DNA of 64,000 nucleotides from assembly GCA_965220745.1 (NCBI GenBank), contig CBDCQT010000010.1, positions 512,001-576,000 of the forward strand, written 5' to 3'. The notes under the pieces were generated by a model. It was not told where the DNA came from. It worked only from the letters and a program-made list of their open reading frames with translations, and did no database searches. Positions within the stretch are counted from its first letter, which is position 1; every line of letters starts with the position of its first letter. Positions 1 to 64,000 of the stretch are shown here, in pieces. Origin of the DNA: Alphaproteobacteria bacterium. Lineage in GTDB: Bacteria > Pseudomonadota > Alphaproteobacteria > UBA828. A program made the position numbers and the translations under genes.

Positions 1-1
1 C

Positions 2-517
2 ATCGCCCGCCGTGCGCTCTCGGTCGCGCGCGGCCGGCGCGGAACCAAGGCCGGCGACAGCGGCATTCCCGTGCGCGGGCTGATTCCGGGCATGGCCGTG
101 CATCTCGCCGAATGCTGCAATCCGCTGCCCGGCGAGCGCATCGTCGGCATCGTCACCACCGGCAAGGGCGTGACGATCCACACCATCGACTGCGACACGC
201 TGGAGAGCTTCAGCGACACGCCCGAACGCTGGCTCGACCTTGCCTGGGAGGCGGACGCGGACGAGAAGGGCGTCCATGTCGGCCGCCTCAACCTGGTGGT
301 CGCCAACGAGACCGGCAGCCTCAGCAAGCTGACCACGGCCATCGCCAAGAACAATGGCAACATCAGCAACCTCAAGATCACCAATCGCTCGCTCGATTTC
401 TTCGAGATGCTGGTCGATATCGAGGTCAAGGACGCGAGACACCTCGGCAACATCGTGGCTGCCTTGCGGGCAGTGACGTCGGTGAGCAGCGTCGAGCGGG
501 AGCGCGCGCGCCACTGA
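2..517 (+). CDS. spoT: RelA/SpoT (p)ppGpp synthetase/hydrolase, C-terminal part (5' truncated by window)
   Basis: Frame open from base 2; '[14 protein letters not shown]...[11 protein letters not shown]' RIS/ZFD motif followed by ACT domain '[23 protein letters not shown]'. Confidence 0.93.
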
Positions 518-546
518 GCGGGACCCGGCCAACCGGGCGTAAATTG

Positions 547-552
547 TATAAT
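547..552 (+). promoter_or_regulatory. Possible -10 box upstream of gltA
   Basis: Perfect TATAAT in an AT-rich patch about 70 bp before the gltA start; no convincing -35. Confidence 0.4.
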
Positions 553-621
553 TCGGGCTCTGGCCCTATGATCCAGGCCCCCGGCCGGCCGCCGGCACGG
601 GGCAACAAGGAGGGAGATGGG

Positions 622-1956
622 GTGTCTCAGGCACACCAAACGAGGCTCGCCGGGCAGGGCAACGAGGCGCCCAGCGCCGTGCTCACCGATCGGGAGACCG
701 GGAGCACGGTCGAGTTGCCTGTCCTCGAGGGGACGATGGGCCCGCCGGTGATCGATATCCGCTCGCTCTACGCGGGGACGGGCAAGTTCTCCTACGACCC
801 CGGCTATACCGCGACCGGCTCGTGCAAGTCGAATATCACCTATATCGACGGCGAACAGGGCGTGCTGCTGCACCGCGGCTACCCTATCGACGAGCTGGCC
901 GCATACAGCGACTTCCTCGAAGTCTCCTACCTATTGCTCCACGGTGAGCTGCCGAACGCGGCGGAGAAGGACCACTTCGTCAACACCATCACCAAGCACA
1001 CGATGGTGCACGAGCAGATCAACTACCTCTATCGGGGGTTCCGGCGCGATTCCCATCCGATGGCGGTGATGATCGGCGTGGTGGGCGCGCTTGCCGCCTT
1101 CTATCACGACACCACCGACATCGACGATCCGAAGCAGCGCATCATCGCCTCGCACAGGATGATCGCGAAGATGCCGACGTTTGCGGCGATGGCGTACAAG
1201 TACAATATCGGCCAGCCGTTCGTGTATCCGCGCAACGACCTCACGTACGCGGAGAATTTCCTGCACATGATGTTCGCGGTGCCGTGCGAGGACTATCAGA
1301 TCAACCCGATCCACGCGCGCGCCATGGACCGCATCCTGATCCTCCATGCGGACCACGAGCAAAACGCCTCGACGTCGACGGTGCGCCTCGCCGGCTCTTC
1401 CGGCGCCAACCCCTACGCCTGCATCGCGGCCGGCATCGCGACGCTCTGGGGGCCTGCCCACGGCGGCGCCAACGAGGCGGTGCTCCAGATGCTGGAGGAG
1501 ATCGGCACGGTCGAGAACATCTCGGAATTCATCAAGCGGGCGAAGGACAAGGACGACCCATTCCGGCTCATGGGCTTCGGCCACCGGGTCTACAAGAACT
1601 ACGACCCGCGGGCGACGGTCATGCGGGAGACCTGCCACGAGGTGCTCGACGATCTCGGCATCAGCGACGAGCTGCTCAGGATCGCCATGGAGCTTGAGCG
1701 GATCGCGCTGGAGGACGAGTACTTCGTCGACCGCAAGCTCTACCCCAACGTCGACTTCTACTCGGGCTTGATCCTGCAGGCGCTCGGCATCCCGACGCAC
1801 CTGTTCACGGTGATCTTCGCGCTGGCGCGCACCGTGGGCTGGGTCGCCCAATGGAACGAGATGATCGCGGATCCCGAGCAGAAGATCGGCCGACCGCGCC
1901 AGCTCTACACCGGCCCGGCGCAACGCGGCTTCGTCCCGTTGAGGGATCGGCCGTAG
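622..1956 (+). CDS. gltA: Citrate synthase (type II)
   Basis: Motifs [43 protein letters not shown]; GTG at 622 follows AAGGAGGGAG RBS. Confidence 0.97.
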
Positions 1957-1973
1957 CCGCACGCCTGATGGAC

Positions 1974-1986
1974 TGGCGTCCCCAGG
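1974..1986. repeat. att-like direct repeat of the tRNA-Glu 3' end
   Basis: TGGCGTCCCCAGG at 1974-1986 is identical to 3039-3051. Confidence 0.8.
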
Positions 1987-2100
1987 AGACCTTACTTTAC
2001 TCATATATTTCAACATCTTAGTTTGACCAACCGCACTAACATTCTACCCGCCCCAGTCGACGGGGGCAGGTCTGGGCCGCTAGCGACGCGTTGATGGAGG

Positions 2101-2823
2101 TTGCCCGTGGGTGGCGTTCTCGTTCTCGGCCTCTTGGTCGGCATGCGTCATGCGCTGGAAGCTGACCATGTCGCCGCCGTCGCCGCGCTGACGGCGCGTA
2201 GTCGGAAGCTAGGTGGCGCCCTTCGCCTCGGTGCGGCATGGGGACTGGGGCACACACTGACGCTCTTCGCTGCGGGCACCGTGGTGCTCTCGCTCGACGG
2301 CGTCATGCCCGAGCGCATCGCGCACCTCTTCGAGTTTGCCGTCGGCATCATGCTGGTGCTGCTGGGGGCCGACCTGCTGCGGCGCCTGATCGCGGCGCGC
2401 GTTCACTTCCACATGCACCGCCACGGCGACGGCACGACGCACTTTCATGCTCACAGCCACGCCGGCGAGGCCGATCACGCCGGATCGCGCCATGACCACG
2501 TGCACGCGCGCGGCCTGCCCGTGCGTGCACTCGCGGTCGGACTGATGCATGGGCTCGCGGGGTCTGCGGCGCTGATCCTGCTGACGGCGGGGCAGATCGA
2601 CTCGCTTGTCTGGGCGCTCGCCTACCTTGCGCTCTTCGGCATCGGCTCGATGATCGGCATGGCCGCACTCTCGGTTGTCATCGCGATTCCGCTACAGCGG
2701 CTGGCGCGAAGCCTCTCCTGGGCACACAACGCGCTGGGTGCCGCCGTCGGGCTCGGCACCATCGGTCTCGGCGCCTGGATTGCTTACCGGATCGGCATCG
2801 TCGAAGGGCTGACGCTTGGCTAG
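2101..2823 (+). CDS. UreH/HoxN-like nickel/cobalt permease
   Basis: 'GMRHALEADHVAAV', 'WGLGHT', His-rich loop, 'GLMHGLAGSAAL', multiple TM helices; GGAGG immediately before TTG. Confidence 0.85.
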   Translation: MPVGGVLVLGLLVGMRHALEADHVAAVAALTARSRKLGGALRLGAAWGLGHTLTLFAAGTVVLSLDGVMPERIAHLFEFAVGIMLVLLGADLLRRLIAARVHFHMHRHGDGTTHFHAHSHAGEADHAGSRHDHVHARGLPVRALAVGLMHGLAGSAALILLTAGQIDSLVWALAYLALFGIGSMIGMAALSVVIAIPLQRLARSLSWAHNALGAAVGLGTIGLGAWIAYRIGIVEGLTLG

Positions 2824-2847
2824 AGCTTTTCCGTCCCACACGGAGGC

Positions 2848-3006
2848 ATGTCGTTTCTCGCGCACGCGAGCGCGAGGGAGGCCAGCCGGTACGTCGCAGC
2901 CGCAAATCGGGCGCGGCTCACGAGCTCGGGCATGGCGAAACTGAGGACGGAACCGGAACAAGTTTTGTCCAACCTTTCCGAAAGGTTAGACAAAAGGGGG
3001 TTCTAG
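2848..3006 (+). pseudogene. Tyrosine integrase C-terminal remnant
   Basis: Translates MSFLAHASAREASRYVAAANRARLTSSGMAKL...LSNLSERLDKRGF*; box II His (LAH) and catalytic Tyr (RY) spacing typical of phage integrases; ends 32 bp from the tRNA-Glu 3' end. Confidence 0.75.
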
Positions 3007-3038
3007 GCCTTTGAAACGTAAAGAAAAAGCAAAATGGA

Positions 3039-3114
3039 TGGCGTCCCCAGGGGGACTCGAACCCCCGTTTCCGGCGTGAGAGGCCGGTGTCCTAGGCCAC
3101 TAGACGATGGGGAC
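3039..3114 (-). tRNA. tRNA-Glu(CTC)
   Basis: Reverse complement GTCCCCATCGTCTAGTGGCCTAGGACACCGGC-CT-CTC-AC-GCCGGAAACGGGGGTTCGAGTCCCCCTGGGGACGCCA; full cloverleaf with CCA. Confidence 0.97.
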
Positions 3115-3267
3115 GCGGCCCCCTGGAGATAGCCCAGAAAGGCCGCGAACTCAACCGTCGGCAGGGACGGCCTTGACGAGAGCCCGGTCGGACTTTCGCT
3201 CCCCGGTCGAGGACGTTCCGGGTATCGTGCGCCCGGCGGCGCTGCCGCCGGGAGGAGGCGGTTCCCC

Positions 3268-4293
3268 ATGTTCGAGGAGTTCGGGTTCGAGGAGCTGACG
3301 CCGATCACGGCCTCCGTGCTGCTTGGGCTGGTGCTCGGCCTGGCCTATGGCGCGCTCGCGCAGCGCAGCGCGTTCTGCCTGCGCCGCAGCCTGGTGGGCC
3401 AGTGGCGCGACTGCCTGCCGGCGCTGGGCACATGGGTGATGGCGCTGGCGACCGCGATCGCCGGCACCCGCGTGGCGGTTGCTTTCGATCTGATCTCCTT
3501 CGAGGCGCATCGCTTTCTCGCGGCCGACCTGCCGGTCGCGTCAGCGCTGCTGGGCGGCGCGCTCTTCGGAGCCGGCATGGTGCTGACGGGCGGCTGCGTC
3601 TCGCGCCTCACGGTGCTGGTCGGCACCGGCAATCTGCGCGCCTTGCTCGTCCTGGTCGTCTTTGCCGTCACCGCCCACGCGGTGATGAAGGGCGCGCTGG
3701 CCCCGATCCGCGAGGCGGTGGGGGACGCGACCGTCCCCGGCGGTGCAGCGACGGCACTCGCGGCCTGGCCCGGCGGCGAGGTCTGGCCGGCGATCGTCGC
3801 GAGCGCCGCGTTTCTCTTCGCGCTCTTCTCCCGTGCGCGTATCTCCCATCTGGCAATGGCAGCCGCGATCGGGCTGCTGGTGCCGCTCGGCTGGATCGGT
3901 ACGGGGTTCGTGCTGCTGGACGATTTCGACCCGATCCCCGTGGCGTCCATGGGCTTCACCGGGCCGATGGCGGACACGCTGTTCTGGGCCGTGGCGGCGA
4001 CCTCGATTCCGGCGGGCTTCGGCACCGGCCTCGCCGCGGGCGTCCTGCTCGGCAGCCTGGCGGCGGCGCTCGCCGCGGGCGAGTTCCGCTGGCAGAGCCT
4101 GGAAGGCCCGCGCCAGACCGGGCGCTACCTCGCCGGCGCCGTGATGATGGGCGTGGGTGGCGTGCTGGCGGGCGGCTGCACGGTGGGCGCCGGTCTTTCC
4201 GGCGTCTCGACCGCGAGCCTTGCCGCCCTGCTCGCGCTCGCCGCCATGGCCGTCTCGGCGCGGGCCACAGGGGTGCTTCTCACCGCGCGTTAG
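3268..4293 (+). CDS. YeeE/YedE family sulfur-compound (thiosulfate) transporter
   Basis: Hydrophobic protein with the conserved Cys motifs FCLRR, GMVLTGGCVS and GGVLAGGCTVG; next to sox genes. Confidence 0.9.
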   Translation: MFEEFGFEELTPITASVLLGLVLGLAYGALAQRSAFCLRRSLVGQWRDCLPALGTWVMALATAIAGTRVAVAFDLISFEAHRFLAADLPVASALLGGALFGAGMVLTGGCVSRLTVLVGTGNLRALLVLVVFAVTAHAVMKGALAPIREAVGDATVPGGAATALAAWPGGEVWPAIVASAAFLFALFSRARISHLAMAAAIGLLVPLGWIGTGFVLLDDFDPIPVASMGFTGPMADTLFWAVAATSIPAGFGTGLAAGVLLGSLAAALAAGEFRWQSLEGPRQTGRYLAGAVMMGVGGVLAGGCTVGAGLSGVSTASLAALLALAAMAVSARATGVLLTAR

Positions 4294-4494
4294 AGCGGGA
4301 GCCGATCTCGTCTGATCAAGGCGGCCCTAAGATTCCCACCGCCCCCTATCCCCCTCCCAACTATTCATTTCCCTCAAGCGCCGGGCGCTCGCTCCGCTCG
4401 CTTGGCTACGCGCATTCGCGCGCGGCGCAGTCGCGCCGTCCGGGCCTGCGGCCCGGGAGGGAGGAGGGGGAACGCTGACGGCGCCACCCGTTCT

Positions 4495-4523
4495 CCCTCT
4501 CCTCCCCGTTGGGGAGGAGAGGG
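4495..4523. repeat. Palindromic intergenic element (13-bp perfect stem)
   Basis: CCCTCTCCTCCCC-GTT-GGGGAGGAGAGGG followed by CCGGGGTGAGG; resembles alphaproteobacterial intergenic repeats; lies between convergent genes. Confidence 0.7.
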
Positions 4524-4541
4524 CCGGGGTGAGGAGGGGGC

Positions 4542-5837
4542 TTAGCTGAACATGTCGCCGGTGATGGCGGCGTACCAGCCGAGCGATTCCTCGTAGGTCG
4601 CCTTGCGCAGCTCCGCGCTCTCCCCGGTCTTGGAGATGAAGCCGTCGGTCTTGGCGATCTTCTCGTCGGTCGCCTCGTAGGAGGCACCGACCTTGACTCC
4701 GTCGTCGGTGCCGATGAGCGACCAGCAGGTGTTGGAGTAGCGCGGCGGGAACGTCGAGGACCCGGTGAGCGCACCCCGCACCGCCATGGCGCAGGCCTTG
4801 GCCTGACTGTTGGCCGAGAAGCCCGACTTCGGCATGTCGCCCTGCTGCGAGGCATCGCCGAGGACGTGGATGTTCTCGTCGGCCCGACTCTGCATGGTGT
4901 GCGGCACGATCGGCGCCCAGCCAGCCTCGTTGGTGATGCCCGCGACCGCGGCGATGCGCCCGGCCTGCTGCGCGGGGATGACGTTGCAGACATCCACCTC
5001 CGTCGCCTCGCCGTCGATCACCACCTCCATGGCCTCGGGCCGCACCTCGACCTTGTCGCCGCCGAAGTCCGGGCCAACGCGCTCGATCATGCCGGCGTAA
5101 TGGCGCTGCCAGCCCTCCTCGAACAGGCCCTGCTTGGAAAACTTCGCCTTGGGATCGACGATCAGGATCTTGGCGGTCGGGTTCGACTGCTTCAGCACGT
5201 GGGCCACCATCGAGATCCGCTCGTAGGGCCCGGGCGGGCAGCGGAACGGGTTGGGCGGTGCCACCATGCAATAGGTGCCGCCTTCCGGCATGGCCTCGAT
5301 CTGCGCCTTGAGCAGCTGGGTCTGCGAGCCCGCCTTGTAGGCGTGCGGCATGCGGTTTTGCTGCGACAAGTCCCATCCGGGAACGGAGCCATCGCGAAAG
5401 TCGATACCCGGCGAGAGGATGAGGCGGTCGTAGGCGAGGCTGCCCCCGCCAGCGAGCCCCACGCTGCGCGCGTCGCGGTCGACGGAGACCGCCCAGTCGT
5501 GCACCACGTTGATCCCGTGATTCGCGGCGAGGTCCCCGTAGCTGTGGCCGATCGACGCGTACTCGCGGAAGCCGCCGATATAGAGGTTCGAGAAGAAGCA
5601 GCTGTAGTAGGCGCGGCTCGGCTCCACGAGCGTCACGTCGATGGCGCCATCCGAATCCTTGGCGATGTAACGCGCCGCCGTCGCGCCGCCCGCACCGCCG
5701 CCCACGACCACGACGCGCGGTCGCCCCTGTGCGAGCACCGTGGGCGCCGACAGCGCCGATACCGCCGTCGTCGCCGCTGCTGCGGATGCGAGGAAGTGGC
5801 GCCGGTTCAAGCCGCTCTTTCCGTTCGGTTTGCTCAT
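4542..5837 (-). CDS. soxF: Flavocytochrome c sulfide dehydrogenase, flavoprotein subunit (SoxF/FccB)
   Basis: Tat signal LNRRHFL, VVVVGGGAGG FAD motif, PPNPFRCPPGPYER, MPKSGFSANSQAK, NTCWS. Confidence 0.93.
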   Translation of the reverse strand: MSKPNGKSGLNRRHFLASAAAATTAVSALSAPTVLAQGRPRVVVVGGGAGGATAARYIAKDSDGAIDVTLVEPSRAYYSCFFSNLYIGGFREYASIGHSYGDLAANHGINVVHDWAVSVDRDARSVGLAGGGSLAYDRLILSPGIDFRDGSVPGWDLSQQNRMPHAYKAGSQTQLLKAQIEAMPEGGTYCMVAPPNPFRCPPGPYERISMVAHVLKQSNPTAKILIVDPKAKFSKQGLFEEGWQRHYAGMIERVGPDFGGDKVEVRPEAMEVVIDGEATEVDVCNVIPAQQAGRIAAVAGITNEAGWAPIVPHTMQSRADENIHVLGDASQQGDMPKSGFSANSQAKACAMAVRGALTGSSTFPPRYSNTCWSLIGTDDGVKVGASYEATDEKIAKTDGFISKTGESAELRKATYEESLGWYAAITGDMFS

Positions 5838-5854
5838 GACGTGTCTCCCCTGGC

Positions 5855-6589
5855 TCACGGATCGTCGTCCGCCTTGCGGAAATGCGCAGCGAGGGCGGCA
5901 ATCTCTTCGTCCGACAGGCGCCCCGCCACCATCTGCATGACGGGATGCACCCTCTTTCCGCCCTTGTACGCGTGCAAGGCTATCACGAAGTCATCGAGCG
6001 GCCATCCGGTTATCGAGGGGATGCCCTCGTCGGTGCCGTCCGTCCGGTGGCAGGTGGTGCATTCGCCCGCGAGATAGGCGCCGTACTCGGGGTCACCCTC
6101 GATGGCGAGGATCTGCGGATCGAGGCCGTATTCCTCGGGCGTGGCGGTCGGCTCTGCCGCTGACTGATTGGAGTGGTCTCCCGAAAAGCCGACGAGCCAC
6201 GCCAGGAGCGCGGCCCTGTCGTCCGCTCCCTCCATGCCGTCGAAGCTCATGCGCGAGTGCGGCACGAAAGTGTGCGGATCGGCGAGGAAGGCGTCGAGCG
6301 CCTCCTCGCTCCAGACCAGGCCACCGGACCCGGCGTCCTTCATCGCGTCGGAATAGCGGAAGTCCGCGAACGAGCCGGCCGTGCGGCCGAAGACATCGTT
6401 GAGGTGCGGGCCGATCCGATGTGCCGCGCCGCTGCCGACCTGGTGGCAGCGCTTGCACTGGCCGAAGAGCGCCTTGCCGCGCTCGGCCTCGGCGCCCCAA
6501 GCGTTGAGAGCGGGGAACGCCAGCAGAAGCGCCACGGCGAGCATCCCGGAGGCGGCCCATGCCGCGAGTCCGGCCGCCCGGTGTCCCAT
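5855..6589 (-). CDS. soxE: Diheme c-type cytochrome (SoxE-like)
   Basis: Signal peptide and two CxxCH motifs (CKRCH, CTTCH); between soxZ and soxF; start could be GTG 6610. Confidence 0.85.
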   Translation of the reverse strand: MGHRAAGLAAWAASGMLAVALLLAFPALNAWGAEAERGKALFGQCKRCHQVGSGAAHRIGPHLNDVFGRTAGSFADFRYSDAMKDAGSGGLVWSEEALDAFLADPHTFVPHSRMSFDGMEGADDRAALLAWLVGFSGDHSNQSAAEPTATPEEYGLDPQILAIEGDPEYGAYLAGECTTCHRTDGTDEGIPSITGWPLDDFVIALHAYKGGKRVHPVMQMVAGRLSDEEIAALAAHFRKADDDP

Positions 6590-6596
6590 CGCGGCC

Positions 6597-6923
6597 CTAG
6601 TCGACCTCAACCTGTTTGCTGAGGCTGTAGACGGAGCCGTCGTCGTCGAACCACTGGAACTCCAGAAGACCCGAGTCCGGGACGGCCAATTGGAATTGAA
6701 CGTAGGGGTCGGCCGAGACCGCCGGTTCCAGATCGACGGAGATCGCCACCTCGCCGTTATAGCTGACCACGAAGCGGTTGATGATCCGGCGGGGCACGAG
6801 CACGCCGTCGCTGTCGTGGCGCTCCCCGGTGTGCATCGGGTGGGTGATCCGGGTCTTGACCGTGAAGGGGACGCCCGCCTCGATCGACCTCGGCAGCTTC
6901 ACGCGCGGCCTGGGTTGCGCCAT
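6597..6923 (-). CDS. soxZ: Sulfur carrier complex protein SoxZ
   Basis: 'VKTRITHPMHTG', 'PRRIINRF', 'PAVSADPY', 'WFDDDG'; GAGGAG RBS. Confidence 0.9.
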   Translation of the reverse strand: MAQPRPRVKLPRSIEAGVPFTVKTRITHPMHTGERHDSDGVLVPRRIINRFVVSYNGEVAISVDLEPAVSADPYVQFQLAVPDSGLLEFQWFDDDGSVYSLSKQVEVD

Positions 6924-6933
6924 CGCCTGCTCC

Positions 6934-7353
6934 TCAGCCGCAGCCGCCAACGGTGACCGCGATCTTCTGGGAGGCCTCGCGGAACGTGCCGTCCGCCATC
7001 TCCGCCACCGCGTAGACGGTCTGGCTCTGCGCGAGCCGGATGCGGATCGTGGCTTCGGGCCGCACCAGCCTGCCGAAGTTGAAGACCGCGACGCCGGGAT
7101 TCGGGTTTCCGTCGTTGAAGAGGGCGATGCGTCGCGCGCCCTCGGCCACGACCCGGATCGGCACGGCGCCGCCGTTGTCGAAGATTTCGGGCGCGTCGAG
7201 CAGCACGCCGCCTTCTAGCCGCAGCGCGCTTCCGGTGAATTCGTCGATGGCCTGCCAGACGCCGTTGGAGGCCTGGGCCGCACCGGCCGGGATCAGCGCA
7301 GCCGCCGTGGCGGAAGCGCTGAGCAGCAATACATCCCTGCGTGTCGGTGCCAT
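6934..7353 (-). CDS. soxY: Sulfur carrier protein SoxY
   Basis: Tat signal TRRDVL, 'APEIFDNGGAVPI', 'GNPNP', 'RIRLAQSQ', C-terminal VTVGGCG. Confidence 0.9.
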   Translation of the reverse strand: MAPTRRDVLLLSASATAAALIPAGAAQASNGVWQAIDEFTGSALRLEGGVLLDAPEIFDNGGAVPIRVVAEGARRIALFNDGNPNPGVAVFNFGRLVRPEATIRIRLAQSQTVYAVAEMADGTFREASQKIAVTVGGCG

Positions 7354-7388
7354 CGTGCAGCCTTCTCCCGCTCGCGGGGTCATGGGCG

Positions 7389-7418
7389 ATATGGCGCCCC
7401 TTGGCGGCACCCGTCAAG
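7389..7418 (-). promoter_or_regulatory. Putative RpoD-type promoter of the sox operon
   Basis: Minus strand CTTGAC-N18-CCATAT, close to the alphaproteobacterial CTTGAC-N17-CTATAT pattern. Confidence 0.5.
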
Positions 7419-7489
7419 CCCCCGGTGCGCGGGCGCTCGCATGCGTCTGTCGTCAAGCACTATGTTCAGTTACTTTCGACTACCGACCT

Positions 7490-8281
7490 TTAGTCGTCGC
7501 CTGTCCATCGTTCTTCTCGCTCTTGATCGCGCGCCTCCGCAGTGCGCCCTTCCGCATCGTTGGTGTATTCGGTGGCCATGACTCCCTGAACCGGAGCGAT
7601 CATGACTTTGTTTAAGTTGAGAAATTGGACGAGGGTATCAATCTCTTCCGCTGTGGTCAGGCGAAAGGAGCCCTCTAGGGCCGTCCCATCAAACGCCGCA
7701 CGGAATGGCGTTCCCTGTTGCGGAGGTGGTGGCGGCGCCAAATCGGCACCCGACGACATGCTCGGTTGCATTGTTTGGTCCGCCTCTTTGCCAAGTTCAG
7801 CAGGACCTTGATCGTAGAAAGCACTCTCGCGTTCGGCAAGCTCCATTGTTTCACGATAGGCGAGCAAAGCGATGCCTGCCGCCCCACTATTGAAGTTATT
7901 TCGCAAAAGATAGTTCCGCAGAAGTCCCTCGTTGTCCCGGCCGCCGGGGAAACGCTCGGTTAGGGTCGCGAAGAGTTCCGGGTCAGATGCAGCATCCTGG
8001 ATGGCGCTCACACGCTCCTGGGGAGATTCAGGGTGGAGGCACTTCATCCCGCGCTCACTGATCTTGAGGTCGCTTCCCTGGCGCTCCAAAAGACCGTATT
8101 TCTTCAAAGCTGATACGGCCGTCGCAGACTTGCCATGCAGACCGGAATAGCCCAGCCCCGTCGCTATGTCCTCTCGCGGCGCGGGGTGCGCCTGGACCGC
8201 GTTCCACAGCCTCTGCAGGCGCTCCAACGCCTCCGGTAGCCCGAGGGCAGGGTAGTTCGGGGATCGCGCTCGCTTGCTCAT
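7490..8281 (-). CDS. Hypothetical protein with N-terminal winged-helix-like region (accessory)
   Basis: ATG 8281 preceded by GGAG; 'SPNYPALGLPEALERL...LGYSGLHGKSATAVSALKKYGLLE' looks like a wHTH; lower GC than neighbours. Confidence 0.75.
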   Translation of the reverse strand: MSKRARSPNYPALGLPEALERLQRLWNAVQAHPAPREDIATGLGYSGLHGKSATAVSALKKYGLLERQGSDLKISERGMKCLHPESPQERVSAIQDAASDPELFATLTERFPGGRDNEGLLRNYLLRNNFNSGAAGIALLAYRETMELAERESAFYDQGPAELGKEADQTMQPSMSSGADLAPPPPPQQGTPFRAAFDGTALEGSFRLTTAEEIDTLVQFLNLNKVMIAPVQGVMATEYTNDAEGRTAEARDQEREERWTGDD

Positions 8282-8282
8282 C

Positions 8283-8317
8283 GTTATTCTCCACTCGTAC
8301 GTGGTGGGGAGAATAAC
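8283..8317. promoter_or_regulatory. 10-bp inverted repeat overlapping the RBS and -10 of the 7490-8281 gene
   Basis: GTTATTCTCC-N15-GGAGAATAAC. Confidence 0.65.
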
Positions 8318-8338
8318 ACGCTCCCTCGTGTACGTAAA
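8310..8338 (-). promoter_or_regulatory. Putative sigma70 promoter (leftward)
   Basis: Minus strand TTTACG-N17-TATTCT. Confidence 0.5.
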
Positions 8339-8359
8339 ACTTTTTTCACGACTTCCAGG

Positions 8360-8388
8360 TTGACGAGAGACTCTGGCAATAGCAGAAT
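8360..8388 (+). promoter_or_regulatory. Putative sigma70 promoter (rightward)
   Basis: TTGACG-N17-CAGAAT. Confidence 0.6.
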
Positions 8389-8415
8389 GAGCCCCAGAGC
8401 GAGTCGGAGGCGCAT

Positions 8416-8505
8416 ATGAACAGAAGAGAGTGGAGCCCCCACCGGTATCGCCGAGCGCTGGCGGGGGCGAGGACAAACAGCAGGGGCCGCTGCCCAGCTC
8501 CCTAA
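8416..8505 (+). CDS. Possible 29-aa leader peptide MNRREWSPHRYRRALAGARTNSRGRCPAP
   Basis: GGAGG at 8406-8410, 5-nt spacer, ATG; ends at TAA inside a predicted pseudoknot. Confidence 0.35.
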   Translation: MNRREWSPHRYRRALAGARTNSRGRCPAP

Positions 8506-8541
8506 GACGCAAGCAGCGGCCCCGAATCGGCCCGTCTTAGG
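8483..8541 (+). ncRNA. Predicted H-type pseudoknot directly 5' of the tRNA-like element
   Basis: Stem 1: GGGGCCGCTGC (8483-8493) / GCAGCGGCCCC (8513-8523); stem 2: CCTAAGACG (8501-8509) / CGTCTTAGG (8533-8541). Confidence 0.55.
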
Positions 8542-8630
8542 AGGCGTAGCAGAGCGGTCGAATGCAGCGGTCCTTAAAAACCGCCGGACCTCCCTTGGTC
8601 TCGTGGGCTCGAAGCCCACCGCCTCCGCCA
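8540..8630 (+). tRNA. Atypical tRNA-Ser-like RNA (8-nt anticodon loop, non-canonical T-loop); functional status unknown
   Basis: Acceptor GGAGGCG/CGCCTCC, G73, CCA; D-arm GCA/TGC; anticodon stem GCGGT/ACCGC with loop CCTTAAAA; long variable arm GGACC/GGTCT; T stem GTGGG/CCCAC with loop CTCGAAG. Confidence 0.8.
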
Positions 8631-8847
8631 GACCCCACTAAGGCCGATGTGTCCATAGCACGTCGGCCAACTTTTTAAAATCAATCTTTTGCCCAGCGTT
8701 TCGAAGCGGCCTTCCGCACGATTTCCCGCCGCCGCTCGGGCGAGAGGGGCGGACTTCGAACTGACGCAGTACCGTGCATTGACGCGCCCCGGCCTTCGCG
8801 CGAGCATAACAGATTCCGCGAGTGTGGCTCTCAGGGAGGAACGGGAC

Positions 8848-10122
8848 ATGGCGCGCACCGTCTTCACCAACGTCAGCATCTTCGACGGCACCGGCAAGAG
8901 GCCCTTCCGGGGCGAGGTGTCGATCCAGGGCAACCGTATCGAGAAGGTCGCCAGGAACGGCCAGAAGCTGTCGCGGCGGGGCGCTGCGGTGGTGGACGGC
9001 GACGGCGCCACGCTGATGCCGGGGCTCGTCAACGCCCACTGCCACATGAGCTACACCGGGCCGGAAGCGATGTCCGAGATCCCGCCCGAGGAGCACACGC
9101 TCATCACCATGCACAACGCCAAGACGATCATCGATCACGGCGTGACCGCGGCTGTGGGCGCGGGCGCGGCGAAGACACGCCTCGATATCGTGATCCGGAA
9201 CGAGATCGACGCCGGCCGCATCCCCGGTCCGCGCTACCGCGCCTGCTCGCCGGAGATCACGGTCACCGGCGGCCTCGGCGACCAGCGCATGCTGCACTAC
9301 TACAAGAACGACCTCTCGCTCTTCGCCGATGGGCCGGAGGAGATCCGCCAGGCCTGCCGCATGCTGGTCCGCGAAGGCGTGGACATCATCAAGCTCATGC
9401 CGTCGGGCGATCACCTGATCCCCGGTGCCTGCGATGCCACCCAGAGCGCGATGGACGAGGACGAGATCGCCGCCGGCGCGCGGGTCGCGCACCAGCGGGG
9501 CCGCCGCCTCGCCGCGCACGCGCGCAATCCGGAATCGATCCGGCTCTGTATCAAGTACGGGATCGAGCTGATCTACCACGCGACCTACGCGGACGAGGAA
9601 TCTCTCGACCTGCTGGAGGAGCACAAGGACAGGCACTGGGTGGTGCCGGCGATCGGCTTCACCCACGCGACTGCCTACGAGGCCGGCGAGTTCGGCATCT
9701 CGCCGGCGGAAGCCGAGTCATGGGGCTTCGTCCGCGAGCTCGAGATCGGAGCCGAGACCCTGAAGAAGATGCACGCGCGCGCAATCAAGGTGCTGCCCTT
9801 CGGCGACTACGGCTTCCCCTGGACGCCGCACGGCCAGATGGCGCGGGACTTCGAGCACTTCACCAACTACCTCGGCATGAAGCCCTACGAGATCATGCGG
9901 GCCGCGACCCACTACGGCGCCCAGGCCTTCGCTGCGCCGGACGAGCTGGGCCGCGTCAAGCCGGGCTGCCTCGCCGACCTGCTGCTGATCGACGGCAATC
10001 CGCTCGCCGATCTCACGCTCTTCCAGGACGAGGCGAACATCCTGATGGTCATGAAGGACGGCGCCTATCACAAAGCGCCGCAGGCGCGGCAGAGGGTCGT
10101 GCAGCAGGCCGCAGCCGAGTAG
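8848..10122 (+). CDS. Metal-dependent amidohydrolase family protein
   Basis: 'TLMPGLVNAHCH' HxH motif, 'GVDIIK', 'AAHA', 'GRVKPGCLADLLLIDGNPL'; GGGAGG RBS. Confidence 0.9.
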   Translation: MARTVFTNVSIFDGTGKRPFRGEVSIQGNRIEKVARNGQKLSRRGAAVVDGDGATLMPGLVNAHCHMSYTGPEAMSEIPPEEHTLITMHNAKTIIDHGVTAAVGAGAAKTRLDIVIRNEIDAGRIPGPRYRACSPEITVTGGLGDQRMLHYYKNDLSLFADGPEEIRQACRMLVREGVDIIKLMPSGDHLIPGACDATQSAMDEDEIAAGARVAHQRGRRLAAHARNPESIRLCIKYGIELIYHATYADEESLDLLEEHKDRHWVVPAIGFTHATAYEAGEFGISPAEAESWGFVRELEIGAETLKKMHARAIKVLPFGDYGFPWTPHGQMARDFEHFTNYLGMKPYEIMRAATHYGAQAFAAPDELGRVKPGCLADLLLIDGNPLADLTLFQDEANILMVMKDGAYHKAPQARQRVVQQAAAE

Positions 10123-10137
10123 CCCAGCAGACCCGCG

Positions 10138-11310
10138 ATGGCGGCGCCCGACCGGGAGACGCTGCTCGCCGGCGCGGAAGCGCTGATCCCCGTGCTGCGC
10201 GAGCGGGTGCCGGAGGCGGAGTCCCTCCGGCGCATTCCCGACGCGTCCATCGCCGACCTCGTGGACAGCGGCCTGATCCGGGCGACGCTGCCGGCGCGCC
10301 TCGGCGGGGCCGAGGTGGACTATGGCACGATGATGGAGATCGTGGCGCTGCTCTCGCGCGGCTGCGCGTCCACCGGCTGGGTCTACTGCAACCTCGCGAG
10401 CTGCACCTTCAAGCTCGCGCTCTGGCCCGAGCGGGCGCAGGACGAGATTTGGGACGCGGACAAGGACGCGCTGCTGACCGGCAATCTGATCTTCCCCTGC
10501 GGCAAGGCGACACGGGTGGACGGCGGCTATCGCCTAAGCGGGCGCTGGCCCTTCGGCAGCGGCATCGACCACGCCTGCGCCAACTTCTTCGGCGCCATGG
10601 TGGTGGACAGGGAGCCGCAGGAGTTCCGCATCTTCCTGGTGCCGAAGGGCGAGTACACCGTGCTCGACACCTGGCACGCGTCGGGCCTGCGCGGCACCGG
10701 CAGCAACGACGCCGCGGTGGATGACCTGTTCGTGCCGGAATACCGCACCATCGACGCGGCGAGTACGCGCCACGGCGCCGCACCCGGCAACGCGTTGAAC
10801 ACCGGCGCGGTCTACCGGCTGCCGCTCTTCGCCATGTTCTTCACCTGGGTCGGCGCGGCGGTGCTGGGCATCGCCGAGGCGGCGGTCGAGGGCTATGTCG
10901 AGGCCACCCGCACCCGCGCCGCGCACTATTCGGGCCAGCGGCTCGCCGAGCTCGGCACCATCCACGTCAAGATCGCCGAGGCCCGCGCCGCCGTGGCGAC
11001 GGCGCGGCGCATCTACCTCGGCAACTGCGCCGAGGCGACGGCGATCGCCGAGGGAGGCGCGCTGCCGGATGCCGAGGCCCGCGCCCGCTACCGGGCCGAG
11101 GGCGCCTACGCCGCCAAGCTCTGCTGCCAGGCGGTGGACATGATCACCGCGGCGAGCGGCGGCGGCGGCGTCTACGACCGCAACCCCCTCTCCCGTGCCT
11201 TCCGCGACATCCACGCGGGCTCGGCCCACATCACCCAGACCTGGGACCCCAACGCGATCACCTACGGCCGCTTATCGCTCGGCCTGGAAACCGACAACCC
11301 GCTTCTCTAG
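10138..11310 (+). CDS. Acyl-CoA dehydrogenase-fold flavin-dependent monooxygenase (HsaA-like)
   Basis: 'GCASTGW', 'GGYRLSGRWPFGSG', 'DTWHASGLRGTGSND', 'RAFRDIHA'. Confidence 0.88.
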   Translation: MAAPDRETLLAGAEALIPVLRERVPEAESLRRIPDASIADLVDSGLIRATLPARLGGAEVDYGTMMEIVALLSRGCASTGWVYCNLASCTFKLALWPERAQDEIWDADKDALLTGNLIFPCGKATRVDGGYRLSGRWPFGSGIDHACANFFGAMVVDREPQEFRIFLVPKGEYTVLDTWHASGLRGTGSNDAAVDDLFVPEYRTIDAASTRHGAAPGNALNTGAVYRLPLFAMFFTWVGAAVLGIAEAAVEGYVEATRTRAAHYSGQRLAELGTIHVKIAEARAAVATARRIYLGNCAEATAIAEGGALPDAEARARYRAEGAYAAKLCCQAVDMITAASGGGGVYDRNPLSRAFRDIHAGSAHITQTWDPNAITYGRLSLGLETDNPLL

Positions 11311-11322
11311 CCCGGCGAAGAA

Positions 11323-11952
11323 TCAGTGGCGCTTGAGCGCCGGGAAGCCGGGGTATTCCGAGGCGTGGTCGCCGGCGTGGTTCGCCATGCCGAGCTTGGT
11401 GAGGCAGCCCTTGGGCGCCGCAAAGCTCTCGATGCGCCGGTTGGGCTGCTCGCACCAGCGAAGATTGAAGGCGGCGTAGGTGGGGAAGAACGCCATGTCC
11501 GAGTACGGCAGGTTGTCGTGTATCCACCAGGCGAGGGCCTGCCAGGGCGTGCCCGCTTCGTAGCGCGGGATGAACCAGGGAATCACGATACAGGCGGTCG
11601 CCCCCATGTGGCCCTCGGCATCGCGGCGATCCCACACGTGGCGGGCATAGTTCCAGGTGGTCTCGCCGCAGTTGTAGCCTTTGTCCGACCGCTCGTGGCC
11701 GTAGGTGTTGACCTCGACGGAGCGGAAGGCGGAGCGGATCGAGACATGGCCGAAGGTGGCGTGCAGGGGCTCCAGCAGCTCCTCGCAGAGCCTAGTCCCG
11801 GCCGCGACGGCGAGATCGGGATCGTCCGGAATGTTGGGTATCCCGTGGAAGTTCGCGATCTCGCTATGGAGCATCTCGCGCATGAAGAAGTGCTCGGACA
11901 GCCGGACTCGGCCGAGCCTTTCGAGGGCCTTCATGGAGGCGGGCTTGCGCAT
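11323..11952 (-). CDS. Peptidase M15-like protein
   Basis: 'RLSEHFFMREMLHSE', 'LCEELLEPL', 'IRSAFRS'; AAGGAG RBS. Confidence 0.65.
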   Translation of the reverse strand: MRKPASMKALERLGRVRLSEHFFMREMLHSEIANFHGIPNIPDDPDLAVAAGTRLCEELLEPLHATFGHVSIRSAFRSVEVNTYGHERSDKGYNCGETTWNYARHVWDRRDAEGHMGATACIVIPWFIPRYEAGTPWQALAWWIHDNLPYSDMAFFPTYAAFNLRWCEQPNRRIESFAAPKGCLTKLGMANHAGDHASEYPGFPALKRH

Positions 11953-12145
11953 GGGCTACTCCTTTTCGGGACGGGACCGCAGGCAGGATACGCAATCCGG
12001 AGCCGACCGTGACAGTACCCGTCTGCAGCGTTCTTCGGCGCGGGCATGTGCCGCGCGACCCGCTGGCGTTGCGGCACTCTTGCGACCGTGGAGCGATTTG
12101 GATAGGGTCCGCCGCGTGGCCGGCGCCGGGCGCCGCGCCCCTCGC

Positions 12146-12222
12146 GCGCTCGTAGCTCAGCTGGATAGAGCACCAGACTACGAATCTGGGGGTCGGGGGT
12201 TCGAATCCTCCCGAGCGCGCCA
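12146..12222 (+). tRNA. tRNA-Arg(ACG)
   Basis: GCGCTCGTAGCTCAGCTGGATAGAGCACCAGA-CT-ACG-AA-TCTGG...GGTTCGAATCC...CGAGCGCGCCA. Confidence 0.97.
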
Positions 12223-12509
12223 ATCCTTCACGGGACTTACGGGATTATTCGCCGATTTCAGGGGTCCGATTTGCCACTTTAGTCACCCCCAATTCTCCCT
12301 TTTGGGCACTATTCGGCGATTGTGTTCCCGATTCCAGCCTCACCATCGATATCGGCGACCAACACGTCAGCGGCTCTGTCCTCGTTCGGCTTGGGCGTAC
12401 TCTGCTGCACGACTGCCGCTCTGCACGTAAGATGCTTGATTCAAAGCCGGAACCTGCACCAAGTTCCGGCTTCGACGCCATACCCGAGACTCGAGGAGCG
12501 ACACCGACG

Positions 12510-12647
12510 ATGAGCCAGCCTGCCGAAATCTTCGGACGCGACCCGGTCGCGATCGTCGATACCCTGGTCCGTCGCGGGCGCGCGGCCATGGAGGCCTTCG
12601 CGGCCTCGGATCAGCCGCGGGTGGACGAGGCGGTGACCGCTTTGGGA
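12510..12647 (+). pseudogene. N-terminal fragment of an acylating aldehyde dehydrogenase (SauS-like)
   Basis: GAGGAG RBS + MSQPAEIFGRDPVAIVDTLVRRGRAAMEAFAASDQPRVDEAVTAL; similarity stops abruptly. Confidence 0.65.
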
Positions 12648-12815
12648 TATACTGCGGGTGCACGCACGGCTCGGCCGGGCTCGGCGCTATGCCAACCGTC
12701 GCGGTGGCAGCAGGTGCCGCTTGGCTTGCCGCACACACGGCCGTGTGGTGCTTGGCCGGACCCCTTGCTAAAGGGGCGAACAGCGCCCGCAGCATAATTT
12801 GCACGGGAACTCGGA

Positions 12816-13874
12816 ATGCCCGAACGCAGATCACTGCGGAGCAAACAGTCCTCGCGAAGGATCACTTTGCGGGATGTTGCGCGCGAGGCTGGGGTCTCGG
12901 TCGCCACCGCATCGCGGGTCCTGAACAACTCACCATCCGTTTCACCGGAAACCCGCGAGGACGTGCTGCGAGTCTTCGCCAAGCTCGATTTCGCGCCCGA
13001 CCCGCTCGCGCGTGCGCTCAACGCAGGCGGCACCAACACGGTTGGCGCGGTGATTCCCACCATTAATCACGCCATTTTTGCGGCGTTCCTGGAAGCGCTG
13101 GAGGCCAGACTGGACGCCAACGGCTATCGCCTGCTCATTGCCACGACGGGCATGGACCGCCGCGTGGAACTCGAGCGCGCCCGATCGTTGCTCGAAATGG
13201 GCGCGAGGGCACTGATCGTAACCGGGCTGGATCACGAACCCGAGCTCACCGGCCTGGCCAAACGGTTCGGAGCGCCCGTGGTCGCAACCTCGATCTACGA
13301 GGCCTCCGCCTCGATGCCGACCATCGGCTACGACAACGTCGAGCTCGGGCGCCAGGCCATGCAGCATCTGCTCGACCTCGGCCACAGGGATGTCGCCCTG
13401 GTCTCCGGGCCCACGGCGCAGAACGACCGAGCCCGTTTCAGGATTCGCGGCGCGGAATCCGTCGATGGCGTGCGTTCGCTGCGAATTATAGAGACGGAGC
13501 TGAGCGTCGGGGGCGGCGTCGTTGCCGCGAAGCAGGCTCTGGCGTGGGACCGTCGGCCGACGGCACTGCTTTGCGTCACCGATCTCGTCGCGCTCGGAGC
13601 GATGTTCGAGCTTCAGCGCAGCGGGCTCCAGCTGCCTCAAGACATGTCGGTCCTGGGGTTCGATCACATCTCGTGGTCCGAACACAGCTATCCGCGCTTG
13701 ACCTGCATAAGCTTGCCCGTCGCCGCGATGGGCCAGGAGAGCGCGCAGGCGATCTGCGACTTTCTCACAGACGGCACGCCAATCCCCTCGGTTCGGTTGC
13801 AGGGTGAAATCAAGGTGCGCGGCTCTACCTGCCCACCACCGGACGTGTCCCAAACCTCGGGTGGGCCGGCATGA
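12816..13874 (+). CDS. LacI family transcriptional regulator
   Basis: 'ITLRDVAREAGVSVATASRVLN' HTH; 'LGHRDVALVSG'; 'PQDMSVLGFD'. Confidence 0.95.
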   Translation: MPERRSLRSKQSSRRITLRDVAREAGVSVATASRVLNNSPSVSPETREDVLRVFAKLDFAPDPLARALNAGGTNTVGAVIPTINHAIFAAFLEALEARLDANGYRLLIATTGMDRRVELERARSLLEMGARALIVTGLDHEPELTGLAKRFGAPVVATSIYEASASMPTIGYDNVELGRQAMQHLLDLGHRDVALVSGPTAQNDRARFRIRGAESVDGVRSLRIIETELSVGGGVVAAKQALAWDRRPTALLCVTDLVALGAMFELQRSGLQLPQDMSVLGFDHISWSEHSYPRLTCISLPVAAMGQESAQAICDFLTDGTPIPSVRLQGEIKVRGSTCPPPDVSQTSGGPA

Positions 13875-14152
13875 GCCGCGGGTAGCACGCGGGTTTTCCC
13901 GCCAGACGATCGGACAAAGCTACTCGCCCCCGAGCGTCGACTGCGGACATTGAGAATTCTTCGGCAATCCGAGCAGTTTGCTGCGGTCTATTGGGAGTTG
14001 CGCGAATGCCACTTCGGGATCAGGTCGGTCACGTCGTGACGGTAACCTCTGTGGCTGGTAGCCGGTGAACATTCCGGCGTCGGGGAATGCGCAGTTATGG
14101 GCATTCCTAACGTGAATGCGGGGATCCCCAGCGATAGGCACACCTATCGCGA

Positions 14153-15763
14153 TCAACCGTCCTGGGGTCCACTAAGGGTGAAGCCCTCATAGCCCTTGGC
14201 TGCGATTTCATCACAAATACCGCGGTAAACGCCGACGCCGCCGACATAGGGATAAATGACGCGCGGCTTGCCCGGGATGTTCGCGCCGACATACCAGGTG
14301 TTGGACTGAAAGAAGAGCGTCTTGTCGGCCGCGTCATTGACGTGGTGCATCCACTCGTCTTCGGCCTCCACGGACGCCTCGATGCTGTCGAGTGCGTGCT
14401 CCCCCAGGTAGTCGATGCAGTCGGCGATCCATTCGATGTGTTGCTCGAGCGAGTTCATCATGTTGCTGAGCACCGAGGGGCTGCCGGGGCCCGTGACGGT
14501 AAAGAGGTTGGGGAAGCCCGCGACCGCGAGCCCCAGATAGGACCTCGGGCCATTCGACCATTTCTGCTTGAGCCGAATGCCGTCCCGGCCCCGAATGTCG
14601 ATGTTGAAGAGCGCACCGGTCATGGCGTCGAAGCCCGTGGCGAACACGATGGCGTCGAGCTCGTACTCTTTGCCGCCGGCCTTGAGGCCGCTCGGTGTAA
14701 TCTCTTCGATTGGCGTAGCCTTCACGTCCACCAGGCTGACATTGCTGCGGTTGAAGGTCTCGTAATAGTCAGTATCGACGCACATCCGCTTTGTGCCGAG
14801 CGGGTGATCCTTTGGACACAGCAGCTCCGCGACCTCGGGGTCGTCGACCCGCTGGCGGATCTTGTCGTGCACGAACTCTACGGCAAAATCGTTCGAAGCC
14901 TTATTGGTGATGAGGTCGTTGAAGGACTGCAGGAAATTGAAGGAGCCCTCCCGCCACCGCCGCTCGAACGTCCCCTCGCGTACTTCCGGCGAGACTTCGA
15001 GCGCCGAAGTTTCGGAGATCTCGAAGATATCGCCGACGCGCGTGCCGCGGGCGCGCTGTCGCAGCTCGGGATAGCGCGACTTCCACATCTGCACGTCGTC
15101 GTCGCTGAGCGGGCCGTTCCACGCCGGAATGCTGAAGTTCGGTGTACGCTGGAAGACCGTGAGGTGAGCCGCCTGCGCGGCAATCACCGGTATCGACTGA
15201 ACACCGGACGAGCCCGTCCCAATCACGGCGACGCGCTTGCCTGTGAAGTCGATCTGCTCATGCGGCCAGAGGCCGGTGTGATACCAGTCGCCTTCGAAGC
15301 GTTCCAAGCCCTCGTAATCGGGGATGTGCGGGGTCGACATACAGCCCGTCGCCATGATGCAGAACCTGGCGGAGAGGCGCTCACCGCGGTTTGTGTCGAC
15401 GATCCACCGGTTCGCGGCATCGTCGAACACCGCGCTCGTGACACGGGTCTCCAACTGTATGTCTCGTCTGAGGTCGAATCTGTCCAGAACGTGCTCTATG
15501 TAGCGCAGGATCTCCGGCTGTCTCGCGTAGCGCTCGGTCCACGTCCACTCTTGCTGGAGTTCGTCGGAGAACGAGTAGGAATAGGTCATGCTCTCCACGT
15601 CGCAGCGCGCACCGGGATAGCGGTTCCAGTACCAGGTGCCGCCGGCGCCGCCGCCCGCCTCGATCACCTGAGCGGAAAGTCCCAACTCGCGGCAGCGCTT
15701 CAGCATGTAGATGCCCGAGAAGCCGGCGCCAACGATGATGGCGTCGATGTTGGCCCGTTGCAT
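14153..15763 (-). CDS. Baeyer-Villiger monooxygenase (CHMO/PAMO family)
   Basis: GAGFSG, GGTWYWNRYPGARCD, BVMO motif FEGDWYHTGLWP, GTGSSG, ATGFD. Confidence 0.95.
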   Translation of the reverse strand: MQRANIDAIIVGAGFSGIYMLKRCRELGLSAQVIEAGGGAGGTWYWNRYPGARCDVESMTYSYSFSDELQQEWTWTERYARQPEILRYIEHVLDRFDLRRDIQLETRVTSAVFDDAANRWIVDTNRGERLSARFCIMATGCMSTPHIPDYEGLERFEGDWYHTGLWPHEQIDFTGKRVAVIGTGSSGVQSIPVIAAQAAHLTVFQRTPNFSIPAWNGPLSDDDVQMWKSRYPELRQRARGTRVGDIFEISETSALEVSPEVREGTFERRWREGSFNFLQSFNDLITNKASNDFAVEFVHDKIRQRVDDPEVAELLCPKDHPLGTKRMCVDTDYYETFNRSNVSLVDVKATPIEEITPSGLKAGGKEYELDAIVFATGFDAMTGALFNIDIRGRDGIRLKQKWSNGPRSYLGLAVAGFPNLFTVTGPGSPSVLSNMMNSLEQHIEWIADCIDYLGEHALDSIEASVEAEDEWMHHVNDAADKTLFFQSNTWYVGANIPGKPRVIYPYVGGVGVYRGICDEIAAKGYEGFTLSGPQDG

Positions 15764-15970
15764 CAGTCCGCCTCCTAAGCCGTCTCAAACGCTTCCCGGC
15801 GCGCCGCGCGAGCGGTCGCCTGGGCCTCAGCCTCGATATCATCGCTTGGATTGTCAACGGCGGCCGGACTATGTACCGGCGCGGCTGCATCTCAACCTAA
15901 CCAGTGATACCGAATTAGAGGCTCAGTTCAGAAGGTCCAAACCCGGAAGTTATCCGCGAAATGCGGGCCC

Positions 15971-16002
15971 AAGAAAAGCCCGGCCGCAAAGAACGGCCGG
16001 GC
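15971..16002 (-). terminator. Intrinsic terminator after the solute-binding protein gene
   Basis: GCCCGGCCG/CGGCCGGGC stem followed by TTTTCTT on the minus strand. Confidence 0.7.
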
Positions 16003-16030
16003 CAATAATTCTCGGGCTGGCGACCGGGTG

Positions 16031-17422
16031 TCAGTCGTCGTAGTACCCCGAATCCTCCATGATGCGACGGCACCGCCTGTCCATCGCCTCCAGGGCGTCT
16101 TCGATATCCTTTTGATCGTTGACGTAATCGGCACCCTCCTCACCGAATGCCGAGACCAGCGGGATGGCTTCCGGCACCAGCATGAGATAGGGCGTTGCAA
16201 CCTGGATCGCCTTCGCCAATCCCTTGAAGAAGTTCCGCTGATCGGCGTACTTGCTGAGAAGCGATACGCGCGATGGCTGACCGCCCGCTTCCACCATGGC
16301 TTCGCCGATGCGCGGATCGGTCATGTCGCCGGAGTTGATCCATTTGATCCACTCCCACGCCGCCTGGTGGTCGGCGCTCCACGGCGGGATGAACTGGCCG
16401 AGCCCGCCAGTCAGAGCCTTGTGGACACCTTCCGGATTGCTGCCGCGCGGCGGAACATCCCAGTGGAACTCCTCCGGGAATTTGCTGTACTCCGGTTTGT
16501 TCAGGACCGCGGTACCCCAGGTGTTCGGACCGAGGAGGGCACTGCCGTTCGCGAACGCCCGGTTCACTTCGTCCTCGGTCGCGTTGCTGGTGACCGGGTG
16601 CGCGTAGGCCTGCAGCCCCTTCATCGCCTTGAGGGCGAGATACCCGGCTTCGGTGTTGAACGTCGGGTTCCAATACCCCTTCTCCATCCGGTCGAACCAC
16701 GAGCCGCCATGGGCTGCCAAGGCTGCCCAGAAGTTGAATCCGAACCAGGCACCGCGCTGTAGCGAAGCGCAGTAGGCGTACACCTCGTTGTCGGGGTCAT
16801 GGACCTCCTTGGCGGCCTCGATCCACTCTTCGAATGTCTCCGGATACGAGATTCCATGCTTGTCGAGAACGTCCTTGCGATACGTCGCCAGAAGGGCATT
16901 GCCATCAGGTGTCAGGCCATAGAGTTCGCCGTCCTGCTCGGGCGGCACGCGATACAGCTTGGAGATCTCCCGCGGCACGTCGTTCAGGTAGTCTTCGAAC
17001 CATGCCGGATCCTGATCGGCGAACGGCTGAAGCGGGGTAAGCGCCTCTTTTACGTACATGCTCGGCCATTGGCCGTAGTCGGTGTAGATCACGTTGAAGG
17101 TGTCGATCTGCGACTCCATCATCACGTTGATCTTCGGGAACGTTTCGCCGATGGGCTCGGCGACGAAGTTGACGTCGATGTTGGGATAGACCTGCTCGAA
17201 CAGCGGAAGGGCCGCCCGCATCGAGCCTTCCCAACGCAGGCCCGACGATGTGTAGACGTTCACCGAACCGGACACGTCGGCGCGCACCTCTCTCGGTTTC
17301 CAGGTCGCGGCAAGTGCCGCCGCAGACGCCACCGCTCCCTGCATCACGTGGCGCCGGGTGATCCTGTAGCGCCGGGTCTCCTCTAGCGTCCGTTTGAGAA
17401 CCTCGTCTGACTTGTCAGCCAT
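16031..17422 (-). CDS. Carbohydrate ABC transporter substrate-binding protein (Tat-exported)
   Basis: ITRRHVM Tat motif, 'GELYGLTPDGN...YRKDVL...PETFEEW', 'AAWEWIKW'; GAGGAG RBS. Confidence 0.88.
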   Translation of the reverse strand: MADKSDEVLKRTLEETRRYRITRRHVMQGAVASAAALAATWKPREVRADVSGSVNVYTSSGLRWEGSMRAALPLFEQVYPNIDVNFVAEPIGETFPKINVMMESQIDTFNVIYTDYGQWPSMYVKEALTPLQPFADQDPAWFEDYLNDVPREISKLYRVPPEQDGELYGLTPDGNALLATYRKDVLDKHGISYPETFEEWIEAAKEVHDPDNEVYAYCASLQRGAWFGFNFWAALAAHGGSWFDRMEKGYWNPTFNTEAGYLALKAMKGLQAYAHPVTSNATEDEVNRAFANGSALLGPNTWGTAVLNKPEYSKFPEEFHWDVPPRGSNPEGVHKALTGGLGQFIPPWSADHQAAWEWIKWINSGDMTDPRIGEAMVEAGGQPSRVSLLSKYADQRNFFKGLAKAIQVATPYLMLVPEAIPLVSAFGEEGADYVNDQKDIEDALEAMDRRCRRIMEDSGYYDD

Positions 17423-17562
17423 GTCTCCTCTCCTTGGGGCGGTTGTGGTTCGTTTTTGGCCCACATTAAGACTAAGCGCACTAGCCCAAGGAAGCGTAAG
17501 TGCACCGAACAGAAAGCGTCAAGTCGCGCATCAGACGCTGAATCTTCTCGTGGTTCACGATC

Positions 17563-17799
17563 CAGCCGCGATGCCTGAGCGCCGCCTGTATGCGGCGCCT
17601 CGTCGTTCTCGAGGTGGGTCTTGAACGTCACCGGGTTCGCGGTCTCCCGGCGCGCGACCATCTGCGCGACGGCGGCATAGATGCCGCGATGGACCGGCAA
17701 GATGTAGTGTTCCGTTTCCAGGAAGTTGGCAACCGGATGGATGGCTTCGTCGTTGACGAGAGGCGCCTGCTCAGCCGCCAGGTCGTTCGGCGGCAGACG
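17563..17799 (-). pseudogene. DnaB helicase N-terminal domain remnant
   Basis: RLPPNDLAAEQAPLVNDEAIHPVANFLETEHYILPVHRGIYAAVAQMVARRETANPVTFKTHLENDEA..GGAQ matches the DnaB N-terminal pattern; in-frame stop upstream; no helicase domain follows. Confidence 0.8.
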
Positions 17800-17831
17800 T
17801 TAGCGGCCGGCGCGATGTGGGACGGAATTCC

Positions 17832-18404
17832 TCAGCGAAGAATGTGCCAGTGGCCGCCCCTGCCCCGGCAGGCAACGACCGGCCGTGCACCGTGTTCGAG
17901 GACGCGACAATCCCGATGCGTGTTGTGGCCGTACACGGGGCGGTGGTGGTGGCGGTTCCGATCGCGCGGTCTCGGTTGCACCAGGACCGGGGGGTGCGCG
18001 TGGGGCCGCTTCCATCCGCGGTGATAGCCGTGGTGGTGGTGGCCATGACGGTGCCGCCGGGGATGCACGTACCAGTGCTGCCGATGGCCCCTGCGGTCGT
18101 GCCACCAGCGCTGATGATGCATCGGGCGCTGATACACCCATGAATGCTGACGATGACCCACGCGGTGATCAAAGTACAGGCCGCCCGACACCGTGCTGGT
18201 GCCGACCCTGGTCACGTGGCCGGGCTCTTGGTCCATCGCCAAGCCGATCAAGCCGCCGATGACAGCACCCATCAGCGCGGCATCCCACACATGCGTGTGG
18301 TCGGCCCGGGCGGACGTCGACGCCATGGTGGAGGCGAGCGCGATGGCAGCCGCGAACGTGATCCCGCCGACAATGCCGTGTCTCCAGCTTCGCTTCATCA
18401 TCAT
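17832..18404 (-). CDS. Exported His/Arg-rich hypothetical protein
   Basis: Signal peptide ending ARA, glycine-zipper-like MGAVIGGLIG, about 30 His in 190 aa; GGAG RBS. Confidence 0.65.
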   Translation of the reverse strand: MMMKRSWRHGIVGGITFAAAIALASTMASTSARADHTHVWDAALMGAVIGGLIGLAMDQEPGHVTRVGTSTVSGGLYFDHRVGHRQHSWVYQRPMHHQRWWHDRRGHRQHWYVHPRRHRHGHHHHGYHRGWKRPHAHPPVLVQPRPRDRNRHHHRPVYGHNTHRDCRVLEHGARPVVACRGRGGHWHILR

Positions 18405-18583
18405 TCTCCGCTCTCAAGCGTCGGCTTGTCTCAAGCGCTGGCAACCTCATCCATCGAGAATATTAGGCGAGTCGCCAACCCTATCGTCCGGTGAGCGGAG
18501 TTTTCGATCAACCAATAAGCGACATCTGCGCGGTAAAGAATTGTAAAGAAATGTGTCTCCGGACGGAACGCCTGCGGGCCAAG

Positions 18584-19348
18584 TCAGCGGTTCCACCAGG
18601 GCGTGTCGGAGAACGGCCGCAGATCGATCTCGTGGGTCCACGCGGAGCGGTGCTGCTGGGCAAGCTGGAAGTAGGTGTCGGCGATCTCGGCGGGCAGCAG
18701 CAGGCCGTCCTGCTCCAGTCCGCGCTCTTCTCGAAGCTTCTGGAACGCCTCCTCGCCGAGCATCCTGCCCAGGGTATCGGGCGCATCGACCATGCCGTCG
18801 ATGATGATGTGCGCGACGTGAATGCCCTTGGGGCTGAACTCCGCATTGAGACTCTGGCACAGCATGCGCCGCCCGCCCATGGCGGCCGCATGGGAGTGCT
18901 GGCCCTTGTTGCCGCGCATCGCTGCGGTCGACGAGGTGACGAGGATGGTGCCGCTGCCGCGCTGCTCCATCAGCGGACAGACGGCGGACGCCAACCGAAA
19001 CAGGCCGAAGGTCCCCAGCCGCCAGCCCAGCTCGAAGACCTTGTAGCTGGTCTCCGCCAGCGACCGATCGCCGATCTGTGCGCCCAGGTTGTAGACCGCC
19101 ACCTCGATCGGGCCGATGTCCGCTTCGACCGCGGCGATCCGGTCCTCAATGGTCTCGGGGGCCACGGCGTTGAGCAGGAAGCCGGATGCGGCACCGCCAT
19201 CCTCGGCAATGCGGGCGACCGAGCGGCTCAGCCCTTCTTCGTCCGACCGCCGGCAGAGCACCGCATGGTAGCCCGCGCGGGTGAAGCGGCTTCCCACATG
19301 GCTGCCGATGCCCGCGCCGGCACCGATGACAAGACAGACACGTTGCAT
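18584..19348 (-). CDS. Short-chain dehydrogenase/reductase
   Basis: 'LVIGAGAGIG', 'GTILVTSSTA', 'GIHVAHIIIDG', 'AWTHEIDLRPF'. Confidence 0.9.
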   Translation of the reverse strand: MQRVCLVIGAGAGIGSHVGSRFTRAGYHAVLCRRSDEEGLSRSVARIAEDGGAASGFLLNAVAPETIEDRIAAVEADIGPIEVAVYNLGAQIGDRSLAETSYKVFELGWRLGTFGLFRLASAVCPLMEQRGSGTILVTSSTAAMRGNKGQHSHAAAMGGRRMLCQSLNAEFSPKGIHVAHIIIDGMVDAPDTLGRMLGEEAFQKLREERGLEQDGLLLPAEIADTYFQLAQQHRSAWTHEIDLRPFSDTPWWNR

Positions 19349-19446
19349 CGATTCCTTGCTCCATGAGGTTGGTCGGCTGGCGAAGCGCCGCCGCACCATT
19401 ACAGTCTATACTCGGACGCGCCAGCCCAACGCATTCGCAGGTTGCC

Positions 19447-21165
19447 ATGTCCGTCGTCCCCGTCGCCCGCGGTCATCACTACGTCGTCAGCACGGGCCAT
19501 GAGCTCGCGACGCTCGCCGCGTTCGAAGCGCTTGAGAACGGCGGCAACGCCATCGACGCGGGCGTCGCCGCGATCCTGACCCTCGGCGTGGTCTACAGCG
19601 ACCAGGTGAGCGTGGCGGGGGTCGCGCCGATGATCGTCCGGCTCGCGGAGACCGGCGAGATCGTCACCATCGCGGGCGTCGGCGGCTGGCCGCAGGCACT
19701 CGACCCCGACGCCTTCATCGCACGCCACGGGGGTGCGATCCCGCTCGGGGTCCGGCGCACAGTGGTGCCGGCCGCTCCCGATGCCTGCCTCCAGGCGCTG
19801 GAGCGCTGGGGCAGGATGACCTTTCGCGACGTGGCGGCGCGCGCGGTGCGCTATGCCCGCGAGGGATTCCCGCGCCACCCGGTCATGCTGGACTACGTGC
19901 GCAAGCACGCCGACGAGTTCCGTAATTGGCCGGAGAACGTCGCGATCTGGATGCCAGGCGGCGAGGTGCCGGCACCGGGCGACCGGCTGGTCCAGGCCGA
20001 TCTCGGCCGCACGCTGCAGTTCCTTTGCGACGAGGAACGTGCGGCCGGCAACGATCGCATGGCGGGCCTCGCGGCGGTGCGGCGCGCGTTCTACCAGGGC
20101 GACATCGCGAGCCAGATCCTCGCGCACCAGCGGGAGCACGACGGGCTGCTCGCGGCGGAGGATCTGGAGGAGTTCCGCTGCCAGATCGTGCCTTCGGTCT
20201 CGCGGCGCTTCCGCTTCAACGGCGAGGAGGTCGAGGTGCATACCTGCGACGCCTGGTGCCAGGGGCCGTTCCTGCTGGAAGCGCTCGCCATCGCCGAGGC
20301 GGCGGGCGGCGGGACGCTGGAGCACGGCTCGGACGCGTACCTCCATGCGGTCGCGGAGAGCCTGAAGCTCACCTTCGCCGACCGGGAGGCCTATCTCGGC
20401 GACCCGGACTTCGTGGACGTCCCGCTCGATGCGCTCATCGGCTCCGCCTACGCGGCCGAGCGGAGCAAGGCGATCGATCCCGACAAGGCGGCGCCGAGCA
20501 TGCCGCGCCCCGGCCGGATTCCCGGCTACGAGCCATACGCTGCGCCGGCTGCCGCGTGCGGCGCGCCAACCGGGCCCTCGCCCGACACGTCGATCGTCTG
20601 CGTCATCGACGGCGAGGGGAACGCGCTCTGCTCGACACCGTCCGACACGAGCTGGGATACGCCTGTGGTGCCGGGAACCGGGCTCGCGGTGTCCTCGCGG
20701 GGCGCGCAATCGTGGGCCGTGCGGGGCCATCCCTCCTGCATCGCGCCGGGCAAGCGGCCGCGACTCACCCCCAATCCCTGCTTCGCGTTCTCGCCCGGCC
20801 GCTGGATCATGCCGTTCGGAACGCCGGGCGGCGACACGCAGATCCAGGCCAACCTGCAAACGCTCTTGGGCCATCTGGCCTTCGGCATGGAACTGCAGGA
20901 CGCGGTGGAGGCCCCGCGCCTGGTCACATACAGCCATCCCGATTCCTTCGCGCCCCACGCCGCGCATCCCGGCCGCGTCACCCTGGAAGGGCGCATCGAC
21001 GAAGCCACCAGCGACCGGCTCGCCGCGCGCGGGCACGAGATCGAGCTGCTGGACGACTGGTCGCACTGGACAGGCGGCGTCTGCGCGGTGCGCAAGGACC
21101 TTGAGACGGGCGAGATCGAGGGCGCCGCCGACCCCCGGCGCATGAGCCGCGCGCTGGGCTGGTAG
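19447..21165 (+). CDS. Gamma-glutamyltransferase family protein
   Basis: 'GGNAIDAGVA', 'ADREAYLGDP', nucleophile 'DTSIVCVIDGEGN', 'PGKRPRLT', 'GTPGGDTQ', 'GAADPRR'. Confidence 0.93.
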   Translation: MSVVPVARGHHYVVSTGHELATLAAFEALENGGNAIDAGVAAILTLGVVYSDQVSVAGVAPMIVRLAETGEIVTIAGVGGWPQALDPDAFIARHGGAIPLGVRRTVVPAAPDACLQALERWGRMTFRDVAARAVRYAREGFPRHPVMLDYVRKHADEFRNWPENVAIWMPGGEVPAPGDRLVQADLGRTLQFLCDEERAAGNDRMAGLAAVRRAFYQGDIASQILAHQREHDGLLAAEDLEEFRCQIVPSVSRRFRFNGEEVEVHTCDAWCQGPFLLEALAIAEAAGGGTLEHGSDAYLHAVAESLKLTFADREAYLGDPDFVDVPLDALIGSAYAAERSKAIDPDKAAPSMPRPGRIPGYEPYAAPAAACGAPTGPSPDTSIVCVIDGEGNALCSTPSDTSWDTPVVPGTGLAVSSRGAQSWAVRGHPSCIAPGKRPRLTPNPCFAFSPGRWIMPFGTPGGDTQIQANLQTLLGHLAFGMELQDAVEAPRLVTYSHPDSFAPHAAHPGRVTLEGRIDEATSDRLAARGHEIELLDDWSHWTGGVCAVRKDLETGEIEGAADPRRMSRALGW

Positions 21166-21579
21166 TCAGAGGATCCTCTGGCCCTCCTCGATCGGGAGGT
21201 CGTTGGCGGAGAGATCGAGCACGCTCTGCAACCCGTCGGGGTCGAACTCCCAGTGCTCGTTGCCGAATGTCCGGTACCACTGGCCGGTGTCACGGTGGCG
21301 CCATTCGCTGACGAAGCGCACCGAAATGCGGTTCGCCGTGAAGCTCCAGAGCTCCTTCCTGAGCCTGTAATGCTGCTGGATCGGCCAGCGCGCAAGCAGG
21401 AACGGCACGATGTTCTCCCGCCCTTCGACGAACGCGTCGCGATAGCGCCAGCGCGTGTCCGGCGTGCAGGTGAGCGGGATTTCGTCGGCGACCCCGCGGT
21501 TCCAGGCGTCCTCGAAGGCCTGGACGACGGCGCGGGCGGCGGCCTCGCCAAAGGGCGGCGCGATGGGGCCGGCGCTCAC
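21166..21579 (-). CDS. NTF2/SnoaL-like protein (DUF1348 type)
   Basis: 'FEDAWN...TPDTRWRYRD', 'YRLRKELWSFTANRISVRF', 'GNEHWEFD', 'SANDLPI'. Confidence 0.85.
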   Translation of the reverse strand: MSAGPIAPPFGEAAARAVVQAFEDAWNRGVADEIPLTCTPDTRWRYRDAFVEGRENIVPFLLARWPIQQHYRLRKELWSFTANRISVRFVSEWRHRDTGQWYRTFGNEHWEFDPDGLQSVLDLSANDLPIEEGQRIL

Positions 21580-21600
21580 AGCGGTCTCTCCGTCCGGCGC

Positions 21601-21933
21601 CTATTCGGTCGGCAGCCGGAAGCCCATGTCGCGCTTGCCGCTCACGTCGTAGATCTCCGCCGAGTAATGGGTGATGTCGCCGCGGATGTTGGCCGCGCTG
21701 AGCGCCGCAACCAGCGTGTCCATGTAGGGATGGGTGAAGTGCGCATCGAGCGCCGCCTGATCGTCCCAGACCTCGAAGATGATGGCCCGGTTGGGCGCGG
21801 TGACATCGATGGCCCAGTCGTAGATCTGGGCGCCGGGCTCCTTGCGCGAGTTCTCGATGGCATCGACGACCGCGGCCTTGATGCGGTCGAACCCGCCAGG
21901 CACGAACTCGAAAACGACGGCGACGATCAGCAT
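21601..21933 (-). CDS. Antibiotic biosynthesis monooxygenase (ABM) family protein
   Basis: 'SRKEPG...Y', 'FEVWDDQAALDAHFTHP'. Confidence 0.85.
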   Translation of the reverse strand: MLIVAVVFEFVPGGFDRIKAAVVDAIENSRKEPGAQIYDWAIDVTAPNRAIIFEVWDDQAALDAHFTHPYMDTLVAALSAANIRGDITHYSAEIYDVSGKRDMGFRLPTE

Positions 21934-22042
21934 GGAGTGCTCTCCCTCAACTCTGTTTCGTCGGTCATTGTCGCACATCCATGAGCGAGCCGTCCGTCGG
22001 CCTTGCGTCGCGGGCGCGGGCGGCGCAGATATCCGGCCAGCC

Positions 22043-23920
22043 ATGCTGACCCTGCAGAACATCGCCTACCGGGTCGAGGGACGCCTGCTCTTCGAGGGCG
22101 TGACCGCGCAGATCGGCGCCCGTCAGAGGCTCGGGCTGGTGGGGCGTAACGGCTGCGGCAAGACGACCCTTCTCCGCCTCGTCGCGCGCCGGCTCGAGCC
22201 CGACGAGGGCACGATCCTGCGCACGCGCGGGCTTTCCGTCCGGCTGGTCGATCAGGAGGTGCCGGGCGGGCCGGAGACGCCGCGCGCCGCCGTGCTCGCA
22301 GCGCACGAGGAACGCGCGACCCTGATCGCTGAGACGGAGAGCGCCGAGGGCGCGCGCCGCGCCGAGATCGAGGCCCGGCTCGCGGAGATCGGCGCGCACG
22401 CGGCCCCGGCGCGGGCTGCCCGCCTGCTCGCCGGCCTCGGCATCGACGAGGCGATGCAACAGGTGCCGCTCGCGGATCTCTCCGGCGGCTGGCGCATGCG
22501 GGTCGCGCTCGCCGCCGCGCTCTTCGTTGAGCCCGACCTGCTGCTGCTGGACGAGCCGACCAACCACCTCGATCTCGAGGCGGCCGCGTGGCTGGAGGCC
22601 CACCTGAAGCGCTACCCGCGTGCGCTGGTCGTGGTAAGCCATGACCGCACCCTGCTCGATGCGGTGCCCGACGGGATCCTCCACATGGCGGGCGGGGGGC
22701 TGACCCACTACCCCGGCAACTATACGCGCTTCGCGAAGACCTATGCCGAGTCCCTCGCCACGGCGCGCGCCCAGCAGGCCCGTATCGACGCCAAGCGGCG
22801 CCACCTCCAGGGCTTCGTCGACCGCTTTCGCTACAAGGCGAGCAAGGCGCGGCAGGCGCAAAGTCGCCTCAAGGCCCTCGCGAAGCTCGCCGACGTGCCG
22901 ATGGTGATCGACGAGCGGACGCCGGACCTGACCTTCCCCGAGCCCACAGCGCTGGCGCCGCCGCTGATGAGCCTCGCGGGCGTGGCGGTCGGCTACGAGC
23001 CGAGCCGTCCCGTGCTGCGCGGGGTCAGCCTGCGCATCGACCCCGACGAGCGGGTGGCGCTGCTCGGCGCGAACGGCAACGGCAAGTCCACCTTCGCCAA
23101 GCTGCTGGCCGACATGCTTGCGCCGGAGCGGGGCACGGTGACGCGGGCGCCGAGCCTCGCGGTCGGCTACTTCGCGCAGCACCAGATCGACACGCTGGAG
23201 CCCGAGGGCACGGCGTTCGGCCACCTCGCGCGCCTCATGCCCGACGCCGCGCCCCACCGCGTCCGCGCGCGCCTCGGCGCCTTCGGCTTCGGCGGGGAGA
23301 AGGCGGATGTGGAAGTCGCCGCGCTCTCGGGCGGAGAGAAGGCGCGGCTCAACCTCGCGCTAATCTCGCGCCGCTCGCCGCAGCTGCTGGTGCTGGACGA
23401 GCCGACCAACCATCTCGACATTCAGAGCCGGCACGCGCTGGTGGAAGCGCTGGAGGCTTACGACGGCGCGGTCGTGCTGATCACCCACGACATGCACCTG
23501 GTCCAGCTCGTGGCCGACCGACTGTGGCTGGTGCAAGACGGCACGGTCCAGGCCTACGACGGCGACCTCGCCGACTACCGCGCCGAGATCCTCGGCAGCG
23601 AAGGGAAGCGGGCGGATGGCAACGGCCGCGAGAGCCGCCCGCCGCCCGCGCGCAAGGCCGTGCGTCAGGCCGCGGCCGCAGTCCGCGCCAGGCAGAAACC
23701 CCTCAAGGATGCCGTGGCGGCGGCGGAGCAGCGGATCGCCCAGGCGCAGGAGGCGCAGCGCTCCCTCCAGGCCGCGCTTGCCTCGGCCGCCCAGAAGAAC
23801 GACGCTGCGCGGATCGCCGCCCTGGGCAAGGAGCTGGCGGCGGCGAAGCGGGCCGAGGCGGCGGCCGAGGGCGATTGGCTCGCCGCCGCCGAGGCACTCG
23901 AACGTGCGGAGCCGAGCTAA
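22043..23920 (+). CDS. ABC-F family ATPase (YheS-like)
   Basis: Two Walker A motifs (GRNGCGKTT, GANGNGKST), LSGGWRMR, LLDEPTNHLD twice, linker 'FRYKASKARQAQSR'; no TM helices. Confidence 0.93.
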   Translation: MLTLQNIAYRVEGRLLFEGVTAQIGARQRLGLVGRNGCGKTTLLRLVARRLEPDEGTILRTRGLSVRLVDQEVPGGPETPRAAVLAAHEERATLIAETESAEGARRAEIEARLAEIGAHAAPARAARLLAGLGIDEAMQQVPLADLSGGWRMRVALAAALFVEPDLLLLDEPTNHLDLEAAAWLEAHLKRYPRALVVVSHDRTLLDAVPDGILHMAGGGLTHYPGNYTRFAKTYAESLATARAQQARIDAKRRHLQGFVDRFRYKASKARQAQSRLKALAKLADVPMVIDERTPDLTFPEPTALAPPLMSLAGVAVGYEPSRPVLRGVSLRIDPDERVALLGANGNGKSTFAKLLADMLAPERGTVTRAPSLAVGYFAQHQIDTLEPEGTAFGHLARLMPDAAPHRVRARLGAFGFGGEKADVEVAALSGGEKARLNLALISRRSPQLLVLDEPTNHLDIQSRHALVEALEAYDGAVVLITHDMHLVQLVADRLWLVQDGTVQAYDGDLADYRAEILGSEGKRADGNGRESRPPPARKAVRQAAAAVRARQKPLKDAVAAAEQRIAQAQEAQRSLQAALASAAQKNDAARIAALGKELAAAKRAEAAAEGDWLAAAEALERAEPS

Positions 23921-25791
23921 GGGGCCGATGCCTCTCCGGCGGCGCGGCGGGCGCGGTTGGCTTGCGCCGCGGCGACGAGGTCGTCCTCGCTCGCGTTAGC
24001 CCAGTAACAGGCGCTGATCCGGCCGTCACCCCGGCTCTCCAGGTCGGGCTCCTCCGTCGTGCAACGCTCAAACGCGAGCGGGCAGCGCGAGCTGAAGCTG
24101 CATCCCGGCGGAATGCCGATGGGGCTCGGCGGCTCGCCCTCCAGCAGGTTTTCCTCGGCGTCGTAGCGGCGCTCCTCGATGGTGGGCACCGCGCTCAGGA
24201 GCGCCTTGGTGTAAGGATGGCCGGGGTTGAAGAAGACCGTGTGGTTGTCGGCGAGCTCGACGATCTTGCCGAGATACATCACCGCGATCCGGGTGCAGGC
24301 GCGTCGCACCATGGCGAGATCGTGGGAGATGAAGATGTAGGTGAAGCCGTGCTCGGCCTGGAGCTTGTCGAAGATCTCCAGCAGGCGCGATTGCTCCACC
24401 TGGTCGAGCGCGGACAGCGTCTCGTCCAGGATCAGCAGGCGAGGCTCCAGCACCAGCGCGCGGGCGAGGTTGATCCGCTGGCGCTGGCCGGCGCTCAGCC
24501 CGATCTGCAGATGGTCGTAGATATCGGCAGGCAGGCCGACCTCGCTCATCACTTCCAGCACGCGGTTCCGCATCGCGCGGCGCCCCATGCCGCCGTGGAT
24601 CAGCAGCGGTTCCAGGATGGTGCGGCCCACTGGCATGTGCGGCGGCATGGCGTTGTAGGGGTCCTGAAGCAGGAGCTGGAAGCGGTGCCGGAGCCCGAGC
24701 AGCCGGCGCCGGTTCATCTTGGCGACGCTCTCGCCCTCGAAGTTGATCGAGCCCTTGTCCGGTGCCTCGATCCAGCTCAGCAGGCGAGACAGCGTCGACT
24801 TGCCGCAGCCGGACTCGCCGACGATGCCGAAATTCTCGCCCGCCTTCACGTTAAATGTGACGCCGCGGACTGCCTCGACGTCGTTGTGGCCGAAGAATCT
24901 GGTCGGGTCGTTAACCCGGTAGGTCTTGTAGACGTCGTCCACCTCCAGCAGCGCGGCCTCGCCCTCGGTCTTGGGCTGGGCGCGCTCCTCCACCGCCCAG
25001 ATGCGCGGGATACGCTCCAGCAGCCGCTTGGAGTAATCGTGCTCGGGTCGGCTGACGATGGCCTCCGGCGTCGAGCGCTCAATGATTCGCCCTTCCTGGA
25101 GGACGATGATGTCGTCCGCGATCTCGCGCACGATAGCGAGCGATGACGAGATGAAGATGATCGCCGTGTCCAGTTGGTCGCGCAGGTCGTGCATCAGGCG
25201 GATGATCTGCGCCGCGACGGTGACGTCGAGCTGCTGGGTGACGTTGTCGGCGATGAGGAAGGTGGGGTTGCTGACCAGCGCATCGACAATCAGCGCGCGT
25301 TGCATCATGCCGCCGGAATACTGGAAGGGGAACTCGTCGAAGCGGCGCTCGGGGCGCGGCATGCGCACCGCGCTCAGCACCTCCAGCGCGCGCTCGCGCG
25401 CGGCCTGCTTGGACATGTCGGGCTGGACCGCGCGCAGCTTTTCAACGATCTGATGGCCGACGGGGATGGTCGGATCCAAGGCGCTGCCGGGGTCTGAGCC
25501 GATATAGCCGATCTCGCGACCGCGCAGCGCCTGCATCTCGGCCGCGGGGATGGTGAGCAGGTCCCGCCCGTGATAGCCGACGCTGCCGGCAGTGATCTCG
25601 AGCGGCTCGGTGATCGCATTGCAGAGCACGCGGCTCAGCACGGTCTTGCCCGAGCCGCTTTCGCCGATGATGCCGAGCACCTGACGCTCGCGCAGCTGGA
25701 AGCTCACGTCGCGCAGGATCGGCTCGCTCACGCCGCGGCGGACGAGGTCGACCGAAATGCCCTGCGCGTCGAGGAGCGGCGGCGCCGACAT
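23917..25791 (-). CDS. Peptide ABC transporter, fused double ATPase (DppD/F)
   Basis: GESGSGKT and GESGCGKST, YSGGMMQR, C-terminal 'HPYTKALL...PPGCSFSSRCP'. Confidence 0.93.
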   Translation of the reverse strand: MSAPPLLDAQGISVDLVRRGVSEPILRDVSFQLRERQVLGIIGESGSGKTVLSRVLCNAITEPLEITAGSVGYHGRDLLTIPAAEMQALRGREIGYIGSDPGSALDPTIPVGHQIVEKLRAVQPDMSKQAARERALEVLSAVRMPRPERRFDEFPFQYSGGMMQRALIVDALVSNPTFLIADNVTQQLDVTVAAQIIRLMHDLRDQLDTAIIFISSSLAIVREIADDIIVLQEGRIIERSTPEAIVSRPEHDYSKRLLERIPRIWAVEERAQPKTEGEAALLEVDDVYKTYRVNDPTRFFGHNDVEAVRGVTFNVKAGENFGIVGESGCGKSTLSRLLSWIEAPDKGSINFEGESVAKMNRRRLLGLRHRFQLLLQDPYNAMPPHMPVGRTILEPLLIHGGMGRRAMRNRVLEVMSEVGLPADIYDHLQIGLSAGQRQRINLARALVLEPRLLILDETLSALDQVEQSRLLEIFDKLQAEHGFTYIFISHDLAMVRRACTRIAVMYLGKIVELADNHTVFFNPGHPYTKALLSAVPTIEERRYDAEENLLEGEPPSPIGIPPGCSFSSRCPLAFERCTTEEPDLESRGDGRISACYWANASEDDLVAAAQANRARRAAGEASAP

Positions 25792-25794
25792 GGG

Positions 25795-26703
25795 CTAGAC
25801 GATCCCCTTGAAGAGCTTGTTACGGGCGCGCTCCAGCGAGGCGCCCATCAGGTTGATGCTGATGAGCGTGAGGATGAGGAAGACCCCGGGCATCGTCGGG
25901 ATCCACCAGCTGTTCACCAGGTACTTGTAGCCGTCGGCGATGATGTTGCCGAAGGTCGGCGTCGGCGGCTGAATACCGATTCCGAGGAAGCCGAACAGCG
26001 CCTCGAAGATCATCATGCGGGCGATGTCGAGCACAGCGACGAAGGCAATGGGCGGCAGGATGTTGGGCGAGATCATCAGCGCGGCGATCCTGAGGTCGCT
26101 CGCGCCCAGAATCTTCGCCCCCCTGACGTATTCGCGCTCGCGCTCGGCGAGCGCGATGCTTCGCACCACGCGGGCATAGATCGGCCAGCCCGCCAGCACC
26201 AGCACGGCGGTCACCGTGAAGGGGTTGGGCCGGCTCACGCTCAGGATCGTGATCGCCAGCACGATCACCGGGATCGAGAGCTGCGCGTCGGTGATGCGCA
26301 TCAGGACGATGTCGACCCAGCGGCCCCAGTAGCCGGAAATCACGCCGAGCGCGCAGCCGATGACGAACATGATCGCGACGGCGGCCGCGGCGATGCCGAG
26401 CCCGTTGCGGAGACCCACCAGCGAGCGGACGAAGAGGTCGCGGCCCAGCTGGTCGGTGCCGGCGAGATGAGCCCAGGTGCCGCCCTCCAGGAAGATGGGC
26501 GGCAGGAAGCGCTCGCGCACGCTGATCTTCATGGGATCGTAGGGCGAGAGCTCCGGCCAGATGATCGCAGCACCCACGAGCACGACGAAGACGCCGAGCC
26601 CGATCTTGAAGCTCGTCATCTCCCAGGCGAGGCGGAACATCCGCCGGGTGACGGATTCGCCCCGCCCTCGCTTTGTGCCGGTCGTGCCCGTCTCGGCGGC
26701 CAT
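25795..26703 (-). CDS. Peptide ABC transporter permease (DppC-like)
   Basis: 'GTDQLGRD', 'WPIYARVVR', EAA-like 'EYVRGAKILGAS', 'FLGIGIQPPTP'. Confidence 0.93.
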   Translation of the reverse strand: MAAETGTTGTKRGRGESVTRRMFRLAWEMTSFKIGLGVFVVLVGAAIIWPELSPYDPMKISVRERFLPPIFLEGGTWAHLAGTDQLGRDLFVRSLVGLRNGLGIAAAAVAIMFVIGCALGVISGYWGRWVDIVLMRITDAQLSIPVIVLAITILSVSRPNPFTVTAVLVLAGWPIYARVVRSIALAEREREYVRGAKILGASDLRIAALMISPNILPPIAFVAVLDIARMMIFEALFGFLGIGIQPPTPTFGNIIADGYKYLVNSWWIPTMPGVFLILTLISINLMGASLERARNKLFKGIV

Positions 26704-27722
26704 CAGAACTTGAGCCTGCGGTCGATGAAGGTGGACGCGAGGTCCACCATGATGTTGGCGAGCACGAGAATGCTCGCCGCCAGGATGGCGACGCCCTGAA
26801 TCACCGGGAAGTCACGCTGCAGCACCGCCTGCACGGTGGACCGCCCGACACCGGGATAGTCGAACACGAACTCGGTGACGAAGACGCCGCCGAGCAGCAG
26901 GCCGCCGATCTGCACGCCGAAGAGGTTCAGCATGGGAATCGACGAGTTGCGCAGCACATGGCGCACGATGATCTGCCGCCAGGGCAGCCCGCGCACGATG
27001 CCGCCGGAGACGTAGCCCGCCTGCAGCGCCTGGGCGATCGACATCGAAAGCCCGCGGATGATGATGGGTGCCAGCTCCACCGCCAGCACGATGGCCGGCA
27101 GGATGACGTAGCCGAAGCCCTTGTAGCCGATGGAGGGCAGCAGGCCCGCGCGCGCCGTGATCAGCAGGATCAGCACCAGGGCTAACCAGAAGTTTGGCAG
27201 CGATATGAAGACCGAACCTATAAAGAATGCTAATCGGTCTTGCCACTTCTCCTGATTGAGGCCGGCCGCAATTCCAAGCGGCACCGCCATCAAGAGCGTA
27301 AACAGCAAGCCCATGCCCGCCAGCATCAGCGTGTACGGCAGACCGTCGGCGATGACCTTGAGCACGCCGGCGCGGGTCATCTTGGCCTCGCGCTGCTCGG
27401 TGGCGGTGTCCTGCCCCTTGCCGCCGACGACGTTCTGCGCCGTGAGCGCGATGCCGGTCTCGCCGATGAAGTAGGATTCGCCGAAGTCGCCCTGCACCGC
27501 CTTGGCGATGTAGCGGACGAACTGCTCGGGGATCGAATCGCGCAGGCCCAGCTCCTGCGCGCGGGCCTCGACCACCGCCTGGGTGGTGGCGGGCCCCAGC
27601 ATGATCCGCACGGGATCGCCCGGAATGACCCGCAGCAACGTGAAGATCAGGAACGTCACCAGCAGCACGATGACCACGCCCTGCGCAAGGCGGCGGATCA
27701 GGAACGTGAGGACGAATGCCAT
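26703..27722 (-). CDS. Peptide ABC transporter permease (DppB-like)
   Basis: 'IPGDPV', 'SLPNFWL', 'HVLRNS', 'TEFVFDYPGVG', 'QRDFPVIQG'. Confidence 0.93.
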   Translation of the reverse strand: MAFVLTFLIRRLAQGVVIVLLVTFLIFTLLRVIPGDPVRIMLGPATTQAVVEARAQELGLRDSIPEQFVRYIAKAVQGDFGESYFIGETGIALTAQNVVGGKGQDTATEQREAKMTRAGVLKVIADGLPYTLMLAGMGLLFTLLMAVPLGIAAGLNQEKWQDRLAFFIGSVFISLPNFWLALVLILLITARAGLLPSIGYKGFGYVILPAIVLAVELAPIIIRGLSMSIAQALQAGYVSGGIVRGLPWRQIIVRHVLRNSSIPMLNLFGVQIGGLLLGGVFVTEFVFDYPGVGRSTVQAVLQRDFPVIQGVAILAASILVLANIMVDLASTFIDRRLKF

Positions 27723-27756
27723 GCTGGGACCGTGCTACGCGGCGGGATGAAGAGAG

Positions 27757-27786
27757 GCGGGGGCTCCGCCTGCCCGGAGCCCCCGC
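27757..27786. repeat. Intercistronic 12-bp hairpin after the binding-protein gene
   Basis: GCGGGGGCTCCG-CCTGCC-CGGAGCCCCCGC. Confidence 0.7.
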
Positions 27787-27796
27787 AAAGGATCGG

Positions 27797-29359
27797 TCAA
27801 GACGTGAGCGTCGCTTTGACCTTGTCCACCGGCCCGTTGGGCAGAAAGTAGATCCCCTCGATAGCCGGATGGTGGGCGTGGATCAACACCGAGGTGAAGA
27901 GCCCGAAGCTCGGCAGATGGTCGGCCAGCGCCGGCATCAGCTCGTTCTGGATCGACGCGCGCCGCGCGTCCACGTCGGTGATCGTCTGCTGCTTCTCGAT
28001 CGCCGCATCCACGGTGTCGCTGCCGCAGTTGGTCAGGATCAGGCCGTCCGAATGCCACATGGGCCTGAGCACCAGGTTGGGCTCGGGCGATCCGGTCATC
28101 CAGCCGGTATCGGCAAGCTGAGGCGCGGTCTCGTCGCGGACGAACACGCGCTCGATCCAGGAGGCGACCTCCATCACCGTGAACTCTACCGGGAAGCCCT
28201 GCTCCTGCAGCAGCGCGGTGATGACCTCGCCGTACTCCTTGGTCTTCGGATAGAAGCCTTGCGAGGTCAGGTACTCGATCGGCGGCAGGCCGTCGCCGCC
28301 GGGGTAGCCGGCCTCGGCCAGAAGCTCCTGACAGCGCTCTGGGTTGTATTCCGGCGAGTTCGGGATGGTGTCGGTGTAGCCGAACTTCGCCGAGGAGAGC
28401 TGCCCCACCGTCGGGTGCCCGGCCGGCCCCATCAGCTCGAGGATGAGGTCGCGGTCGATGGCGTGGGCCGCCGCGTGGCGCAGGCGCACGTCGTCGAACG
28501 GCGGCTCGTAGCAGCGGAAATGGAGGTACTTGTTCTCGGTCGAGACCGTGCGCGAGGTCGTGACGTCCTCCTCCAGCAGGGTCTCGTACTGCTCGGGCTC
28601 GACCCGCTCGATGATGTCGAGCTCGCCACTTATCAGGCTCACGAGGCGCGTGCTGGCGTCGGGCACGAACTGGTAGACGACCTCCTCGATCTCGGGCGTG
28701 CCGAGAATGTAGTCGGGGTTGGCGTTGAGGATTGTCGTCGGCCCGTCACGGCTGATGAACTTGTACGAGCCCGAGCCGTTGGGGAACTCGTCGATGGCCT
28801 TGGTCTCGATATCGTCCTTGGACAGGATCGGCAGGAAGCCAGCGAGGAACCAGAACAGAGAGCCCGGATAGGAGCCGCCTTCGCCGCGCACCCGGCAGGT
28901 GTAGTCGTCGACCACCTGCACCTCGGCCTGGCCGGGGTACCAGGTGCCGGACGGCCGCTCGGGGTTGGACGCGTACTCGAAGGTCGCCTTCACGTCGTGC
29001 GCGGTGAAGGGCTGGCCGCGGTGGAACTTGATGTCCTTGCGCAGCGTGTATTCGAGCCAGCCGTCCTCGACGACGTTCTGGCTCGTCGCCATCTCGTACA
29101 CGATCTCGTCGGGCTGGGCCTGCGACATCGGCGTGCGGATGAGCTGGCCGAACACGTCGTAGTCGAAATAGATCTGAGCCAGGATGGTGTGGCTGCTGGG
29201 GTCCCAACTCGACGTGAAGGGCTCCGTCTGCCCCCACACGACGCTCTTCTTCCCTTGGCCGAGCGCCTTCTTGAAGAAGGGCGCCTGGCCGCCGAACGCG
29301 GCGATCGTGCCCGCTGCGGCGGTACCCTTCAGAAAATTGCGCCGTGTGGTCTTGGTCAT
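27797..29359 (-). CDS. Peptide ABC transporter substrate-binding protein (family 5, Tat)
   Basis: TTRRNFL Tat motif, 'YTLRKDIKFHRGQPFTAHDVKAT', 'PNGSGSYKF', 'PFDDVRLRHAAAHAIDR'. Confidence 0.93.
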   Translation of the reverse strand: MTKTTRRNFLKGTAAAGTIAAFGGQAPFFKKALGQGKKSVVWGQTEPFTSSWDPSSHTILAQIYFDYDVFGQLIRTPMSQAQPDEIVYEMATSQNVVEDGWLEYTLRKDIKFHRGQPFTAHDVKATFEYASNPERPSGTWYPGQAEVQVVDDYTCRVRGEGGSYPGSLFWFLAGFLPILSKDDIETKAIDEFPNGSGSYKFISRDGPTTILNANPDYILGTPEIEEVVYQFVPDASTRLVSLISGELDIIERVEPEQYETLLEEDVTTSRTVSTENKYLHFRCYEPPFDDVRLRHAAAHAIDRDLILELMGPAGHPTVGQLSSAKFGYTDTIPNSPEYNPERCQELLAEAGYPGGDGLPPIEYLTSQGFYPKTKEYGEVITALLQEQGFPVEFTVMEVASWIERVFVRDETAPQLADTGWMTGSPEPNLVLRPMWHSDGLILTNCGSDTVDAAIEKQQTITDVDARRASIQNELMPALADHLPSFGLFTSVLIHAHHPAIEGIYFLPNGPVDKVKATLTS

Positions 29360-29507
29360 CTGTATCTCCCCTCTGCGTCGTGCGGGTTCTTGTCGATAAG
29401 GGATGCTAATACAGCCTTGGCGGAAGTGTACAGCCCGACTATCGCCCTTGGTTGCCGGGCGCTTCCCGGCGGCGATAGGATGGCCCGGAGGCCGGCAGGA
29501 GACTGAA

Positions 29508-30563
29508 ATGGTGGTGGCGGAGGCACGTGCGAAGGCAGCGGTGACGCGGGACGATCTCGCCGCCCGTCTGGCCGTACACCCGCGCATCCGGCTCGCACAC
29601 CTGCCGACGCCGCTCGACCCCTGCCCGAGGCTCGCCGAGGCGATCGGCGCGCGCGCCCTCTACATCAAGCGGGACGACCTCACAGGATTGGCGTTCGGCG
29701 GCAACAAGACGCGCCACCTGGAGTTCACCTTCGCCGAGATCCTGAAATCGGGCGCGGACACGGTGGTGGCGGGCGCCTATACGCAGTCCAACTGGTGCCG
29801 GCAGATCACCGCGGCCGCGTGCAAGCACGGCCTCGCGGTCTCTCTGGTGCTGATCCACGGCGTCAAGGGGCCGAGGGTGCAGGGCAATCTGCTGCTCGAC
29901 CGCCTGATGGGCGCGGACGTGACCGTGGTCGACATCGACAGCATGGAGAAGATCCAGCCGTTGCTGGACGAGAAGGCCCGCGCGCTAGAGGCGGCCGGCC
30001 GAAAGCCCTTCGTGATCGCGCCCTTCGCCCTCGACCAGCAGGTGCTGGCGGCGCTCGGCTACGTCGGCACGGCCATCGAGCTCGACGCCCAGTTCGAGGA
30101 GGCCGCGATCGACCCCACCCAGGTCTTCATCTGCGGCGCCAACAACACCCCGGCGGGCCTCGTCACGGGCCTGCGCGCGCTGGGCCGCCGGGCCCGCGTA
30201 GCGGCGATCAGCCCCATCCGCTGGGAAGAGCCGAGGGAACTCGACATCGCGCGGGTCGCCACGGCGACGGCGCGCGCACTCGATCTCAACCTCGCGATCG
30301 ACCCCGCCGACTTCGTCACCGACGAAGACCATATCGGCGAGGACTACGGCGTGCTCTCGCCGGAGGCGCGCGCGGCCATCGGGCTGGTGGCCGAGACCGA
30401 GGGCATCTTCCTCGACCCCGTCTATTCCGGCAAAGCCATGGCCGGGCTGATCGATCATGTGAAGCGCGGCGCGGTCGGCGCGGACGAGACGGTGGTCTTC
30501 GTCCACACCGGCGGCATGCCGGCACTCTTCGCCTACGCCGAGGATCTGATCGATGACGGCTAA
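29508..30563 (+). CDS. PLP enzyme, D-cysteine desulfhydrase/ACC deaminase family
   Basis: 'KRDDLTGLAFGGNKTR', 'QSNW', 'EGIFLDPVYSGKA', 'FVHTGG'. Confidence 0.9.
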   Translation: MVVAEARAKAAVTRDDLAARLAVHPRIRLAHLPTPLDPCPRLAEAIGARALYIKRDDLTGLAFGGNKTRHLEFTFAEILKSGADTVVAGAYTQSNWCRQITAAACKHGLAVSLVLIHGVKGPRVQGNLLLDRLMGADVTVVDIDSMEKIQPLLDEKARALEAAGRKPFVIAPFALDQQVLAALGYVGTAIELDAQFEEAAIDPTQVFICGANNTPAGLVTGLRALGRRARVAAISPIRWEEPRELDIARVATATARALDLNLAIDPADFVTDEDHIGEDYGVLSPEARAAIGLVAETEGIFLDPVYSGKAMAGLIDHVKRGAVGADETVVFVHTGGMPALFAYAEDLIDDG

Positions 30564-32172
30564 GGCAAGGCCGCTGGAGCGCGCGCCCGCGATTGCCGAT
30601 GACGAGGCTCTGCGACAGCGGATCGCGGCGCTGGAGCAGGCGCTTGCCGAGGCCCGGCGCGACCGCGACGCAGGTCGCACGTCGCGGGGCCGGTTCCGCT
30701 CCCTCTTCGAGATGAGCCGGGACGGGATCGTGTTCGTCGATCTCGAAGGCCACATCGAGGAGATGAACCAGGCCTATCTCGATCTCGTCGGCTACGACCG
30801 GGATGAGATCTCCACGCACACCTATCAGGACCTCACGCCCGAGAAGTGGCGCGCCGGCGAAGCGGAGATCATCGAGACGCAGGTGATGCGGCGCGGCTTC
30901 TCGGACGAGTACGAGAAGGAGTACGTGCGCAAGGACGGCTCGATTGCGCCGATCAGCCTGCGCACCATCCTGGTACGTGACCTGGACGGCCGGCCGGTCC
31001 GCTTCATGGGCATCGTCCGCGACATCACGGAGCTGAAGGAGAAGGAGGAGGCACTCAGGGCGTCCGAAAAGCGCTACCGCAGCCTCTTCGACCTGAGCCA
31101 CGACGGCGTGGTCTTCGTCGGCCTCGACGGCCCCGTCGAAGAGGCGAACGACGCCTACCTCGATATGCTGGGCTATGAGCTCGACGAACTCATCGGCGTG
31201 ACCTATCAACAGCTCACACCGACCCGCTGGGCGGCGATGGAGGCCGAGATCGTCGACAAGCAGCTCATGTCGCGCGGCTACACCGACGAATACGAGAAGG
31301 AGTACATCCGCAAGAACGGGTCGGTCTTCCCCATCGCCGTCCGCTCTATCCTGGTGCGCGACGAGGCGGGCACGCCGGTGCGGATCATGGGGATCGTGCG
31401 CGACATCACCGAGCAGAAGCAGGCCAAGGAAGCGCTGGAGCGCCACGCGCGCGACCTCGCCCGCTCCAACGAGGAGCTTGAGCAGTTCGCCTACGTCGCC
31501 TCCCACGACCTGCAAGAGCCGTTGCGCAAGATCAGGGCCTTCGGCGCCCTGCTCGCGGAGGAGAAGCGGGAGAGCGTGGACGAGGAAGGGCGCCAATACA
31601 TCGACTTCATGACCGACGCGGCGGCCCGGATGCAGACTCTGGTCAGCGACATTCTGGCTCTCTCCCGGGTCACCACGGCGGCGCAGCCCTTCGAGGACTT
31701 GCTTCTGAACGACGTGTTCGACACCGTGCTATCGGACCTTTCCGTGTCCATCGAGGAGGCAGACGGCCAAGTGGACGTTGCCGAGGCGCCGACGATCGAG
31801 GCGGACCGCACCCAGATGGATCAACTCTTCCGCAACCTCATCGGCAATGCGCTCAAGTTCCGCAAGCCGGGCGTCGCGCCGCGAGTCACGGTGCGGATGG
31901 CGGCCGAGGCGGAGCCTCTCGCCGCGACTCCAGGGCCCGCGCACACCGTCGTCGTGTCGGACAACGGCATCGGCTTCGAACCGTCGCAGGGCAGCAAGCT
32001 GTTCCAGCCCTTCAAGCGGTTGCACGCGCGCCACCAGTACGAGGGCGCCGGTATCGGTCTTGCGATTTGCGAAAAGATCGTCCTGCGCCATCATGGCCAG
32101 ATCACCGCAACCGGCACGCCGGGCGAGGGCGCCACCTTCACGGTGACTCTGCCCCGCCGGCAGCCCCGGTAA
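30553..32172 (+). CDS. Soluble PAS-PAS histidine kinase
   Basis: Two near-duplicate PAS/PAC repeats; H-box 'FAYVASHDLQEPLR', N-box 'NLIGNALKF', G boxes 'DNGIG' and 'GAGIGL'. Confidence 0.95.
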   Translation: MTAKARPLERAPAIADDEALRQRIAALEQALAEARRDRDAGRTSRGRFRSLFEMSRDGIVFVDLEGHIEEMNQAYLDLVGYDRDEISTHTYQDLTPEKWRAGEAEIIETQVMRRGFSDEYEKEYVRKDGSIAPISLRTILVRDLDGRPVRFMGIVRDITELKEKEEALRASEKRYRSLFDLSHDGVVFVGLDGPVEEANDAYLDMLGYELDELIGVTYQQLTPTRWAAMEAEIVDKQLMSRGYTDEYEKEYIRKNGSVFPIAVRSILVRDEAGTPVRIMGIVRDITEQKQAKEALERHARDLARSNEELEQFAYVASHDLQEPLRKIRAFGALLAEEKRESVDEEGRQYIDFMTDAAARMQTLVSDILALSRVTTAAQPFEDLLLNDVFDTVLSDLSVSIEEADGQVDVAEAPTIEADRTQMDQLFRNLIGNALKFRKPGVAPRVTVRMAAEAEPLAATPGPAHTVVVSDNGIGFEPSQGSKLFQPFKRLHARHQYEGAGIGLAICEKIVLRHHGQITATGTPGEGATFTVTLPRRQPR

Positions 32173-32179
32173 GCGCACG

Positions 32180-33103
32180 ATGACCACCGCGTCGAATACC
32201 AAACCGGTCCTGATCCTGATGGCGGATGACGACCCCGAGGATTGCCTGCTGACCAAGAAGACGCTGCAGAAGGCACGGCTCGGCAACGAGTTGCGCTTCG
32301 TGCAGGACGGCCAGGAGCTGCTGGACTACCTCGGGCGGAGCGGCAAGTTCTCCGATCCCGGCTCCTCGCCCCGCCCCGACCTGATCCTGCTCGACCTCAA
32401 CATGCCCAACATGGCGGGGCTCGACTCGCTCTGGGAGATCAACCTCAGGCCGGCGCTGAGAAAGATACCGATCGTCATCCTCACGGCCTCCGAGGCCAGC
32501 CTGGACATCTCCGACAGCTACAATCTCGGCGCTTACGCCTATCTGGTGAAGCCGGTGACCTTCGCCAAGCTGCACGACGCCGTGCTGCGGCTGAAAAGCT
32601 GCAGCTATGAGCTCGCGGTTCCGTCCGGCTCTGGCGACGCGGTGCGGCCTGCAGTCATCGTCATGGCGGACGACGACCCGGAGGATTGCCTGGAGGCGAC
32701 GAAGACGCTGCAGGCTGCGGGCCTGGGCAACGCGCTCACTTACGTGACCAACGGCGCCGCGCTCTTGGACCATTTACAGGGGCGGCATGTCCACGGCGAC
32801 GGCACGCCCGCGCCAAGGCCGGATCTCGTCATTCTCGACCCCGGCCTGCAGCAGACGGAAGGGCGCCATGCGCTCGCCGAGATCGCCGCCACGCCGGCGC
32901 TCCGCGATCTGCCGGTGATCCTGCTGGGCGGATCCAGGGACGACCGCGCCGACCTGCCTTGGGCGGGGCCGGCGGAGCCGGTCTTCATCGAGACGCCGAT
33001 CGATTTCATCGCCTTCGCCGGCGCGGTCGCGGCCTTTCCGTCGCTCGCGCTGCGACTCGTGACCAAAGCCGAGGGGCCGGCCGGCACAGCCGGCGCCGCG
33101 TAG
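32180..33103 (+). CDS. Tandem double-receiver response regulator
   Basis: Two 'MADDDPEDC...PRPDL(I/V)(L/I)LD' repeats; no output domain. Confidence 0.88.
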   Translation: MTTASNTKPVLILMADDDPEDCLLTKKTLQKARLGNELRFVQDGQELLDYLGRSGKFSDPGSSPRPDLILLDLNMPNMAGLDSLWEINLRPALRKIPIVILTASEASLDISDSYNLGAYAYLVKPVTFAKLHDAVLRLKSCSYELAVPSGSGDAVRPAVIVMADDDPEDCLEATKTLQAAGLGNALTYVTNGAALLDHLQGRHVHGDGTPAPRPDLVILDPGLQQTEGRHALAEIAATPALRDLPVILLGGSRDDRADLPWAGPAEPVFIETPIDFIAFAGAVAAFPSLALRLVTKAEGPAGTAGAA

Positions 33104-33119
33104 ACGGCGGGAGGGGAGG

Positions 33120-33572
33120 ATGGTGAGAGCCGACACAAGCGAGCGCACCGTCCTCCTCATGGCGGACGACGACCCCGCCGATTGCCTTCTTACCGAGAAG
33201 GCGCTGCGCCGGGCGGACATTACCTGCCCGCTCTACGTCGTCCACGACGGCGCCGAGCTTCTGGACTACCTCAAGCGCCAGGGCGACTACGCCGACCCGG
33301 AAGCCGCACCGAGGCCGAGCTTGATCCTGCTCGACCTCAACATGCCAAAGGTCAACGGCACCGAGGTGCTGGAGCAACTGCGCGACGAGCCGGAGCTCTG
33401 CCGCATCCCCGTGGTGGTGCTCACGACCTCCGACGAGGAGCGGGACATCGCGGCGAGCTACGCGCTCGGCGCCAACGCCTACATGGTCAAGCCCTCGGCC
33501 TTCGATGACATGGTCTCGGTGGCCGAGGTCGTGAAGGCCCACTGGCTGGAGACGGTGCGCCTACCGCCCTGA
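33120..33572 (+). CDS. Single-domain response regulator (Rcp1-like)
   Basis: 'ADDD', 'LILLDLNMP', 'IPVVVLTTS', 'GANAYMVKP'. Confidence 0.92.
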   Translation: MVRADTSERTVLLMADDDPADCLLTEKALRRADITCPLYVVHDGAELLDYLKRQGDYADPEAAPRPSLILLDLNMPKVNGTEVLEQLRDEPELCRIPVVVLTTSDEERDIAASYALGANAYMVKPSAFDDMVSVAEVVKAHWLETVRLPP

Positions 33573-33581
33573 GCGCCCCTG

Positions 33582-34478
33582 TCACGCCCCGCCAAGTGCG
33601 GCCGACGCGCCGGCCGTCTCGCCCTCGTGAACCAGATGCGTCGCCTGTACCCACCAACCGGGATGATCGCGGGCGATGGCGCGGGCCGCCTCCGCTGTTG
33701 CCGCCTCATCCGCGAACAGGCCGAAGCAGGTGCCCCCCGAACCGGACATGCGGGCGAGCAGGCAGCCAGGCGCCGCACCGAGCCGGGCCAGAACATGTCC
33801 GACCTCTGGCGTGTGAGCGAGTGCGGGCCGCTCAAGGTCGTTGCGGCGGGCGCGGAGAAGCTGAGCCAGCGCCGGCGCGTCGGTTGGGCTCTCTTGAAAG
33901 CGCTGAGCGACCGAGAACGGCCCCTGCCTTGCGGCGAAGATCGCCCTGGTGGGCACCGGAACGCCGGGATTGACCAGGAGCACCGCGCAGGGCGGCAGCG
34001 GCGGCGGCGCGCTCAACACCTCGCCGATGCCGGCCATGTAGGCAGCGCGCGCGTGTAGGCAGACCGGCAAATCGGCGCCAAGGCCGAGCGCGACATCCTG
34101 AAGATCGCTCGCGTGCGCGGCACCGAGACCCCACAGCCGGGCGAGGCCGCGCAGCACCGCGGCCGCGTCCGCCGAGCCGCCGCCGAGGCCCGCCGCGACA
34201 GGAATGTGCTTCTGCAACGCAATCCGCACGGCGGCGGGACGGCCGAGCCTCTCCCCCAGCGCCACCGCCGCCCGCGTCGCCAGGTTTTCGCCCGTGCCCG
34301 AGGCTTCGGCGAACGGGCCGCGCACGGTAAGGGAGAGGGCATCGGCCGACGCAATCTCCAGCGTATCGGCGAGCGCGGTGAAGGTGACGAGGCTGTCCAG
34401 CTCGTGATAGCCGTCGGCGCGCCGGCCGGTCACGTGGAGGTAGAGGTTGAGCTTGGCCGGCGCCTCCACCCGGATCAC
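33582..34478 (-). CDS. ispE: 4-diphosphocytidyl-2-C-methyl-D-erythritol kinase
   Basis: 'APAKLNLYLHVTGRRADGYHEL', 'KHIPVAAGLGGGSADAA', 'RMSGSG'. Confidence 0.95.
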   Translation of the reverse strand: MIRVEAPAKLNLYLHVTGRRADGYHELDSLVTFTALADTLEIASADALSLTVRGPFAEASGTGENLATRAAVALGERLGRPAAVRIALQKHIPVAAGLGGGSADAAAVLRGLARLWGLGAAHASDLQDVALGLGADLPVCLHARAAYMAGIGEVLSAPPPLPPCAVLLVNPGVPVPTRAIFAARQGPFSVAQRFQESPTDAPALAQLLRARRNDLERPALAHTPEVGHVLARLGAAPGCLLARMSGSGGTCFGLFADEAATAEAARAIARDHPGWWVQATHLVHEGETAGASAALGGA

Positions 34479-34488
34479 CGCCGGCTCT

Positions 34489-36246
34489 CTAATGGGCGTC
34501 GTCCGCCTCCGCGCCGGCAGAGAGGCCACCCGCGATCTTGCGCGTGACTTGGGCGGCCAGGTCGTCCTCCGGCTCGAGGGTGAGCACGCGGCGCCACTGG
34601 AATCGGGCCTCGTGCAGTCGGCCCACCTGCCAATAGGCGTCGCCCAGGTGATCGTTAATGATCGGATCGCCCGCCACCAGCTCCACCGCCCGCTCAAGCT
34701 GGTGGACCGCCTCCTCGAAGTCGCCCAGCCTGTAGGCCACCCAACCGAGGCTGTCGACGATGTAGCCGTCATCCGGCCGGAGCTCGACGGCCTTCTCGAT
34801 CATCGACTTGGCTTCGTCGAGATTGTGGAGCTGCTCCACCCAGGAATAGCCGAGATAGTTGAGGACCAGCGGCTGATCGGGCTCCAGTTCGAGCGCGCGC
34901 TTGAAGTCGGCCTCAGCCTTGGGCCACTCGCCCAGGCGCTCGAACGCGATGCCGCGCACGTAGAACAGGCGCCAGTGGCGATATTCGACCGTCTCGATCC
35001 GCCCGACCGCGATGTCGTAGGCTGCGGCGGCCTCCGCGTATTGCTCATCCCTCCTGAACACGTCGCCGAGGACGGAGACGGCGTCGGTGCGCTCGGGCTG
35101 CTCATCCGCCATGCGCCTCAGCGTCGCGACCGCCTCATCCAGACGGTCGAGATCCGCGAGACCGCTCGCAGCGCGGAGTTGTGCCGCCCAGGAGAAGTCC
35201 GACCCGTCCGGAATGGACCGGTAAGCATCCACCGCGTCCTCCAGCCGCTCCGCATCTTCGAGAATCTCGCCGATCAGGAAACGGGCCGAGTCCAGGTCGT
35301 CGCGGAGGAAGAGCGCAAGGCGCGCGTAAATCAGCGCGGCTTCGCCGTTGTCCCGCTGCGGCACCGAGGCCGCCGCGCCCAGCAGAGCCTCCGCCAGCCC
35401 CTCGCGCGCATCCGAGACGAGGGGCGGTACCGCCTCGCCGGCTTCGACCGCCGCCAACACGCGTTCGACCCAGATGATGCCGGGGTTCTGGTCACGGTAC
35501 TCTTCGTAGATCGCACGGGCCTCGACGACGCGTCCTGCCCGCATCAGCACGCTGCCGAGCGCCACCACCGGGCGGTGCGAGCCGCTGGAGGTCGCGATCT
35601 CTCTCCGCAGCAGTGCCTCGGCCTCCGCCTCGCGCCCGGCGAGATCGTTTATCAGGCCAGCATGGAGGTTGAAGAAGGACTTGTAGGAATCGCGATCTCC
35701 AAGCGGTGCCAACGCCGCCAGCGACGCTGCGTCCGAGCCGGCTCCGGTGTGCATCCACGCCTCGGCGAGCGGCACCAGCAGGGCATAGACACTCTTCCGC
35801 TCAATCTCGCCGATTCGTTCCAGCGCCTCTTCGTAGTCGCCGTCGCGCGCATCCCGCAGCGCGAGAACGAATTGCGCCAGACGTCCGCTTGCCTCGACAT
35901 CGAGGAGGTGCTCGGCCAACGCGGCCGCGTCCTCGATCCGACCGTCGGCGACCAGCAGGGACACGGAGCGGCGCAGGAGAGAGGGATTGTCCGGATCCTC
36001 GACCAGCACGCGCTGGAGGTGCTGGGCCGCCGCAGCATAGTCACCGCGGGCATGAGCGTAGCGGCCGACAAGATAGTTGCCGAGCGGCGAGGCCTCCTCC
36101 CGGTGAGCGCTGGCCGCGGGCTCCGGCGGCATGGGAGGAGAAGGCGGATCGGCCGCCGTGAGACCGGTGATGCTTGACCCGCCGATCAGACCGGCGGCCA
36201 AGGCCCCACTCAACAAGGCGATTGCGCCGCGGCACCGCTTGCGCAG
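34489..36246 (-). CDS. Tetratricopeptide repeat protein (start uncertain)
   Basis: Multiple TPRs, 'VLNYLGYSW', 'YIVDSLGWV', 'INDHLGDAYW'; conserved position upstream of ispE. Confidence 0.88.
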   Translation of the reverse strand: MRKRCRGAIALLSGALAAGLIGGSSITGLTAADPPSPPMPPEPAASAHREEASPLGNYLVGRYAHARGDYAAAAQHLQRVLVEDPDNPSLLRRSVSLLVADGRIEDAAALAEHLLDVEASGRLAQFVLALRDARDGDYEEALERIGEIERKSVYALLVPLAEAWMHTGAGSDAASLAALAPLGDRDSYKSFFNLHAGLINDLAGREAEAEALLRREIATSSGSHRPVVALGSVLMRAGRVVEARAIYEEYRDQNPGIIWVERVLAAVEAGEAVPPLVSDAREGLAEALLGAAASVPQRDNGEAALIYARLALFLRDDLDSARFLIGEILEDAERLEDAVDAYRSIPDGSDFSWAAQLRAASGLADLDRLDEAVATLRRMADEQPERTDAVSVLGDVFRRDEQYAEAAAAYDIAVGRIETVEYRHWRLFYVRGIAFERLGEWPKAEADFKRALELEPDQPLVLNYLGYSWVEQLHNLDEAKSMIEKAVELRPDDGYIVDSLGWVAYRLGDFEEAVHQLERAVELVAGDPIINDHLGDAYWQVGRLHEARFQWRRVLTLEPEDDLAAQVTRKIAGGLSAGAEADDAH

Positions 36247-36280
36247 GTCTTCCCGACGCGGGGAAGCGCCCTCCCCTGCC

Positions 36281-37921
36281 CTACATGTTGGCATAATTGG
36301 GGCCGCCCCCGCCCTCGGGCACCACCCATACGATGTTCTGCGTGGGGTCCTTGATGTCGCAGGTCTTGCAGTGCACGCAGTTCTGCGCGTTGATCTGCAG
36401 GCGCGGTGGGCCGGCGGCGTCCTCCACGATCTCGTAGACACCGGCCGGGCAATAGCGCTGCTCCGGCGCGTCGTAGAGCGCGAGATTCACCCCTATCGGC
36501 ACACCGTCGTCCTTGAGCGTCAGATGCGCGGGCTGGTCCTCCTCGTGATTGGTGTTGGAGAGGTAGACCGAGCTCGGCTTGTCGAAGGAGACGACGCCGT
36601 CCGGCTTCGGATAGGCGATCTTGGGCGCATCGGCGGCCCTCTTCAGGCTCTTGTGGTCTTGGCCGTGGCGGAGCGTCCAGGGCAGCACGCCGCCGGTCCA
36701 AAGCTCCATGAAGCTGATGACGGTGCCGGCGGCGAGCCCCCAGCGGAACGCCGGGCGACAGTTCCTGACCTGCCTGAGCTCCTTCATCACCCATGAGCGG
36801 CGTAACGCTGCCGGATAGGCGCCGAGCGGCTTGGTGCCGTCGTCGGTCTCGCCCAGCGCAGCGAATGCGGCTTCCGCCGCCAGCGCGCCGCTCTTCATCG
36901 CGTTGTGGCTGCCCTTGATCTTGGGCACGTTGAGGAAGCCCGCGGCACAGCCGATCAACGCACCGCCGGGAAAGACGGTTTCGGGAATCGACTGGTATCC
37001 GCCCTCGTTGATCGCGCGCGCGCCGTAGGCCAGCCGCTGGCCTCCTTCCAGCACGGGGCGGATCAGCGCGTGGGTCTTGAAGCGCTGGAACTCGTCGAAG
37101 GGCGAGAGGTGCGGATTCTCGTAATCGAGTGCCACGACGAAGCCGATCGAGACCAGGTTCTCGTCGAAGTGATAGAGGAAGGAGCCGCCGTAGGTGCGGC
37201 TGTCCAGCGGCCAGCCGAAGCTGTGCTGGACCAGGCCCGGCCGGTGCTTGCCGGGCTCGATCTCCCAGACCTCCTTGAGGCCGATGCCGTAGGTTTGCGG
37301 GTCCGAGCGCTTCCGCAAATCGAACCGCTCGACCACCTGCTTGGTCAGTGAGCCGCGCGCACCCTCGGCGAACAGCGTGTATTTCGCGTGCAGCTCGACG
37401 CCGGGCTCGTAGCTCGCCTTCTGGCTGCCGTCCTTAGCGATGCCCATGTCGCCAGTGGCGACGCCCTTGACTCGGCTGTCCTCGTGATAGAGCACCTCGG
37501 CGGCGGCGAAGCCGGGGTAAACCTCGACGCCGAGCTCCTCCGCCTGCTGGCCGAGCCAGCGGCAGAGATTGCCGAGGCTGATGATGTAGTTGCCGTGGTT
37601 GCGCATTTGCGGGGGCAGCAGCGCGCCCGGCATCCTGATGCCGCCCTTCCTGGTGAGGTAGCGGAACTCGTCCGCGCGCGCCAGCGTGTCGAGCGGCGCG
37701 CCCTTCTCCTTCCAGTCCGGGATCAGCTCGTCCAGCGCGCGCGGCTCGAAGACGGCGCCGGAGAGGATGTGGGCGCCCACCTCGGAGCCCTTCTCGAGCA
37801 CGGTCACGCTGATCTCGCGGCCGGTCTCCTCGGCAAGCTGGCGCAGGCGTATCGCAGCGGCAAGCCCAGCGGGACCGGCCCCCACGATCACAACGTCGAA
37901 CTCCATCGATTCCCGGCTCAT
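36281..37921 (-). CDS. Electron transfer flavoprotein-ubiquinone oxidoreductase
   Basis: GAGPAGL, '[14 protein letters not shown]', 'RYCPAGVYE', '[13 protein letters not shown]'. Confidence 0.96.
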
Positions 37922-38041
37922 GCGCGCTCTCGATTGTCGCGGAAAAAACCCGCTGCGCAAGCGCCCGTCGCTGCGGAACACAGAATGGGCCTAGCGAACA
38001 CAAGTTGCGTCCCAACGCCGGGCGTGGAGCTTTGTGGCACG

Positions 38042-39031
38042 ATGAGCACTATGAGATTACTAGCCACGGTCGCCCTCGCGGTCATGATCGCGGCTTCGGG
38101 CGCGAGAGCAGAGGGAGTGGGCTTCCGCGACATCGATATCGAGGTGGACGGAGAGCGGCTGATCACCGCGCTCTGGTATCCGACTGATGGGGCAAACGGG
38201 CGGACAGCTGTCGGCCCGTTCACCATGGACGCGAGCCGAGGGGCGCCGCTCGGTGACGGGTGGTACGGTCTCGTCCTGCTGTCGCACGGGACCGGCGGCG
38301 GCCGCCTGAATCACCGCGACACGGCGATTCGTTTGGCCGAGAGCGGTTATATCGTGGCCGCGCCGGAGCACGCCGGCGACAGTTGGCGTGACGGCCGATA
38401 CAGCGGCACAGCGGAGAATTGGCGCCGGCGTCCACGCCAGCTGAGCGCCGTTCTGGATGGCCTCCTCGGCAACGCTGGATTCGGCTCCCACATCGACCCG
38501 GCGCGCGTTGGAGCCGTCGGGCACTCGGCCGGCGGCTATAGCGTGCTTGCCCTGATCGGCGGCCGGGCGGACATGACCGTGCTCGCGCAGCACTGTACTC
38601 GCTATCGCGATGAGGATCCGGAATTCTGCGGTTATGGTCGGCCCGGAGGGCACGACGAGATACCGATGCCCGACATCACAGACCAGCGGATCGGTGCCGT
38701 CGTGGCCGTGGCGCCGGTGGGCGCGCTCTTCGGGGACGGGGCGTTTTCCGGCGTTGCGGTGCCGGCTCAAATACATCGCCTGGAAGCTGACAGCGTGCTG
38801 CGCGAGCCTTGGCACGCGGAGCACATCGCAGCCCTGATGGGGGATCATGCGACCTTGGTCACCCATCCGGAGGCACACCACTTCGCCTTCATCACGCCGT
38901 TCCCGGCTGCGTTGGCCGATCAAGTGGGCGCCGCGGGGCGCGATCCGGCGGACTTCGACCGGCGCGCCTTCCTCGCGGAAATCGACGAGCAGATTCTAGG
39001 ATTCTTCGACGACGCCCTGCCTGCGCCGTGA
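38042..39031 (+). CDS. Exported alpha/beta hydrolase
   Basis: Signal peptide, 'LSHGTGG', nucleophile elbow GHSAGG, 'AHHFAF'. Confidence 0.85.
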   Translation: MSTMRLLATVALAVMIAASGARAEGVGFRDIDIEVDGERLITALWYPTDGANGRTAVGPFTMDASRGAPLGDGWYGLVLLSHGTGGGRLNHRDTAIRLAESGYIVAAPEHAGDSWRDGRYSGTAENWRRRPRQLSAVLDGLLGNAGFGSHIDPARVGAVGHSAGGYSVLALIGGRADMTVLAQHCTRYRDEDPEFCGYGRPGGHDEIPMPDITDQRIGAVVAVAPVGALFGDGAFSGVAVPAQIHRLEADSVLREPWHAEHIAALMGDHATLVTHPEAHHFAFITPFPAALADQVGAAGRDPADFDRRAFLAEIDEQILGFFDDALPAP

Positions 39032-39056
39032 CGCCGGCCGGGCGGCGTTCTGCGGC

Positions 39057-40754
39057 TCAGGCGTCGGCGACGTAGCCGTAGTCGCGGCGCGCGGCCTCCG
39101 GCGTGACGTAACCTTCCGCGAGGTCTTCTTCCACCGCCTCGGACGCGCGCTCACTGGGCTCGCCGTAGCCGCCGCCGCCGGGAACGATGAGCCGCACGCG
39201 ATCACCCGGACGCAGGCGGATATTGGCGTACTTGGACGACGACGCCTTACCGTGGGTTTCGGTCACCGGGCGCCAGTCGTTCGCGCCCTCGGGCCGGACC
39301 AGGGTCGCGCCCACCGCACCCTCCTTGCCGCCGAACAGACCCCACGTCTTGATCCGGTGCCGGTCGGTGCACTGGCTCGCGGTGATCTCCGCCGACAGCG
39401 TACGCAGGGTCTTGCGGTAGCCGAGCCCGCCGCGGTGGCGGCCGGGGCCGCCGGAATCCGGCGTCATCGCGAAGTCCTCGACCTGGAAAGGGAAGCGCGT
39501 CTCGAACACCTCGACCGGGTTGAAGCGGCAGTTGCCGTTGATGGCGATCACGCAATCGTTGCCGTCGGCGTAGTCGCGCCCGCCCCAGCCGCCGGAGATC
39601 AGATCGTAGCAGGCGAAGTACTCGTCGTAGTCGGGGTGGTGGCCGCCGAAGACGAAGTTGCCGCCAGTACCGCTCTCCGCCGCCATAGCGCGCTCGGGTG
39701 CACCCTGGGCGAGCGCGCCGATCACGATGAGCGCGAGCCTCGGGTGAGTTTCCGTATTGCCCGCGACCTCCGGCGCCGGATAGTCGACGTTGGCGACGGT
39801 GCCGGGCCGGGCCACGATCTTGATCGGGCGGAAGCACCCGGAATTCTTGGGAATCGACGGGTCGGTCATGTGAAAAAGCGCGTTGTAGGTCGCCGACCAG
39901 GTGACGCCGAGGGTGGCGTTGATCGGTCCCTTGGCCTGGTCGTCGGTGCCCGAGAAGTCGGCGATCAGCTCGTCCCCCTGGACGAAGACATCGACTCGTA
40001 GCTGATAGGGCTTGTCCTCGATCCCGTCGTTCTCGACCGTGTCCTCGAAGTGGTAGCGGCCGTCGGGGAACTGAGCGATCTCGGCGCGCATGCGGCGCTC
40101 GGAATAGTCCATCAAGTCGCTGCAAGTCTCGTTCCAGAGGTCGCGACCGTACTTCGCCACCATCTCCTTGAGGCGCGCCTCGCCGAGGTCCAGCGCACCG
40201 ATCATGGCGCGCAGGTCGCCGTAGTTGTAACGAGGCGTCCGGACGTTCGCGAGAATGAGCTTCCATACCGAATCGACGTCGCGCCCGCGCTTCATGATCT
40301 TTACCGGCGGCACGCGCACGCCTTCGTGGAAGATCTCCGTCGCCTCGCCGGCGAAGCCGCCCGGCACCATGCCGCCGACTTCGGCGATGTGGCCGATGGC
40401 GACAACGAACGCCAGGAGCTTGCCGTCGGCGAAGACCGGCTTGAACAGCGTGTGCTCGGGCACGTGCAGGCCGCCCCGGTAGGGGTCGTTGTGGACGATG
40501 ACGTCGCCTTCCTCGATCTGGTCGATCGGGATTTCCTCGGCGCAGGTCTTTATCAGCAGCGGCATGCCGCCGATCTGGGCCGGGCAGAACTCGGCGACCG
40601 AGACCATCTCGCCGTCGGTGTCGGCGATGGCGCAAGTGAAATCGAGGCCCTCGTTGAAGATCGTCGAATAGGACGTCTTCATCAGAGTGATTCCCATTTC
40701 CCGGCAGATCGACACCATCGAGGAATCGATGATGTTCATCGTCACCATGTCCAT
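39057..40754 (-). CDS. Hydantoinase B/oxoprolinase family protein
   Basis: 'DFTCAI', 'HNDPYRGGLHVPE', 'EIFHEG', 'DSGGPGRHRGGLG', 'PGGGGYG'. Confidence 0.93.
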   Translation of the reverse strand: MDMVTMNIIDSSMVSICREMGITLMKTSYSTIFNEGLDFTCAIADTDGEMVSVAEFCPAQIGGMPLLIKTCAEEIPIDQIEEGDVIVHNDPYRGGLHVPEHTLFKPVFADGKLLAFVVAIGHIAEVGGMVPGGFAGEATEIFHEGVRVPPVKIMKRGRDVDSVWKLILANVRTPRYNYGDLRAMIGALDLGEARLKEMVAKYGRDLWNETCSDLMDYSERRMRAEIAQFPDGRYHFEDTVENDGIEDKPYQLRVDVFVQGDELIADFSGTDDQAKGPINATLGVTWSATYNALFHMTDPSIPKNSGCFRPIKIVARPGTVANVDYPAPEVAGNTETHPRLALIVIGALAQGAPERAMAAESGTGGNFVFGGHHPDYDEYFACYDLISGGWGGRDYADGNDCVIAINGNCRFNPVEVFETRFPFQVEDFAMTPDSGGPGRHRGGLGYRKTLRTLSAEITASQCTDRHRIKTWGLFGGKEGAVGATLVRPEGANDWRPVTETHGKASSSKYANIRLRPGDRVRLIVPGGGGYGEPSERASEAVEEDLAEGYVTPEAARRDYGYVADA

Positions 40755-40876
40755 GCTGCGCCCTCCCCACGCTGGGCCGTGTGCACCACAAAGCGCGCCC
40801 GAGCCGACATTACGGTCTTGCCGCCTGCTTGAGAAGCCGCGCGTTCGCGCGAAGGCGAGCGCTATACTCCCGCCCC

Positions 40877-41674
40877 ATGGCCCGATTCGCCGCGGTCTTT
40901 CTCCTCGTTCTCACCGTGCCAGGTTTGGGCGTTGCCAGTGGGACGACGGTACCGCTGCCGACGGGCCTCACGCCCGACGCGGAAGCGCGGGTGGTCGAGG
41001 TCATCGACGGCAGCACGGTCCTGCTGCATGACGGGGAGACGGTCAGGCTCGCGGGCATCGACGTGCCGCGGCCCGCGCGTGGCGAAACCGCGTCCGAGGC
41101 CGGCATCCTCGCGACAGAAGCGCGCCAAGCGCTCGCTGCTCTGGTTCACGATCGCCGGGTCGGTCTGGCAGTGGGCGACACCCCGCGAGACCGCTACGGC
41201 CGCCTGCGCGGCCATCTGGCGCGGAGCGACGACGGAACCTGGATTCAAGGTGCGTTACTCGCCGCCGGCCTCGCGCGGGTCCACAGCGTCGTCGACGACC
41301 GCGCAGCGATTCCCGAGATGCTCGCCATCGAACATCGCGCGCGCGCCGCGCGTCTCGGCATCTGGTCGCAGCCTCGCTATCGGGTGCGCACTGCAGATGA
41401 GGCCGACGGCGGGCTCCATAGCTTCCAACTAGTCGAGGGGCGGGTTCGGGCGGCGGCGGTGGTGCGGGGGCGCGGCTACCTCAACTTCGGCGACGACTGG
41501 CGTGAGGACTTCACTGTCTCCATTGGGCCGCGCGACCGTCGGCGCTTCGAGGCTGCGGGCATCGTCATCGAGGATTACGAGGGGCGTCTGGTGCGCGTGC
41601 GCGGCTGGGTCGACTCGTTCAACGGCCCCATGATCGAGGCCACTCATCCCGAGCAGATTGAGGTTCTCGAATGA
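40877..41674 (+). CDS. Thermonuclease (SNase) family protein
   Basis: 'VIDGST', 'VRLAGIDVP', 'DRYGRL', 'ARAARLGIW'; GCTATACT just upstream of the ATG. Confidence 0.85.
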   Translation: MARFAAVFLLVLTVPGLGVASGTTVPLPTGLTPDAEARVVEVIDGSTVLLHDGETVRLAGIDVPRPARGETASEAGILATEARQALAALVHDRRVGLAVGDTPRDRYGRLRGHLARSDDGTWIQGALLAAGLARVHSVVDDRAAIPEMLAIEHRARAARLGIWSQPRYRVRTADEADGGLHSFQLVEGRVRAAAVVRGRGYLNFGDDWREDFTVSIGPRDRRRFEAAGIVIEDYEGRLVRVRGWVDSFNGPMIEATHPEQIEVLE

Positions 41675-43158
41675 GGCGCCTCCGCTGCGCGGCCGCGGCG
41701 CCCGTGGCTCTGGCGCTGGGCTTGGCACTGGCCGCAGCCGCGCCGCTTCTGCTTGGCGGATGCAGCGTCAATCCGGCGACCGGCGACGAGCAATTCACGG
41801 CCTTCCTCTCGCCCGAGGAGGAGCGGCTGGTCGGTGCCCAGGAGCATCCCAAGTTGGTGAAGGCGTTCGGGGACCTCTACGACGACCCGGCACTCCAGCG
41901 CTACGTCTCGAGCCTCGGTCGGTTGCTCCAGCAAACTTCGGAACAGCCTGAGCCGCCCTTCACCTTCGTCGTCCTCGACAGCCCGGAGGTCAACGCCTTC
42001 GCTCTGCCCGGCGGCTACGTCCACGTCACGCGCGGCCTGATGGCACTCGCCAACGACGAGGCGGAGTTTGCGGGCGTGATCGCCCACGAGATCGGCCATG
42101 TGACCGCCCGCCATAGCGCCGAGCGTTACAGCCACGGTCTCGTCGCTGGCCTGGGTGCGGCAATCCTCGGCGTGGTCATCGACAACCGGAGCGTCTCGGA
42201 TTTCGCGAACCTCGCGGCCGGCGCCTACGTTCAAGGCTATTCGCGCTCCCAGGAGCTTGAGGCGGACACGCTGGGCGTGCGCTATTTGAGCCGCGCCGGC
42301 TTCGACGCCACCGCCATGTCGAGCTTCCTGGAGACGATGGGGGCAGAGGCGACGCTCGCAAGCAAGATGGCCGGGAAGCGCGGCGATGGAGCGCAGGGGG
42401 GCCTCTTCGCGAGCCACCCGCGTACCGCCGACCGGGTAATAGAGGCTGCCGCTGCCGCGCAGGCCAAATTCGGCGGCGAGCGCGCCCGCGACGTCTACCT
42501 CCGGCGCATCGACGGCATGATCTACGGCGATTCCCCTGAAGACGGATTCGTTCGCGGCCGGGCATTCGCCCATCCGATCTTGCGGATCGCGTTCACGGCG
42601 CCGCCCGGTTTCCGCCTGCGCAACGCACCAGAGGCGGTGGTAGGCACGCACCCGTCGGGCGCCACGGTGCGCTTTGACGAGGCCAAGCTTGCCAATCCCT
42701 CGATCAGCACCTGGCGCTACCTCCGGGGCGTTTGGGCGTCGAGGGTGGCGCTGACCAGAATCGAGAGAACTCATGTCGACGGCATGGATGCGGTGGCCGC
42801 GAGCACGCGGGTCCGCACCAGGTCGGGCGTGCGCGATGTCCGGCTGGTCGCCATCCGCGCCGCGCCCAATCGGGTGTATCGCTTCTTCTTCGTGACGCCG
42901 CCGCGGCAGACCAGAGAGTTCTCGACTCCCTTCCGGCAGATGATCGCGAGTTTCAGGCGGCTTGGCGTGCAGCAGGCCGCCAACCTCCGCCCGCTCAGGC
43001 TGCGCGTCGTCGAGGTCGAGCCGGGCGATACCGTGGAATCGCTCGCGGCTCGTATGCCATTCAACGACTTCCGCACGGAGCGGTTCCGGGTCTTGAACGG
43101 CCTGCGCCCAGGCGAGCGACTCCGCCCCGGTCAACTGGTGAAAATCGTCACCGAGTAA
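41671..43158 (+). CDS. M48 family metalloprotease lipoprotein with C-terminal LysM-like region
   Basis: Lipobox LGGC, 'NAFALPGG', HEIGH zinc motif, 'ELEAD', 'SHP'; ATGA overlap with the upstream gene. Confidence 0.9.
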   Translation: MRRLRCAAAAPVALALGLALAAAAPLLLGGCSVNPATGDEQFTAFLSPEEERLVGAQEHPKLVKAFGDLYDDPALQRYVSSLGRLLQQTSEQPEPPFTFVVLDSPEVNAFALPGGYVHVTRGLMALANDEAEFAGVIAHEIGHVTARHSAERYSHGLVAGLGAAILGVVIDNRSVSDFANLAAGAYVQGYSRSQELEADTLGVRYLSRAGFDATAMSSFLETMGAEATLASKMAGKRGDGAQGGLFASHPRTADRVIEAAAAAQAKFGGERARDVYLRRIDGMIYGDSPEDGFVRGRAFAHPILRIAFTAPPGFRLRNAPEAVVGTHPSGATVRFDEAKLANPSISTWRYLRGVWASRVALTRIERTHVDGMDAVAASTRVRTRSGVRDVRLVAIRAAPNRVYRFFFVTPPRQTREFSTPFRQMIASFRRLGVQQAANLRPLRLRVVEVEPGDTVESLAARMPFNDFRTERFRVLNGLRPGERLRPGQLVKIVTE

Positions 43159-43166
43159 GGGCCGGC

Positions 43167-44270
43167 CTATTCGGCCGCCGCCTGCCAGCCGATCTCGGCG
43201 CGGAGCCGCGGCATGAGTTCGGTCGCGGTGAGCTCCATGTGGCGCCGCCAGAGGTCCTTATGCACCCAGTCGTGATGCGAGATGATCAGGGTCTCGAAGG
43301 GGCCGGTCTCGTCCCGGAACTCCGCGATCTTCTTGGCCACCGTCTTGGGGCTGCCGGCGGTGACGATGGTGTCGATGCAGTACTCGGGCGTCACCTCTTC
43401 GTCCGGCATGTCGGGATCCGACTTCAGCATGTGGACGAAGCCGCCGTGGCTGGTGACGCCGATGATGTACTTGAAATACCAGTAGAAGGCGTTGTCCTCG
43501 CGCCTGAGGTACTGGCGCGCCTCCTCGTCGGTCTCGGTGATGAGCAGGGTGCGGCCTGCCTTCCACTTGGAGGGGTTGGGTGCAAGCCCGAGCTTCTTGC
43601 GCTCATCGAGATAGTCGCGCCAATGGCCCTTGAGCACGTCGTCGGGGACGAAGTTGGCGGAGATGAACAGCCAATCCCGTTGGGCGGCGAGACGGATGCT
43701 GCCGGAGCCCCGGCTCATCGCCGGGATCATCACCGGTGGATGGGGCTGCTGGTAGGGCTTGCCCATGGCGCCGACGCCGATATCGGACAGCACGTTGTCC
43801 TTGATCTCGAAGTCCCAGTACTTGCCGTGGAACTCGTAGGGCGGGTCCGAGGCCCAGATGCCGTGGATCATGTCGATGGACTCGACCAGCATCTCCATGC
43901 GATCGAGGTCGGTGATCTTGAACATCTCGAAGTCGGGCGGCGTGGCGCCGGGTCCGATTCCCATCAGGAAGCGGCCCTCGGAGATATGGTCGAACTGCGC
44001 GGCTTGGCCCGCCACGATCGCCGGGTGCTGGTAGGGCAGGCAGAGAACGCCGGAGCCGAACTTGATCCGCTCGGTCTGGGGCACCAGCGTCGCGAACAGC
44101 ATCAGCGGCGACTGGATCGGCTCGGAGGGAAGCGCGAAATGCTCGCCGAGCCAGACCTCGTCGAAACCGACCGCATCGGCGCACTTGATGATCTCGAAGT
44201 CTTCCTTCAGCAGCGTGTGATAGCCCCGCCGAAAATCCTGGATCGGGTGCATGAACATGCCAAGCTTCAT
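43167..44270 (-). CDS. Luciferase-like (LLM class) flavin-dependent monooxygenase
   Basis: 'MKLGMFMHP', 'GFDEVWLGEH', 'IKFGSGV', 'KPYQQPHPP'. Confidence 0.92.
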   Translation of the reverse strand: MKLGMFMHPIQDFRRGYHTLLKEDFEIIKCADAVGFDEVWLGEHFALPSEPIQSPLMLFATLVPQTERIKFGSGVLCLPYQHPAIVAGQAAQFDHISEGRFLMGIGPGATPPDFEMFKITDLDRMEMLVESIDMIHGIWASDPPYEFHGKYWDFEIKDNVLSDIGVGAMGKPYQQPHPPVMIPAMSRGSGSIRLAAQRDWLFISANFVPDDVLKGHWRDYLDERKKLGLAPNPSKWKAGRTLLITETDEEARQYLRREDNAFYWYFKYIIGVTSHGGFVHMLKSDPDMPDEEVTPEYCIDTIVTAGSPKTVAKKIAEFRDETGPFETLIISHHDWVHKDLWRRHMELTATELMPRLRAEIGWQAAAE

Positions 44271-44402
44271 GGTGCGCCTCCCTGGCGGCGTTCCCTGCGC
44301 GTGGCGCTCATTATGGTGAGGCCGCGCGCCTGCGTGCAATGGGCGACTCAAGTTTGGGTCCAAGCTTGCAGCACACTCGTTGATCTCGTGCTGCAGTGCT
44401 AG

Positions 44403-46018
44403 CCCGACTTATTCATGGAGAACCTTGCGGTTGAGGCTCGGTTATCGGGTCGCGTCGGGACCTGACGCGGTTTGGCGCCGGGATCTGAGGATGATGGTCG
44501 TTATTGGGTTGAGGGTTGAACGAGCCTGGGTGATTGGGGCACGCCGCCCCGTCGCTCAGGGGCCTGCTGCGGCGAGACGGCCTGCGAGCAGGCGGAAGAG
44601 AGCGGCGTCCGGGCAGGCCGAGGCGAAGTGGATGCGGACGCGGGTGGCCTTCTCGATGACGCGGGCGCCGATCTTGAGGAGGCGCAGCCTCAGGGTTGCG
44701 AACTCTGCACGGGCGAGCGGCGCCGTGCGGGGAATGGCATCGCGGAGCGCGAGCATCAGCCAGTAGGCTGCAGTGTGCAGGACCAGCCTGAGCTGGTTGG
44801 CGCGCGGGCTCTGGCAGGAGGTTCGGTCCGAGGCGAGCTGGCCCTTGTGCATCTTGATCAGGTTCTCGGCCTGGCCTCGGGCGCAGTAGATGTCTTCGTA
44901 GAGATGGCGGGGCTCGCCCTTGAGCGAGGTGACGATATAGCGCGCGTCGAAGCCGCGCGTCGTCGCCTCCAGCCGAGCCACGACCCGGCGTTCGCGGCCC
45001 CAGGAGCCGGCGGCGTAGTCGAAGGCGGCGACGCTGCGCATCCTGTCCGCGCCGGCCTTGGCGCGGCGCACCCGGACGTCGTCGGCCACGTCGTATGCAA
45101 GCGCGTGCAGCGCCCGATTGCCGGCGAGGCCGAAGATGTAGTCGACGCCGTTCTGCTCGCACCAGGCCATGGCTTGCGGGCGGCCGTAGTGCGCATCTCC
45201 CCGGAAGACGATCCGGGTGTGCGGCCAGTGGCGGCGGATGCGGCGGACCAGGTGCTTGATGAGAGTGCGGACCTCGGGCCCCGACGGCGTCTTGCCCGGG
45301 CGCAGGAGGACCGCCACCGGCTTGCCGCTTTCCACATGGTAGACGTGGACGGGCAGGAAGCAGCGGGTGTCGTAATGAGCGTTGAACAGCGACAGCTGCT
45401 GGTGCCCGTGCACGGCATCGCAGGTGTCGTCGATATCGAGCGTGATGGCGGCAGGTGGGGCTGAGAAGGAGCGGCAGAAGAGATCGACCAGGGCGGCCGT
45501 CATGCGCGCCACCTCGATGCGAGACGGCGCGTTCTCCAGGCGGCTCATGGTGGGCTGGGAACAGAGGTCGCCCCCGCTCTCCGGCGCCCGGCCTGAGGCC
45601 AGCTTGAACAGCGGGTCCGCGCGCAGCGCGTCGCAGTCGTCGGCATCCTCGTAACCGCAGGCGATGGCCAGCATGCGAAAGCGCAGCATGGCCGAGAGCG
45701 AGTGGACCACCTGCGCCTGATTGCGCCGGTCGCGGATACAGCCCGCCAGGGTCTCGGCGAGACGCAAGCGGCGTTCCGCCTCGCGCAACAGGACCAGGCC
45801 GCCGTCAGACGAGATCAGGCCGCCGTCGAAGGCGGCGCTCACCCTCTTGCGTTGGACGCTTGGCAGATCGAAGGGGAGAAGGCTATCGTCGGTCATGGCG
45901 GGCGTGGCTTTTTCGTTGTTCGGAGAGGAAGACGCCTCGACAACGAATTCCTACCCGATGGCAACGGCTTACGCTACGTCCGCCACCCCAAAATCAGACC
46001 CGCCACGAATAATCCGGG
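44403..46018 (-). mobile_element. IS1380-family insertion sequence
   Basis: Imperfect terminal IRs CCCGACTTATTC (44403) and CCCGGATTATTC (reverse complement ending 46018); CTAG duplicated on both flanks (44399-44402, 46019-46022). Confidence 0.9.
44556..45896 (-). CDS. IS1380-family DDE transposase
   Basis: 'FDGGLISSDGG', 'SQPTMSRLEN', 'LDIDDT', 'RGDAHY', 'YCARGQAENLIK'. Confidence 0.95.
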   Translation of the reverse strand: MTDDSLLPFDLPSVQRKRVSAAFDGGLISSDGGLVLLREAERRLRLAETLAGCIRDRRNQAQVVHSLSAMLRFRMLAIACGYEDADDCDALRADPLFKLASGRAPESGGDLCSQPTMSRLENAPSRIEVARMTAALVDLFCRSFSAPPAAITLDIDDTCDAVHGHQQLSLFNAHYDTRCFLPVHVYHVESGKPVAVLLRPGKTPSGPEVRTLIKHLVRRIRRHWPHTRIVFRGDAHYGRPQAMAWCEQNGVDYIFGLAGNRALHALAYDVADDVRVRRAKAGADRMRSVAAFDYAAGSWGRERRVVARLEATTRGFDARYIVTSLKGEPRHLYEDIYCARGQAENLIKMHKGQLASDRTSCQSPRANQLRLVLHTAAYWLMLALRDAIPRTAPLARAEFATLRLRLLKIGARVIEKATRVRIHFASACPDAALFRLLAGRLAAAGP

Positions 46019-46801
46019 CTAGTGTATGACCTGGTCCTGGCCCAAGACCTCTCGCTCAATACGCTGCACCGCCGCCTGATTGTCGCCCTCAAAAATTGGT
46101 AGAGCAGTCAGGCGGTTAGCCGCATAGCGGAGCGTTCTACCGCTTATGGACGTCTCTCTTTCCAGAAGAGCAATAACCGAACAGGGGGTCTCAACTTCAT
46201 ACAGAGCGGACATTTGCGCAATTACTGCTTGCAATACACGCTGCTCGCTCATTGCGAGATAAATTGCCACTGGCGTGTGACCTTCAGCTTCAATAATCAT
46301 ATCCGCAGGGAACTCGATACCGGAAGAAAGAGATTCGTCCTCCCGAATAACTGCTCGCCCTCCAATCTTATCTCGAATCGCCCTTGAGGCGTCTTCGCGA
46401 AACGTGCTTGCCGCCCTTTCTGGTGTCAGCAGCACCAAATCTTGAAGTCTTAACAGGAGACCAACAAATTTCATCGCTGCTCGCGGAACATACTCTTCTC
46501 GAAGCGGTAAAGTAGTCAGTTCACCTCGGTCCCTTTCATATCGTGCGCCAAATTCATTCAACATCGACTCAAGGGCTTCCGCTCGTGTCGGCGCTGCCAA
46601 ATCGGAGACAGAAGCCTCTATCAAAGGCATGATCGTTCCGTCATCCTCTACTCGATAAAGACCAGAGTTGTCAGGGCCAACAATGTAGAAACCCAAAGGC
46701 TCGCCCATCCAGTCATATCCTGTGCTCACAGCAAGCCCCACCGGCACCTCACGCACAGACAACTCATCGCAAAAGGCCTTGCAGAGCACCTCAACATTCA
46801 C
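46019..46801 (-). CDS. DUF1828-like protein
   Basis: 'VSTGYDWMGEPLGFYI...RVEDDG' resembles the DUF1828 N-terminal pattern; C-terminal 'FPADMIIE'; markedly low GC. Confidence 0.65.
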   Translation of the reverse strand: MNVEVLCKAFCDELSVREVPVGLAVSTGYDWMGEPLGFYIVGPDNSGLYRVEDDGTIMPLIEASVSDLAAPTRAEALESMLNEFGARYERDRGELTTLPLREEYVPRAAMKFVGLLLRLQDLVLLTPERAASTFREDASRAIRDKIGGRAVIREDESLSSGIEFPADMIIEAEGHTPVAIYLAMSEQRVLQAVIAQMSALYEVETPCSVIALLERETSISGRTLRYAANRLTALPIFEGDNQAAVQRIEREVLGQDQVIH

Positions 46802-47289
46802 AGCAGATTTCCTTTCGACCTATGAAGTCCGAAAAACACAGAAGCACGATCTAAGGCCTTGCGTTCACTGTTCACTCCAAATTCTGTTTGCCTATGATAC
46901 TGGCGCGCATTGGGGAAGCGCCTCTGCCATGGTCCACGCATCATGCCTACAGGAACCGACTCAACGTCGCCACAGGCCGCCAGCAAGTGCCAGCCAGGAT
47001 GCGTCCCATGAAATTCGTAGGACGCTATAACGCTCAGGTCGCGCCCACGCTCAAGGGCTAAAGTCGCACGATACTGCTCCTTATCAATGTGGAACGCTAT
47101 TAAAACTCGGAACGTATTCTCAAGAGCCTGGAATTGTATAACTCGCCAACGATAACGTGAGCCCAATCGGAAAGAGCGATTCCTAGGCAGCGACAAGGGA
47201 AAAGACGCCCGTGGCATTTTGCCACTTTCCCATTTTCCCCAGTCAACATTCGTTTTACTGGCGCTGCGGATATCCTGAGCACGAATCAC
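46798..47289 (-). CDS. Hypothetical protein translationally coupled to the DUF1828-like gene
   Basis: 163-aa low-GC ORF; GTGA overlap with the downstream gene; 'YEFHGTHPGWH' motif. Confidence 0.7.
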   Translation of the reverse strand: MIRAQDIRSASKTNVDWGKWESGKMPRASFPLSLPRNRSFRLGSRYRWRVIQFQALENTFRVLIAFHIDKEQYRATLALERGRDLSVIASYEFHGTHPGWHLLAACGDVESVPVGMMRGPWQRRFPNARQYHRQTEFGVNSERKALDRASVFFGLHRSKGNLL

Positions 47290-47295
47290 TGCAAA

Positions 47296-47324
47296 ACACT
47301 ACCCATGTAGTCTTGCTATGTCAA
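47296..47324 (-). promoter_or_regulatory. Sigma70 promoter of the two-gene cassette
   Basis: Minus strand TTGACA-N17-TAGTGT, 6 nt before the GTG start. Confidence 0.65.
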
Positions 47325-47397
47325 GGCGACGACTTCGCAGCCGGTTCCTATTTTTCGCCATCGAGACGGGACAGGCACCGAATACATCCTATATCGA

Positions 47398-47631
47398 CTA
47401 TTCGCCTTCCCAAAGCTTCAGTTCTTCTTCCGGCAACGGGTCGAAGAATTCGTCGGTGATGGCGGCTTTCCCCTTGAGAACGCCGGGGCGTCGCTTCCCT
47501 CGGGGCTTGCAGGCGACGAGCCGCGCGACCGCCTTTCCGCGACGTGTGATCGTGACCTCCTCCCCGGCCTCCACGCACGCAATCAATCGGGAGAACTGGG
47601 ACTTCGCTTGGCTGATACTCACAAAGGTCAT
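47398..47631 (-). CDS. Phd/YefM family antitoxin (no toxin follows)
   Basis: 'VSISQAKSQFSRLIACVEAGEEVTITRRGKAVARLV...RRPGVLKG...DEFFDPLPEEEL'. Confidence 0.9.
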   Translation of the reverse strand: MTFVSISQAKSQFSRLIACVEAGEEVTITRRGKAVARLVACKPRGKRRPGVLKGKAAITDEFFDPLPEEELKLWEGE

Positions 47632-47661
47632 AGCCGGACGAGCCTCATGCAGTAGGGGTTT

Positions 47662-48387
47662 CTAATCTACGAGTCGGGGCAGGATATCGCTCTCGGCGCG
47701 CTCGACGTCCTCGGGGAAATCGATCTCGATCCAGGGCAGGCCGGTGACGTCCTCGAAGCCGAAGGGCGGACTGGCGGCACGGATGACGGCGGCGACGGCG
47801 TCCTCCATGGGGCATTCTCTGCCTCCCTGTTCGATCATCCGCCCGGCAGTTTCGACAAGCGCGATTGCTGTCCGCTCGCCGAGGCGGAAGAAGCCGACCG
47901 ATTCACCGTAGGGCTCGAGCGCGGGATCGATGGTCTTGCCGAAGTCGACGGGAACGCCGCCTGCGACGCCGACCTTGACCGGTTCGTCGCCCGGCTCGTA
48001 GGCGCGGTCAACCAGCAGGCAATCAGCGTGGCGGGTCTCGATCATGGGCGCGAGCACACGGCGGCCGTAGAGCACGTCGCCATCCATGAGAAGGACCGGC
48101 CCGCCCGCCGTGAGCGCCTCCCGCACGCACCAGAGCGTGAGGATGCTGCCCTGCTCGTAGTCCGGGTTGTAGATGGTCGAGACATCGGTCTGGCCCAGTG
48201 CCTCCAGCGCGCGCTCGATCGCAAGCGCCTCGTGGCCGATGCCGATGACCACATCGCCAACGCCGAGCGCGGCTAAGATCGCCAGATGGCGTTCCAGCAG
48301 AGTGCGGCCGCCGAATCGCAACAGAATCTTGGGCTTATCGTGCCCCAGACGCCGCCCCACTCCGGCGGCGAGGATGACGGCGCGCAT
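47662..48387 (-). CDS. Nucleotidyltransferase, phosphocholine cytidylyltransferase (LicC-like) family
   Basis: 'AVILAAGVGRRL...PK', 'LMDGDVLY', 'GESVGF', 'WIEIDFPED'. Confidence 0.88.
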   Translation of the reverse strand: MRAVILAAGVGRRLGHDKPKILLRFGGRTLLERHLAILAALGVGDVVIGIGHEALAIERALEALGQTDVSTIYNPDYEQGSILTLWCVREALTAGGPVLLMDGDVLYGRRVLAPMIETRHADCLLVDRAYEPGDEPVKVGVAGGVPVDFGKTIDPALEPYGESVGFFRLGERTAIALVETAGRMIEQGGRECPMEDAVAAVIRAASPPFGFEDVTGLPWIEIDFPEDVERAESDILPRLVD

Positions 48388-48438
48388 GGCGAAATGTCCG
48401 GCGTTGTCATGGCCCCGTTTCGGGCTATATGACGGCCC

Positions 48439-49122
48439 ATGGTCGAACGCAAGATGGGCGAAAGCGACGAGGGCAGCGGCGAGAGCGCCGAGCCCGCCAA
48501 GGCAAAGCCGCGCCTGGCCTGGGATCAGCGGCTCGCCCGCTGGATGGTGCGGCCGCTCGTGCATACCCCGGTCACGCCGAACCACATCACCACGGTCAGG
48601 CTTCTTCTCGGGCTTGCAGCCTGCGGCCTCTTCGCGATGGGCACGCGGCCGGAGATTCTCTACGCCGCCGGGCTCTTCATGCTCTCCAACTTCGTCGATC
48701 ACATGGATGGCGAGCTGGCGCGGCTTTCCGGCAAGTCCAGCCGCTTCGGCTATCACTACGACAACTACTCCGACGCCTTCATCCACGTGACGCTCTTCGT
48801 CTGCATCGGCATCGGCCTGCAAGACAGCTGGATCGGCAGCTGGGCGCCCTATCTCGGGCTGATCGCCGGGGTCTCGGTCTCGGCGCTCTTCCTCATGTTC
48901 TGGCGGATCGAGCAGCGCGCCGGCACGCGCCAGGCGCGGCAGCCGATGTTCAAGGGAATTCACCTGGAGGACGCGATGTATTTCATCGGTCCCATCACCT
49001 GGGGCGGTGGCCTGATCGTGCTGCTGCTCGCCGGCGTCGCGCTGCCGCCGCTCTACGTTGTCTGGCTTGCCTGGAAGGAGCGCGGGCTGCTGTTCGGCAA
49101 GCCGCCGGAGGCCCCGTCATGA
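48439..49122 (+). CDS. CDP-alcohol phosphatidyltransferase family protein
   Basis: 'VTPNHIT', signature 'DHMDGELARLSGKSSRFGYHYDNYSD'. Confidence 0.92.
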   Translation: MVERKMGESDEGSGESAEPAKAKPRLAWDQRLARWMVRPLVHTPVTPNHITTVRLLLGLAACGLFAMGTRPEILYAAGLFMLSNFVDHMDGELARLSGKSSRFGYHYDNYSDAFIHVTLFVCIGIGLQDSWIGSWAPYLGLIAGVSVSALFLMFWRIEQRAGTRQARQPMFKGIHLEDAMYFIGPITWGGGLIVLLLAGVALPPLYVVWLAWKERGLLFGKPPEAPS

Positions 49123-50105
49123 CGACGCTCGTCACGGGTGCGACCGGCTTTCTCGGCTCCGCCGTCGCCCGCGCGCTGCTCGACGCCGGCCACGCGGTGC
49201 GCGTGCTCACGCGTCAGGGCACCGATACGCGCAACATCGACGACCTCGACGTGGAGCGTGCGATCGGCGACCTCAACGACCGCCCCTCGCTGGAGAAGGC
49301 CGCGCAGAGCTGCGATACGCTTTTCCACGTGGCGGCCGACTATCGGCTCTGGATTCCCGATCCGCCGGCGATCTACCGCACCAACGTGGACGGCACCCGC
49401 GACCTGCTGCGCGCGGCCGCAGCCGCCGGCGCCACGCGCATCGTCTATACCTCGAGCGTCGCCACGCTCGGCCTCAACGCGGACCATTCGCCGGCCGACG
49501 AGGAGACGCCCGTGACCGAGGCCGCCATGATCGGCCACTACAAGCGCTCCAAGTATCTGGCGGAGGAGGCGGTGCGCGCGCTGGTTCGCGACGAAGGGGT
49601 ACCGGCGGTGATCGTCAACCCCTCGGCGCCCATCGGCCCGCGCGACATCAAGCCCACGCCTACTGGGAGGATCATCGTCGACTTCGCGACCGGCCGGATG
49701 CCGGCCTATGTCGATACCGGCCTCAACGTGGTGCACGTCGATGACTGCGCCGCCGGCCACCTGCAGGCGCTGGAGCGTGGTGCCGTGGGGGAGCGCTACA
49801 TCCTGGGCGGCGAGGACATGACGCTCCGGGAGATTCTTGAGTGCCTCGCGCGGCTCACGGGGCGTCCCGCGCCGCGCATCCGGCTCTCGCACCGGCTTCT
49901 CGCGCCGGTGGCCACCGCTGGCGAGGCCTGGGCGCGTGTTGCGGGCGGAGAGCCGCGGCTCACCCGCGACAGCCTGCGCATGGCGCGCAAGATGATGTTC
50001 TTCTCGTCCGCCAAGGCCGCACGCGAACTGGGCTACACGGCGCGCCCCGCCGAACGGGCACTGGCCGACGCTCTCAGCTGGTTTCAGGCCAACGGCTACG
50101 TGTGA
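49119..50105 (+). CDS. hpnA: NAD-dependent epimerase/dehydratase, hopanoid-associated HpnA-like
   Basis: 'LVTGATGFLG', 'FHVAADYRLW', 'GHYKRSK', 'DIKPTPTG', 'YVDTGLN'. Confidence 0.82.
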   Translation: MTTLVTGATGFLGSAVARALLDAGHAVRVLTRQGTDTRNIDDLDVERAIGDLNDRPSLEKAAQSCDTLFHVAADYRLWIPDPPAIYRTNVDGTRDLLRAAAAAGATRIVYTSSVATLGLNADHSPADEETPVTEAAMIGHYKRSKYLAEEAVRALVRDEGVPAVIVNPSAPIGPRDIKPTPTGRIIVDFATGRMPAYVDTGLNVVHVDDCAAGHLQALERGAVGERYILGGEDMTLREILECLARLTGRPAPRIRLSHRLLAPVATAGEAWARVAGGEPRLTRDSLRMARKMMFFSSAKAARELGYTARPAERALADALSWFQANGYV

Positions 50106-50230
50106 ACCCGCTGGCGGCCTGCTGCCGGGATCGATCCTTGCCGCACCCCTTTGGATGGCGCTAGAACCGCTGTCACTGCCCTCCGGGCCGCCATGTCGCG
50201 GCAATCATCAGACCTGACGGGATTAGAGGA

Positions 50231-51199
50231 ATGGAATACGGCTTCAACGTACCCAACGGCGGGCCTCTGGCCGTGCCGGAGCACATCGCGACCCTCGCCC
50301 AGCATGGCGAAAAGCTGGGTTACCGAATCCTCGCGATTCCGGATCACATCGTGGTGCCCAAGGGCATCGACTCGCCTTACCCCTACTCGCCCGACGGCAA
50401 GCTCACCTTTCCCACCCTGCTCGCCGGCGAATGCCTGGAGCCGCTCGCGCTGATGGCCTACCTCGCGGGCGTCACGACCGAGATGCGGCTGCTCACCTCA
50501 GTGATGGTGGTCCCCTACCGGCAACCGGTTCTGACGGCGAAGCTTCTCTCCACCATCGATCTGCTCTCGGGCGGGCGCGCGGTGGTGGGCGTCGGCGCCG
50601 GCTGGATGGCCGAGGAGTTCCCGCCGGTGGATGCGCCGCCCTTCGAGGCCCGAGGCCGGGCGACCGACGAGTACCTGCGCATCTACAAGGAGCTCTGGAC
50701 CGCCGACGCGCCCAAGTACGAGGGCGAGTTCACTTCGTTCGACAACATCCTGTTCCATCCGAAGCCGGTACAGAAGCCGCATCCACCGATCTGGGTGGGC
50801 GGCGAGAGCAAGCCGGCCAAGCGGCGGACCGTGCGCTACGGCGACGCCTGGTTCCCGATCGGCTGTAACCCCCGCTTCCCGATGGACACCATTGGCCGCT
50901 TCGCCGCCGGCCTCGACGACCTCCGCGCGATGGCGGAGGCAGAGGGTCGCGACCCGGCCAGCATCGACATCGCCTTCTGGGCCGTGTGGTACGGCGCCAG
51001 CGAGGAGCCGATCATCACCGACACGGGCGAGCGGATGCTGCTCACGGGCTCGGCGGACCACATCGCGAGCGATATCCGGGCGATGCGCGACCTCGGGGTG
51101 CGCCACCTCGCGATCCAGGTCCTGCGCGAGACCCTCGAGGAAACCCTCGACGTCATCACCGGGTTTGCCGAGGAGGTACGCCCCAAGGCCGACGCGTGA
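50231..51199 (+). CDS. LLM class oxidoreductase, F420-dependent-like subfamily
   Basis: 'IPDHIVVP', 'VGAGWMAEEF', 'PKPVQKPHPPIWVGG'. Confidence 0.88.
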   Translation: MEYGFNVPNGGPLAVPEHIATLAQHGEKLGYRILAIPDHIVVPKGIDSPYPYSPDGKLTFPTLLAGECLEPLALMAYLAGVTTEMRLLTSVMVVPYRQPVLTAKLLSTIDLLSGGRAVVGVGAGWMAEEFPPVDAPPFEARGRATDEYLRIYKELWTADAPKYEGEFTSFDNILFHPKPVQKPHPPIWVGGESKPAKRRTVRYGDAWFPIGCNPRFPMDTIGRFAAGLDDLRAMAEAEGRDPASIDIAFWAVWYGASEEPIITDTGERMLLTGSADHIASDIRAMRDLGVRHLAIQVLRETLEETLDVITGFAEEVRPKADA

Positions 51200-51208
51200 G
51201 CGCGGGGG

Positions 51209-52993
51209 CTACTCCGCCGCAGTCTGCACCCGAGCGCCGGGCTCTGCTACGGTCGCAGCCCTGAGCCGGCGGGTCTCGGCCTCATCGACGTTGCCGGCCC
51301 GATCGAGGGCCACGCGGTAGACGTCGCGGGCGGCGTCGGGAGAGACCCACTTCTCCCGCACGTCGTGGGCGACGCGCTCGGGCTCCCGGGCGTAGGGCGC
51401 TGCGTAACCGCCGCCCCCGGCTGAGATCGAGACCATCGTCTCGCCCGGCGCAACGGCCACCTGGGCGCAGGCATCAAGGGCGACCAGCTCGCCATTGTGG
51501 TTGCGGCGGTACTGACGGGCGACGGCGCCCTGGCCGCCGCCGCGCGCGCCGTTCGCCGGGTTGACCGCGCCGTTGCTGACATAGCCCACCTCGAGCCGGC
51601 AGCCCTCCACCGGGCCGAACTCGACGAAGGCCCCTGCCCCGCCGCGCTGGCGCCCGGCGCCGCCGCTGTCGGTGATGAAGTGGCGCCCCTTCACGGTGAT
51701 GGGGAAGACCATCTCGTCCACCTCGATGGAATCCTGGTAGCAGAGCCCGGCGTTGCCGACGTGAGCGATGGCGATCCAGGCGTCCGTCTCCGGCGCCGCC
51801 GCGCCGGCGCCGAAGCCGAGGAAGACCTGGTTCACGAACAGCGCGCCGCTGCGCGGGTCGGTGCCCGAGATCACACCACAGCTCGGCGGGATCACGCCGC
51901 CGACCTCGGCCATGCCGTGTCCGTCGCCGAGTTCCGCGATGGCGCGCTGCACGCCGTTGGCGATGTGGTCGGCGACATTGGTGGTGGCGACCGAGCATGA
52001 GGTCGGGTGCTCGGGGATGCCCACGACGCAGCCTTGCCTGAGCCTCACTTCGATGCGGCGGAAAGCGCCGGCGTTGGGCGGCACGGTGTGTGGCAGCGCG
52101 TTGAAGATGCCCACCATCGCCGAGGTGCGGGCGCAAGCCTCGCTCATGTTGAGCCCGAAGGGGAGGGAATCGGCGTTGTCCCGCAGATCGACCTCGATCT
52201 GTGCCTCGGCCGGGTCGACACGCACGGAGACGTTGACCGTCACGCCCTCGGGCGCGCCGGGAATGGGATCGTGGGTGCTGGCGACGGTGAGGCTGCCGGC
52301 GGGCAATCCCTTCAGCGCCTCCACCATGCGCCGCTCGCTGTAGTCGAACCACTCGGCCGCGAAGCCATCCAGCGTCTCCCAGCCGACCTCGTCGGCAAGT
52401 GAGAGCACTTCCCGCTCGCCCACCCGGGCGGCACCCAGCATGGCGAGGAAGTCGCCCCACCACTGGTCCGGCACGCGAATGCGCATGCGGCACATGCGGA
52501 CGATGTCTTCGATGGTCTCGTAGCCGCGCTGCACCTGCACTGCCGGGAAGATCAGCGCGCCCTCCTCGTACACGTCGCGGGCGCTGCCGTGATAGGTGGT
52601 GGCGATGGAGTTGCCGCAATCAGCCTGATGCGCCTTGGCGAGCACCGTGAAGCGGTGGCGCCCGTCATCGTCGATCACGGGTACCAGGATCGTGTGGTCC
52701 GCCGGGTGCGAACAGCCGTGATAGGGCGAGTTGTGCAAGAAGGCGTCGCCCCGCCGCAGCGTCGGGTGGAATTGCTTCATCGACGCGGCCATCAGGTCGG
52801 GGCCGCTCAGCACGTGGATCGGCAGGCTCTCGGCGGTCGCCAGCAGGTCGCAGTCGGCAGTGACGATACAGCAGGAGAAGTCGCGCGCCGTGTTGAGCAC
52901 GCCGGAACGGCCCGTGCGGAAGAGCGTATTGGCCATCTTCCGGCAGATGCCCTCGAAGCGCTTATTCAGGATCGCGAGGCGCACGCCGTCCAT
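51209..52993 (-). CDS. Hydantoinase B/oxoprolinase family protein
   Basis: 'RDFSCCI', 'HNSPYHGCSHPAD', 'DVYEEG', 'DSGGAGRQRGG', 'GGGGY'. Confidence 0.93.
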   Translation of the reverse strand: MDGVRLAILNKRFEGICRKMANTLFRTGRSGVLNTARDFSCCIVTADCDLLATAESLPIHVLSGPDLMAASMKQFHPTLRRGDAFLHNSPYHGCSHPADHTILVPVIDDDGRHRFTVLAKAHQADCGNSIATTYHGSARDVYEEGALIFPAVQVQRGYETIEDIVRMCRMRIRVPDQWWGDFLAMLGAARVGEREVLSLADEVGWETLDGFAAEWFDYSERRMVEALKGLPAGSLTVASTHDPIPGAPEGVTVNVSVRVDPAEAQIEVDLRDNADSLPFGLNMSEACARTSAMVGIFNALPHTVPPNAGAFRRIEVRLRQGCVVGIPEHPTSCSVATTNVADHIANGVQRAIAELGDGHGMAEVGGVIPPSCGVISGTDPRSGALFVNQVFLGFGAGAAAPETDAWIAIAHVGNAGLCYQDSIEVDEMVFPITVKGRHFITDSGGAGRQRGGAGAFVEFGPVEGCRLEVGYVSNGAVNPANGARGGGQGAVARQYRRNHNGELVALDACAQVAVAPGETMVSISAGGGGYAAPYAREPERVAHDVREKWVSPDAARDVYRVALDRAGNVDEAETRRLRAATVAEPGARVQTAAE

Positions 52994-53233
52994 CAGCTTC
53001 GTCCTTCTCGTCCGCTCCAGTCCGCCCACCACCTTATGATCCGTGTTGGCCGGGGTCCAACTGACGGCACGCGTGCGTATGGGCCGCCTCAAGAGCCCGT
53101 TGGGCCGCGGCGCTCGCGGGCCGTAAGCGAATGGGGTACCTTGAACAGTATATGCGCTGGCTCTCGGTCGATCTGCAATGCCCATGGGTCTTGCGCGTCC
53201 GATCGGGACCATCTCAACCAGGGAGGTAATGTC

Positions 53234-54322
53234 ATGGTGAAACTGGGTCACAAAATGCGTCGGGCGCTGAGGGCTCCGTTGACGGCGGCCGTCGCGATCG
53301 GAATGGGCGTCGCACTGCTCGCGGGGCTTGGCGCCACGCCTGTGGTGGCAGACGACCCCGTCGCGAACGCCAAGAAGATTCTGGAGTTCGATGCGCGAAA
53401 CATCACGCCGTCTAAAGCCTACCGGATCGCCTATCTGTCCGAGTGCGGCCAGAACCCCTATTGCTCAGCGCGGCGTGCCGGCCTCGAAGCGGCGGCGCAG
53501 AAGTACGGCTTCACTTACAAGCGCTTCGCCGCCAACTTCAATCCGGCGACGCAGATCAAGCAGGTGCAGAACGCGATCACCGAGGGTTTCGACGGCTACC
53601 TGTTCGCGCCGACCGCAGCCGCGCCCGCCTGCTCGATGTGGAAGCGCCATTTGCAGCCGCTCGACGAGCCCACCGTCTCGCTCGATCTGCCGATGTGCGA
53701 AGACGCCGACTATTCCGAGGGGCTGGCGGCGACGGTCACCATGCAGCGACAGGCCTATTACAACGCGCACGTCGATCACGCGCTCGCATCCTGCACTGAG
53801 CCCTGCAAGGTCGCGGCGGTCGGCGGTTTCGTCGGCTCCGACTTGTTCGGCTTCTGGGAGAAGGCCATTCAACAGGGTGCGGAGAAGTTCCCGAATGCCG
53901 ACATCGTCGTGGACCAGCCGGCGAACTTCGACCCGCGCGTGGCCCTGGAGAAGATCCAGAACGCGCTGCTCGCGCATCCCGACATCACGGTGATTCTCTC
54001 GTCATGGGACGACATGTCGCGTGGCGTCGAGCAGGCGGTCGAGGCTGCCGGCAAGACACCGGGCACGGACATCCGCATCTATTCCATCGGTGCGACCAAG
54101 GATGGCATCGCCAAGGTGAAGGCCGGCACCTACAACGAGACGACGGTGTTGCTCCCCTGGGAGGAGTCCTACTACGCCGCCGTCGCGCTGATCGCCGCGC
54201 TCGAGGGCGAGCCGATCAACGGCTACATCAACGAAGCGGACCTGCCGGCGGTCGCGGATGGCCCCGGCACGATCATCATCACCAAGGAAAACGCCGACAC
54301 GATGACCGAACCCAAGTACTGA
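53234..54322 (+). CDS. Sugar-type ABC transporter substrate-binding protein (RbsB-like)
   Basis: GGGAGG RBS, signal peptide, 'NPYCS', 'QIKQVQNAITEGFDG', 'LLAHPDI', 'DDMSRG'. Confidence 0.88.
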   Translation: MVKLGHKMRRALRAPLTAAVAIGMGVALLAGLGATPVVADDPVANAKKILEFDARNITPSKAYRIAYLSECGQNPYCSARRAGLEAAAQKYGFTYKRFAANFNPATQIKQVQNAITEGFDGYLFAPTAAAPACSMWKRHLQPLDEPTVSLDLPMCEDADYSEGLAATVTMQRQAYYNAHVDHALASCTEPCKVAAVGGFVGSDLFGFWEKAIQQGAEKFPNADIVVDQPANFDPRVALEKIQNALLAHPDITVILSSWDDMSRGVEQAVEAAGKTPGTDIRIYSIGATKDGIAKVKAGTYNETTVLLPWEESYYAAVALIAALEGEPINGYINEADLPAVADGPGTIIITKENADTMTEPKY

Positions 54323-54373
54323 GGGCGCCATGCTTTGGGGGCGGGAACGCTGGACCCGCCCCCGCGACCCTTC

Positions 54374-54398
54374 CACGACCGGGACAAGCCCGGTCGTG
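54374..54398. repeat. REP-like palindrome
   Basis: CACGACCGGG-ACAAG-CCCGGTCGTG, same shape as rhizobial CCGGGCTTGTCCCGG repeats; lies between binding-protein and ATPase genes. Confidence 0.7.
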
Positions 54399-54410
54399 AC
54401 GCGATGACGA

Positions 54411-55952
54411 GTGGAGGCACGGATCGACCCGCCCGTGACATCGTCCGCCGAACTTGACGCCATCCGCGTCGAGCGGGTCTCGAAGGCGTTTCCAGGCGTC
54501 CAGGCGCTGAAGGACGTCGACTTCGTGCTCCACGAGGGCGAGGTCCATGGCCTCGTCGGCGAGAACGGCGCCGGCAAGTCGACGCTGATCAAGATTCTCA
54601 CCGGCGCCTATACCGCGGATAGCGGCAGCGTCGAGATTTTCGGCGAACCGGTCGAGCAGCACGGCCCGCGCGCCCAGCAGCGCGCAGGTGTCGCCGCCAT
54701 CTATCAGGAGTTGACAGTCGTCGCTGACATGTCCGCGGCCTCGAACGTCTTTCTCGGCCGCCCCATGCGGCGAGGCCCCATGGTGAAACGCCGCTCTATG
54801 GAACAGCGCTTCCGGGAACTCGGCGACCGTCTCGGGGTCGACATCCCCCCCGGCGCCCGTGCGGGCGATCTCTCGGTGGCGAACCAGCAGATGCTCGAGA
54901 TCATGCGGGCGCTGCAGGCCGACCACCGCATCCTCATCATGGACGAGCCCACGGCGTCCCTCGGGCCCAACGAACGCGAGCGGCTTTACGAGACGGTGGG
55001 GCGGCTCCGGGACGAGCGCGCGTCGGTCATCTATATCTCTCACGATCTGGACGAGGTGCTCAGGCTGTGCGACCGCGTTTCGGTCCTGCGCGACGGAGAG
55101 ATGGTCGCCACCGCCGACGTCGATGCCTGGGACAAGGAGAAGCTGGTCAACACCATGTTGGGGACGGAACTGCGCGCACCGCCCTCCCGCCGTCACGCCG
55201 CCGAGGTCGAGGAACTGTTGCGCGTCGAGGGCGTTACGGTGCCGGGCAAGCTTCAGGACATCTCGTTCGTCCTCCACGCCGGCGAAATCTTCGGCATCGC
55301 GGGACTGGTGGGCTCCGGCAGGACCGAGCTGCTTCGGGCGCTGGCCGGCACCCAGCCCGGTGCCAGCGGGACGCTCACCATCGACGGCCGCACGCAACCC
55401 CTGCCGCGCACCGTCGGGCGCGCATTGGCGCTCGGGATCGCGCTCGCACCCGAAGACCGCAAGGGACAGGGCTTGGTGCTGAGTCAAAACGGCTTCGTCA
55501 ACGTCACGATGACGGACATGCGCGGCCTCGCACCCGGCGCGATCGTGCGCAGCGGGCGACGCAAATCCGCGGCGGAGACCATCGCCGCCTCGCTTGCCTT
55601 CGATCCGCGACGGCTCGGAGCACTGACGGGCACGCTCTCCGGCGGCAATCAACAGAAGCTCGTTGTCGGCAAGTGGCTGCATCGCCGGCCTCGGGTCCTC
55701 CTCATGGATGAACCAACGCGGGGCATTGATGTGGGCGCGAAGGGCGAGATGTTCGCCGTCATGCGCCGCCTCGCCGACGAGGGCATGGCTATCGTCATGG
55801 TGTCGTCGGAACTGGAGGAGGTGGTCGAGCTGGCCGACCGGGTGCTGGTGCTGGCCAAGGGACAGCAGGCCGCGATTCTGGAGCGCGGGGAGTTGTCCCT
55901 GGAGCGCGTCCTCGCCATGACCTTCGGCGTAGAAGGGGAGGCCGCGGCATGA
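54411..55952 (+). CDS. Sugar ABC transporter ATP-binding protein (RbsA-like)
   Basis: 'GENGAGKST', 'MDEPTASL', 'GLVGSGRTE', 'LSGGNQQK', 'DEPTRGIDVGAK'. Confidence 0.95.
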   Translation: MEARIDPPVTSSAELDAIRVERVSKAFPGVQALKDVDFVLHEGEVHGLVGENGAGKSTLIKILTGAYTADSGSVEIFGEPVEQHGPRAQQRAGVAAIYQELTVVADMSAASNVFLGRPMRRGPMVKRRSMEQRFRELGDRLGVDIPPGARAGDLSVANQQMLEIMRALQADHRILIMDEPTASLGPNERERLYETVGRLRDERASVIYISHDLDEVLRLCDRVSVLRDGEMVATADVDAWDKEKLVNTMLGTELRAPPSRRHAAEVEELLRVEGVTVPGKLQDISFVLHAGEIFGIAGLVGSGRTELLRALAGTQPGASGTLTIDGRTQPLPRTVGRALALGIALAPEDRKGQGLVLSQNGFVNVTMTDMRGLAPGAIVRSGRRKSAAETIAASLAFDPRRLGALTGTLSGGNQQKLVVGKWLHRRPRVLLMDEPTRGIDVGAKGEMFAVMRRLADEGMAIVMVSSELEEVVELADRVLVLAKGQQAAILERGELSLERVLAMTFGVEGEAAA

Positions 55953-56968
55953 CCGCGAGCCCGCCCTCGCTGCCGCCGGACGCGCCCGAGAGCCGTGCCG
56001 AACGGGGCGCGAGCCTGCTGCGGCAGTACGGCGGCGTGGCCTTCCGCACCTACGGGATCATCGTCGCCTTCGTGATCCTGGTCATCGTCGTCTCCATCGG
56101 CAATCCCGCGTTCCTCTCCCAAGGCAACATCTTCAACATGCTGTCCCAGTGGGCGCCGGCCGGGATCATGGCGGTGGGCATGACCTACGTCATCCTGACC
56201 GGCGGCTTCGATCTCTCCATCGCGTCGGGCTACTCGCTCTGCGCGGTGGTCGCCGCCGGGGTCGGCATCCTGGTGGACCCGGCCTACGCGTTCCTCGCCG
56301 CCATTGCGGCGGGATTCTTCGTCGGGCTGCTCAATGCCGTGCTCGTGGTCGGCGTCAACATCAATCCGTTCATCACCACGGTGGGCACGGGATTCATCCT
56401 GGGCGGCGTCACCTACGTGGTTACCAAGAACGCCGCGTTCGTGGTGCCGGACATGGCCTTCGGCGATCTCGGCGCCGGCCGTTGGCACGGCTTTCCCTTC
56501 TCCGGAATGATGCTGATCGCCTTCCTCCTGGTCGGCGGGCTGGTGCTCGCCAAGACCGTCTACGGCGAGGCGATCTACGCGGTCGGCGGCAATCGGGAGG
56601 CGAGCCGGCTCTCCGGCATCCGCGTCCGCACCGTGATCGGCAGCACCTACGTGCTGTCCGGCGTCTGCATGGGCGTCGCCGGCACGCTCACGGCGTCCCA
56701 GCTCAACTCGGCTCAGGCCAATCTGGATCCCGTCATCATCTTTGACGTGCTCACCATCGTGGTGGTGGGCGGCACCTCGCTCGCCGGCGGCTTCGGGTCG
56801 ATGTGGCGGACTGTCGTGGGCCTCGGCATCATCGCCACCATCTCAAACGGCTTCGTCCTGCTCGACATCGACGTCTTCTATCAGGACATCATCAAGGGCT
56901 CGATCATCGTCGGCGCACTCGCGCTCGACGTGCTCGCCCGCCGGGTGGCGACGCGCTCCGGCGCGTGA
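55949..56968 (+). CDS. Sugar ABC transporter permease (RbsC-like)
   Basis: 'VILTGGFDLS', 'YAVGGNREASRLSGI', 'VVGGTSLAGG'. Confidence 0.95.
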   Translation: MTASPPSLPPDAPESRAERGASLLRQYGGVAFRTYGIIVAFVILVIVVSIGNPAFLSQGNIFNMLSQWAPAGIMAVGMTYVILTGGFDLSIASGYSLCAVVAAGVGILVDPAYAFLAAIAAGFFVGLLNAVLVVGVNINPFITTVGTGFILGGVTYVVTKNAAFVVPDMAFGDLGAGRWHGFPFSGMMLIAFLLVGGLVLAKTVYGEAIYAVGGNREASRLSGIRVRTVIGSTYVLSGVCMGVAGTLTASQLNSAQANLDPVIIFDVLTIVVVGGTSLAGGFGSMWRTVVGLGIIATISNGFVLLDIDVFYQDIIKGSIIVGALALDVLARRVATRSGA

Positions 56969-56984
56969 GGTGGGGCCGTACCGG

Positions 56985-58472
56985 TCAGGCGAGCTCCGGC
57001 GATGAGGCCGGCGCCCGGCGATGCTGCGTCGCCTGCTCGAATGAATAGGCGAGCGCCAGCAGGTCGTCCTCGCGATAGGGCAAGCCCAGGATCTCCATGC
57101 CTACCGGCACACCCTCGGGCGTGAAGCCGGCTGGCACGCTGATCGCCGGCATCCAGGTCTGCGCGCCGATCAGAGTGTTCGTGGGAAACTCGAGCGTCTT
57201 CCATTGCCCGGCGTTGAGATCGTCGCGCCGTGGCGACTGCACCTGTGTGGTCGGATAGACCAGCGCGGCCGCACCGGCCTTGCCCATCTGATTGATCACG
57301 ATCCGCCGGAATTTCTCCGAGGTCGTGTAGCGCGGGTAGTATTCCGGATCCGAATAGGGGTCTTCTGGACCCTCCGCAATCTCTTCGAGCAGATCGAGCA
57401 TCGGGTGATACTGCTTGGTTTCGATGAGCGCGCGTACGCTTTCCGCCGCCAACGAGGGGCGGGACGCCATGAACTCGTCGATCGCGCTCCGCGAATGATT
57501 GATGTAGAGCGACGAGTACAGGATGTGGTCCATGAGGTCGGGGATTTCGACATCGACGAGGGTCGCGCCGGCGCCCTTCAGCGCGCCAAGGGCATCCTCG
57601 ATGACCGCGTTGACCACCGCCGCGTTGGGGTTCGACGAGTCGCCGAAGGCGGAGCGCACGACACCGATGGTCTTACCCGACAACGCGTCCTTATCGAGGC
57701 AAGCGACGTAGTCCACATTGCCGGCAATCAGCGCCGTCGAGGTATAAGGGTCTTCGGGGTCGAAGCCGGCGACGACCTGGAGCAGCTTGGCCGTGTCGGT
57801 GACAGTACGGCACATCGGGCCCGCCGAGTCCTGGAAGATGACCAGCGGCGACATGCCGGCCCGGCTGATCAGGCCCGGCGTCACCTTGAGCCCCACCAGG
57901 TTGTCGAACGAAGCCGGCAGGCGCGCGGAGCCGCCGGTATCCTCGCCGAGGCCGATGGCGCCGAGATTCGCGGCGACCGCACACCCCGTGCCGCCGCTCG
58001 ACCCGCCCGGATCACGCTCAAGATCGTAGGGGTTCTTGGTCTCGCCGATGGCCGAGCAATAGCCGAACCACGAGGTCGCGAAATCGGGCATCGCCGTCTT
58101 CGCGAGGATGATCGCGCCGGCCTCGCGTATCAGCCTGATCGCCGTCGCGTCCTTCTCCGGCAGGTAGTCTTTCGCAGCGATCGAGCCGAAGGTCGTGATG
58201 ATATCGGCCGTCTCGACCTGGTCCTTCACGACCACCGGAATGCCATGCAGCGGCCCGGTAAGCCCGCCATCGGCGAATGCCTTGTCCAGCGCTTCGGCCT
58301 CTTCCACCGCCCGCGGATTGACGTTGATGACCGAATTCAGGGCGGGGCCGTTTCGATCATAGGCTTCGATCCGCGCGAGATAACGCGACACGAGCTCCGC
58401 AGCGCTCAGATAGCCCGAGCGATACGCCTCGTGGATACCGGCAATGGTGGCTTCTTCGACGCGAAAGGCCAT
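56985..58472 (-). CDS. Amidase signature family protein
   Basis: 'GPLHGIPVVVKD', 'PGGSSGG', 'DTGGSARLPAS'. Confidence 0.93.
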   Translation of the reverse strand: MAFRVEEATIAGIHEAYRSGYLSAAELVSRYLARIEAYDRNGPALNSVINVNPRAVEEAEALDKAFADGGLTGPLHGIPVVVKDQVETADIITTFGSIAAKDYLPEKDATAIRLIREAGAIILAKTAMPDFATSWFGYCSAIGETKNPYDLERDPGGSSGGTGCAVAANLGAIGLGEDTGGSARLPASFDNLVGLKVTPGLISRAGMSPLVIFQDSAGPMCRTVTDTAKLLQVVAGFDPEDPYTSTALIAGNVDYVACLDKDALSGKTIGVVRSAFGDSSNPNAAVVNAVIEDALGALKGAGATLVDVEIPDLMDHILYSSLYINHSRSAIDEFMASRPSLAAESVRALIETKQYHPMLDLLEEIAEGPEDPYSDPEYYPRYTTSEKFRRIVINQMGKAGAAALVYPTTQVQSPRRDDLNAGQWKTLEFPTNTLIGAQTWMPAISVPAGFTPEGVPVGMEILGLPYREDDLLALAYSFEQATQHRRAPASSPELA

Positions 58473-58635
58473 GGCGTCCTCCTGAGAACCCGGGGTTGCA
58501 ACGTCCGTCCGGGCAAGCGCCCGGTCATCGGGGCTATGCTAAATGAGTGCCGGTCCGCACGCCACGCCCGGCCGGCCGGTTTGCGAGCACGGAATGGTAT
58601 CGTCGTGCCTCGCGCATCCGTTCCGGAGGCCTGCG

Positions 58636-59442
58636 ATGGACTATCGATGCATAACGTTCGAGCAACGGGAGGCGGTCGGGCTGGTCACGCTCAACCGACC
58701 CGAGCGGGCCAACGCCATGAATCGCGCCATGCTGGCGGAGCTCAACGCCGCGTGCGATGCGGTCGAGGCCGACGAGACCATCCGCGCGCTGGTGGTGACC
58801 GGGGCGGGTGGCGCGTTCTCCTCGGGCTTCGATCTCAAGGAGCAGGCCGCGGCCCCGCCCCAAGGTGTCGCTGAGTGGCGCGACGTTCTGCGGGACGACT
58901 TCGATACCGTGATGCGCTTCTGGCATCTCTGGAAGCCGACGGTGGCCGCGGTGCGCGGCCCGGCGCTCGCCGGCGCTTGCGAGCTTGCGCTCGCCTGCGA
59001 CGTGACCGTGGCAGCCGAGGACGCCCGCTTCGGCGAGCCCGAGTTGCGTTTCGGCGCGGGCATTGTCGTGATGCTGCTGCCCTGGCTTGCGGGACCGAAG
59101 CACGCGAAGGAGATCCTGCTCACCGGCGAGGACGAGATCGGCGCCCGCCGCGCCTATGAGATTGGCCTCGTCAACCGCGTCGTGCCAGTGGGCGAAGAGG
59201 TCGAGACCGCGCTCGCGCTCGCCCGCCGCATGGCCGCCATCGAGCCGGCCCTGCTCAGGCGCACCAAGGCCACGATCAATCGCATGTACGCCATGATGGC
59301 CTTCGACGAGACGCTTGAGATGGCGCTCGAGGAGGACACCGCGATCGAGGGCGAGGGCACGGCCACCAAGCGCGAATTCCTCGAGATCGCCCGGACCCAG
59401 GGCCTGCGTGCGGCCATTGCCTGGCGCGACGCCAAGCACTGA
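58636..59442 (+). CDS. Enoyl-CoA hydratase/isomerase family protein
   Basis: 'TLNRPERANA', 'FSSGFDL', 'ALAGACELALACD', 'FGEPE'; GGAGG RBS. Confidence 0.93.
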   Translation: MDYRCITFEQREAVGLVTLNRPERANAMNRAMLAELNAACDAVEADETIRALVVTGAGGAFSSGFDLKEQAAAPPQGVAEWRDVLRDDFDTVMRFWHLWKPTVAAVRGPALAGACELALACDVTVAAEDARFGEPELRFGAGIVVMLLPWLAGPKHAKEILLTGEDEIGARRAYEIGLVNRVVPVGEEVETALALARRMAAIEPALLRRTKATINRMYAMMAFDETLEMALEEDTAIEGEGTATKREFLEIARTQGLRAAIAWRDAKH

Positions 59443-59544
59443 GCGCGACACCGCGTGCGATACCGCGCTTCATCCGGCGGGGGTGCTTGACCTCCGTTGC
59501 GCGCCGACATAGCTAAGTGCAGGTTCCTGTTCCGGTCGATCGCG

Positions 59545-60060
59545 ATGGCCATACGCCCGATCATCACCGCGCCCGACAAGCGGCTGAAGGCGCGCTCCGC
59601 GCCGGTCGAGGTCGTCGATGACGAGGTGCGCGCGCTGCTCGATGACATGATGGAGTCGATGCACGCCGCAGAGGGCATCGGGCTTGCCGCCATCCAGATC
59701 GGCGTGCCCAAGCGCTGCATCGTGGCCGACGTTCATCTGGCCGATGAGCCGCCCGCGCCGCTCAAGCTGGTCAATCCCGAGATCGTCTGGCGCTCGGACG
59801 AACGCGTGAGCCGCGAGGAGGGCTGCCTCTCCTTCCCCGACCACTACGCCGAGGTGGAGCGCCCGGCGTCGGTGACAGTAGCGTACTTGGACGAGACCGG
59901 CGCCGCGCAGGAACTCACGGCCGTCGGCACACTCGCCGTCTGCCTCCAGCACGAAATCGACCACCTGGAGGGAGTGCTCTTCGTGGACTACCTGTCGCTG
60001 GTCAAGCGCAGCATCATCCTGCGCAAGCTGACCAAGGCGCGCCGCGCCGCCACCGGCTGA
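59545..60060 (+). CDS. def: Peptide deformylase
   Basis: [20 protein letters not shown]. Confidence 0.97.
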
Positions 60061-60109
60061 GGCGGCGGCGGTTCCGTCTGCGAGCCGGGCCTCGCCAGCG
60101 CAGGACCCC

Positions 60110-61057
60110 ATGCGACCACTGAGGCTGGTGTTCATGGGAACGCCAGCCTTCGCCGTGCCCACCCTCGATGCGCTCTGCGCGAGCGGCCATTCGGTCGCCG
60201 CCGTCTACACCCAGCCGCCGCGGGCCGCCCAGCGTGGCCGCAAGGTGCGGCCGACGCCGGTGGCGGTCCGCGCCGAGGCTGCGGGGATCGAGATGAGGAC
60301 GCCTTCGAGCCTGAAGCCGGCGGAGGCGCAGGCGGCGTTCGCAGCGCTCGAAACTGATCTCGCGGTCACGGTCGCCTATGGTTTGATCCTGCCGCCGGCC
60401 GTGCTGGCGGCACCCCGGCTCGGCTGCATCAATGCCCACGCCTCGCTGTTGCCGCGCTGGCGCGGCGCGGCGCCGATCCAGCGGGCGATCATGGCGGGCG
60501 ATTCCGAGACCGGCGTCACCATCATGCGCATGGACGAGGGCCTCGACACGGGCCCCATTCTCATGGCCGAGCGCGTGTCGATCGGGCCCGAGACCACGGG
60601 CGGCACGCTGCACGACACCCTCGCCGCGCTTTCCGCCCGGCTGATGGTGGAGGCGATCGACGGGCTCGCGGCGGGCACGCTGACCGGAACGCCGCAATCG
60701 CAGGACGGCGCCACCTACGCGGCAAAGCTCGAAAAGCACGAGGCTGCCATCGACTGGCGCACGCCCGCGGCGCACATCGAGCGCTCGGTGCGCGCGCTCG
60801 CGCCGAAGCCCGGCGCCTGGTTCGATCACGATGGGGAACGCATCAAGGTGCTGGCGGCCGAAGAGGCTGCCGCAACCCCGGGCGCGGCGCCGGGGACGAT
60901 CCTCGATACGGCGCTCACGGTCGCCTGCGGCGACGGTTCCGTGCTGCGCCCGACCCGCCTTCAGCGCGCCGGCAGGGCGGCGATGGATGCGGACGCCTTC
61001 CTGCGCGGCCGCCCGATCGCAGCCGGCACACGCCTGCCATGCCCCGCTACAAGCTGA
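60110..61057 (+). CDS. fmt: Methionyl-tRNA formyltransferase
   Basis: FMGTP, '[20 protein letters not shown]', 'MDEGLDTG'. Confidence 0.97.
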
Positions 61058-61788
61058 CCCTCGAATACGACGGCACCGGCTTCGTCGGCTGGCAATACCA
61101 AGGCGACGGGCGCTCGGTGCAGGAGGCGCTGGAGCGGGCAGTCGAGCGCTTCTGCGGCGAGCAGGTTCGGGTGCATGGCGCGGGCCGCACCGATTCCGGC
61201 GTTCACGCGTTGGGCCAGTGCTGCCATCTGGATCTCGCCCGGCAAACCGAGCCCAACGTGCTGCGCGATGCGATCAACGCACACCTGCGGCCTGCGCCGG
61301 CCGTCGTTCTCGACACGGTCGAGGCATCGCCCGACTTCGATGCGCGGCGGGACGCCACGATGCGCGTCTATCTCTATCGGATCGTCAATCGAAAGACGCC
61401 GCTCGCGATCGCGAAAGACCGCGCCTGGCACATCGCGCGACCGCTCGATGCGAGCGCCATGGCCGAGGCCGCGCGGCTGCTGAAAGGCACCCACGACTTC
61501 ACGACATTTCGCGCCGCCAAGTGCCAGGCGGACTCCCCGGTCCGAACCCTGAAGAGCCTCGCCGTCGCGCGCACTGGAGAGGAGATCGCCGTCCGCGCCT
61601 GGGCGCGCTCCTTCCTGCACCACCAGGTCCGCGCAATTGTGGGCACGCTGGTCGAGGTGGGCGACGGCCGGCGGACGCCGGCAGATGTCGGTGCCGCGCT
61701 TGCGGACCGCGACCGGCGCCGGAGCGGCCCGACGGCGCCGGCCTACGGCCTCTATCTCGAAGCGGTGCTCTATCCGCCGGCGGAGTAG
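61039..61788 (+). CDS. truA: tRNA pseudouridine(38-40) synthase
   Basis: '[11 protein letters not shown]', '[14 protein letters not shown]', 'SFLHHQVR', 'TAPAYGLYL'. Confidence 0.97.
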
Positions 61789-61804
61789 CCGGCGGCGCCG
61801 CTTT

Positions 61805-62248
61805 CTATTTCTTGACCCCGAGCACTTCCCGGGTGCCCGCGATCCCGGTGCGATAGATTCCTTCGACGAACTCGAGGCATTCCGCCTTGGTCTTGCCCTT
61901 CTTTGGCACAAAGCGACTGGTCCACTCCACCTGACTGCGCCGTGAGGTAACCGGCTTCACCTTGATGGTGGCGGTGTAGTCACTAAACGGCACCATGTTG
62001 TCCGGATCGGCGGTGATTGCGTAGACCTGCGTGCGCGTCGCCGTGTCGTACTTCAGCAGCGTTTCGTCGAGCGCGCCCTTCACGCCCTTGACCTTGAGCG
62101 TCCGCACCGTGCCTTTCTTGTTGAGCGTGCTCCGCGTGATGGTGCCTGCCATGATTGCGGTCAGATTGTTGAAGGCCCCGATCTCTCCGAAGACACGGTC
62201 AGCCGGCGCACTGATCTCCTCGACGACCTTCGCGCGCGTGTATGCCAT
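61805..62248 (-). CDS. SRPBCC (polyketide cyclase/dehydrase-like) family protein
   Basis: 'EISAPADRVF', 'GTVRTL', 'PFSDYTATIKV', 'VEWTSRF'. Confidence 0.8.
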   Translation of the reverse strand: MAYTRAKVVEEISAPADRVFGEIGAFNNLTAIMAGTITRSTLNKKGTVRTLKVKGVKGALDETLLKYDTATRTQVYAITADPDNMVPFSDYTATIKVKPVTSRRSQVEWTSRFVPKKGKTKAECLEFVEGIYRTGIAGTREVLGVKK

Positions 62249-62326
62249 TGCCCGTCCCTCCCCTTTTTATTTGAGACAGCCCGCGATGTTGGACGGAAAG
62301 TTCGGCGAGCGCAATGCGCGATGGAG

Positions 62327-62602
62327 CTATCCGCCGCCGCGCTGGAAGGAGATGTCGAGCCGGGCGAGATGCCCCTCGGGGTCCTCGTAGCCGCTGTAGT
62401 GGAAGCGCGCGGCGAGAACCGGCAGCGCGAGCAGACCGATGCGGCGTTCCGGCCTCGACGAGAACGTGATCTCCAATGTACCGGCTCCTTCGCGGATCGT
62501 GATCGTGTCGCCATGCTCCGAGATGTGGGCCTCCGGGAGCGCGCGGCGCAGCGTGCGCCGGAACTCGTGGCGCTCGATCGCCATCTCCTTCTCGAAGATC
62601 AC
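62327..62602 (-). CDS. Small conserved hypothetical protein
   Basis: 'EFRRTL...PERRIGLLALP...FQRGGG'; co-oriented with the MoaD-like gene. Confidence 0.65.
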   Translation of the reverse strand: MIFEKEMAIERHEFRRTLRRALPEAHISEHGDTITIREGAGTLEITFSSRPERRIGLLALPVLAARFHYSGYEDPEGHLARLDISFQRGGG

Positions 62603-62644
62603 GGGCTCGGACGTGCGACGGGGACTCGTGCCGATCTCGCCAGT

Positions 62645-62896
62645 CTAACCGCCGGCTACGGGCGGCCAGACCGCCAGCGTGTCGTTCTCGTTCAGCGCGT
62701 GGGAGCCGCGCTCGCTCGGCTCCACGTAGATGCCGTTCACCAGCACGATGGAGCAGTACTGGCGGGGCAGGTTGAACCTGGCGAAGACATCCTCGGGCGT
62801 GGTCCCGTCGTCCAGGTCGAGCTCCACCTGGTTGTCCACGGCGCCGGCGGGGAGATAGTCGCTCAGCAGGGCGTAGAGCTTGACGGTCACCTTCAT
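62645..62896 (-). CDS. MoaD/ThiS family sulfur carrier
   Basis: 'MKVTVKLYALL', 'LVNG', C-terminal WPPVAGG. Confidence 0.92.
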   Translation of the reverse strand: MKVTVKLYALLSDYLPAGAVDNQVELDLDDGTTPEDVFARFNLPRQYCSIVLVNGIYVEPSERGSHALNENDTLAVWPPVAGG

Positions 62897-62947
62897 GGCG
62901 TGTTCGCGGCGTCTCCAGCGTGGCGCCGTGATCGCGGCCGTCGCGGC

Positions 62948-64000
62948 TCAGGTCTGGCTGTGGGCGACGTAGGCCTCCATTACGCGGTGCGGGTTCTCCT
63001 GCAGCCTCTCTTTCCAGTCGCCGAGCGCCGTCTCGTTCTGGATCAGGCCGCGGATCACCCCCACGTGGTCGGTCAGCCCGATGCCGAGCGCGCCGACCAG
63101 ATGGTCGCCCTCGAATTCCAGCCGGAGGTACTTGTACCCGTCCTCGTCCACGGCGACGCCGCTGTCGCCGCCGGCAACGCCTTCCCAGCTGCCGAACGAG
63201 CTTGAGACGAGCCCGACCGTGGCGAGCACGTTCATGTTGAGGCTGCCCTTGTAGTGCGCGTTCTGCCCCAGCATGTTGAGCGCTGCGATACGGCCGTGTT
63301 CGGTCGCGGTCGGCTGGATCGCGTGCACCGAGTATTCGCCCGTGGAGAAGTCGAGGCCCTGGGCCACGTCGCCGGCGGCGAACACGCCCTTGGCACTGGA
63401 CTCCAAGTGCTGATCGACGAGCACGCCGTGATCGGTCTTGATCCCGCTCCCTTCCAGGAAGCCGATGTTGGGTGCGACACCGACCGCAAGCACGACCAGA
63501 TGGGCGTCGATCTTCTCGCCGCTGTCCAGCACCACCGCCTTGTCGCCGCCCGCGCCGGAAGCCGCCTCGATGCCCGCGACCCGCGTCGAGGTGAGCACGC
63601 GGATATTCTTGGCCCCGCACCAGCGTTGCAGCATGCCGCCGGCGGTCTCGTCCATCATGCGCGAGACCATGCGGTCTTCCATCTCGACCACGGTGAGGTT
63701 GCCGCAGCGCTTGGCGAGCGCCTCCAGGATGATGCAGCCGATGAAGCCCGCGCCGATCAGCACGACGTTGGCGTCTTCGTTGAGCAACTTGGCGATCCCG
63801 CGGCAATCTTCGAGGGTCCAGCAGTTGTGCACGCCGGGCAGGTCGAGGCCGGGCACCGGCGGGCTGAGCGGGGTCGCGCCGGTGGAGATCAGCAGGCGGT
63901 CGTAGGAGACACTCTCGCCGCCGCTGAGGGTGAGCGTGCCGTCCGCCGCTGTCACGGATTCCGCCCGCCCCTGGCGATACTGGATGCCGAGGCCCTCGTA
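62948..64000 (-). CDS. FAD/NAD(P)-dependent oxidoreductase (5' truncated by window)
   Basis: 'YDRLLISTG', 'IGAGFIG', 'VFAAGDVA'; frame open to the window edge. Confidence 0.9.
   Translation of the reverse strand, partial: YEGLGIQYRQGRAESVTAADGTLTLSGGESVSYDRLLISTGATPLSPPVPGLDLPGVHNCWTLEDCRGIAKLLNEDANVVLIGAGFIGCIILEALAKRCGNLTVVEMEDRMVSRMMDETAGGMLQRWCGAKNIRVLTSTRVAGIEAASGAGGDKAVVLDSGEKIDAHLVVLAVGVAPNIGFLEGSGIKTDHGVLVDQHLESSAKGVFAAGDVAQGLDFSTGEYSVHAIQPTATEHGRIAALNMLGQNAHYKGSLNMNVLATVGLVSSSFGSWEGVAGGDSGVAVDEDGYKYLRLEFEGDHLVGALGIGLTDHVGVIRGLIQNETALGDWKERLQENPHRVMEAYVAHSQT

Follow-up and report, generated by a model that had tools for sequence, protein, structure and literature searches.

The window (the whole 64,000-nt stretch of DNA analysed) contains, between soxY and an amidohydrolase gene, a gene for a 263-residue protein, here called protein A, which is transcribed away from a structured RNA ending in an unusual tRNA. 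This arrangement raises the question of what kind of genetic unit holds the protein and the RNA together and what the tRNA is kept for. The patch is a broken remnant of a transposable element in which the accessory module of the element family survives. The region from ~7437 to 8773 is probably a truncated IS1-family-like copy with a winged-helix regulator and a translation-coupled leader that would gate an ochre-suppressor-type tRNA, a function proposed from sequence comparison. The features of the window copy are as follows.

7437..8773, no strand assigned: truncated IS1-family-like element of ~1.34 kb between soxY and the amidohydrolase gene
7437..7489, minus strand: remnant of the transposase promoter region 3' of protein A; the minus strand reads TGCTTGACG..., with the -35 hexamer at 7451-7456
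7490..8281, minus strand: open reading frame of protein A, 263 amino acids, ATG at 8281; uncharacterised family
8283-8292 / 8308-8317, no strand assigned: 10-bp perfect inverted repeat GTTATTCTCC / GGAGAATAAC, overlapping the Shine-Dalgarno sequence of protein A
8360..8388, plus strand: sigma-70-like promoter of the leader-tRNA transcript, TTGACG-17-CAGAAT, 9/12 matches
8406..8505, plus strand: Shine-Dalgarno sequence GGAGG (8406-8410) and 29-codon upstream open reading frame (uORF), ATG 8416 to TAA 8503-8505
8435..8468, plus strand: hairpin P1, 8435-8445 / 8458-8468, with the pseudoknot strand GCCGA (8450-8454) in its loop
8483..8523, plus strand: hairpin P2, 8483-8493 / 8513-8523
8527..8531, plus strand: 3' strand of the pseudoknot, UCGGC, pairing with 8450-8454
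8540..8630, plus strand: class-II Ser-type tRNA gene, 91-nt cloverleaf, derived from an ochre-suppressor (UUA) family
8642..8678, plus strand: intrinsic terminator of the leader-tRNA transcript, an 11-bp stem (8642-8668) followed by the T run AACTTTTTAA
8753..8773, minus strand: degenerate terminal inverted repeat; the minus strand reads GGTACTGCGTCAGTTCGAAGT

Boundaries and State of the Window Copy

The GC content of 0.56 to 0.63 over positions 7400-8600, compared with 0.65 to 0.72 in the flanks, bears out the lower-GC patch described in an initial annotation of this DNA. The insertion between soxY and the amidohydrolase gene is polymorphic, and 10 of 11 loci of the same genus show the empty site, in which the host match to 7427-7446 abuts the match from 8773-8793. 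Comparison with locus L149 places the left junction at 7436/7437, and the outer base of the repeat at 8753-8773 falls on the host junction at the right. This repeat agrees in 16 of 21 positions with the GGTAGTGTCTCAGTTTGAAAT ends flanking full elements and is the one, degenerate, terminal inverted repeat present in the window. The left end of the element is a deletion, and for this reason no target-site duplication can be read in the window copy. The element stops within the remnant at 7437-7489, which was assigned by eye through alignment with the conserved sequence ATGCTTGACGnTAAGCAT...TCATATA...AGGGG-ATGAACAAA found after protein A in full elements. The copy thus lacks a transposase gene and the other inverted repeat; a search of the window insert finds no IS1-type DDE transposase, and none follows protein A. 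In addition, ~500 nt lying between the tRNA and the repeat in the related locus L067 are absent from the window.

The Element Family and Its Two Architectures

Relatives of the module were collected from public contigs, at 40 genome loci, fetched with the protein alone and then scanned for tRNAs with ARAGORN, and at 74 metagenome loci. A divergent tRNA or tRNA-like sequence lies 260 to 380 bp upstream of the protein A homolog in 22 of the 40 genome loci and upstream of it in 33 of the 74 metagenome loci. With a covarying leader at these loci, this answers positively the check laid down in the initial annotation, a search upstream of homologs for a divergent tRNA-like element and for covariation, and the protein and the structured RNA with its tRNA thus form, as claimed there, a module whose linkage is conserved and not due to chance. 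Most carriers are Alphaproteobacteria, other phyla being represented by single loci.

An IS1-like DDE transposase is encoded in 18 of the 40 genome loci. Scores against the Pfam family DDE_Tnp_IS1 reach 33.7 bits for L032, 28.4 for L037, and 22.0 for L029 at a cut-off of 24.1, and the transposases of the relatives score 62 to 64 bits with the NCBIfam model transpos_IS1, below its cut-off of 100. Inverted repeats of the GGTAGTGTCTCAG type were found at both ends first in four loci (L029, L032, L037, and L038); a pattern search gives both-end repeats in eight (L029, L031, L032, L035, L037, L038, L039, and L049). Because the five genomes checked contain one full-length copy each, the elements are only putatively active as transposons.

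Two layouts can be distinguished. In the first, a long-arm tRNA(UUA) is under the control of the leader and the transposase gene comes after protein A, as is the case in 11 of 11 loci with both a class-II UUA tRNA and a transposase. In the second, a sister architecture exemplified by G027, the leader is accompanied by a short tRNA-like sequence or none and drives the transposase itself; among 19 loci in which the tRNA or tRNA-like sequence is short, uncalled, or missing, 18 have the transposase 3' of the leader. A search of four loci with the sister architecture yielded no terminal repeats. These comparisons indicate that the module is an accessory part of an IS1-family-like transposable element and does not stand alone as a toxin/antitoxin or defence pair.

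Protein A and the Divergent Promoter Region

The AlphaFold model of protein A (mean pLDDT of 79) shows an N-terminal winged helix, a helical domain, a disordered linker at approximately residues 165 to 189, and a small C-terminal domain of a β-hairpin and helix. The best Foldseek matches in the PDB are the winged-helix domains of IclR, MarR, and PadR regulators, with weak scores (E values of 0.04 to 0.3 and a TM score of 0.2). The 263-aa winged-helix-like protein predicted initially is thus recovered in the model, as a fold-level resemblance with weak Foldseek support; by sequence, protein A does not belong to the MarR, IclR, or PadR families. Pfam gives no significant match, the best being CARF-assoc_HTH at an E value of 0.043, and NCBIfam gives no match for protein A or for the 284-aa neighbour of the leader-tRNA in G008. 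This neighbour compares with protein A at a BLASTP E value of 14 and an hhalign E value of 0.0018 with a probability of 15%, scores at which it is only a possible homolog. The 474 homologs of protein A at E values of ≤1e-3 are all unnamed or hypothetical and devoid of Pfam domains, and a search of the ESM Atlas returns unnamed clusters, with DUF5343 as the nearest named lead at 0.85. Protein A is under purifying selection, as indicated by a dN/dS of 0.24 against its L067 ortholog, a value that covers the whole divergence between the window and L067 and not just the time after truncation.

The divergent promoter region of the window contains CGTACG/GTACGT motifs, and in relatives the same intergenic region between protein A and the leader contains repeated CTAACG/CGTTAG motifs. 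The inverted repeat at 8283-8317 is a candidate operator or 5'-UTR hairpin, to which protein A may bind. Two back-to-back promoters had been proposed for this region. A promoter scan of 7300-8900 returns the rightward one at 8360-8388 as its sole match (shuffled sequences give a mean of 0.3) and does not find the leftward one at 8310-8338.

The Leader RNA

The tRNA is preceded by a leader of ~120 nt with a ribosome-binding site, a short uORF, two covarying hairpins, and a covarying pseudoknot, which the covariance models R1 and R2 locate at the same place in 53 dereplicated loci. In the window, the uORF with its strong ribosome-binding site, noted already from the letters of the sequence, spans P1 and the 5' strand of P2. 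P1 corresponds to the hairpin first described at 8435-8468 and is built of 10 standard pairs and one A.C mismatch. The RNA at 8395-8672 folds with a z score of -3.97 against 200 shuffles. The leader is 91% identical to that of L067 with all helices intact, and the promoter, Shine-Dalgarno sequence, and terminator of the window copy are intact as well.

Covariation among the relatives shows the predicted fold of P1, P2, and the pseudoknot. In alignment A5, 92.5% of cells are paired, compared with 33 to 43% in slid controls, and both sides change in 21 of 30 pairs; the observed values are reached by none of 500 shuffles. For P1, both sides change in 9 of 11 pairs among class-1 relatives, and 70% of cells are paired in a MAFFT alignment of class-2 relatives. 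P2 shows compensatory changes in 8 of 10 pairs with RNAalifold and changes on both sides in 9 of 12 pairs in the alignment of the relatives, with 82.7% of cells paired in a separate alignment. The two pseudoknot strands change together as whole blocks: class 1 has GCUCACC/GGUGAGC, with 97.7% of cells paired, and class 2 has GCCGA/UCGGC, with 91%. The pseudoknot placed initially at 8483-8541 therefore stands in one of its stems, 8483-8493/8513-8523, which is P2. Its second stem, 8501-8509/8534-8542, is present in the window, but its conservation is unsupported, with 56.7% of cells paired across 15 relatives compared with 39 to 51% in slid controls. By covariation, the conserved pseudoknot is instead the pairing of the P1 loop (GCCGA, 8450-8454) with 8527-8531 (UCGGC). 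A Shine-Dalgarno sequence, an ATG, and an open reading frame of ≥15 codons occur at the same position in at least 30 of 54 dereplicated leaders, a lower bound from a strict automatic rule that includes one artefact (L124).

The leader matches no family in Rfam 15, where hits stay at chance level (15 to 17 bits, E values of 0.8 to 9). Identity with sX4 was rejected, as the 16-bit resemblance reflects merely the part resembling tRNA-Ser. In the leader, no pair of alternative terminator and antiterminator structures was found. Covariation with the anticodon is seen for no codon of the leader, protein A, or the transposase, and a T-box-like pairing of the anticodon with a leader codon was likewise rejected: the class-1 junction UAAC is unchanged in CUA and UGG loci and absent in class 2.

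The tRNA in the Window and in Relatives

The window tRNA has an encoded CCA, G73, a D stem of 3 bp, and a long variable arm and is nearest to the tRNA-Ser genes of its own genome, which already include the anticodons GCU, CGA, GGA, and UGA. The Ser-like cloverleaf with CCA recognised at the outset is upheld, and its aberrance can now be specified as an 8-nt anticodon loop, CCUUAAAA, and the T loop CUCGAAG in place of the UUCGAAU of relatives, with A9, C54, and G60 as lesions. The canonical 7-nt anticodon loop with U33 and the T54-Ψ55-C56 sequence are accordingly not found in the window tRNA. In the nearest relatives (L067-69 and G008), the anticodon loop is the 7-nt CUUUAAA, the T loop is UUCGAAU, and position 9 is G. 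Between the window and L067, 85 of 91 tRNA positions are identical, and the two diverge at G9, the anticodon loop, T54, and T60, all canonical in L067 and G008. UUA is present inside the 8-nt loop, which ARAGORN labels "Stop|Leu." The Rfam tRNA model RF00005 (gathering threshold of 29 bits) gives no match in the window at an E value of ≤10, and it scores 56 to 62 bits in the intact relatives L025 (G008), L032, L067, and L028. A tmRNA identity was rejected, as ARAGORN places the tmRNA of this genome elsewhere. Since the lesions affect normally invariant positions, the window tRNA is probably inactive or attenuated as a decoder.

Among the 22 tRNAs of the genome loci, the anticodons are UUA in 14, CUA in 1, UAU in 1, "UAC" in 3, and odd in 3; 16 of the metagenome loci have UUA. 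The 7-nt loop CUUUAAA occurs in 14 of the 22 called tRNAs in genome loci and 16 of the 33 in metagenome loci. UGG, AGG, and CAA anticodons are also found among leader-linked tRNAs, besides CUA and UAU. The UUA loop is borne by two unrelated scaffolds, a class-II type and a short Glu-like type. Within the class-II tRNAs, conservation is highest in the anticodon stem-loop AGCGGUCUUUAAAACCGC, with drift in the D and variable arms, which argues for selection on the anticodon loop itself. The short tRNA-like sequences have well-formed acceptor and T arms, malformed anticodon stems, and a pyrimidine at position 37. Downstream of the leader, a class-II tRNA, a short tRNA-like sequence, a bare hairpin or terminator, and a transposase or other open reading frame following directly are interchangeable, and 13 of 52 testable leader-positive loci (25%) have no tRNA-like sequence downstream. 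Because of these loci and the malformed short forms, decoding may not be the conserved role of the tRNA or tRNA-like part.

Proposed Mechanism and Alternative Readings

Fold and motif repeats suggest that protein A most likely binds the repeated motifs in the divergent promoter region, and it would thereby regulate its own gene and the opposite transcript. This transcript would begin with the ~120-nt leader, in which the ribosome-binding site and uORF overlap the predicted fold of P1, P2, and the pseudoknot. As a ribosome on the uORF would have to melt this fold, the leader is most likely a translation-coupled cis-switch for whatever follows. In the tRNA architecture, a long-arm Ser/Leu-type tRNA(UUA) of the ochre-suppressor type and then a terminator would be under its control; in the sister architecture, the same leader would be followed by a short tRNA-like sequence or none and then by the transposase gene. 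The window copy would have lost the transposase and one end and suffered damage to its tRNA, with protein A and the leader still conserved.

A wider claim, that the element family encodes a gated modifier of the genetic code, is rather unlikely. Here, the regulator and the leader would sense the translation or termination status and release an ochre-suppressor tRNA acting in trans, on transposition control or through cell-wide UAA read-through, and in the sister lineage the sensor would gate the transposase directly. If true, such a tRNA would be the first regulated nonsense suppressor found naturally on a transposon, and the leader would represent a new class of cis-regulatory RNA that is both translated and pseudoknotted.

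What the tRNA is kept for allows several readings. It is tentatively possible that the functional cargo of the intact element is a true ochre suppressor under tight gating, with a conditional benefit for the element or host, where opening of the gate would lead to UAA read-through, cell-wide or at particular element or host genes. The tRNA bodies are of the Ser/Leu type, and seryl- and leucyl-tRNA synthetases ignore the anticodon. The conserved CUUUAAA loop and the normal tRNA scores of intact members agree with such a role, and two layers of control, a regulator protein and a uORF leader, fit a potentially toxic product; naturally occurring suppressor and missense tRNAs of another structural class are described as active and toxic in E. 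coli in the part of the allo-tRNA study used here (PMC5389517). On the other hand, no target was found, the stop-codon choice of the element's own genes is unremarkable, a quarter of leader-bearing loci lack a tRNA, and the window copy has lost canonical tRNA features and retained protein A and the leader. The stop codons of protein A vary among the 40 loci; 34 full-length transposase matches end in TGA (17), TAG (8), or TAA (8), with 1 running off its locus, and the uORFs end in TGA (20), TAA (7), or TAG (3). With these mixed stops, and with TAA read-through fusing protein A to the transposase in one of eight full elements (L029), a suppressor acting on the module's own genes was rejected as a general mechanism.

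Slightly less probable is that the tRNA or tRNA-like part is retained as a processing or stability handle and not as a decoder. Cuts by RNase P and RNase Z at the tRNA-shaped acceptor/T-arm structure would fix the 3' end of the leader and, for the sister architecture, would detach it from the transposase mRNA; UUA and rare-codon anticodons would be the least harmful choice for a chargeable tRNA body in a GC-rich host. The interchangeable downstream part is in line with this, as are the well-formed acceptor and T arms beside a malformed anticodon arm in the short type and the tolerance of an 8-nt loop in the window next to a conserved leader. The same applies to the anticodons other than UUA, as codons read by CUA, UAU, UGG, AGG, and CAA are in general rare in GC-rich genomes, and to the use of TAA, the rarest stop in the window genome (12.7% of 2,355 long open reading frames). 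The handle is opposed by the preferential conservation of the anticodon stem-loop in class-II tRNAs and by the occurrence of UUA in the loop of two unrelated scaffolds. Chargeability would moreover be needless for a pure handle, yet the tRNAs retain G73 or A73, the long arm, and an encoded CCA.

It is similarly doubtful that the whole remnant is non-functional debris decaying in the window genome. The loss of the transposase, of one inverted repeat, and of the ~500 nt seen in L067 speaks for decay, as do the tRNA lesions at invariant positions. Debris had been named from the start as the alternative to a module, and the truncated element with its damaged tRNA agrees with that in part, although as transposon debris and not the prophage debris envisaged. 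The full-length protein A with its low dN/dS (over the whole divergence), the leader with its intact helices, and the intact promoter, Shine-Dalgarno sequence, and terminator stand against decay of the remnant as a whole.

The stand-alone protein and tRNA-mimic system favoured in the initial annotation, be it a toxin/antitoxin pair, an abortive-infection or other anti-phage module, or an anticodon-nuclease decoy, is highly improbable: the conserved linkage of a small protein gene to a structured RNA with a tRNA and its patchy, mobile distribution would suit it, and odd tRNAs near toxin-antitoxin genes and transposon-related open reading frames are mentioned in the consulted part of the allo-tRNA paper (PMC5389517), but the modelled fold is of the winged-helix DNA-binder type with no nuclease or toxin domain, the recurring partner gene is a DDE transposase within IS1-like elements, and the same leader drives that transposase in the sister architecture. 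Beyond the missing Pfam and NCBIfam matches, PADLOC-DB yields 0 families at an E value of ≤0.1 for protein A, its relatives in L026 and L032, and the 284-aa neighbour in G008. No match was found on 72,556 plasmids. Viral relatives are few and distant, namely, five protein A relatives in IMG/VR, in which model R2 finds no leader.

Comparison with Known Systems

The leader resembles uORF attenuators and T-box leaders in that what becomes of the downstream RNA depends on a short translated open reading frame or a structured 5' leader and in its link to tRNA biology. It differs in that neither a terminator/antiterminator alternative nor covariation between specifier and anticodon was found here and in that the regulated product is a tRNA or a transposase.

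Theta (HDV-like) ribozymes adjoin phage suppressor tRNAs, for which a role in tRNA maturation or switching is proposed in the portion of the source drawn on here (PMC10879173). The two systems share a pseudoknotted structured RNA beside a suppressor tRNA gene on a mobile genome. In the same portion, theta ribozymes belong to gut phages that recode stop codons (PMC10879173), whereas the elements described here are transposons of mostly Alphaproteobacteria. Unlike these ribozymes, the leader lies upstream, is translated, and matches no Rfam family, and ribozyme activity is not implied.

The allo-tRNAs are additional tRNA genes of Ser (or Ala) identity whose anticodons, UUA and UAU among them, correspond to stop codons or rare sense codons, as stated in the excerpted part of the work of Mukai et al. 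in 2017 (PMC5389517). Both groups are patchily distributed and include copies that are inactive or decayed, and for the allo-tRNAs the excerpt also notes an association with transposon-related open reading frames and toxin-antitoxin genes. The allo-tRNAs described there have an 8/4 or 9/3 acceptor/T-stem geometry (PMC5389517), unlike the ordinary 7/5 tRNAs here; ARAGORN gives a 7-bp acceptor and a 5-bp T stem for the tRNAs of the window, G008, G001, and G027. The excerpt also reports no uORF/pseudoknot leader, winged-helix partner, or IS1-like element with allo-tRNAs (PMC5389517), in contrast to the module described here.

The tRNAs of these elements place UUA on a tRNA body in the same way as laboratory ochre suppressors, such as the anticodon mutants of the E. 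coli tyrosine tRNA, which are still recognised by their synthetase. The laboratory forms are single-base mutants of essential host tRNA genes, unlike the dedicated, horizontally moving extra gene found here with its own promoter, leader, and partner protein. Natural suppressor tRNAs are usually dismissed as accidents. In standard-code bacteria, natural nonsense-suppressor tRNAs are rare, being found in 0.3% of genomes in one survey, according to the part of it used here (PMC13092985). The ochre-suppressor-type tRNAs described here recur in one neighbourhood with a partner protein, a covarying translated leader, and a transposase, which flags one source of "tRNA-Sup/undetermined" calls in genome annotation. 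This recurrence raises the questions of how a stop-codon-reading tRNA is tolerated and controlled by the cell or the mobile element, whether transposons use tRNA-shaped RNAs for processing or signalling, and what the leader fold senses.

A further comparison is with IS1-family insertion sequences, with which the elements share a DDE transposase matching DDE_Tnp_IS1 and terminal repeats beginning with GGT(A/G).... In IS1, the gene of the helix-turn-helix protein InsA precedes the transposase, and the elements here likewise have a helix-turn-helix protein gene upstream of the transposase. Unlike IS1-family members, they measure 2.4 to 3.6 kb and carry passenger genes, and the transposase has its own promoter and start with no evident frameshift fusion. 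They also differ in carrying a structured leader RNA and a tRNA; no such insertion sequence was found in the literature searched, and the combination of a regulator protein, a translated leader, and a tRNA with the anticodon for UAA on a transposon appears to be undescribed in the literature found. These elements add an undescribed passenger type and regulatory layer to the IS1 family.

Organization of the soxY-Amidohydrolase Region

The patch between soxY and an amidohydrolase gene shows a GC content of 0.56 to 0.63, compared to a background of 0.65 to 0.72, and is organized as follows.

Features of the region
6934-7410, minus strand: soxY
7490-8281, minus strand: open reading frame (ORF) of protein A, 263 amino acids, winged-helix type
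8360-8388, plus strand: rightward sigma-70-like promoter (promoter scan)
8416 (ATG) to 8503-8505 (TAA), plus strand: 29-codon upstream ORF (uORF), preceded by GGAGG
8435-8445/8458-8468, plus strand: GC-rich hairpin P1
8483-8493/8513-8523, plus strand: GC-rich hairpin P2
8540-8630, plus strand: 91-nt cloverleaf with encoded CCA
8642-8668, plus strand: intrinsic terminator with T run
From about 8849, plus strand: amidohydrolase gene

The leftward promoter that the initial annotation placed at 8310-8338 is absent from the promoter-scan output. The fold of the 278-nt window RNA beats 200 of 200 shuffles (z = -3.97). The Rfam model of the Xanthomonas small RNA sX4 gives a weak 16-bit match at 8526-8745. 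The core of that alignment is the tRNA-Ser-like part, and sX4 has a consensus that is itself tRNA-Ser-derived in appearance. Ordinary tRNA-Glu(CUC) (3039-3114) and tRNA-Arg(ACG) (12146-12222) genes on either side of the region are unrelated to the finding.

Linkage of Protein A with a Divergent tRNA

An alignment of 26 protein A homologs, used as the sole query, recovered 40 loci from species-representative genomes and 80 from metagenomes. ARAGORN detects an opposite-strand tRNA gene at a distance of 260 to 380 bp ahead of the protein A start codon in 22 of the 40 genome loci (14 UUA, 1 CUA, 1 UAU, 3 short "UAC," 1 "taaa," 1 "cg," and 1 GGU) and likewise in 33 of the 74 metagenome loci with at least 150 nt upstream, a set that is not dereplicated (16 UUA). 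The proposed linkage between the winged-helix gene and a divergent tRNA or tRNA-like RNA is therefore real.

Structure of the Leader RNA

The tRNAs are preceded by a conserved leader of ∼120 nt, a covarying pseudoknotted fold that overlaps a uORF. Two covariance models (R1 and R2) place it at the expected position in 53 dereplicated loci. It consists of a Shine-Dalgarno sequence; an ATG, usually one codon, and AGAAGAG; P1; a purine-rich junction; P2; and a strand complementary to the P1 loop, with the tRNA beginning 8 to 12 nt past this strand. Class 1 leaders have the pseudoknot strands GCUCACC/GGUGAGC and class 2 leaders, the window's among them, GCCGA/UCGGC; the strands are wholly different between the two classes and complementary in both. 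In the class 1 alignment of 19 sequences, 92.5% of the cells are standard pairs, compared to 33 to 43% with slid partners, and both partners vary in 21 of 30 pairs; the observed values are reached by none of 500 shuffles. P2 is predicted independently by RNAalifold, with compensatory pairs at 8 of 10 positions. In the class 2 alignment (15 sequences with the window), P2 is 82.7% paired and the loop-tail pseudoknot 91%. A second pseudoknot stem, suggested earlier between 8501-8509 and 8534-8542, shows only 56.7% pairing in the same alignment, near the controls.

A strict automatic rule finds a Shine-Dalgarno sequence and an ATG in register with an ORF of 15 codons or more in 30 of 54 leaders, a lower bound that includes one artefact. 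The uORF ends within or just past the 5' strand of P2; translation and the fold are therefore mutually exclusive. The conserved peptide residues (M-x-R-R..A-P) fall on conserved RNA elements, which makes selection on the peptide inseparable from selection on the RNA.

tRNAs Downstream of the Leader

One of the 53 leader-positive loci is too short to judge. Among the remaining 52, ARAGORN calls a tRNA after the leader in 28 (15 class II with UUA, 1 "taaa" with the same CUUUAAA loop, 1 CUA, 1 UGG, and 10 short forms), a tRNA-like T arm uncalled by ARAGORN follows in 11, and neither is found in 13, where a hairpin or terminator, the transposase gene, or in some cases another small ORF takes its place. 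What the class II tRNAs have in common is chiefly the anticodon arm AGCGGUCUUUAAAACCGC, together with the acceptor and T arm; the D arm and discriminator alternate between a Ser-like (G73) and a Leu-like (A73) form. The short Glu-like forms have malformed anticodon stems, yet their loop retains a UUAC motif. Class II bodies with sense anticodons, namely, UGG or AGG (Pro), CAA (Leu), and UAU (Ile AUA), occur at L135, L138, L141, L145, L125, L057, L034, and L027; they would be missense tRNAs if charged with Ser or Leu.

The window cloverleaf is a class II tRNA of Ser type: its discriminator is G73, its D stem has 3 bp, its D loop reads GAGCGGUCGAA, and its variable arm is long. It shares 74% identity with tRNA-Ser(UGA) of its own genome, in which the four normal serine isoacceptors are already present. 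Its anticodon loop has 8 nucleotides (CCUUAAAA), its T loop reads CUCGAAG, ARAGORN labels it "Stop|Leu," and the Rfam tRNA model gives no match at an E value of ≤10. Intact family tRNAs score 56 to 62 bits on RF00005 and, by their anticodons, are of suppressor type. The congener G008, 91% identical over the 274 nt of leader and tRNA, has a normal 7-nt loop, CUUUAAA, whose anticodon UUA marks a predicted ochre suppressor; that of the congener G001 is CUA. The closest relatives of all, the metagenome loci L067 to L069 (protein 86% identical), show UUA, UUCGAAU, and G9. The canonical form and scores of the orthologs argue that A9, the 8-nt loop, C54, and G60 of the window, at normally invariant positions, are private derived changes.

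The Module as Part of an IS1-Like Element

The conserved three-part module sits inside a transposon family. The gene recurring beside it encodes an IS1-like DDE transposase, found in 17 of the 40 genome loci by clustering and 18 by tblastn; Pfam DDE_Tnp_IS1 is above cutoff for two of three transposases tested, and the NCBIfam transpos_IS1 score is below cutoff. Terminal inverted repeats GGTAGTGTCTCAG(TTTGAAAT) enclose units of 2.4 to 3.6 kb in eight loci; besides the transposase and protein A, every unit contains the leader, the tRNA, and small passenger ORFs that vary. Full-length copies occur once per genome in five genomes. The initial annotation was largely right in its observations and right about the linkage, but wrong about the kind of system, for which it had suggested, among others, a toxin/antitoxin-like, anti-phage, or decoy module.

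Two cleanly distinct layouts are found. With a class II UUA tRNA, the transposase, where in the locus, comes after protein A (11/11). Loci whose tRNA-like is short or uncalled, or that lack a tRNA, have it downstream of the leader and on the same strand as the leader (18/19); a search for terminal repeats of this second layout in four loci found none, and one such copy (G027) is broken up by IS21 and IS256 insertions.

In full elements, the transposase start codon lies within a conserved hairpin (AGGGGCATGAACAAATTGCCCCT; e.g., L032 3790-3835), preceded by a promoter-like TTGACG...TCATATA embedded in the inverted repeat ATGCTTGACGnTAAGCAT. Together, these features likely form a second control point of the element. 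Full elements carry small passenger ORFs that vary, as at L037, between the inverted repeat and the tRNA (1875-2630). One encodes a protein of ∼80 residues starting MPKGPKGEKRPADVIG, and a stretch of ∼90 nt from the 5' portion of this ORF is repeated at three to four other places in another carrier genome, G045, with 74 to 87% identity. In G008 (L025), a second GGTAATGTCTCAG repeat beside the leader-tRNA points away from the module directly after a 284-aa neighbor gene, and the stretch from the tRNA to the outer repeat is interrupted by an inserted transposase of the IS1595 family (8875-8887, 10325-11296, and 11738-11750). The only full IS1-like transposase of this family in genome G000 (C13:629017-630118; L147 1224-2325) is a 296-aa ORF, 61% identical to that of L032, and shares its strand with an ordinary tRNA-Pro(GGG) gene ∼135 bp away; protein A and the leader are absent beside it (R2 search negative).

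Insertion and Decay of the Window Copy

The window holds a truncated element with tRNA lesions. In 10 of 11 same-genus loci, soxY and the amidohydrolase gene are adjacent, and host homology to the window ends at 7427-7446 and restarts at 8773-8793. The eleventh locus, in G011, carries a different insertion of ∼1.25 kb at the same site (L150 2529-3779); this junction may be an insertion hotspot. Among the small ORFs of the G011 insertion is one for a KRPAD-motif protein resembling the L037 passenger ORF, and a gene pair of 111 and 153 aa is also present. The right junction of the window insert coincides exactly with the outermost base of GGTACTGCGTCAGTTCGAAGT, a degenerate inverted repeat that agrees with the consensus at 16 of 21 positions. 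On the left, the junction lies within the promoter located ahead of the transposase in full elements, which indicates that the transposase and the other element end have been deleted. Compared with L067, window positions 7465-8736 show 88% identity overall: 89% DNA identity for protein A (dN/dS, 0.24), 91% for the leader, 85 of 91 positions for the tRNA, and 76% for the divergent promoter region.

Protein A Family and Distribution

Protein A has 474 homologs at an E value of ≤1e-3, none named and none with a Pfam domain. Its AlphaFold model (pLDDT 79) shows a winged helix at residues ∼15 to 82, a helical domain to ∼157, a disordered linker, and a small C-terminal domain; Foldseek returns only weak winged-helix matches (IclR, MarR, PadR, and the SelB RNA-binding winged helix; best E value, 0.04). 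Intergenic regions of family loci contain three to five copies of CTAACG/CGTTAG, with equivalents in the window of CGTACG/GTACGT and a perfect 10-bp inverted repeat over protein A's own Shine-Dalgarno sequence. Most simply, protein A is a putative autoregulator of the divergent promoters.

At an E value of ≤1e-10, an even draw of 401 genomes from the class yields protein A in 5, the source genome among them, and the leader-tRNA is present in 2 of 20 further genomes from the genus. Judged by record titles, most hosts of the 40 genome loci belong to Alphaproteobacteria, with single loci in Beta- and Gammaproteobacteria, Myxococcota, Acidobacteriota, Chloroflexota, Armatimonadota, Abditibacteriota, and Rokubacteria. 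None of 72,556 plasmids matches, and IMG/VR holds only five, distant relatives.

Possible Mechanism and Known Systems

Transcription would be set by protein A, and the uORF/pseudoknot leader would tie the fate of the downstream RNA, either transposase message or tRNA, to translation, with the fold held open by a ribosome terminating in P2. The tRNA itself is possibly kept to decode UAA, the rarest stop codon of the source genome (12.7% of 2,355 long high-GC3 ORFs). In favor of decoding, conservation of the tRNA is highest in the anticodon arm, UUA recurs on two unrelated scaffolds, and the scaffolds are of a kind charged without recognition of the anticodon; against it, no target codon was found in the module, a quarter of the leaders have no tRNA, and the short forms resemble poor decoders. 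The tRNA may instead be kept as a handle for RNase P/Z, with UUA simply the least harmful anticodon, a reading only slightly less probable.

IS1-like elements that combine an ochre-suppressor-type tRNA with a winged-helix protein and a leader both translated and pseudoknotted apparently constitute an undescribed family, exposed by the window copy even though this is a decayed remnant. Full-text searches of the literature yielded no description of a tRNA-carrying insertion sequence, the leader, or the protein A family; supplementary files might list some of the tRNAs. Suppressor tRNAs occur in 0.3% of standard-code genomes according to a 2026 survey, which reports no context for them (PMC13092985). 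The closest described objects are the allo-tRNAs, natural tRNAs of Ser or Ala identity with stop or rare-codon anticodons, some of them near transposon-related ORFs and toxin-antitoxin genes (PMC5389517). By definition, allo-tRNAs have 8/4 or 9/3 stems, in contrast to the module tRNAs, which lack them. The nearest case of a structured RNA adjoining a suppressor tRNA is that of the theta ribozymes beside phage suppressor tRNAs (PMC10879173).

Follow-up and report, generated by a model that had tools for sequence, protein, structure and literature searches.

The tRNA gene described here is, as far as its sequence tells, a real and structurally intact Ser-type gene that sits inside a cassette and descends from a family of suppressor tRNAs. 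The cassette occupies 1.27 kb (7465-8736) of the window, by which we mean the whole 64,000-nt stretch of alphaproteobacterial DNA that was analysed, and comprises a divergently encoded protein, a promoter, a structured leader, the tRNA and a terminator (Table 1). In the best explanation, in which we have about even confidence, the gene stems from a mobile Ser-type ochre suppressor that has been disarmed or retuned, and the cassette transcript has retained it as a tRNA-shaped portion. This goes beyond the initial annotation, which had treated the tRNA by itself: the gene is a derived copy in a mobile cassette with a leader RNA and a partner protein. Below, G000 is the genome carrying the window, G001 and G008 are other genomes of the genus, and L-numbers denote fetched loci.

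Table 1. Features of the cassette and its tRNA gene (window coordinates)
Feature	Position	Strand	Description and evidence
Ser-type class II tRNA gene	8540..8630	+	ARAGORN, Rfam RF00005, RNAfold, alignments
tRNA position A9	8548	+	Landmark of the tRNA
tRNA anticodon stem	8567-8571 / 8580-8584	+	5 bp
tRNA anticodon loop, 8 nt	8572-8579	+	CCUUAAAA
tRNA T stem	8603-8607 / 8615-8619	+	5 bp
tRNA T loop	8608-8614	+	CUCGAAG; C54 = 8608, G60 = 8614
tRNA G73	8627	+
tRNA CCA	8628-8630	+
Promoter-like site	8360..8388	+	TTGACG, 17 nt, CAGAAT; consensus scan, putative promoter
Leader translation start	8406..8427	+	SD GGAGG 8406-8410; ATG 8416-8418; AAC; AGA AGA 8422-8427
Leader mini-ORF	8416..8505	+	29 codons and TAA; only the first residues, M-x-R-R, conserved
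Leader hairpin P1	8435..8468	+	Single-sequence MFE folds, 36 leaders
Leader hairpin P2	8483..8523	+	11-bp stem; mini-ORF stop codon in the loop
Intrinsic terminator	8642..8676	+	11-bp stem, then T run; conserved in G008, G001 and L155
Partner protein, 263 aa	7490..8281	-	TAA stop 7490-7492; N-terminal winged helix, no known family
Remnant C-terminal end of small cassette protein	8684..8743	-	Motif ...RREI..KAA..RW.KD; blastp against ORFs of L050 and L113

Structure and identity of the tRNA

The initial annotation had described a tRNA-Ser body with all stems paired and with G73-CCA, and the description was borne out by RNAfold, RF00005, ARAGORN and sequence alignment. ARAGORN called a 91-nt tRNA-?(Stop|Leu). 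The RF00005 match scored 43.1 bits against a gathering threshold of 29 (E = 1.6e-8) over model positions 1-71; the tRNA was listed in a narrow search of its own region and was not listed in a wider 2.2-kb 'evalue' search (7500-9700). RNAfold gave a 7-bp acceptor stem, a D stem, a 5-bp anticodon stem, a 5-bp variable stem and a T arm, with an energy of -42.1 kcal/mol and a z score of -3.2.

The identity set of tRNA-Ser consists of a long variable arm, G73, G2:C71, C11:G24 and a Ser-type D arm, and the gene has each of these features. When aligned with the four tRNA-Ser and five tRNA-Leu genes of the genome, it grouped with tRNA-Ser by its GGAGG acceptor, D arm and G73, and its identity to tRNA-Ser(UGA) was 74%. 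Because all four ordinary tRNA-Ser genes (GCU, CGA, GGA and UGA) are present in G000, the gene is a fifth, extra Ser-type gene. The genome also has tRNA-Leu(UAA) and one tRNA-Arg(UCU) gene. It has 67% G+C, 13 contigs and a permuted tmRNA, as would fit an alphaproteobacterium.

The 8-nt anticodon loop and the CUCGAAG T loop, both claimed earlier, were confirmed in the sequence and the folds. Canonical elongator tRNAs have a 7-nt anticodon loop and carry U54, U55, C56 and A58 in the T loop; this gene has one nucleotide more in the former and C in place of U54 in the latter. The alignment to RF00005 resolved the anticodon loop into C32, one inserted C, U33, UAA, A37 and A38. The loop thus equals the 7-nt pattern of its family, (C/U)U-NNA-AA, with one extra C on the 5' side, and U33 and A37 are kept in that frame. 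Read in the family frame, its anticodon would be UAA, the one for the Leu codon UUA. Both bases altered in the T loop had been noted as complementary to each other, and RNAfold indeed paired C54 with G60; this pair and U55-A59 lengthened the T stem to 7 bp and left a 3-nt loop.

Assembly check and a related locus

An assembly or sequencing artefact, with a spurious base introduced into a homopolymer-rich loop, is hardly credible. The loop does hold short runs (CC, UU and AAAA), but per-run contigs from X1 and X4 spanned 8300-8800 with 0 differences and 0 gaps at depths of 4.2 and 29.1, although these two represent one sample, perhaps the source of this assembly, and only X5, from another study, is independent. 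Because the X1 and X4 contigs are identical to the window over this interval, neither the 8-nt loop nor the T-loop changes stem from an indel error in the deposited assembly. Reads had been suggested earlier as a check for an indel; the 8-nt loop was kept in the contigs from X1, X4 and X5, and a 7-nt loop was seen in none of them.

Over 501 nt, the X5 contig showed 28 differences and 2 gaps, and it stayed colinear out to 8800. As the colinearity extends beyond the cassette border, the contig represents the orthologous locus of a related organism. Within the tRNA, it differed from G000 just at 8576 (A to C), at 8595 in the variable loop (T to C) and at 8614 (G to T, resulting in U at position 60). 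A9, C54 and the 8-nt loop, one base apart from that of G000 (A to C), were retained, so these states are common to two diverged lineages, while G60 is specific to G000. Relatives of the gene were also a check proposed by the initial annotation: their helices are conserved, not hit by scattered damage, and C54 and the 8-nt loop recur together in X5. The occurrence of C54 with U60 in X5 means that C54 and G60 were not acquired as a pair, and C54 is older than G60. The family frame gives UAA in G000 and UCA in X5, which differ in the middle anticodon base. This A/C difference at a likely anticodon base fits relaxed constraint and active anticodon switching equally well.

Relatives of the tRNA and their anticodons

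Among the 20 other genomes of the genus, the leader-tRNA-terminator unit was found in two, G008 and G001. The G008 tRNA has the anticodon loop CUUUAAA (anticodon UUA, ochre) and the T loop UUCGAAU; that of G001 has the anticodon loop CUCUAAA (anticodon CUA, amber). The remaining matches in these 20 genomes, at about 74% identity, were ordinary tRNA-Ser(UGA) genes. Homology of G008 to the cassette is confined to 8406-8748; since it begins at 8406, this copy is without the cassette promoter. The partner protein was not found in the G008 and G001 genomes with the G000 protein as query. The G008 copy, a perfect canonical suppressor without protein or promoter, implies that intact helices may persist without the selection proposed below.

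A pattern scan of one genome per species yielded 113 stretches, of which 80 were examined. Most of the 80 were ordinary tRNA-Ser genes, and four held a Ser-type UUA tRNA (two Parvibaculum MAGs, an alphaproteobacterial MAG and a Hyphomicrobium MAG). L048, from a Rhodobacteraceae MAG, has a Ser body with the loop CUUAAAA; it was found by the DNA pattern only, showed no partner protein within the 690 nt of upstream sequence, and is a candidate member of the cassette family. Against plasmid and phage records, BLAST of the 343-bp unit returned generic tRNA-Ser matches only.

The metagenome loci L155-157 showed 87.8% identity over 7465-8736 and had unrelated flanks. The partner protein led to 80 further loci in metagenomes and 5 in viral contigs. 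Among 85 protein-anchored loci with at least 400 nt upstream, 40 had an ARAGORN tRNA on the divergent strand that began 224-285 nt away from the start of the protein. The called anticodons were tta (21 loci, one re-read later), tac (5), tgg (4), aca (2), taca (2), ta (2, the G000 gene among them), tga (2), cta (1) and agg (1). The tRNA bodies were Ser-type, Leu-type or of a small type that, by eye, resembles Gln/Glu; the loops of the Gln/Glu-like and Leu-like sisters are as ARAGORN called them. Leu-type UUA tRNAs occupy the same cassette position beside the partner protein in L160-162, L172 and L192. At some related loci, the leader is followed directly by the terminator or by another gene, with no tRNA between.

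Seventeen distinct Ser-type copies were compared. Their anticodon loops were CUUUAAA in 12, CUCUAAA in two, and CUUAAAA, UUCAAAA and CCUUAAAA in one each. The anticodon CUA stands on a Ser body in G001 and L179, and Leu anticodons stand on Ser bodies with 7-nt loops in L048 (UAA) and L184 (CAA). The T loop was UUCGAAU in 14 of the 17 (13 by regular expression and L184 by eye), and position 9 was G in 15. L177 has A9, a C54 T loop and an acceptor mismatch, which arose independently, and the L163 tRNA has an internal deletion. The cassette tRNAs are, in all appearance, a mobile family of mis-decoding tRNAs. Ochre suppression, one of the activities suggested earlier for the gene, holds up for this family, whose members carry UUA or CUA in 7-nt loops (UUA at positions 34-36 in 12 of the 17), but not for the G000 tRNA, which does not have UUA at 34-36 of a 7-nt loop.

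Sequence changes on the G000 branch

The tRNAs of G000 and L155 differ at six positions: G9A, two changes in the anticodon loop, a C-to-U change in the variable loop, U54C and U60G. None of the six is at a helix position. At each site L155, G008 and G001 either agree with one another or are without the G000 state, so all six changes can be placed on the G000 branch.

Identity between G000 and L155 was 0.891 in the protein gene, 0.758 in the intergenic region, 0.910 in the leader, 0.934 in the tRNA and 0.944 in the terminator. The divergence of the tRNA (6/91 = 0.066) was about a quarter of the synonymous divergence in the adjoining gene (pS = 0.239). All of the 6-7 inferred events fell within the 41 non-helical positions among the 91, for which hand arithmetic gives a probability of (41/91)^6 to (41/91)^7, or about 0.008 to 0.004, with the qualification that the event count is small and that loops may simply mutate faster than helices. 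The helices of the G000 tRNA look constrained and its decoding nucleotides look shifted.

Partner protein and transposase

The partner protein had 474 homologues at E<=0.001, which were unnamed or annotated as 'hypothetical protein' and had no Pfam domain recorded. The protein itself matched nothing in Pfam, PHROGs, NCBIfam or PADLOC. Its AF2 model had a mean pLDDT of 78 and was confident over residues 1-160, where a helix-turn-helix and a wing were seen. In the PDB, Foldseek found nothing at E<=0.001 and only weak winged-helix rows, and the ESM Atlas gave unnamed clusters only. The protein was present in just 3 of 401 genomes sampled across the class. With a dN/dS of 0.24 against the L155 copy, it is under purifying selection.

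Passengers of IS1/IS1595-type transposons lie adjacent to a DDE transposase. An IS1-like DDE transposase (Pfam DDE_Tnp_IS1, 6e-8) was present in 35 of 94 related loci and is absent at the G000 cassette: no homologue was found within 5001-12000 of the window, and the genome's single homologue, on contig C13, has no cassette next to it. Convincing terminal inverted repeats were not found at the cassette borders. Downstream, homology to L155 ends at 8736 and homology to G008 at 8748. The small cassette protein, of which G000 has a remnant, is 85-96 aa long at full length in other elements. A missing transposase and a truncated small gene are as expected of a relic.

Stop codons that might need read-through were tabulated for both proteins. 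Those of the partner protein (n = 70) were TGA in 37, TAA in 25 and TAG in 8, and those of the transposase (n = 23) were TGA in 14, TAA in 5 and TAG in 4, with no link to the tRNA anticodon in either set. The open tails past these stop codons were mostly short and in a few cases long.

Leader RNA

The consensus promoter scan found one site where 0.1 was expected, and the -10 hexamer of this site is conserved in L155/L156. The promoter-like site and the terminator would bracket a leader-tRNA transcript of about 285 nt.

In 30 of 71 distinct loci, the leader had a Shine-Dalgarno sequence (SD), a start codon, 0-3 codons and then two consecutive AGA/AGG codons. The Arg pairs were AGAAGA in 14 loci, AGGAGA in 9, AGGAGG in 6 and AGAAGG in 1; other loci had AAA AAA or AAG AGG at this site. 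The leader ORF ranged from 3 to about 30 codons (one was still open at 50), and its stop codon varied. Because both length and stop codon vary, the peptide itself is probably not the point. The leader stop codon did not track the tRNA anticodon across the loci.

A 3' hairpin domain of at least 9 bp was present in 35 of 36 leaders, with 26 distinct 5'-arm sequences and a mean z score of -2.1, and a change in L155 repairs an A.C mismatch in the P1 stem. RNAalifold on MAFFT alignments of the leaders returned no structure or a partial one. As the consensus fold failed, single-sequence folds were used, and covariation in the leader is therefore informal only. An Rfam search of the leader gave no family, all matches being far below threshold.

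CreT RNA toxins belong to CRISPR-regulated toxin-antitoxin pairs and are reported to depend on four elements for sequestering tRNA-Arg(UCU), namely a strong SD, an AUG start, a pair of rare Arg codons in succession and a stable stem-loop (PMC8501985). The leader, though not the tRNA, shares all four elements: a strong SD (GGAGG), an ATG, AGA AGA after the start, and the stem-loops P1 and P2. AGA makes up 1.2% of the Arg codons in G000. We infer that the leader may act like CreT. CreT is repressed by a CRISPR-like CreA guide with Cascade and is toxic when derepressed. The two differ in that Rfam scans at the cassette found no CRISPR repeat-like creA above threshold and no cas genes were seen there. 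They also differ in that the partner in the cassette is a winged-helix protein, the ORF is often longer, and a tRNA is fused downstream.

Possible fates of the tRNA

If the gene is a disarmed or retuned suppressor, its ancestor would have been a transposon-borne ochre-suppressor tRNA with the anticodon UUA in the 7-nt loop CUUUAAA. The tRNA would be made as the 3' part of the RNA of about 285 nt that starts from the cassette promoter, with the terminator directly after it; the 5' part of this RNA would be the CreT-like leader, and the winged-helix protein would be encoded divergently. The anticodon loop would have been enlarged by one nucleotide, in the simplest case by a C inserted 5' of U33; the base in the middle of the anticodon would have changed, and G9 would have become A and T54 C. 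The change of U60 to G would be later than the others, with every helix retained throughout. Efficient ochre decoding would have been lost, and if SerRS charges the tRNA, as is plausible, it would be a weak Ser inserter at UUA at most. The cloverleaf may have been preserved because processing by RNase P/Z, or the stability of the cassette RNA, depends on a 3' domain shaped like a tRNA. The rest of the G000 cassette is intact: the protein, SD, AUG, AGA AGA, P1, P2, the promoter-like site and the terminator. Cost may also have mattered: ochre suppression would touch the ORFs ending in TAA, which are 12.7% of 2651 long ORFs in G000, whereas UUA is rare (0.23 per 1000 codons, the rarest sense codon counted). 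The loci with a leader and no tRNA argue against the structural or processing role proposed here for the tRNA domain.

The same changes might have left an active decoder with a changed specificity, charged by SerRS and reading UUA (perhaps also UUG) as Ser, or UAA, or a quadruplet with a +1 shift; we regard this as a serious alternative, though a less probable one. That the loop is the canonical family pattern with one 5' C, with U33 and A37 in frame, is consistent with such activity, as are the conserved helices and the 7-nt sisters with Leu anticodons on Ser bodies (L048 and L184). The contrast of UAA in G000 with UCA in X5 resembles the anticodon switching seen across the family. However, C54 replaces the near-universal T54, G60 lets the T loop close into a 7-bp stem with a 3-nt loop, and A9 replaces G9, which together are expected to weaken the tRNA elbow; furthermore, no target gene needing read-through emerged from the stop codons of the partner protein and the transposase. 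There are published precedents: in E. coli, an allo-tRNA(UAA) of Ser identity placed Ser at UUA codons and proved toxic (PMC5389517), and the yeast mitochondrial tRNA-Thr(UAG), which has a natural 8-nt loop, is described as reading triplets and reassigning Leu codons (PMC7609411).

It is unlikely that the gene is instead a neutral relic, the dead passenger of a decayed transposon on its way to loss. Such a history could explain why the transposase is not beside the cassette and has its only homologue on another contig, why the small downstream gene is truncated, and why the changes strike nucleotides that are normally invariant (loop size, T54 and position 9); the independent A9, C54 T loop and acceptor mismatch of L177 and the internal deletion in the L163 tRNA point the same way. 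The helix pattern, however, fits poorly with drift: 6-7 events left 0 helix changes (hand estimate p ~0.004-0.008), and the tRNA has diverged about a quarter as much as synonymous sites in the adjoining gene. The derived state is shared with X5, in spite of 28 differences and 2 gaps over 501 nt, and the protein is under purifying selection while the leader, promoter-like site and terminator are intact.

A more speculative and rather doubtful idea concerns the cassette as a whole. It might be a mobile 'codon-poisoning' module that serves for addiction or defence, or that slows AT-rich invaders. Under the control of a winged-helix repressor, a single RNA would join a CreT-like minigene, tying up the rare tRNA-Arg(UCU/CCU), to a tRNA that mis-decodes UAA, UAG, UUA/UUG, GUA or CCA, codons hardly used by GC-rich hosts. 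The 8-nt copies of G000 and X5 would then be host-tamed or re-aimed, and could even be natural quadruplet or shifted-frame decoders.

Comparison with known tRNAs

Classical nonsense suppressors, such as E. coli supD (a tRNA-Ser amber suppressor) and the ochre suppressors, are laboratory point mutants of essential tRNA genes. The sister copies resemble them in joining a Ser body to a stop-codon anticodon (CUA in G001 and L179, UUA in 12 of the 17). In contrast to the classical suppressors, the cassette tRNA is extra, horizontally spread and conserved across lineages, and the G000 copy no longer has a 7-nt loop. The frameshift-suppressor tRNAs sufD, sufA6 and sufJ have 8-nt anticodon loops in which the extra base extends the anticodon. 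The G000 tRNA shares with them this +1 suppressor feature, a loop one nucleotide larger in an otherwise normal cloverleaf, whereas its extra base lies most simply 5' of U33. It also differs from the suf and yeast mitochondrial tRNAs in that no frameshift site or dedicated synthetase is known for it.

Allo-tRNAs are extra Ser-type tRNAs of soil bacteria with anticodons including UAA and UUA; they have been reported near toxin-antitoxin genes and a transposon-related ORF, and inactive, degenerate members exist (PMC5389517). A Ser-type tRNA that carries a Leu or stop anticodon and lies close to mobile or toxin-antitoxin genes thus has a published counterpart in the allo-tRNAs (PMC5389517). The G000 family is like them in having extra Ser bodies with anticodons that are not those of serine. 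Unlike the allo-tRNAs, whose 12-bp acceptor branch is built as 8/4 or 9/3, the G000 gene and its relatives have the canonical 7/5 arrangement, with a 7-bp acceptor and a 5-bp T stem, and the available passages of that paper mention no leader, winged-helix partner or IS1-like transposase (PMC5389517).

Our literature search revealed no account of suppressor tRNAs that are carried on transposons together with a leader or protein of this kind, though supplements may list related tRNAs. Neither the canonical 7/5 Ser-type family and its fixed link to a winged-helix protein and a CreT-like leader, nor a resident derivative with an 8-nt loop common to two lineages, turned up in that search. ISNwi1 was not mentioned in what we found on transposon-borne suppressor tRNAs. 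To our knowledge, natural suppressor and mistranslating tRNAs come mainly from phages, allo-tRNAs and laboratory mutants. The canonical 7/5 Ser-type family, together with its Leu-type members, would add a mobile set of suppressors that is widespread in metagenomes and lies at a fixed distance from a winged-helix protein and a CreT-like leader. The G000 copy would illustrate the fate of a suppressor gene once it is resident in a host, in which the decoding nucleotides change and the helices stay. Should it prove active, it would be a natural bacterial tRNA of a rare sort, with 8 nt in its anticodon loop; should it be disarmed, it would be a natural case in which the host or the element has neutralised a costly suppressor and kept the RNA. 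The tRNA set could also serve as a ready-made collection of natural, orthogonal-like suppressors of the Ser and Leu types. At some of the related loci, extra tRNA-like sequences were visible by eye where ARAGORN had made no call.

The leader-tRNA junction

In pair I1, a 20-nt stretch at the loop of the leader hairpin P2 shows 75% complementarity to the junction between the leader and the tRNA, and the junction side of this pair takes in the first bases of the tRNA acceptor stem. G008 and L155, two relatives with a normal 7-nt anticodon loop, seem to pair less strongly here, so this complementarity may have arisen by chance. Past the TAA that ends the leader mini-ORF, the reading frame runs in frame into the tRNA and ends at the TAA in its anticodon loop. 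The same in-frame run was also present in the 7-nt sister copies, the Ser-type tRNAs of related cassettes. This arrangement probably arises as a by-product of the loop sequence UUA-A.

Coordinates of features at the cassette and elsewhere in the genome
Feature	Sequence	Positions
Genes upstream of cassette	window	3268-6610
P2-loop side of pair I1	window	8490-8509
Junction side of pair I1	window	8533-8552
In-frame run to anticodon-loop TAA	window	8503-8577
IS1-like transposase homologue	contig C13	629288-630118

Other tRNAs at the cassette position

A second clade of cassettes (L194-L201, L212, L220, L224, L183, L227, L231 and L232) carried short tRNAs that look Gln/Glu-like, with loops around UUACA or UUACC. 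All of them had the unusual T-loop UCCGAAU, with C at position 55. ARAGORN labelled these tRNAs Val, Cys, '(ta)' or 4-base '(taca)'. Five other loci (L213, L223, L226, L229 and L233) had, at the same position, Leu-like-looking tRNAs with a long variable arm and the Pro anticodon UGG or AGG, one of them with the T-loop UGCGAAC. In L174 and L190, a normal leader was followed by a tRNA-like sequence with acceptor and T arms and without a recognisable D or anticodon arm.

When X1 and X4, two sequencing runs of one sample, were compared with window positions 8539-8630, two further contigs of lower depth were seen. Both have loose ends that resemble Ser-type tRNAs, and the normal CUUUAAA loop is present in one or both of them. 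Canonical copies are probably carried in this sample on other replicons or by other organisms.

Genomic surroundings and tRNA detection

The cassette lies downstream of genes for a sulphur-transport protein, a flavocytochrome c sulfide dehydrogenase flavoprotein and a dihaem cytochrome c, and upstream of an amidohydrolase gene and an acyl-CoA dehydrogenase-like gene; all look like ordinary chromosomal genes. The sole homologue in this genome of the cassette-linked IS1-like transposase was 60% identical to the copy at locus L050. Near it, both the leader and the partner protein were absent; an ordinary tRNA-Pro(GGG) lay 195 bp away.

ARAGORN made several over-long tRNA calls elsewhere in this genome, on contigs C3, C5, C11 and C13 (Ala, 86 nt; Thr, 93 nt; Ile, 94 nt; Gly, 82 nt), which may be false calls or more odd tRNAs. 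The 43-bit tRNA of the cassette was missing from an Rfam 'evalue' search of window positions 7500-9700 (2.2 kb) and was found by a 131-base search; a real tRNA with odd loops can be hidden by speed filters.
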